This document shows, one piece after another, positions 1 through 17,511 of a DNA stretch of 17,511 nucleotides. Origin of the DNA: Candidatus Thalassarchaeaceae archaeon (GTDB lineage Archaea; Thermoplasmatota; Poseidoniia; Poseidoniales; Thalassarchaeaceae); assembly GCA_030747675.1 (NCBI GenBank), contig JASLKH010000045.1, positions 1 to 17,511 of the forward strand, read 5' to 3'. The position numbers were made by a program, and so were the translations under genes. The notes beneath the pieces are model-generated. The model had not been told where the DNA came from. It made no database searches and worked only from the letters and a program-made list of their open reading frames with translations. Positions within the stretch are counted from its first letter, which is position 1. Every line of letters begins with the position of its first letter.

Positions 1-1308
1 ACCCAACAGTTCACGGTACCACTCCCACGTTCCGTTTGCTGCCAATTTTGCGACAAATGCGGACTTGACCGGGGATGATGATGTGCCAGAGACCGGCATT
101 GAAAGATTGTCTCCAAATTGGATTTGGCCTACCTTGTTGGACGATGTTGTTGAAGCGACATACACGTCCCCGGCTGGAGAAACTGCAATTCCGAACAATG
201 GTGCACTGACATCTTGATCGCTAGGAGTCACCCTTTCCATCCAAATACAATTCAACGAAGAATCAAATTTTGCAATAAAGCCAAACAACACATTTCCAGG
301 GTTATTTCCAGTCGATACTGCAATTGTCGTCAAAGAACAATTAGATGTCGGCAAGAATTCAAAATAGTGGTTTTCACCCACTCTGAACGACCCTGAAATG
401 TACACATTTCCTTGTGAATCGGTGGCCAAACCACTAGGTTCGACATCTATGGGCGAATCAGTGCTTATTGATTCCTGATCATTGGTTACGACAGAAAGAA
501 CGGTCCCATTGGAATCATACATTGCAATGAAAATTCCTGTGGTGCCACACCAGCGGTTTGACTGAGGTATGGGGTTTCCTCCATTGCTTGCATTGACGAT
601 ATGGAGGTAACTTCTGCATTCACCTGAAACGACTACATTTCCATTTGGGGCAACCATAATTTCTTTGCCAATTGAGTATTGTTGACCACTAGTAGCCCCA
701 GGGCTCAACCAAAGCCAATCCCCACTAGAGCTGATTTTCGCAACATACATACACTCCACTTGGCAGGTATTTGTCTGAAATGTACCAAATTGAACGCTAC
801 CATAACTACTTCCCGTGATGTAAGCATCACCATTTGAATCAACAGCAATCGAATTGACCTGCGCAATATTACCTGAAGCGGGTCCATGTGCTGTTGATAT
901 CCAAAGCCATATTCCATTTGAGTTCATCTTTGCAACAAAAACGGTTGGGACAGGATTTGAGTCGATTTGTGATGTGTTTGCACCTCCGAAATACTGCCCA
1001 TGAGAATTCCCAGGTCGGAGGGTCCCTGTAATTAGAGCATCACCATTATGGTCGACTGCAACACCAAATGCACCATCTGTACCTATCGTACCTCCCCAAT
1101 TCGATGCAAGCCACCCCTTGGAAATTATGCCACTACCTTGATTTGAGCGTTCAGAAGAAAACATGCTTGGATATGACATTTCAAGGGTCTCAATCTGCAT
1201 ATCACTCAAGCCAGAGGCCTCGTCTTCAGGCAAAGGTGTTGGTTGCACTATCGATGCATAGGACATCAGCAGCAGAGCACAGATTGTCACCGAGAGTGTT
1301 CGGCCCAT
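1..1308 (-). CDS. Secreted/surface beta-propeller (SBBP-like repeat) protein, 3' end runs off the window
   Basis: Not in the ORF track. Hand translation from ATG 1308 is open to base 1 (436 codons): MGRTLSVTICALLLMSYASIVQP (signal-peptide-like), then blades VFVAKMNSNGIWLW, MYVAKISSSGDWLW, IFIAMYDSNGTVLS, GFIAKFDSSLNCIW, AFVAKLAANGTWEW and AVDSNGDAYITG motifs, paralogous to 1359-4679. Confidence 0.9.
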   Translation of the reverse strand, partial: MGRTLSVTICALLLMSYASIVQPTPLPEDEASGLSDMQIETLEMSYPSMFSSERSNQGSGIISKGWLASNWGGTIGTDGAFGVAVDHNGDALITGTLRPGNSHGQYFGGANTSQIDSNPVPTVFVAKMNSNGIWLWISTAHGPASGNIAQVNSIAVDSNGDAYITGSSYGSVQFGTFQTNTCQVECMYVAKISSSGDWLWLSPGATSGQQYSIGKEIMVAPNGNVVVSGECRSYLHIVNASNGGNPIPQSNRWCGTTGIFIAMYDSNGTVLSVVTNDQESISTDSPIDVEPSGLATDSQGNVYISGSFRVGENHYFEFLPTSNCSLTTIAVSTGNNPGNVLFGFIAKFDSSLNCIWMERVTPSDQDVSAPLFGIAVSPAGDVYVASTTSSNKVGQIQFGDNLSMPVSGTSSSPVKSAFVAKLAANGTWEWYRELLG

Positions 1309-1330
1309 GCCTTTGGTATGGGGGTGAAGA

Positions 1331-1345
1331 AATTAACCGATTCGG
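1331..1345 (-). promoter_or_regulatory. BRE+TATA-like promoter (CCGAATCGGTTAATT) of the left propeller gene, probably leaderless
   Basis: The first T of TTAATT is 28 nt upstream of ATG 1308. 13/15 identical to the element upstream of 4679. No SD. Confidence 0.6.
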
Positions 1346-1358
1346 GTGCGAATCCCGC

Positions 1359-4300
1359 TTAATGTTCCAATTCGGCGTCGGGAGTCCCTTCATCGAACAA
1401 GGAGTCCCACGCAGGTTCTGCAATCTCTTTCTCTGAGCCAGAAGGTAAGGCGTCTGAAGCCATCTCTTGCTCAACAATAAGGGTGTGATCATCAGTAATA
1501 GGGAGCTTTTCAGCATCTAATGCATCATCTAACTCTGCCCTGAGCCTCTCTAGGCGGATGCCCTGATGGGCACCAATTAGGCGTAGCATTAGTGCATATT
1601 CTGAACGTACAGCAATTTCCTCTAACTCTTCCTTAGATCTGGCTGCATTCAATTCTCTCTCGAAACTCGCTGCACGAGTATTTCGTGTTATGAATCCAAA
1701 GCTGAGCCATATGAAAAGTGGAACTCCAGCAAAAATCCCGATTAAATCCCAAGCACCTAGTCCAATCCCAGTCCCGGGAATCAATACCTCGAAGCTCGAG
1801 ACTGGCTTCTCACCAGGGTCTTTTGGATTAGTTCCTTCTCTAATCTCATCAATATCAGTCCAACCATCATTGTCGTCATCAGTGTCAGCATTGTCCCCAA
1901 CTCCATCCTCATCAAAGTCATAGCACTCCTTGTAATCTAAAGGAAAAATATCATCTCCATCCAAACAACCATCATTGTCATGGTCACCAGGACTCGCTAG
2001 TTTGGGCAATATGTCTATGTTGTCATTGTAGCCATCATTGTCATAATCGAAGAGAGAAGGATCTGGATTATTTCCGCTTTGATTGTCACCTAAACCATCG
2101 CCGTCTTGATCCAACCATTGCGTTGCATCATTAGGAAAAAGGTCGGGCAAACGTCCAGCTAAACTGTCACCATATCCATCACCATCTTCATCCACCTGCT
2201 GAGTTGGGTCGAAAGGAAAAGAATCTGCGTTGTTTCCTAACCCATCTCCGTCTGAGTCCAGCCATTCACTTGCATCATTTGGAAATGCATCTGGTTGGAA
2301 TCCTACTGACTCATCTCCATATCCATCTCCATCCGTGTCATTCCACTGACTAGCATCATTGACAAAGTCATCATCTTCATCTGCATAACCATCACGATCG
2401 CTGTCAGCCCAGCGCGCAGGGTCATTTGGAAACCAATCACCTTCTATCCCGTAGGGGTTGTCCCCGTATCCATCTCCATCATTGTCTTCCCACTGTGTTC
2501 CATCACTTGGAAATGAATCTGGATTCAAACCTGTTTCATTATCGCCATACCCATCACCGTCACGATCAGCCCATTGAGTAGGATCTGAATCGAAAGGCTC
2601 ACCTTCATCAGACCATCCATCTCCGTCTGAATCTACGCAACCAAAAACATCTGTAGTAGAATTTCCAGGTATATTTAGACACCCATCTCCAACATTTCCG
2701 TATGGGTTGTCTCCGTATCCATCTCCATCTGAATCAGTTTGTTGCGTTGCATCAGTAGGATACACATCTGCATTATCTCCAATGCCATCTCCGTCAAGGT
2801 CATTCCATTCAGTAGAATCTAACGGAAATGGGTCTCGAATATCAGGTCGCCCATCTCCATCCCCATCAGGGCAACCAGTTTCAAACTCGTAGGTCGAATT
2901 TCCTGCCTCACGGGGACAAAGGTCGAGATAATCATCGACACCATCAGCATCGTCATCAAGGTCTTCCAATGCATCCATACAGCCATCTGAATCAATGTCT
3001 GTGACAGAATCAGATATCCAACCAGTCATGCCGCTTGCACAACTGTCATTCACATCTAGTACAGCATCATTGTCATCATCATCATCTTCATCAGAATCAC
3101 GGCACCCATCACTGTCATGGTCGAACTGCCTAACCGAAAAAAAACCTGAAGCAGAATACTGGCAAGAATCATAGAGATCCAATATGTAATCATCATCATC
3201 ATCTTCATCGATAATATCAGGTATTGTGTCCCCATCATAATCAACGGAAAGTTTAGTCAAAAAAGTATCGTAATGTCCACGATTTGGAATAGAAAACGAG
3301 CCAAAATTAACCAAATTATTGTATTCTCCGGTGACATATAAGTTACCGATACTATCAATGGTAAGACCATTACCTCGATCAGAACCTTGACTACCACCAG
3401 CAAGCGCCCATTGTGCTGAACCATTAGTATCTAATTTGTACACAAAAACGTCGAGACCACCACCGGCAGGGCCGAGGACGATATTGTCAAAACTGACAGG
3501 CCCGGAATTATAGTCACCGGTTACATACGGATTACCATTCAAATCAACAGTAATTGCTACAGCATTTGTTGAACACGAACAATCCACTTGTTTTGCCCAC
3601 AACCACTCTCCAGTGGTGCTTAATTTCGCTACAAACCCGTTTTGAGTCCCTCCAGTCGAGAGAGTAGACGTTGAACTAACGCTCCAAGTGCTGTAGAAAT
3701 AGCCTGCGACAAAAATATCCCCATTTTGAGACATAGATATTGAATTCGCGACTTCGTTGCTAGTCGTATTTTCCGAAATAGTCAACCACAACCAGTTGCC
3801 ATCGTTATCCAATTTAGCAACTAAGGCATTCCTTCCTGAATCAGGCGTAAATGATTGGGATACACCTCCAATTGAAATCGAAAGTGTGGAAACGATATCA
3901 CCAACAATATACAAATTCCCGCTAGAGTCAATCGCAACATCATTGACCTTAGCTCCAAAATATTTTGTCCACTGAATAACTCCATCAGTGCTGATTTTAG
4001 AAATAAATCCTTGGCCAGAACCGTCTTGTTTATTACTTGAAACAAAGATATTTCCGTTGAAATCAATTTCAATATTTGCCGGGTTTTCGGACCCGGATGT
4101 GTGGCCACTAGTAGTTATTTGTGTGGCCCATAACCACGTGCCATTGTAATCTAACTTGGCGGCAAATGCGCAGATACAAGTAATACTTGCTTGGATGGTT
4201 ATGTTGTCAAAATCTATCACATTGTAGAAATTTCCAGTAACATATACATTCTCACCAACATCGACAGAGATACCTGTACCCAGATGCCCTGCGTGTCCAA

Positions 4301-4679
4301 ATGTTCCACTGTTCCCTGCAGATGCAGCCCAAAGGCATGTACCATTAGGGTCAAATTTAGCGACAAAAACCCACTGAACTCCATTTGTATTACTTGAAAC
4401 CGAGCAAGAACCAAATGAAATCGTCTCTCGGAAAGTACCTGTAATGAATATGTTACCATTTGATGAAATAGTGACGTCCCAACCTTGATCTTCGGCACTG
4501 GAACCACCCGACTCAGCCCACTCCCAACCCAACATTTGCCAGGTTGGAATATTGGTGCTGTTTGCGCCTACGAAGTCGGAAGTTTCACTTTTCTGAAGTT
4601 GAGAATAATCAATGGTATTTCCTGCGGACATAAGTAGTAGAATCAGAATTTGATACGCAATCAATCTCCGGCAGAGCAT
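1359..4679 (-). CDS. 1106-aa cell-surface protein: signal peptide, 7-bladed SBBP-like beta-propeller, thrombospondin type-3 (Ca-binding) repeats, single TM helix, cytoplasmic helical domain
   Basis: Hydrophobic N-terminus (LIAYQILILLLMSA). Seven (F/L)xxK(L/F)DxNGxxxW-type blades. 18 DxDxDG motifs ending in DNDGWTDIDEIREGTNPKDP. TM segment WDLIGIFAGVPLFIWLSFGFIT followed by a charged tail. Confidence 0.9.
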   Translation of the reverse strand: MLCRRLIAYQILILLLMSAGNTIDYSQLQKSETSDFVGANSTNIPTWQMLGWEWAESGGSSAEDQGWDVTISSNGNIFITGTFRETISFGSCSVSSNTNGVQWVFVAKFDPNGTCLWAASAGNSGTFGHAGHLGTGISVDVGENVYVTGNFYNVIDFDNITIQASITCICAFAAKLDYNGTWLWATQITTSGHTSGSENPANIEIDFNGNIFVSSNKQDGSGQGFISKISTDGVIQWTKYFGAKVNDVAIDSSGNLYIVGDIVSTLSISIGGVSQSFTPDSGRNALVAKLDNDGNWLWLTISENTTSNEVANSISMSQNGDIFVAGYFYSTWSVSSTSTLSTGGTQNGFVAKLSTTGEWLWAKQVDCSCSTNAVAITVDLNGNPYVTGDYNSGPVSFDNIVLGPAGGGLDVFVYKLDTNGSAQWALAGGSQGSDRGNGLTIDSIGNLYVTGEYNNLVNFGSFSIPNRGHYDTFLTKLSVDYDGDTIPDIIDEDDDDDYILDLYDSCQYSASGFFSVRQFDHDSDGCRDSDEDDDDDNDAVLDVNDSCASGMTGWISDSVTDIDSDGCMDALEDLDDDADGVDDYLDLCPREAGNSTYEFETGCPDGDGDGRPDIRDPFPLDSTEWNDLDGDGIGDNADVYPTDATQQTDSDGDGYGDNPYGNVGDGCLNIPGNSTTDVFGCVDSDGDGWSDEGEPFDSDPTQWADRDGDGYGDNETGLNPDSFPSDGTQWEDNDGDGYGDNPYGIEGDWFPNDPARWADSDRDGYADEDDDFVNDASQWNDTDGDGYGDESVGFQPDAFPNDASEWLDSDGDGLGNNADSFPFDPTQQVDEDGDGYGDSLAGRLPDLFPNDATQWLDQDGDGLGDNQSGNNPDPSLFDYDNDGYNDNIDILPKLASPGDHDNDGCLDGDDIFPLDYKECYDFDEDGVGDNADTDDDNDGWTDIDEIREGTNPKDPGEKPVSSFEVLIPGTGIGLGAWDLIGIFAGVPLFIWLSFGFITRNTRAASFERELNAARSKEELEEIAVRSEYALMLRLIGAHQGIRLERLRAELDDALDAEKLPITDDHTLIVEQEMASDALPSGSEKEIAEPAWDSLFDEGTPDAELEH
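1816..3242 (-). repeat. Thrombospondin type-3-like coding repeat array
   Basis: Recurrent ~23-aa units of the form FPxDxxQWxDxDGDGYGDN. The first units carry Cys pairs (DSC...DGC, DLC...TGC). The DNA repeats are degenerate and in frame. Confidence 0.85.
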
Positions 4680-4700
4680 GGTTTGGCATAGCGGTTCATG

Positions 4701-4732
4701 AATTAACTAATTCGGACGATAAATCCGAATTA
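4701..4732 (-). promoter_or_regulatory. BRE+TATA-like promoter (CCGAATTAGTTAATT) overlapping a perfect 9-bp inverted repeat
   Basis: The first T of TTAATT is 27 nt upstream of ATG 4679. TAATTCGGA (4708-4716)-N7-TCCGAATTA (4724-4732) lies just after the queD stop. Confidence 0.6.
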
Positions 4733-4734
4733 AA

Positions 4735-5187
4735 TCACCTTAGTTGCCATGAAGCCCAAGACTTTGGAGTTTCTCGAACATGCATGGCCACAAGCCGCAA
4801 TTGATTTCCATATGTGCTTTGAATATGGGGGTCGACCTGTTCAAAGGCCCATTTGGCAAGGTTCTCGGCTGTTGGAATAAAGTCCACAACCACCGTTCGA
4901 TGATTAGGGCCCATAACATCCAATGCTGTTCGCGCATTTTCATCTCCTGAATAAACGACAAATGCATGATCAACCACATCATGGACATGTTCTTTGAGAA
5001 TGGCAGAAACATCACTGAAATCGATTAACATGCCTTCATCAGACACACCTTCAACATCGACCACATCGCCCTCAATCTCAGCCTCCCATCGGTAGCGGTG
5101 CCCGTGTAGATGGCAGCACTTGCTCTTGTGGTTGGGTACTCTATGCCCCGTATCAGTTTCAATCCAGCGTCGTATTCTTGTGGTCAT
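4735..5187 (-). CDS. queD: 6-carboxy-5,6,7,8-tetrahydropterin synthase QueD
   Basis: TGH...KCCHLHGHRY (Zn His ligands and catalytic Cys), DF, DHAF, PTAENLA and ETP motifs. ATGA overlap with the queC stop and AGGAG SD. Confidence 0.93.
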   Translation of the reverse strand: MTTRIRRWIETDTGHRVPNHKSKCCHLHGHRYRWEAEIEGDVVDVEGVSDEGMLIDFSDVSAILKEHVHDVVDHAFVVYSGDENARTALDVMGPNHRTVVVDFIPTAENLAKWAFEQVDPHIQSTYGNQLRLVAMHVRETPKSWASWQLR

Positions 5188-5957
5188 ATTCTCATCTCCT
5201 GTTCAACTTTTAGCGCATTGGCAAGCACAGATTCCCATGATTCAACATATCTCACAGGGTCCTTGCGACCAATTGCATGAAAAGCCAAAATCCGCTCTAC
5301 ATCCGCTCCACTGCGGCCCGATGAACGTCCTTCCGAATCTGGATTGTAGGATGTGTTCGTATTGGCAAATACTGTATTGAAATCAAGATTGAGTGTGGAC
5401 AGTGCATCCTCAGCATCTCGTAGAATACCCTCCTTGTCTCCGTGAATATATGGAAGGTGAAAAGAGACTTTTTCACTATCCCAATTACCAACCTCAAATG
5501 CGTGTGAAATCGCTTCATAGAATTCGGGTCTACAATCTGGATAGATGGCATGGTCACCACTGTGAACTCCTAGTGCAATCACAACATTAGTCTCTTCACG
5601 TAGCGCGACTGAAAGAGCATATCCATAGAGGATTGATGCAAATATGGCATTACGATTCGGCACTACTGTCTGTTTCATCTGTTCCTCTTCATAATGCCCT
5701 TCAGGTACATCGTAACCATCTGTAGTGAGGGCCGAATGGAAAATACCCATGGCTGAACTGAGGTCTGCAATCCTGTGTTCAACTTCAATTCCGTTTGATG
5801 CCAAGTAAGCAATATTCGCCTTTGCACGTTCCAACTCAATACTGTGCTTTTGACCATAATTGTAGGACAAGCAACTGACAGTGTAACCATCCGCAAGCAG
5901 TCGCATCAATAGCCCTGTGCTGTCCATACCACCTGAAAGCGCCATCACTGCCCGCAT
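5184..5957 (-). CDS. queC: 7-cyano-7-deazaguanine (preQ0) synthase QueC, variant lacking the C-terminal Zn cysteines
   Basis: SGGMDS PP-loop, YGQKH, VVPNRNAIF, GVH and YPDCRPEF motifs. Start moved to ATG 5957 (TGATG overlap with the queE stop), giving 257 aa. Confidence 0.92.
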   Translation of the reverse strand: MRAVMALSGGMDSTGLLMRLLADGYTVSCLSYNYGQKHSIELERAKANIAYLASNGIEVEHRIADLSSAMGIFHSALTTDGYDVPEGHYEEEQMKQTVVPNRNAIFASILYGYALSVALREETNVVIALGVHSGDHAIYPDCRPEFYEAISHAFEVGNWDSEKVSFHLPYIHGDKEGILRDAEDALSTLNLDFNTVFANTNTSYNPDSEGRSSGRSGADVERILAFHAIGRKDPVRYVESWESVLANALKVEQEMRI

Positions 5958-6556
5958 CAGAGCACCCCCATCCATTTATGCGTCTGTAAGCTCAATCTCC
6001 AACCAGGACTTTCTTTGACAATCTTTTCAGTGATCTGAAACGACTTACCATTTTCTTCAACGGAGTTAGAATCAATGTAGCACGGTTGGATGAAGTGATG
6101 ATCGAATCCTTTTTTCAGGTCATCATACATGTCTAAATCTTGACCACAGTAAACAACTTTCAATTCATTTCCATTGCGTTGCTTGATTGACGCTTTGGGA
6201 TACAACTGATCCTTTGGCGAGACACAAATCCAATCGATAATGGGGTCAACTAAAATTGTCCCATTGGTCTCAATTGAAAGATTAATATCATGTTTTTTGA
6301 GTTCTCCTCCAATGGTTTCCAAATCTTGCATCGCTGGCTCACCACCTGTGAAAATCACACGATCACAATTGTAGGAAAGGACTTCTTTAACAATAGAATC
6401 TAATGTTCTTTCTTCATATGTTAAGAAGTCAGTATCACACCATTCACAGCGTAGGTTACAATTACCAAATCGAATGAAAATGTGGGGTATTCCTGAATGA
6501 AAGCCTTCGCCCTGAACTGAATGAAAAATCTCGACAACAGGGTACATCTGGGACAT
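5957..6556 (-). CDS. queE: 7-carboxy-7-deazaguanine synthase QueE (radical SAM)
   Basis: EIFHSVQGEG, RFGNCNLRCEWCDT (CxxxCxxC), FTGGEP, IETNG, VSPK, IQP and WRLSLQTHK motifs. Confidence 0.95.
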   Translation of the reverse strand: MSQMYPVVEIFHSVQGEGFHSGIPHIFIRFGNCNLRCEWCDTDFLTYEERTLDSIVKEVLSYNCDRVIFTGGEPAMQDLETIGGELKKHDINLSIETNGTILVDPIIDWICVSPKDQLYPKASIKQRNGNELKVVYCGQDLDMYDDLKKGFDHHFIQPCYIDSNSVEENGKSFQITEKIVKESPGWRLSLQTHKWMGVL

Positions 6557-6565
6557 ATAATCATC

Positions 6566-7135
6566 TCAAAGTGGATTCGTTCGAATGAGTTGCATTAGTT
6601 CAGAACGAGCCTCTGCCTTGTCGAAGAATACTCCACGCATTGCTGAAGTCGTCATAATTGCGTTTTGTTTCTTTACTCCACGGCATTGCATACATCCATG
6701 CGATGCTTCGATAATAACAGCGCATCCAAGTGGTTGTAAATGTTCTTCCAAGTCATCTGCAACATTTTTCGTAATTCGTTCTTGATTCTGCAATCTGTGG
6801 GAATGCAACTCGACAATTCGTGCTAATTTACTGATACCAACAATCCTTTCAGTAGGGATGTATGCAACATGTGCACGTCCCCTAAATGGTTGCAAGTGAT
6901 GCTCACAGGTACTGTGGAACTCAACATCTCTGAGTAGTACAATACCATCATAACCTTCTCCATTGAATGTAGATTCAAGGACTTCAGCAGACGATTGGTG
7001 ATATCCAGCGAATATTTCATCCCATGACTTAATGACACGTTTTGGAGTATCTACAAGCCCTTCTCTTCCAGTATCTTCGCCTAAATAATCGAGTAAAGTT
7101 CGCACGGCACTTTCTGCTTCATCTTTACTAACCAT
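6566..7135 (-). CDS. folE: GTP cyclohydrolase I, type IA (FolE)
   Basis: REGLVDTPKRV, STCEHHLQPF, GISKLARIV, RLQNQER and HGCMQCRGV motifs. GGTGA SD 4 nt upstream. Confidence 0.95.
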   Translation of the reverse strand: MVSKDEAESAVRTLLDYLGEDTGREGLVDTPKRVIKSWDEIFAGYHQSSAEVLESTFNGEGYDGIVLLRDVEFHSTCEHHLQPFRGRAHVAYIPTERIVGISKLARIVELHSHRLQNQERITKNVADDLEEHLQPLGCAVIIEASHGCMQCRGVKKQNAIMTTSAMRGVFFDKAEARSELMQLIRTNPL

Positions 7136-7309
7136 TTATTCACCACCAATGCGTCCATGACGGGCATCAATCATGTCCAGTTGATCGAGCATTTTCCGGC
7201 AAGCAGTCCTGATTGCATCAGCTACGCTGACAAACTTTCCACCGTCACCAACATGGTGCTTGAGGTCGTCCAGTAATTCCTGTGGTATATCCAAACTTAC
7301 TTTGGGCAT
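7136..7309 (-). CDS. 57-aa ribbon-helix-helix (CopG/Arc/MetJ-type) transcriptional regulator
   Basis: Not in the ORF track. MPKVSLDIPQELLDDLKHHVGDGGKFVSVADAIRTACRKMLDQLDMIDARHGRIGGE*: beta-strand KVSLDI, helix A, G-x-F-x-S turn, helix B (ADAIRTA). Its TAA directly abuts the folE ATG. Confidence 0.88.
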   Translation of the reverse strand: MPKVSLDIPQELLDDLKHHVGDGGKFVSVADAIRTACRKMLDQLDMIDARHGRIGGE

Positions 7310-7330
7310 AATTCTGGGCCAATCTACACA

Positions 7331-7367
7331 GTTATCAATATTACTCCAGTAATACTGGGGTATTACG
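7331..7367 (-). promoter_or_regulatory. Promoter of the RHH-folE-queECD operon with three phased palindromic boxes (candidate RHH operator)
   Basis: TATA-like TTGATAAC begins 29 nt upstream of ATG 7309. Plus-strand boxes AATATTACT (7337-45), AGTAATACT (7348-56) and GGTATTACG (7359-67) repeat at 11 bp. Confidence 0.65.
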
Positions 7368-8613
7368 AAAGGGATTCAACAAGATCTTCGCGGTTGAATT
7401 GCTTAGAAGCCCACAAAATAGCCCCTATGGCATAAATTAGCGATGAGGAGAGCCATAAAGCAACGTGCAAGGGGTCATGGAATCCCATGAGTGATTCACG
7501 CATTGCCAAAGTTACATTGAATATTGGCAGTAAGAACCACCAGAACTCAATGCCCTCAAGGTTGACAAATTGTGCAAACATGGTTGGTCCAATGAAGACC
7601 AATATCATTGGTCCAAGAATACTACCGGCCTCTTTCACGCTGTGAGCTCGTACAGCTATTGCTAGTTCAACAGCGACGACGAAAATTGCGAAGAGTAGAA
7701 CGCTAAGGAGTAGTAGTATTGCACTTGTCAGAGAAATAGTTGGCGCCCCAAGAACATCTCCCGCAAGGAAGGCAATTGCGAACAAAAGACCCGCCATATT
7801 TGCAAGAACACTAGTGCTAGCAACAACTGCTACAGCAAGCCATTTCCCAAATAGCAAATCAGCTCTTGCAACAGGTGTGCAGAGCAGAGCTTCCATTGTC
7901 CCCCTTTCTCTTTCACCAGCAGTAAGATCGATGGAAGGCTGTATTGCTGCTGAAGCAGTCCAAAGTGCAATGACTAGTGGTATGAACATTGCAAGGCCCA
8001 TAGCGGTCTGTTCACCCTTGCTAGCAAGGTTTGCATCATCTTGATCTCCATCCCAGTGTATGGGGTCGAAGACTTCACCATAGGTTAGATTCTGTTCATC
8101 GAGAGTATTGTTGATTACATATTGTTCCCATGTTAGGATACCATCCAAGGTGCGACCTCGAGCTTCTCTAGATAACTCGCTAGTTGAATCCATTAGAATA
8201 GCATAATCATACGATATGGAGGCATTAGTATCTGTTTCTCTCAACCGTAATATGCAATACAAATCCCCATCTTCAATACCACTTTGTAACCGGTCAACAT
8301 CGTCCCCTGGTATCGAAAGTGTGCCATTGACAACCAAGGGTACTGCTGTGATAACCAAATTCCGATCAGACAATAGTTGATTCAATTGAGCAGGAATCTC
8401 TCCGTCTAATTGAATTTCGATAGCCAATTCATGCTCTGCTAATTCAGCGGCTTCTCCTTGTAAAAACAAGGGTAGAGCGATAAATATCACAGGGAATATC
8501 ATGATTGGAACAAGGACCATTGCCAGCACGGTTCTCCAATCTCTGACAAAATCAACAAGCTCTTTCTTGCATACTTCAGCGACACGTGAGACTCTAAGTC
8601 CAAATTCACTCAT
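7363..8613 (-). CDS. natB: ABC-2 type exporter permease, NatB-like
   Basis: KKELVDFVRDWRT N-terminus, large extracytoplasmic loop, GERERGTMEALLCTP and GKWLA motifs, several TM helices. Start moved to ATG 8613 (GGTGA SD, 8-nt overlap with natA). Confidence 0.8.
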   Translation of the reverse strand: MSEFGLRVSRVAEVCKKELVDFVRDWRTVLAMVLVPIMIFPVIFIALPLFLQGEAAELAEHELAIEIQLDGEIPAQLNQLLSDRNLVITAVPLVVNGTLSIPGDDVDRLQSGIEDGDLYCILRLRETDTNASISYDYAILMDSTSELSREARGRTLDGILTWEQYVINNTLDEQNLTYGEVFDPIHWDGDQDDANLASKGEQTAMGLAMFIPLVIALWTASAAIQPSIDLTAGERERGTMEALLCTPVARADLLFGKWLAVAVVASTSVLANMAGLLFAIAFLAGDVLGAPTISLTSAILLLLSVLLFAIFVVAVELAIAVRAHSVKEAGSILGPMILVFIGPTMFAQFVNLEGIEFWWFLLPIFNVTLAMRESLMGFHDPLHVALWLSSSLIYAIGAILWASKQFNREDLVESLS

Positions 8614-9421
8614 TTGAATCACCCTTCCGTGTGAACATCTTACGCCATGCCTTTTCCATCCTTCCTTCAGTCTCAGTTTCATTCGAGCGCGATTCATCTT
8701 GTGTTAGTGAAACATATGCATCTTCTAGAGAATCAGTGCTAGTGGATTCCATTAGAGATTTTGGGGTCCCATTCGCCCGAATAGTACCATTGTGGATAAT
8801 TACAATTCGATCACATACCTGCTGTGCCTCAGCAAGGTGGTGAGTGCTGTAAATTACAGTGCCACCTTCGTCCCCTAATTTCCTGACAAGTTTGCGAACC
8901 ATTCTGGCACTAGTCACATCTAGTCCACCAGTGGGTTCGTCTAGGAGGAGAATTGGAGGGCCGTGCGCCAATGCCCTAATGAGGGCCGTTTTTTGGCGCA
9001 TACCACGACTGAAACCTCTTGTTGCACGATGTAAATCATCGTCAAAATTCAGAAGTTTTGCGAACCTTAGAGCCCGCGCCCATGAGTTGTCATCATCAAC
9101 GCCATTCAATCGACTGTGATAGCGAATATTTTCCCAAGCAGTCAATCTTGAATATAATCCTGTAGACTCTGGAACAACACCAATTTCGCCACGCATTTTG
9201 TGCACATCCACTTCTTTTTGGGATATGGATCCAAAAACGCGCCCATCACTTGGATGATATAATCCGCATAATAGGCGCAAAAGAGTTGTTTTACCAGCTC
9301 CATTCCCACCAACAAGACCGACAACTTCCCCGGAATAAAACTCTACACTAACATTGTCTAATGCAACGACATCCTTGAAATTCTTCGTAACATTAGCAAC
9401 AGTTAGCAAAGAATCTGACAT
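8606..9421 (-). CDS. natA: ABC exporter ATP-binding protein, NatA-like
   Basis: Walker A GGNGAGKTT, signature FSRGMRQK, Walker B LLLDEPT, H-loop STH. Confidence 0.85.
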   Translation of the reverse strand: MSDSLLTVANVTKNFKDVVALDNVSVEFYSGEVVGLVGGNGAGKTTLLRLLCGLYHPSDGRVFGSISQKEVDVHKMRGEIGVVPESTGLYSRLTAWENIRYHSRLNGVDDDNSWARALRFAKLLNFDDDLHRATRGFSRGMRQKTALIRALAHGPPILLLDEPTGGLDVTSARMVRKLVRKLGDEGGTVIYSTHHLAEAQQVCDRIVIIHNGTIRANGTPKSLMESTSTDSLEDAYVSLTQDESRSNETETEGRMEKAWRKMFTRKGDSNE

Positions 9422-9425
9422 ACAA

Positions 9426-9728
9426 TCACTTCCGACGTTTTTCTACGGTTGAATCTAAATCAGGATATACAATTGAGAGTTTATCTCCTCTTGCGAGGAT
9501 ACCACGGAGGTGCTCTTGCGACTCCTGACGTGTAATGCCGTGATCGATGAGGTTTGCAAGCATCGACAGGCCGCCTTGAATTGCTCCAGCATCGAGATAC
9601 GCATCATTAGAAATTACACCTTCAATTCTCAAAGACTCGAGCGTAGATTCGATGAATAGTATCTCTTCTCGTAATGTTATGGAATTGACATGCGGTAAGG
9701 CAATGAGGCGCTCAATGCATGTCCGCAT
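9426..9728 (-). CDS. 100-aa hypothetical protein, predicted helical
   Basis: Fills the gap between mce and natA on the same strand (24-nt and 4-nt spacers), with a GAGG SD-like element. No family recognised. Confidence 0.7.
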   Translation of the reverse strand: MRTCIERLIALPHVNSITLREEILFIESTLESLRIEGVISNDAYLDAGAIQGGLSMLANLIDHGITRQESQEHLRGILARGDKLSIVYPDLDSTVEKRRK

Positions 9729-9752
9729 GAACCTGCCTCAGCACATACGTTA

Positions 9753-10172
9753 TCACTCTTTTCTGAACTCCAATAGTTCAACTAATACGCCACCAGTGCT
9801 CTTTGGATGGACAAAAGTGACCCGAGAACCTCCTGCACCAATTGAGGGTTCTGGTTGTGTAAACACTACATTATTAGCCAGCAACTCAACAATCAATGAG
9901 TCGAGATCATCGACTTCAAATGCAATCTGTTGAACTCCTTGCCCCCTCTTAGTTAAGAATCGTCCAACAGGAGTATCTTCACCTAATGACTCCAATAATT
10001 CAATTCTGACAGGATTCCCTGAAGCGGTTGCAGAGAAAAAGCGTATATTGACACCTTGCTCTAGATTTACTTCATCCTCTTCAGATTGTAGAAGTCCCAG
10101 TAAACGCCAAAACTTTCCTGAAGATTCTAAATCATTAACAGCAATTCCAATATGGTCTAAACGTATTTTCAT
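9753..10172 (-). CDS. mce: Methylmalonyl-CoA epimerase (VOC fold)
   Basis: LDHIGIAV, IELLE, GVQQIAFEVDD and FVHPKSTGGVLVEL motifs, directly after the mutase. Start moved to ATG 10172 (8 nt after the mcmA1 stop), giving 139 aa. Confidence 0.88.
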   Translation of the reverse strand: MKIRLDHIGIAVNDLESSGKFWRLLGLLQSEEDEVNLEQGVNIRFFSATASGNPVRIELLESLGEDTPVGRFLTKRGQGVQQIAFEVDDLDSLIVELLANNVVFTQPEPSIGAGGSRVTFVHPKSTGGVLVELLEFRKE

Positions 10173-10180
10173 ATTATCAC

Positions 10181-11761
10181 TCAAAAACCACTTGGGGCAT
10201 TCCATGTGCCAAATACATCCTTCATTGAATTCATAATCTCTCCAACAGTGCAATTCGCTTTTACCGCTGCAAGAATTAATGGGAAAAGGTTCTGATCACT
10301 GGCTGCTGCCTCCCTAATTCTATCCAGGCAAGATGTTGCCATGTCTGAATCTCTACTGTCACGTAAATCTGACAATTGCTTACCCTGCTCGTCATGTATC
10401 GCAGGATTGAGGGCTTGAGGAGTAGTTGTCACAGAATCGTCCATCTCAGCATAGTTTACGCCGACGATTTGACGCTCTAATGATTCAATATCCTGCATTT
10501 GCTTCCATGCAGACTCGTGTATCCGCCGTTGTTGGAAGCCTGTTTTCAGAGCTTCTAATGAGCCGCCCATCGCATCAATTTCACAGATTAAATCACGAGC
10601 ATCGGAGGCAATAGTTTCAGTTAGTTTTTCCACGTAGTATGATCCAGCAAGCGGATCAACAACATCAGATAAACCAGTTTCTGAAGCAAGAATTTGTTGT
10701 GTTCTCAATGCAATGGTGACACTTTTTTCGGTCGGCAATCCGATGGCCTCATCAAATGAATTTGTGTGCAATGATTGCGTGCCACCAAGAACTGCAGACA
10801 TTGCCTGATACGAAACCCGTGCAATATTATTCAGGGGTTGTTGAGCTGTTAGAGTCACACCTGCGGTTTGTGTATGGAATCTCAGCATTGCTGATTTTGG
10901 GTTTGTGGGATTATACCTCTCAGTTACCAAATCATACCACAATTTTCTTGCAGCACGGAACTTCGATATTTCCTCGAAAAAGTCATTATGACATCCAAAG
11001 AAAAAGGAAAGTCTCGGTGCGAAGTCGTCAATATTGAGGCCAGTTTTGAGAGCCGAATCGACATACTCAAGGGCATTGGAAAGTGTAAATGCTACCTCTT
11101 CTACAGCAGTAGATCCGGCTTCTCTCATGTGATAACCTGAGATACTAACTGTATTCCACATTGGAATATTTTCATTACAATATTGGATTAGATCAGTTGT
11201 TAATCGCATACTTGGTTCAGGAGGGAATACATGCGTACCTCTGGCAATATATTCTTTCAGAATATCATTTTGCACAGTTCCTCGCAATTTTGAGCAGGGC
11301 ACTCCTTGTTCTTCAGCAACAGCAACATAGAGTGCAAGCAAAATTATTGCGGGGCTATTGATTGTCATTGAAGTGGAGACTTTGTCCAATGGAATTCCAT
11401 TAAGGAGATTACGCATATCAACTATTGAATCGATTGCCACTCCAACACGACCGACTTCTCCGTAACTAAGTTGATCATCACTATCCATTCCCAATTGAGT
11501 TGGTAAATCAAATGCTATTGATAATCCGCTTTGACCATTATCCAATAATGAATGAAATCGCAAATTAGTATCTTTTGCACTGCTAAAACCAGCGTACTGC
11601 CGCATCGTCCACAAACGACTTCTATACATCGTTTCATGAACACCTCGCGTGTATGGAGGTGCTCCTGGGTGGCCTGGTTCAGCAGGCATCGATTCTTTAA
11701 GAGGTACATCTGGTATTGGTATACCACCAAGAGTTTCGAAGGAATCCTTGCGTGACTTCAT
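10181..11761 (-). CDS. mcmA1: Methylmalonyl-CoA mutase, substrate-binding (large) subunit without B12-binding domain
   Basis: PYTRG, WTMRQYAGF (Tyr at the specificity position), AFDLPTQLG, QNDILKEYIARGT, SGYHMREAG, HTQTAG, HTNSFDEA and DPLAGSY motifs. The GAGGTGA SD favours ATG 11761 over TTG 11764. Confidence 0.92.
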   Translation of the reverse strand: MKSRKDSFETLGGIPIPDVPLKESMPAEPGHPGAPPYTRGVHETMYRSRLWTMRQYAGFSSAKDTNLRFHSLLDNGQSGLSIAFDLPTQLGMDSDDQLSYGEVGRVGVAIDSIVDMRNLLNGIPLDKVSTSMTINSPAIILLALYVAVAEEQGVPCSKLRGTVQNDILKEYIARGTHVFPPEPSMRLTTDLIQYCNENIPMWNTVSISGYHMREAGSTAVEEVAFTLSNALEYVDSALKTGLNIDDFAPRLSFFFGCHNDFFEEISKFRAARKLWYDLVTERYNPTNPKSAMLRFHTQTAGVTLTAQQPLNNIARVSYQAMSAVLGGTQSLHTNSFDEAIGLPTEKSVTIALRTQQILASETGLSDVVDPLAGSYYVEKLTETIASDARDLICEIDAMGGSLEALKTGFQQRRIHESAWKQMQDIESLERQIVGVNYAEMDDSVTTTPQALNPAIHDEQGKQLSDLRDSRDSDMATSCLDRIREAAASDQNLFPLILAAVKANCTVGEIMNSMKDVFGTWNAPSGF

Positions 11762-11851
11762 CAACTCACCTCTGAATGCTACGAGTGCACACGCTCCTTC
11801 AAGCGTTCCGCCCTACAGTTTCCAAAAGACATTGTTTGTTGCGATACACGG

Positions 11852-12376
11852 TCAGCAACCGCAGTCGTCGCCACAATCATCCTTCTCTTCATGTTCGTGA
11901 TGATGATGGTGGCCTCCGGGACCATGAGCATGCCCATGCTGGGTTTCTTCCTCAGTAGCAGCACGAATCTCCATGACTTCAACATCGAATGCAAGGCTCT
12001 TTCCTGCCATGGGGTGGTTGAAATCACATTTGACATTATCATTAGTGACTGCGACTATGCGAAAAGGTCCGATATCAGACATCAACATCATGCCAAGCTC
12101 TAAATCAACATCATCGGGAAATTGATCTCTCGGCATTTCAACAACTTTGCTCTCTTCAATGTCTCCGTATGCATCAGCCGGTTCCAAAGTAAATTGTCTA
12201 GATTCTCCGACTTTTGCACCCATCATTGCGTTTTCAAAACCAGGAATCATATTTGCATGACCAACGAGGAATGCTAGAGGCTCACCGTCTCGACTAGAGT
12301 CGAAGACTTCACCCGAATCTGGGTGTGTTCCTGTATAATGCACGCTTGCTACTGTATCTTTTTCTATTGTTGTCAT
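11852..12376 (-). CDS. slyD: FKBP-type peptidyl-prolyl isomerase SlyD with His/Cys-rich C-terminal tail
   Basis: VHYTG, FDSS, IPGFE, AYG, DFNHPMAGKSLAFDVEV motifs; tail HGHAHGPGGHHHHHEHEEKDDCGDDCGC. GGTGA SD. Confidence 0.92.
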   Translation of the reverse strand: MTTIEKDTVASVHYTGTHPDSGEVFDSSRDGEPLAFLVGHANMIPGFENAMMGAKVGESRQFTLEPADAYGDIEESKVVEMPRDQFPDDVDLELGMMLMSDIGPFRIVAVTNDNVKCDFNHPMAGKSLAFDVEVMEIRAATEEETQHGHAHGPGGHHHHHEHEEKDDCGDDCGC

Positions 12377-12380
12377 TTCT

Positions 12381-13106
12381 TCACCTTCTTGTTGTTAAAC
12401 TATCAATTAAATTGATGATCCGATCTCCACACTTTTGCGAAATAATACCTGCCTCAATCTTGCCTACAATGAAATCCTTCGCTTCATTGACACCTTGACG
12501 TTCACCTTTGGCCCATGCTTGCCCTAGGACATTCGAACGATGCTCATCTTCGACTTTCTCTTCATCGAGAATCTTCCGTACATCGTACTTGAATTCCTGA
12601 TATTTTCCACGATGGAGCTTCCTCACTTTCTTGGAAGGACTCTGAGGACGGTTGCGCTTTCCAGGGCGTCCAGTTGGGCGCTTTTGTTGCTTCTGTGCAG
12701 GCTTTTTCTTGAATGGATTAGTTGGTTCAGTCTTCTTTGGTGGACGTGTGTCACCTGAAGTGGATGGTGTGGTACTACTGACCCTTGAAACAGTTTCCTT
12801 GATCAACGATTTAGCCTTCAAATCTGATTTTTTTGAAAGGGGAGAATCATCCTTAACAGACTGCTTTCGAAGGCCAACGCCCTTACCTGCTGATGCAGGG
12901 CCGCGAGAGGATGGACTGTGGGGCTTAGGTGCTGTTTTAGGCGTTATTTTAGCACCACCACCAGGTGGTGGTGGAGGTGAATTTGAACCGCGGCTGGGGG
13001 GAGCAGGAGCAGAATCTCGACGCTTGACAACCCGCTTCTTACTGGGGTTATTATCGGGTCGACTAGACTTCTTGAATGGGTTTGATGGTTCATCCCTACG
13101 TGCCAA
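12381..13106 (-). CDS. Highly basic protein: ~160-aa Pro/Lys/Ser/Arg-rich disordered region plus ~75-aa helical C-terminal domain
   Basis: ORF with TTG start, a candidate promoter CGAAC-CC-TTATGAT 42 nt upstream and a GAGG element. Its stop codon forms part of the slyD SD. Confidence 0.8.
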   Translation of the reverse strand: MARRDEPSNPFKKSSRPDNNPSKKRVVKRRDSAPAPPSRGSNSPPPPPGGGAKITPKTAPKPHSPSSRGPASAGKGVGLRKQSVKDDSPLSKKSDLKAKSLIKETVSRVSSTTPSTSGDTRPPKKTEPTNPFKKKPAQKQQKRPTGRPGKRNRPQSPSKKVRKLHRGKYQEFKYDVRKILDEEKVEDEHRSNVLGQAWAKGERQGVNEAKDFIVGKIEAGIISQKCGDRIINLIDSLTTRR

Positions 13107-13169
13107 GTCAATCGTGCCTCAACAATGGCTGATGCCGCCCCATCATAAGGGTTCGTTATGACTAAACTT

Positions 13170-14231
13170 CTAATTCCAAACAATATCAGTTTCATCAGTA
13201 CGCAAATCTTGTCGGATGGCAGAATCGGTAATCTTCGTTGGCTCACCCCACAATAATTGCAACCGACCAAGCGTAGCAATCATACTTCCATTGTCAATAC
13301 ACAGAGATTTTTCAGGGACATGGGAAGTAGCACCTCGCGATTCTGCCATTAGATCGCACATTTCTCTGATGCGTGAATTACAGGCTACACCTCCGCCTAA
13401 CAGCAATTCGGTTTTACCAGAATGGGCCATTGCACGCTCTGCAACTTCAACACACGCTGCAAATGCATGTTCCTGGAGTGACCAACAGACTGCTTCTAGC
13501 GGTTTACCTTTCTCAATAAGATTTAGAGCGGCATTCAGAATCCCGGAGAATGCCAAATCCATACCTTGGACGGCATACGGCAATTCCAGTCCATCCAAAG
13601 ATGGTTTTGGGTTTTTTTCCAACCACTTAAGTGCCAACTCTTCGACTCGTGGACCACCAGGAAAAGGAATTCCTTGCGTACGTGCGAATTTATCGAGCAT
13701 ATTTCCAATACCGATATCCAATGTTTCACCCAGTACACGATATCTTCCATCCAATCGAGCAATAATTTGAGTATTGCCGCCACTAACATACAGTAGAACC
13801 GGGTCATCACAATTACAACGTTCTCGCCCTACTTCTATGTGTGCAACACAATGATTCACTCCAATCAATGGAACATCCAGTTTGATTGATAGAGCCCTAG
13901 CAACACTTGCACCAACTCTCAAGCAAGGTCCAAGACCTGGGCCCTGAGAAAATGAAATGGCAACAACATCACTGATATCAAAAACCTCCTCAGCAAGTAG
14001 ATCAGATAGCAATCGACTTGCAGCTTGAGAGTGATGGTCCGCTGCTTCCCTTGGATGAATTCCTCCTTCTACAGGCCTTACAAAGGCAGATTTTGATTGA
14101 CCAGGGGCTCCCAATCCATCTACCCATCCAAACGAGAACGTATGTGCCGTTGACTCAATTCCAATGATTATCCCTCCGGCATCTCGACTGAGATTAGCCT
14201 TGCAAGATGGTGTAAATGAACCAGCGACCAC
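13170..14231 (-). CDS. kae1: tRNA N6-threonylcarbamoyladenosine (t6A) synthesis protein Kae1 (KEOPS), stand-alone; start uncertain
   Basis: GIESTAHT, GPGLGPCLRVG, NHCVAHIE, SGGNT, DIGIGNMLDKFAR, GGVACN and IDNGSMIA motifs. No Bud32 kinase fusion. The only in-frame canonical start is GTG 14231, while conserved sequence begins near 14174. Confidence 0.9.
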   Translation of the reverse strand: MVAGSFTPSCKANLSRDAGGIIIGIESTAHTFSFGWVDGLGAPGQSKSAFVRPVEGGIHPREAADHHSQAASRLLSDLLAEEVFDISDVVAISFSQGPGLGPCLRVGASVARALSIKLDVPLIGVNHCVAHIEVGRERCNCDDPVLLYVSGGNTQIIARLDGRYRVLGETLDIGIGNMLDKFARTQGIPFPGGPRVEELALKWLEKNPKPSLDGLELPYAVQGMDLAFSGILNAALNLIEKGKPLEAVCWSLQEHAFAACVEVAERAMAHSGKTELLLGGGVACNSRIREMCDLMAESRGATSHVPEKSLCIDNGSMIATLGRLQLLWGEPTKITDSAIRQDLRTDETDIVWN

Positions 14232-14246
14232 GCATTGCGGACTGTA

Positions 14247-14260
14247 CGTACCCTTTCAAG
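14247..14260 (+). promoter_or_regulatory. BRE/TATA-like promoter of hutI (CGTAC-CC-TTTCAAG)
   Basis: The first T is 28 nt upstream of ATG 14282, the same geometry as the other apparently leaderless genes in this window. Confidence 0.45.
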
Positions 14261-14281
14261 CCTGATGTCACTCGGCAGTCT

Positions 14282-15535
14282 ATGCGCACTGTGCTGTTAG
14301 ATGCGGGCCCCGTCGCGCATTTGGCCACAGGTGATTGTAGCAAACCACTTACAGGCTCTATGATGAGCAGCGACTCATTAGTTGACAGTAGCAATCTAGG
14401 GTTCGTGATTGAGAATGGTATTTTTACCAAAATCGCCCAGACGGAAGAAATTGAATCCGAGTATGGTCGGAAGGATTCTATCTCACTACATGGTAGAGCA
14501 ATTGTACCCGGTTTGATAGATGCTCACACCCACTTGCTATGGGGTGGTGACCGTTCTGATGAAATGAGATTGAGGCAGCAAGGTAAATCGTACCAAGACA
14601 TTGCACAATTGGGTGGCGGAATCAATTACACTGTCGAAGAAACAAGGAATTTATCTGTCAATGATTTATTCAAGAAGGGTAAATCACGTTTAAGCTATTC
14701 ACTTAGAAATGGGACTACTGCCCTAGAAACAAAATCAGGTTATGGCTTGGATACAGAATCTGAGCTTAAATTGCTAGAAGTAGCTAATCAGTTGAAGTCT
14801 GATTCAGACATGGACCTTTCATTAACATGGCTAGGAGCCCACAATGCCCCACCAGAGATAGATATCAATACCTACGTCGATCAAATTCTATCAGAGCAGT
14901 TGCCTGCTGTAATTGAGCAAGGCATAGCCAAGTCAGCAGATGTATTCTGTGAAGAAGGCTGGTTCACTCTCGAACATACAGAACGCATTTGCAAAGAAGC
15001 GATTTCTAAGAATATGGAAATTCGCTTGCATGTCGACGAATTTTCAGATGGAGATGGACTCGCCCTTGCTGCAGAACTTGGAGCAAAAACTGCTGACCAT
15101 GCACTGCACTCATCTGATCAAAACCGCGAGTATGCAAATAAAGCTGGAACTATGCAAGGCTTTCTCCCTGGTACACCTTATGTCCATGGTTCGAATTTCT
15201 GGCCACCCATTCAAGATTGCATAGACAATGACTACGCTTGGTCGCTTGCATCAGACTTCAACCCTAATTGCCAATCTTTGTCATTACCTATGGTTGGTTC
15301 AATTGTGACACATCGGATGAATATCGATCCCCTCGCAGCATTAGTTGCAGTTACGAGAAATCCTGCTTCGGCCTTGATCAGAGATGATGGGCTTGCTCAT
15401 GGAGTGATTGCAGAAGGTGCTTCAGCGAATTTGAATATTTTGCGGGGAACCAAAATTGAAGGGTGGTGTCAGACGCCTGGAGATTCTCCATTTGGTACCA
15501 CAATCTGTAATGGTAAATTCTACAATCATGAATAA
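14282..15535 (+). CDS. hutI: Imidazolonepropionase (amidohydrolase superfamily)
   Basis: PGLIDAHTHLLWGGDR, SYQDIAQLGGGI, ETKSGYGL, LGAH, DVFCE, HVDEF, DH and LASDFNP motifs. Start moved from 14216 to ATG 14282 on promoter geometry. Confidence 0.88.
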   Translation: MRTVLLDAGPVAHLATGDCSKPLTGSMMSSDSLVDSSNLGFVIENGIFTKIAQTEEIESEYGRKDSISLHGRAIVPGLIDAHTHLLWGGDRSDEMRLRQQGKSYQDIAQLGGGINYTVEETRNLSVNDLFKKGKSRLSYSLRNGTTALETKSGYGLDTESELKLLEVANQLKSDSDMDLSLTWLGAHNAPPEIDINTYVDQILSEQLPAVIEQGIAKSADVFCEEGWFTLEHTERICKEAISKNMEIRLHVDEFSDGDGLALAAELGAKTADHALHSSDQNREYANKAGTMQGFLPGTPYVHGSNFWPPIQDCIDNDYAWSLASDFNPNCQSLSLPMVGSIVTHRMNIDPLAALVAVTRNPASALIRDDGLAHGVIAEGASANLNILRGTKIEGWCQTPGDSPFGTTICNGKFYNHE

Positions 15536-15825
15536 ATAATAAAACTATTCTGATTTGTATATAATTTTAAACTTAACCAATTAAACTTTAACGTTTTTTC
15601 AATATAGGCATTGAGATGAGATGATCAGATTTTCAGAAATACGGTATCTTATTCCTGGAATGCTGATATCTCAAATGCCATCAGTGCTGATAATCTATGT
15701 TATCCGCCATTATACATTATCTACAAATTTAATACACTTACAACCAGGCTCTCAGTACAACGTTTGGAATACCTAATATGCAGAAAATTGAATATTTGTA
15801 CCTCTTAGGGGGGGTTCGAAGGGTC

Positions 15826-15843
15826 AAAAATTGAAATTTCTGT
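15826..15843 (-). terminator. Possible T-rich terminator downstream of tRNA-Val
   Basis: Minus-strand ATTTCAATTTTT follows the CCA end. Archaeal terminators are commonly oligo-T. Confidence 0.3.
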
Positions 15844-15919
15844 TGGTGGGCCCGGCCAGAATTGAACTGGCGATCTTCGCCATGTCAAGGCGACGTCATA
15901 ACCCCTAGACCACGGGCCC
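15844..15919 (-). tRNA. trnV: tRNA-Val (anticodon GAC), CCA encoded, no intron
   Basis: GGGCCCG acceptor stem, D-arm with G15, anticodon arm TCGCC-TTGACAT-GGCGA, T-arm GCCAG-TTCAATT-CTGGC, ending CGGGCCC-A-CCA; 76 nt. Upstream CGAAT-CA-TCCATATA promoter-like element. Confidence 0.97.
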
Positions 15920-15973
15920 TTGCTTTGTCGACAAACGATGTGTATATGGATGATTCGATATCCAAAAGACAAT

Positions 15974-16126
15974 TCAGCCAATGATTTTGGAAATCTTACC
16001 AGTGCATCCTTCTTGAGAACAAGTTCCACCTACACGTTTACGCCCATTTCCCATAGTAAAAAGCTCAGGACTAGAAATAGGTCCGTATGTTTTGCATTTT
16101 AGGCAGAATCCTTCGTAAGCAGTCAT
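15974..16126 (-). CDS. 50-aa four-cysteine microprotein, DUF5679-like putative zinc finger
   Basis: Not in the ORF track. MTAYEGFCLKCKTYGPISSPELFTMGNGRKRVGGTCSQEGCTGKISKIIG*, with CxxC, NGR and GTCxxxxC. It has its own CGAAT-CG-TTCATAT promoter-like element. The family match is from memory. Confidence 0.75.
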   Translation of the reverse strand: MTAYEGFCLKCKTYGPISSPELFTMGNGRKRVGGTCSQEGCTGKISKIIG

Positions 16127-16226
16127 GTCAACAAATGTCTCACTCTGGCGACAGATATGAACGATTCGCTCCTTTAACCAGTTAAATGAAATAACATTAA
16201 TTACAATTTAAAAAGGGATTATTAAA

Positions 16227-16243
16227 TTGAATGTTCTATTCAA
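16227..16243. terminator. Short hairpin downstream of alaX in an AT-rich spacer
   Basis: TTGAAT-GTTCT-ATTCAA, a perfect 6-bp inverted repeat 5 nt after the alaX stop. Confidence 0.3.
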
Positions 16244-16248
16244 ATTAG

Positions 16249-16968
16249 TTATTCATTCAATTTGTACTCCACCCTCAACTTTCCGGCGCCCTTACTCTTC
16301 ACCCGTGTAATTTCTAATTGAGGTATTTCCCTCGTATTGGCGACATGAGTGCCAGCGCACGGACATACATCGATATCACCAATTGCGATAGTCCTCCATA
16401 GATTGATATTTGGTGGCATACGATCCATATTTATTCGAACTAAGGGGTCATCAAGTAGGTCATTTACTTCTCTAAAATTCATTTTCACTTCAAGGGCATT
16501 ATCTATTTCATTGTTGACAATAGATTGCAAATGGGAAGCATCGAAAACATCCCTATTCTCGAATTTCAAGTCAATTCTTGTCGATTCAACACCTATTTGA
16601 TTCCCGACAGTTTCAGCCTTCCACTCTTCATTGGCTAAGGCACTAATAAGATGTTGAGCTGTATGCATTTTACACAATTGATTTCGCCTCTTTGTATCTA
16701 TTATGCATGTAATTTCATCCCCAACTTCAAATTCCCCGCTTATTTTTTCGAAATAATGCATCAAAGTTTCCTTTCCTCGCACATCTTGAATATTACACGA
16801 GAACCTCTTGTTCGAAAGCACGGCATGATCTGATGGCTGACCTCCACCCATTGGGTAACAATAACTCTCAGCGAGCTCGATAAAATCATCATTAAATGAG
16901 GAAATATGTGTCTTGAAAGGGCTTGGCGATGTACCTGGGTGGTGATTAAGATGGAGTAGTTTATTCAT
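16249..16968 (-). CDS. alaX: Alanyl-tRNA editing protein AlaX (AlaX-M size class)
   Basis: YPMGGGQPSD, HTAQH (HxxxH) and CAGTH (CxxxH) Zn/editing motifs. Start moved to ATG 16968 (GGTGA SD 5 nt upstream, 8-nt overlap with the upstream stop), giving 239 aa. Confidence 0.9.
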   Translation of the reverse strand: MNKLLHLNHHPGTSPSPFKTHISSFNDDFIELAESYCYPMGGGQPSDHAVLSNKRFSCNIQDVRGKETLMHYFEKISGEFEVGDEITCIIDTKRRNQLCKMHTAQHLISALANEEWKAETVGNQIGVESTRIDLKFENRDVFDASHLQSIVNNEIDNALEVKMNFREVNDLLDDPLVRINMDRMPPNINLWRTIAIGDIDVCPCAGTHVANTREIPQLEITRVKSKGAGKLRVEYKLNE

Positions 16969-17284
16969 CATCATCACCGATGTCAAAATCAATTGATGAT
17001 CCTTCCCAATCGGTAACGACATCCTCGTCTCCATCAAAGTGCTCTACAGGTATTTCACCCCGTGGATCAACGCTATAAAATTCAGGATCTCTTAAATCTT
17101 CTTTGATAGACTGAGGTGCTATATCAATTGATTTGACATCATCCTCGGGTTTTTCTTCATAGTCAATTTGAATGTGAAATGCACCACATTCTGGGCACCT
17201 TGTTGTTCCAATTTCTGCTAATGTTGAACATGACGGGCATACAGCCAAATTATCGAATTTCGATAAAGGGTCGGGGTCAGACAC
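16961..17284 (-). CDS. Double-CxxC zinc-ribbon protein with acidic C-terminus
   Basis: CPSC-x10-CPEC followed by an Asp/Glu-rich tail. Start moved to GTG 17284, because the longer track ORF overlaps the real upstream gene that ends at 17295. Confidence 0.75.
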   Translation of the reverse strand: MSDPDPLSKFDNLAVCPSCSTLAEIGTTRCPECGAFHIQIDYEEKPEDDVKSIDIAPQSIKEDLRDPEFYSVDPRGEIPVEHFDGDEDVVTDWEGSSIDFDIGDDDE

Positions 17285-17294
17285 CGAACCACAC

Positions 17295-17511
17295 TCATTC
17301 AAGGAACAATGAATCCCAATCGACAGTGTACTCTTCGTCATCACTTTCACGCTTGACTACCACGGCATCTTCATCATCGTCAAATCCAGTCACAGTACCA
17401 TACCAATCGCCATCTTCGTCCTCGACACCCACACGTGATCCGACGGTAATATCCTCGTCTTCTTCATCAGATTCATCGTCTTCTTCATCAGAGTCATCGT
17501 CTTCTTCATCA
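17295..17511 (-). CDS. C-terminal part of a very acidic protein ending in a Tudor/SH3-like beta-barrel (5' end outside the window)
   Basis: Not in the ORF track. DEEDDDSDEEDDESDEEDEDITVGSRVGVEDEDGDWYGTVTGFDDDEDAVVVKRESDDEEYTVDWDSLFLE*, open from 17510 to TGA 17297-17295. Confidence 0.8.
   Translation of the reverse strand, partial: DEEDDDSDEEDDESDEEDEDITVGSRVGVEDEDGDWYGTVTGFDDDEDAVVVKRESDDEEYTVDWDSLFLE
17449..17511 (-). repeat. 21-bp tandem repeat (at least 3 copies) encoding SDEEDD(D/E)
   Basis: TGATGAAGAAGACGATGACTC / TGATGAAGAAGACGATGAATC / TGATGAAGAAGACGAGGATAT; may continue beyond the window edge. Confidence 0.8.

Follow-up and report, generated by a model that had tools for sequence, protein, structure and literature searches.

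Organization of the operon and the RHH protein

The window analyzed here is a 17,511-nt stretch of DNA from a Candidatus Thalassarchaeaceae archaeon (contig JASLKH010000045.1). On its minus strand it carries a small open reading frame followed by folE, queE, queC and queD, the genes for synthesis of preQ0 (7-cyano-7-deazaguanine). This compound is the precursor of archaeosine, a modification of tRNA G15 that is widespread in archaea. The features of the locus, in the order of transcription, are:

7338..7366, no strand assigned: candidate operator, three heptamers (7360-7366, 7349-7355, 7338-7344) with 11-bp spacing
7331..7338, minus strand: TATA-like box TTGATAAC, beginning 29 nt before the RHH ATG
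7136..7309, minus strand: gene for a putative 57-aa ribbon-helix-helix (RHH) regulator, first cistron (ORF call)
6566..7135, minus strand: folE, GTP cyclohydrolase I (PF01227, E 1.5e-69; NCBIfam FolE above cut-off)
5957..6556, minus strand: queE, 7-carboxy-7-deazaguanine synthase, a radical SAM enzyme (Radical_SAM; NCBIfam queE_Cx14CxxC)
5184..5975, minus strand: queC, 7-cyano-7-deazaguanine synthase (PF06508, E 1.8e-41, domain from residue 8)
4735..5187, minus strand: queD, 6-carboxytetrahydropterin synthase (PF01242, E 4.4e-26)
4709..4731, minus strand: hairpin with an 8-bp stem (AATTCGGA...TCCGAATT), read from the sequence, directly after the queD stop

The original prediction described a 57-aa RHH reading frame whose stop codon abuts folE, and every coordinate of that description holds. 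The frame ends in GGT GGT GAA TAA, and the folE ATG at 7135 directly follows its stop (7138-7136). The closely spaced junctions claimed for the downstream genes are also present. The folE TGA (6568-6566) is separated by a 9-nt gap from the queE ATG at 6556, queE and queC share a TGATG if queC starts at 5957, and queC and queD meet in an ATGA. Use of the in-frame ATG at 5975 would give queC a 19-nt overlap with queE; the start at 5957 is more likely. Pfam and NCBIfam agree on the predicted identities of FolE, QueE, QueC and QueD, with the best NCBIfam matches of QueE (queE_Cx14CxxC, E 2.7e-39, 135 bits against an equivalog cut-off of 240) and QueD (80 bits against 89) scoring below their cut-offs. 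The hairpin behind queD possibly marks the end of the operon. Upstream of the RHH gene the window encodes an ABC-2 transporter.

The RHH frame is a real gene because it is present, as a single copy, in 174 of 201 Poseidoniales genomes, with 68-100% amino acid identity among the matches listed. RefSeq labels it only as a ribbon-helix-helix domain-containing protein, and the Pfam RHH_1 score of 13.5 bits (E 0.071) is below the gathering cut-off of 20.5. The AlphaFold2 model (pLDDT 90.5) consists of an extended segment (residues 1-9) and two helices (10-17 and 29-50); this predicted N-terminal β-strand followed by two helices is the arrangement that defines the RHH (Arc/MetJ/CopG) superfamily. 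In a wide VIA-align search nearly all of the 50 structural neighbors listed were RHH proteins (Z 3.7-6.2). A Foldseek search with the model found no significant match in the PDB, and a sequence profile search of PDB sequences returned only marginal matches to ORF56 and NikR. NikR, in which a C-terminal metal-binding (ACT-like) domain follows the RHH part, was rejected as an assignment: the protein is only 57 aa long and NikR models match the RHH part alone, with 12.6 bits where the cut-off is 111. Prediction of a homodimer from two copies scored 0.39, with the mark at 0.42, and is counted neither for nor against a dimer.

The family is narrow (111 clusters at 50% identity). Pfam DUF7120 (PF23434) has precomputed matches labeled weak on two haloarchaeal homologs (P0181 and P0187); the window protein did not match it at E≤0.1, and we found no mention of DUF7120 in the literature. 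In the model, helix B runs on to residue 50 and is followed by a short tail, and these make up the C-terminal extension. Residues L41, D42, D45, D48, G52 and R53 are highly conserved in this part, and across two phyla H19, G21, K25, F26, D42, D45, D48, G52 and R53 vary little or not at all. Pfam and NCBIfam detected no sensor domain.

Gene neighborhoods of the RHH family

RHH, folE, queE and queC are adjacent in this order in each of the 30 Poseidoniales loci, although synteny inside one order may reflect inheritance rather than selection. The same order was found in a genome of the sister order. At least 18 Poseidoniales genomes lack both RHH and queC; in the discordant genomes that were checked (e.g. 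G053, G113, G010 and G178) the gene sites fall at contig edges. Co-loss of the two genes was rejected as independent evidence because linked genes drop out of metagenome-assembled genomes together.

Homologs with 54-58% identity occur in 59 of 61 sampled genomes of Halobacteria, where the RHH gene heads yhhQ (Vut_1) in 72 of 80 loci. The yhhQ/COG1738 product is an experimentally supported preQ0 transporter that is under riboswitch control in bacteria (PMC5372724). In an even sample of the class the RHH-yhhQ pair was found in 41 of 59 RHH-positive genomes; the gene thus does not adjoin yhhQ in about a quarter of the sampled Halobacteria, which counts against a dedicated regulator. The RHH-Vut_1 order recurs in loci L166-L169, of which L166 belongs to a third lineage, and other arrangements are RHH-queD, queC-RHH and RHH-queC-queE. 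Also counting against dedication to preQ0 are three loci (Natrialbaceae/Natronomonas variants) where RHH is followed by an ABC importer of the Opp/Dpp type and the upstream sequence differs. One haloarchaeal genome without Vut_1 (G238) has kept the RHH gene and has a perfect palindrome upstream of queD. Since QueE was found in only 38 of the 61 sampled Halobacteria and Vut_1 in 57, many haloarchaea appear to depend on salvage.

RHH proteins also occur as antitoxins and as copy-control proteins of mobile elements, and many RHH antitoxins are among the top structural neighbors of the model. Four copies of the gene reside on haloarchaeal megaplasmids, and the two that were examined (H1 and H2) adjoin ISH3 transposases. 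Such a role is nevertheless extremely improbable. No toxin gene adjoins the RHH gene in any of the 30 loci of Poseidoniales and 80 of Halobacteria; the neighbors in these two lineage sets are que genes, yhhQ, tatC and FtsJ-TRAM. The gene is furthermore a single-copy core gene across an order, one of the plasmid copies heads queD-queE-queC, and no homolog was found in phage records. Random or toxin-linked neighborhoods, which the original prediction had named as evidence against itself, were not encountered.

A candidate operator at the RHH promoter

On the minus strand the candidate operator reads GTAATAC-N4-GTATTAC-N4-GTAATAT. The distal heptamer shares nucleotides with the stop codon of the ABC-2 permease gene upstream, and the proximal heptamer abuts and overlaps the TATA-like box TTGATAAC, which starts 29 nt from the RHH ATG as originally predicted. 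A TTGATAW or related A/T box is kept at the TATA position in many of the Poseidoniales loci listed. From this spacing the RHH mRNA is probably leaderless or has a short leader.

Two to three GTAWTAC/GAATAC heptamers in 11-bp phase overlap the RHH promoter; all 30 Poseidoniales loci have phased heptamers upstream of RHH, also where the ABC genes are absent. The heptamer triple (20/21 matches) has no second occurrence in the 1.68-Mb genome. Zero-mismatch heptamer pairs are confined to the RHH promoter in three of five near-complete relatives, and in a fourth this promoter has a pair with one mismatch. A pair score of ≥12 was reached by 28 of 30 RHH upstream regions, compared to 1 of 633 background windows. 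The exact palindrome TATTM-N6-KAATA precedes RHH in 25 of 30 loci in Poseidoniales and in 16 of 80 in Halobacteria, with no other occurrences in 91 kb plus 824 kb of sequence. A repeated or palindromic operator is what would be predicted for RHH dimers or higher oligomers, and phased, conserved and genome-unique heptamers fit this prediction.

The same motif precedes haloarchaeal queD genes (e.g. GTATTC-N6-GAATAC in loci L147, L152, L156 and L163), and in Halobacteria it lies upstream of both RHH-yhhQ and separate queD operons. The useful signal for the regulon was phased heptamer pair scoring upstream of queD: scores of ≥12 were obtained for 7 of 30 haloarchaeal queD upstream regions and for none of 12,730 control windows in all GC bins. 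Matches to the strict palindrome TATTM-N6-KAATA in five haloarchaeal genomes, on the other hand, amounted to only about twice the control, which counts against the proposed regulon, and the only such match in a que locus falls inside the queD coding sequence. A search for further members in the genome of the window yielded 9 other pairs at ≥12 where shuffled sequences gave an expectation of about 32, so that no further pair rises above chance, and none of them lies near the single TGT gene of this genome, on C77.

The named family that scores best with the window protein is CdrS (NF058555, E 6e-6), a global haloarchaeal regulator of cell division (PMC7439475, PMC8406309). CdrS is likewise an archaeal RHH protein of about 60 aa encoded by the first cistron of an operon thought to be self-regulated, and its binding motif near promoters is symmetric too. 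The window protein could accordingly be the Poseidoniales counterpart of CdrS, or of the Sulfolobales cell-cycle repressor aCcr1, with its position next to folE being incidental. It is the best CdrS-like ORF of its own genome, and the boxes of aCcr1 and CdrS have a similar GTA..TAC palindromic core. We consider this very unlikely. The match to the CdrS equivalog model scores only 26.1 bits against a cut-off of 100; the neighbors in the window are folE-queE-queC-queD and the ABC-2 transporter, with no ftsZ gene, including ftsZ2, nearby. In haloarchaea, CdrS and the preQ0-linked RHH protein are separate paralogs: true CdrS scores 117-120 bits and is encoded at another locus, whereas the yhhQ-linked protein reaches only 25-29 bits. 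The window protein shares 57% identity over 54 aa with the yhhQ-linked type and 34% over 41 aa with CdrS. Whereas CdrS is linked to ftsZ2 and has about 18 genomic sites, the window protein is linked to preQ0 genes and its candidate operator is local and unique in the genome; none of the 18 ChIP sites of CdrS lies at a que or yhhQ gene. The aCcr1 model (NF053762) did not match the window protein at E≤0.1, and haloarchaeal homologs scored 22-27 bits against a cut-off of 60.

Proposed regulation of preQ0 supply

The original prediction held that an autoregulatory RHH protein controls the que operon, and the conserved neighborhoods together with the phased operator-like sequence at the promoter support it. 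In our view the 57-aa protein is likely to be an autoregulated repressor, a sequence-specific transcription factor of the RHH type whose dedicated task is preQ0 supply. Its dimers would occupy, in a cooperative manner, two or three palindromic heptamers of the sequence GTAWTAC or nGAATAC that lie one helical turn (11 bp) apart. As these overlap the BRE/TATA region of the protein's own promoter, the bound repressor may block assembly of the pre-initiation complex, and the RHH-folE-queE-queC-queD transcript would thereby be repressed in an autoregulated circuit. DNA binding, the sign of regulation and the cooperative dimer arrays are inferred. In Halobacteria the ortholog heads yhhQ and the same putative operator precedes separate queD-queE-(folE)-queC operons; a shared operator at yhhQ and queD operons implies that the regulon would comprise both synthesis and salvage.

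Such a mechanism has precedents. RHH dimers read DNA by an antiparallel β-ribbon and bind repeated sites cooperatively; Arc subsites are spaced by about 11 bp, omega recognizes heptads of 7 bp, and MetJ uses tandem boxes and a metabolite co-repressor. The repressors Arc/Mnt, MetJ, CopG and omega are structural neighbors of the window protein but have no significant sequence relationship to it. Specific to this family are the heptamer sequence, the 10-residue loop between helix A and helix B, and a helix B that is long and carries a conserved tail. The mechanism of aCcr1 (PMC9976878) is the one proposed here, although its lineage and regulon differ.

Activation of the que and yhhQ promoters, instead of repression, appears improbable. 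In 8 of the 16 haloarchaeal sites with the exact motif, the motif is located 73-97 nt upstream of the called ATG, which would fit either activation or a mis-called start, and CdrS appears to activate ftsZ1 (PMC8406309). Against this, the proximal heptamer of Poseidoniales touches or partly covers the TATA-like box (about -29 to -35), and in many haloarchaeal loci the motif extends from the TATA box as far as the start codon, a position that is repressive for aCcr1.

Whether a small molecule takes part is a separate matter. We suggest, speculatively, that preQ0 or a related deazapurine (CDG or another 7-deazapurine) might be a co-repressor bound by the RHH protein itself, a tentative proposal in which the ligand would act via the conserved H19-x-G21/K25-F26 loop and the end of the C-terminal helix with the tail (D42, D45, D48, G52, R53). 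A protein of 57 aa, which the model depicts as a minimal RHH fold with a longer helix B, offers little room for a ligand pocket. This size and the lack of a detected sensor domain would agree with the same DNA-binding protein and regulon operating without small-molecule input, either as a plain negative autoregulator or with its activity set by another protein or a modification. RHH repressors of the Arc, Mnt and CopG type act without ligands. We hold this ligand-free mode to be possible, if rather doubtful: the near-invariant residues outside the DNA-reading strand suggest a further conserved function, and a regulon of synthesis plus uptake mirrors those of metabolite-sensing riboswitches (PMC5372724).

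Bacterial preQ1 riboswitches (classes I-III) serve the same gene set, namely preQ0/preQ1 biosynthesis and the yhhQ/COG1738 transporter (PMC5372724). These are RNA elements acting in cis on the mRNA, whereas the proposed controller is a protein at the promoter, and the analogy would be functional only. In agreement with the predicted absence of a riboswitch, no preQ1-I, -II or -III aptamer was matched by Rfam at gathering score in the window, nor at E≤1 in 7050-7500.

To our knowledge nothing is known about the regulation of archaeal preQ0 supply for archaeosine, and our literature searches found no description of this RHH family or of its link to que and yhhQ genes. A protein switch has probably not been proposed for the archaeosine-precursor pathway before. 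The family provides a concrete and testable protein regulator with a defined candidate operator, present both in abundant marine Group II archaea and in genetically tractable haloarchaea. If haloarchaea rely on salvage, control of the transporter by the RHH protein would be physiologically important. Should the protein bind preQ0 or another 7-deazapurine as co-repressor, it would be the equivalent, in protein form, of the preQ1 riboswitch of bacteria and among the smallest metabolite-sensing transcription factors known, and in Poseidoniia and Halobacteria alike it would govern how the archaeosine precursor is both made and salvaged.

The RHH gene and its operon

The 57-aa RHH open reading frame is a real gene. 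Sampling of 201 Poseidoniales genomes matched it in 174, once per positive genome and with 68-100% amino-acid identity among the matches listed, and in the same loci it is more conserved than FolE. The protein matches Pfam RHH_1 weakly (13.5 bits), as it does NCBIfam CdrS (26 bits; cut-off 100). The AlphaFold model, computed from a 52-sequence alignment (pLDDT 90.5), begins with an extended stretch, followed by helix 10-17, a loop of 10 residues and a second, long helix spanning 29-50. When 48,161 chains were searched for structural neighbours, almost all of the 50 listed were RHH proteins (Z 3.7-6.2). The family forms a narrow group of 111 clusters at the 50% identity level; its more distant members (54-58% identity) are haloarchaeal, and sampling elsewhere in the phylum, in ca. 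195 other genomes outside the class, yielded essentially no members (3 weak matches). Beyond the DNA-reading strand, H19, G21, K25, F26, L41, D42, D45, D48, G52 and R53 are invariant or nearly so, a sequence pattern that hints at another conserved role, either forming a ligand pocket or making contacts between dimers.

Features of the window
7309..7136, minus strand: RHH open reading frame, 57 aa, TAA at 7138-7136
7360-7366, 7349-7355 and 7338-7344, upstream of RHH: candidate operator heptamers, by sequence motif
TTGATAAC, starting 29 nt before the RHH ATG: TATA-like element abutting heptamer 7338-7344
7363-9421, minus strand: ABC-2 permease and ABC ATPase genes, directly upstream of RHH on the same strand
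1359-4679, minus strand: 1106-aa protein with SBBP beta-propeller repeats, many acidic TSP3-like calcium-binding repeats and a C-terminal membrane segment, probably a surface protein
15847-15919, minus strand: tRNA gene (Rfam, 65 bits)

RHH, folE, queE, queC and queD all lie on the minus strand, the last four identified by Pfam and NCBIfam. The junctions are largely those of the original prediction: the RHH gene ends in GGT GGT GAA TAA with the folE ATG directly following at 7135, 9 nt separate the folE TGA from the queE ATG, and queC and queD overlap by ATGA. The TGATG overlap proposed for queE and queC stands provided that queC starts at 5957, the alternative being an in-frame ATG upstream at 5975. 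QueC-holding open frames span ca. 380-430 aa in many Poseidoniales genomes versus 263 aa in the window, lengths that would fit fusion to MsrB or insertions; no msrB lies in the window. A hairpin with an 8-bp stem lies 3' of the queD stop, and the Rfam search found no riboswitch, again as predicted.

Source names such as Thalassarchaeaceae indicate an organism of the Poseidoniales (Marine Group II). Its genome holds one TGT-family gene and no gene for the preQ0 transporter Vut_1, so it plausibly makes preQ0 de novo for archaeosine. The window also encodes methylmalonyl-CoA mutase with a glyoxalase-fold gene, Kae1/TsaD and an AlaX-like tRNA_SAD protein.

The candidate operator

In 30/30 Poseidoniales loci the region upstream of RHH carries two or three heptamers of the form GTAWTAC or nGAATAC at 11-bp intervals. 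The ABC-2 permease/ATPase pair adjoins RHH in many of these loci, not all, and in the window the distal heptamer contains the permease stop codon. Because loci without the ABC genes still carry the heptamers, these are more than a terminator of the ABC operon. The triple heptamer (20/21 matches) is unique in the 1.68-Mb host genome (78% complete), where no other heptamer pair rose above chance. Across five near-complete relatives no zero-mismatch pair lies outside the RHH promoter; three of them have such a pair at the promoter, and a fourth has one with a single mismatch. The exact motif TATTM-N6-KAATA precedes RHH in 25/30 Poseidoniales and 16/80 Halobacteria loci and has no other occurrence in these 915 kb. 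In a third lineage (locus L166), four to five phased heptamers precede an RHH-Vut_1 pair.

A second RHH-domain protein, of 122 aa with an N-terminal RHH and a C-terminal domain, is encoded in genome G000 (contig C9:6233-6601; L002:1270-1638, minus strand). The operator-like, phased GTATTGC-N4-GAAATAC at C9:6655 lies ca. 54 nt upstream of its gene, and similar sites recur in genomes G023 and G027; protein and site may form a paralogous regulator system.

Gene partners across lineages

The original prediction had expected RHH orthologs beside que genes rather than random neighbours or toxins, and the neighbourhood comparison found que genes or yhhQ (Vut_1/COG1738) as partners across lineages. 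RHH-folE-queE-queC order is kept in all 30 Poseidoniales loci, covering both families, and the adjacency extends to a genome from a sister order within the class. In 72/80 Halobacteria loci a yhhQ gene lies immediately downstream of the RHH homolog, and the RHH-Vut_1 pair occurs in additional lineages. Experiments support YhhQ as a preQ0 transporter, and in bacteria its gene is controlled by preQ1 riboswitches (PMC5372724). Further arrangements include RHH-queD-queE-queC (Halococcus megaplasmid), queD-queE-queC-RHH (L088, L144), RHH-queC-queE (G207, G230), RHH overlapping queD, and queC, RHH and a 464-aa protein without Pfam match on a brine metagenome contig (L037, 883-2277). The family is thus tied to 7-deazaguanine genes via different partners in different lineages, the pattern expected of a functional link and not of inherited synteny.

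Among 61 evenly sampled Halobacteria genomes (within G201-G264), RHH was found in 59, Vut_1 in 57 and QueE in 38, with RHH-Vut_1 adjacency in 41; since QueE is rarer than Vut_1, many haloarchaea may depend on preQ0 salvage. Genome G222 lacks RHH, Vut_1 and QueE, and G201 has two queE loci. At L053, L067 and L075 (Natrialbaceae, Natronomonas) the RHH homolog precedes not yhhQ but an Opp/Dpp-type ABC importer (permease and two ATPases with oligo_HPY), and the upstream sequence lacks the usual heptamer motif; here the specificity may have diverged, or the importer may be an alternative route of salvage.

Other identities were rejected. Haloarchaea encode true CdrS at other loci (117-120 bits), the yhhQ-linked RHH scoring only 25-29 bits; the window protein shares 57% identity over 54 aa with the yhhQ-linked type and 34% over 41 aa with CdrS, and no que or yhhQ gene is among the published CdrS ChIP targets. 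aCcr1 was dismissed on a score under the family cut-off, NikR because RHH has no C-terminal domain, and an antitoxin because no toxin gene adjoins RHH in any neighbourhood compared.

Haloarchaeal queD operons and the proposed regulon

Thirty haloarchaeal queD-queE-(folE)-queC loci, all separate from the RHH locus, were scored, and the best phased sites lay just upstream of queD, for example GTATTC-N6-GAATAC in L147, L152, L156 and L163. A heptamer-pair score of 12 was reached in 7/30 queD and 6/80 RHH upstreams of Halobacteria, counts that overstate independence because the genomes are related, and in 0 of 12,730 control windows, in every GC bin. Genome G238, where Vut_1 is absent, retains RHH, and a perfect palindrome precedes its queD. 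High-scoring ATATTAC-N4-GTAATAT or similar also recurs inside the queD coding sequence, ca. 250 nt in, and could reflect a constraint on coding or an additional operator within the gene.

Intragenic queD sites
L135:2498, L136:1257, L138:2498, L152:1204, L153:1213, L162:1213

No account of such an RHH regulator of preQ0 supply turned up in literature searches. The best reading of RHH is an autoregulated repressor, for which we infer DNA binding, regulatory sign and oligomerization; any ligand is hypothetical. Arrays of RHH dimers would occupy the phased heptamers across the BRE/TATA region. The regulon would comprise preQ0 synthesis in Poseidoniales, and salvage together with synthesis in Halobacteria.

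Follow-up and report, generated by a model that had tools for sequence, protein, structure and literature searches.

The nearest named archaeal regulators with which the present locus can be compared are two small ribbon-helix-helix (RHH) proteins. aCcr1, the cell-cycle RHH protein of Sulfolobales, to whose clade SIRV2 gp21 belongs, is a single-domain protein of about 58 aa. Its gene lies apart from its numerous targets, among which are cdvA and further genes of cell division. Its binding site, the aCcr1-box, was reported as a palindromic 9-bp sequence, A(T/G)G(A)TA(G)A(T/G)TACN (PMC9976878), read here as AGTAATACN, and also as AGTATTA with the seed GTATTA, of which two copies were needed for full binding according to EMSA and mutagenesis (PMC9976892). 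Binding of aCcr1 to its box is established by EMSA, mutagenesis and ChIP-seq, and the protein represses from between TATA and start codon (PMC9976878, PMC9976892). CdrS of haloarchaeal cell division is encoded as the first gene of an operon together with its partner (cdrS-ftsZ2) and reads a symmetric motif (PMC7439475, PMC8406309); it is a global activator with about 18 sites, its motifs lie at -47 to -110, and it activates ftsZ1 (PMC8406309).

In bacteria, P22 Arc, Mnt, CopG of pMV158 and omega of pSM19035 use a beta-ribbon to read short (pseudo)palindromic subsites, and cooperative binding lines up their dimers along a single DNA face at a spacing of roughly one turn. They autoregulate a promoter that drives downstream genes as well (for CopG, PMC2724298). 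MetJ (sensing SAM) and NikR (sensing nickel) are RHH repressors placed on tandem or inverted short boxes at metabolic or transport genes. The supply of 7-deazaguanines is controlled in bacteria by preQ1 riboswitches, which govern queCDEF and the transporter gene yhhQ/queT in cis, and YhhQ of E. coli, a member of the Vut_1/COG1738 family, is involved in preQ0 transport (PMC5372724). Full-text literature searches, of incomplete coverage, found no work in which archaeosine, preQ0, queC or YhhQ is connected with a protein of the RHH or CopG type, nor any that names RHH together with Poseidoniales; the control of preQ0 supply in archaea appears to be undescribed.

We analysed a stretch of 17,511 nucleotides from a Candidatus Thalassarchaeaceae archaeon (hereafter the window, meaning this whole stretch). 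On its minus strand an operon that makes preQ0 begins with the gene of a 57-aa RHH protein and is preceded by three phased boxes, which very probably are the binding site of that protein, as judged from the comparisons below. The genes concerned are the following.

Positions 7136 to 7309, minus strand: gene of the 57-aa RHH protein that is proposed to bind the boxes, at the head of the operon
Positions 6566 to 7135, minus strand: folE, GTP cyclohydrolase I (E = 1.5e-69), its ATG abutting the RHH stop codon
Positions 5957 to 6556, minus strand: queE, radical SAM enzyme
Positions 5184 to 5975, minus strand: queC, QueC-family match (E = 1.8e-41)
Positions 4735 to 5187, minus strand: queD, PTPS family
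Positions 7363 to 8697, minus strand: ABC-2 permease gene, upstream of the RHH gene

Directly downstream of queD and on the same strand (1359-4679) lies the gene of a 1106-aa protein that contains SBBP beta-propeller repeats as well as one weak match to a bacterial TSP3 repeat; this protein is probably secreted or exposed at the surface and has probably nothing to do with the preQ0 operon. No yhhQ gene was found in the window's assembly, which is 78% complete. A type II toxin-antitoxin module was considered for the RHH gene and rejected because no toxin gene follows it: the next gene is folE in all 58 Poseidoniales loci compared and yhhQ in Halobacteria.

The operator region lies in the 53-bp gap between the stop codon of the ABC-2 permease and the ATG of the RHH gene on the minus strand, and the permease stop TAA (7365-7363) falls within box 1. 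Its elements, numbered with the A of the RHH-gene ATG as +1, are as follows.

Positions 7359 to 7367, minus strand: box 1, distal unit, c-GTAATAC-c, at -57 to -51 from the ATG
Positions 7348 to 7356, minus strand: box 2, central unit, A-GTATTAC-T, a perfect 9-bp palindrome at -46 to -40
Positions 7337 to 7345, minus strand: box 3, proximal unit, A-GTAATAT-T, at -35 to -29
Positions 7331 to 7338, minus strand: TATA-like TTGATAAC, its TGATAA occupying -28 to -23 relative to the ATG

Read along the minus strand, the order is c-GTAATAC-c, cc, A-GTATTAC-T, gg, A-GTAATAT-T, TGATAAC, 21 nt and the ATG at 7309, and the cores (GTAATAC at 7366-7360, GTATTAC at 7355-7349 and GTAATAT at 7344-7338) start exactly 11 bp apart. 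The plus-strand cores listed at 11-bp steps in the initial annotation (ATATTAC at 7338, GTAATAC at 7349 and GTATTAC at 7360) are confirmed in the sequence, and the overlapping inverted repeats that it named are present as well. It had also placed the proximal box over the BRE position and the edge of the TATA-like element, and this holds, with box 3 covering the BRE position and touching the TATA-like element. A possible weak fourth box (7371-7377, GAATCCC on the minus strand and GAATCAC in congeners) lies 11 bp upstream of box 1, in the last codons of the ABC-2 permease, where its conservation may reflect the C-terminus of that protein.

The TGATAA of the window is a weak TATA-like element. 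Because no Shine-Dalgarno sequence is present between it and the RHH-gene ATG, a leaderless transcript is implied, and the geometry implies a leaderless archaeal promoter with a correspondingly placed, predicted transcription start. A crude positional analysis of promoters across the window's genome, aimed at the local TATA/BRE consensus and at the CGAAY element of the initial annotation, gave no more than a faint rise in A+T at -28 to -25 and no clear BRE; it lends no support to a second role, as a BRE, for the CGAA that many box-3 variants contain.

The RHH protein was found in 57 of 61 related genomes, which cover 19 genera and three families, at 65-91% identity, and promoters were compared across 58 Poseidoniales RHH-folE loci, whose genomes are related and do not constitute independent samples. 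The folE gene is directly downstream on the same strand in every one of the 58, whereas an ABC permease gene is upstream in only 33; the three-box operator is kept in the 25 loci that have another upstream gene. Conservation of the motif and of its 11-bp phase in orthologous promoters had been set beforehand as a test of the operator proposal, and both were found: the best three-box arrangement is spaced 11+11 bp in 55 of 58 promoters, and when 49 spacing combinations (8 to 14 bp, no penalty) competed freely, 11/11 won in 46.7 of 58 loci. A TATA-like TTATAT, TTGATA or TTAATA follows the boxes about 28-23 nt before the start codon in the 58 orthologous promoters, and in essentially all of them the proximal box lies over the BRE position and against the TATA box.

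Alignment of 49 distinct, well-registered sites defined the unit as a 9-bp palindrome, R-GTAWTAC-Y, plus two unconstrained bases, with 0.8-1.6 bits at the box core positions and 0.06-0.23 bits at the two spacer positions. Conservation is highest in the central box, whose core positions carry 1.4-1.6 bits each. Since among the Poseidoniales orthologues N-GAATAC is the usual form of the proximal box and GTAWTCG a frequent form of the distal one, the whole 29 bp form one palindrome centred on box 2 in many lineages. In the window the proximal box reads GTAATAT where congeners have TGAATAC, and 2 bp have been lost between box 3 and the TATA-like element relative to congeners, with the 11-bp phase among the boxes intact.

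Single copies of GTAWTAC mean little: the window holds four against 1.1 expected, and shuffled sequences also reached four (3 of 200 shuffles). The copies at 4180 and 4387, outside the operator, lie in coding region and fit chance, in keeping with the rough estimate in the initial annotation of a few isolated copies per window. The phased pattern behaves differently. With up to 2 mismatches, the two-box pattern has two overlapping matches in the window, both at this site, against 0.12 expected from shuffles, and a search of all 1.68 Mb of the assembly (78% complete) for exact GTAWTAC pairs spaced by 11 bp returned that of the RHH-folE promoter alone; exact pairs at any other spacing from 7 to 23 bp are absent from the 1.68 Mb. 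A three-box matrix made from all orthologous sites gave 37.9 for the window site and 10.5 for the next unrelated position. To avoid circularity, a matrix was also built from 27 sites of other genera without those of the window's genus; it again ranked the window site at the top, with 32.1 against 12.9 for the best unrelated match among 3.36 million positions. The scan for other phased copies that had been suggested thus left the RHH-folE promoter as the only holder of a strong operator.

Four near-complete relatives gave the same picture, in that overlapping double matches of the pair pattern occur only at the RHH-folE promoter and the remaining pair-pattern matches are at the level of a reversed-pattern control. 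Because these other matches are no commoner than the control, we read the regulon as a single operator per genome; further targets of the window's organism could lie in the unassembled part of its genome. A cell-division regulon (cdvA, ftsZ) was looked for and not found, the only strong operator in the window's genome and the four relatives being that of the RHH-folE promoter.

The 57-aa product resembles known RHH proteins in its predicted fold. An AF2 model based on a 20-sequence alignment reached a mean pLDDT of 87 and consists of extended residues 1-9, a helix at 10-17, a loop at 18-28 and a second helix at 29-51, which is the strand-helix-loop-helix topology of the RHH fold. The alternating residues K3-V4-S5-L6-D7-I8 would fit a strand with one polar and one hydrophobic face. 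Exhaustive structure alignment against 48,161 chains returned 13 matches with Z of at least 5, all of them RHH proteins, the best at Z 6.1 with an rmsd of 1.5 A over 48 residues; values of Z 5-6 are modest for 57 residues and within the range of common arrangements, and the match list is homogeneous. Antitoxins, NikR, PutA with operator DNA and TraM are included at this level, and Omega, Arc, AmrZ, ArtA and SvtR appear at Z 4-5. A Foldseek search of the PDB with the model gave no match at E 0.001 or better, and its top rows were the RHH domains of NikR and ParD, with E above 1. A two-copy homodimer prediction scored 0.38 against a mark of 0.42.

At the sequence level, the protein has no Pfam match at 0.01; against RHH_1 it obtained E = 0.071 and 13.5 bits, below the 20.5 cut-off, and once thresholds were relaxed, 8 of 20 members of its family matched RHH_1 (best E 1.1e-4). 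The best match of a PDB sequence-profile search was the RHH protein ORF56 of pRN1, at a weak E of 0.14. NCBI and JGI name close relatives from Candidatus Thalassarchaeaceae as CopG-family or Arc/MetJ-type regulators. Clustering at 50% identity resolves this compact family into 111 clusters; one of the representative matches, a repeat protein of 587 aa, was discarded as a low-complexity artefact. Outside the predicted DNA-reading strand, the family-specific invariant residues lie in an H19-V-G21 loop and a D48-x-R-H-G52-R tail; H19, G21, D48 and G52 together with the RHGR tail are candidates for an effector or partner site.

Public gene calls frequently miss the true form of this protein. Many give 65, 79 or 81 aa through a false upstream start, and the false N-terminal extension runs across the operator. 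We favour the 53-58 aa form because of the conserved MPK/VPK start and the spacing to the TATA element. The gene thus illustrates a systematic annotation problem, being either below common size cut-offs or called at 65-81 aa.

CdrS (NF058555) was the best-scoring named family, with E = 6e-6 and 26.1 bits against a cut-off of 100 for the window's protein and E = 5e-9 for a relative. The aCcr1 model (NF053762) did not match the 57-aa protein and gave E values of 9e-6 to 5e-3 (16.6-25.5 bits, cut-off 60) for its halobacterial relatives. As all these scores are far below the cut-offs, we regard the proteins as a distinct RHH family and not as CdrS or aCcr1. Profile alignment (hhalign) with SIRV2 gp21 gave 72% probability and E = 3e-5 over 39 columns. 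The DNA site provides a further connection: the R-GTAWTAC-Y unit of the 49 sites, which was derived without prior knowledge of the aCcr1-box, matches in sequence the box of this nearest characterised archaeal RHH clade. Since the derived unit equals the aCcr1-box, the view that an RHH protein of this lineage reads the boxes is supported. The candidate RHH operator proposed in the initial annotation is supported by the conserved motif, the RHH-like model of the 57-aa ORF, the aCcr1-box match and the place of the proximal box against the TATA-like element.

Within the phylum, strong matches to the RHH family are confined to Poseidoniales: two same-class genomes outside this order had none, and the other Thermoplasmatota sampled had weak generic RHH matches. 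More distant members (42-60% identity) are halobacterial and are encoded directly upstream of a Vut_1/COG1738 gene. Scanning species-representative genomes with a halobacterial alignment yielded at least 567 loci, of which 80 were kept; in 73 of them the next gene downstream of the RHH gene, in the same orientation, is yhhQ, and Pfam assigned no family to the ORFs downstream of the RHH gene in the 7 without it. The pattern TATTC-N6-GAATA (up to 2 mismatches) occurs in 45 of 82 halobacterial upstream regions, as against 1.4% of control windows from the same loci, and equals GTATTC and GAATAC boxes 11 bp apart, sometimes as direct repeats. [quoted passage not shown] A non-halobacterial RHH-yhhQ locus carries three phased boxes, ATATTCC-tgga-GTATTAC-tggg-GCAATAT, in nearly the arrangement of the window.

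A subset of 12 halobacterial loci (L067, L078, L081, L090, L097, L107, L115, L116, L122, L128, L133 and L144) has the operator about 70-97 nt before the RHH ATG, followed at once by a conserved YATG(A/C)GA and then by a leader of 50-80 nt with a Shine-Dalgarno sequence. A promoter of another architecture is suggested by this layout, or else a tiny upstream ORF beginning right after the operator.

The halobacterial regulon can apparently include preQ0 synthesis in trans, as seen at one of six queC loci examined. The queD promoter of Haladaptatus pallidirubidus (L160:3408-3440) reads TTAAG-TATTC-tcctga-TAATC-7 nt-ATG, and this operator of a queD-queE-queC cluster occupies the same promoter position as the RHH-yhhQ operator of that genome. 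As no RHH gene adjoins it, the factor would act there in trans. A loose search with TATTC-N6-GAATA in five halobacterial genomes returned 21-164 matches per strand against 7-45 for the reversed control and is too unspecific to define the regulon. Since both the Poseidoniales folE-que loci and the halobacterial yhhQ loci carry the boxes, the RHH gene and its phased boxes travel together across two archaeal lineages with a cargo that changes and is always preQ0-related. The patchy distribution of the family in Poseidoniales and Halobacteria would fit gene transfer between the two groups.

Taken together, we think it fairly probable that the boxes form the autoregulatory operator, probably a repressive one, of a dedicated regulator of 7-deazaguanine (preQ0) supply. 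Each 9-bp unit would take one RHH dimer, with its two-stranded beta-ribbon in the major groove, and with a spacing of 11 bp as many as three dimers would sit on the same helix face and could bind cooperatively. A dimer on the proximal box, over the BRE position and against the TATA box, would hinder TFB/TBP, so that the operon including the RHH gene itself would be repressed in a negative autoregulatory loop. The regulator would then be dedicated to preQ0, the 7-deazaguanine precursor of archaeosine. Repression is proposed because of this placement of the proximal box; in Halobacteria it is the natural reading, since the operator lies between TATA and start codon as for aCcr1. The sign is less secure in Poseidoniales than in Halobacteria because the boxes, at -57 to -29, overlap the range from which CdrS is reported to activate.

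The same operator and protein might instead activate the Poseidoniales operon, with RHH recruiting TBP/TFB from just upstream of the TATA element. The centre of box 2 near -43 within the -57 to -29 span, the precedent of the related CdrS acting from -47 to -110 (PMC8406309) and a weak TGATAA that might need help would suit such a role. We nevertheless consider it unlikely, given that a proximal box on the BRE position and touching the TATA element is kept in essentially all orthologues, that the halobacterial operator between TATA and ATG has the position of a repressor, as with aCcr1 (PMC9976878), and that an autoregulated activator with a single target would make a bistable positive loop, which is odd for a housekeeping precursor of tRNA modification. 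That the operator is real and is bound by another transcription factor, leaving RHH with a different role, is quite improbable. The Haladaptatus queDEC operator without an adjacent RHH gene could be taken in its favour, but the RHH gene is the one gene that always adjoins the motif in two archaeal lineages whose cargo differs, the motif is identical with the box proven for the nearest RHH clade (PMC9976892), and the 57-aa protein is the only CdrS/aCcr1-like match in the assembled genome (78% complete), with no second such gene found. Lastly, it is very improbable that the inverted repeats act in RNA, be it at the end of the ABC transporter mRNA (terminator or 3'-end hairpin) or in the manner of a riboswitch: the predicted minimum-free-energy fold allows GUAAUAC to pair with GUAUUAC and the site follows an ABC permease gene in genus-level relatives, but the fold is no better than that of shuffled sequence (z -0.69), a search for terminator-like sites found none, the central base is the same in boxes 1 and 2 at 15 of 49 sites, where the two are not complementary, the boxes are kept in the 25 of 58 loci without an ABC gene upstream, the leaderless promoter leaves them outside the operon's own transcript, and Rfam gave no match, the preQ1 aptamer included, over 7100-7500 at E up to 1.

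Returning to the autorepressor, we offer tentatively, as a possibility that we do not favour strongly, that the RHH protein itself senses preQ0 or another 7-deazaguanine and would thereby be the protein counterpart of the preQ1 riboswitch, binding its phased boxes only together with the product of the pathway as corepressor. Product-bound RHH would shut off synthesis in Poseidoniales and, in Halobacteria, salvage through yhhQ and in some species queDEC, and a ligand site might be formed by the conserved loop and tail described above.

Measured against the known systems, the RHH protein of the window shares with aCcr1 its single-domain build and a remote sequence similarity; it differs in having one target per genome, its own preQ0 operon, and its family is marked by three phased boxes, a longer loop between helices A and B (HVGDxxKFV) and a conserved C-terminal ID-RHGR tail. 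It shares with CdrS the small size, the place at the head of an operon and a symmetric (here candidate) motif, yet it belongs to a separate family, which is widespread in Halobacteria, where CdrS was described. The proposed reading of short subsites by dimers in phase, with autoregulation, is like that of Arc, Mnt, CopG and omega, whereas these act at sigma-70 promoters of plasmids and phages and the present site lies at an archaeal TATA/BRE promoter of a chromosomal metabolic operon, with no family membership between them at the sequence level. The NikR RHH domain is among both the fold and the profile matches; MetJ and NikR, however, have extra structural elements or a separate sensor domain, while the window's protein, with 57 residues, has only the conserved loop and tail to offer as a possible effector site. 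With preQ1 riboswitches (classes I-III) the RHH family shares the same two types of cargo, which is a functional analogy only, as those switches are RNA and the proposed regulator here is a protein.

What is known, then, is the RHH autorepressor with helically phased boxes, and what is new is the target pathway, the distribution over two lineages and the three-box architecture. The RHH family offers a candidate protein switch for a pathway that bacteria control by preQ1 riboswitches placed before the synthesis genes and yhhQ. A recognition code equal to that of the aCcr1-box would appear to serve a second time here, in a metabolic regulon of a distant RHH family. With a 57-aa protein and a sharply defined operator that accompany both types of cargo in two large archaeal groups, the family provides a testable regulator-operator pair.
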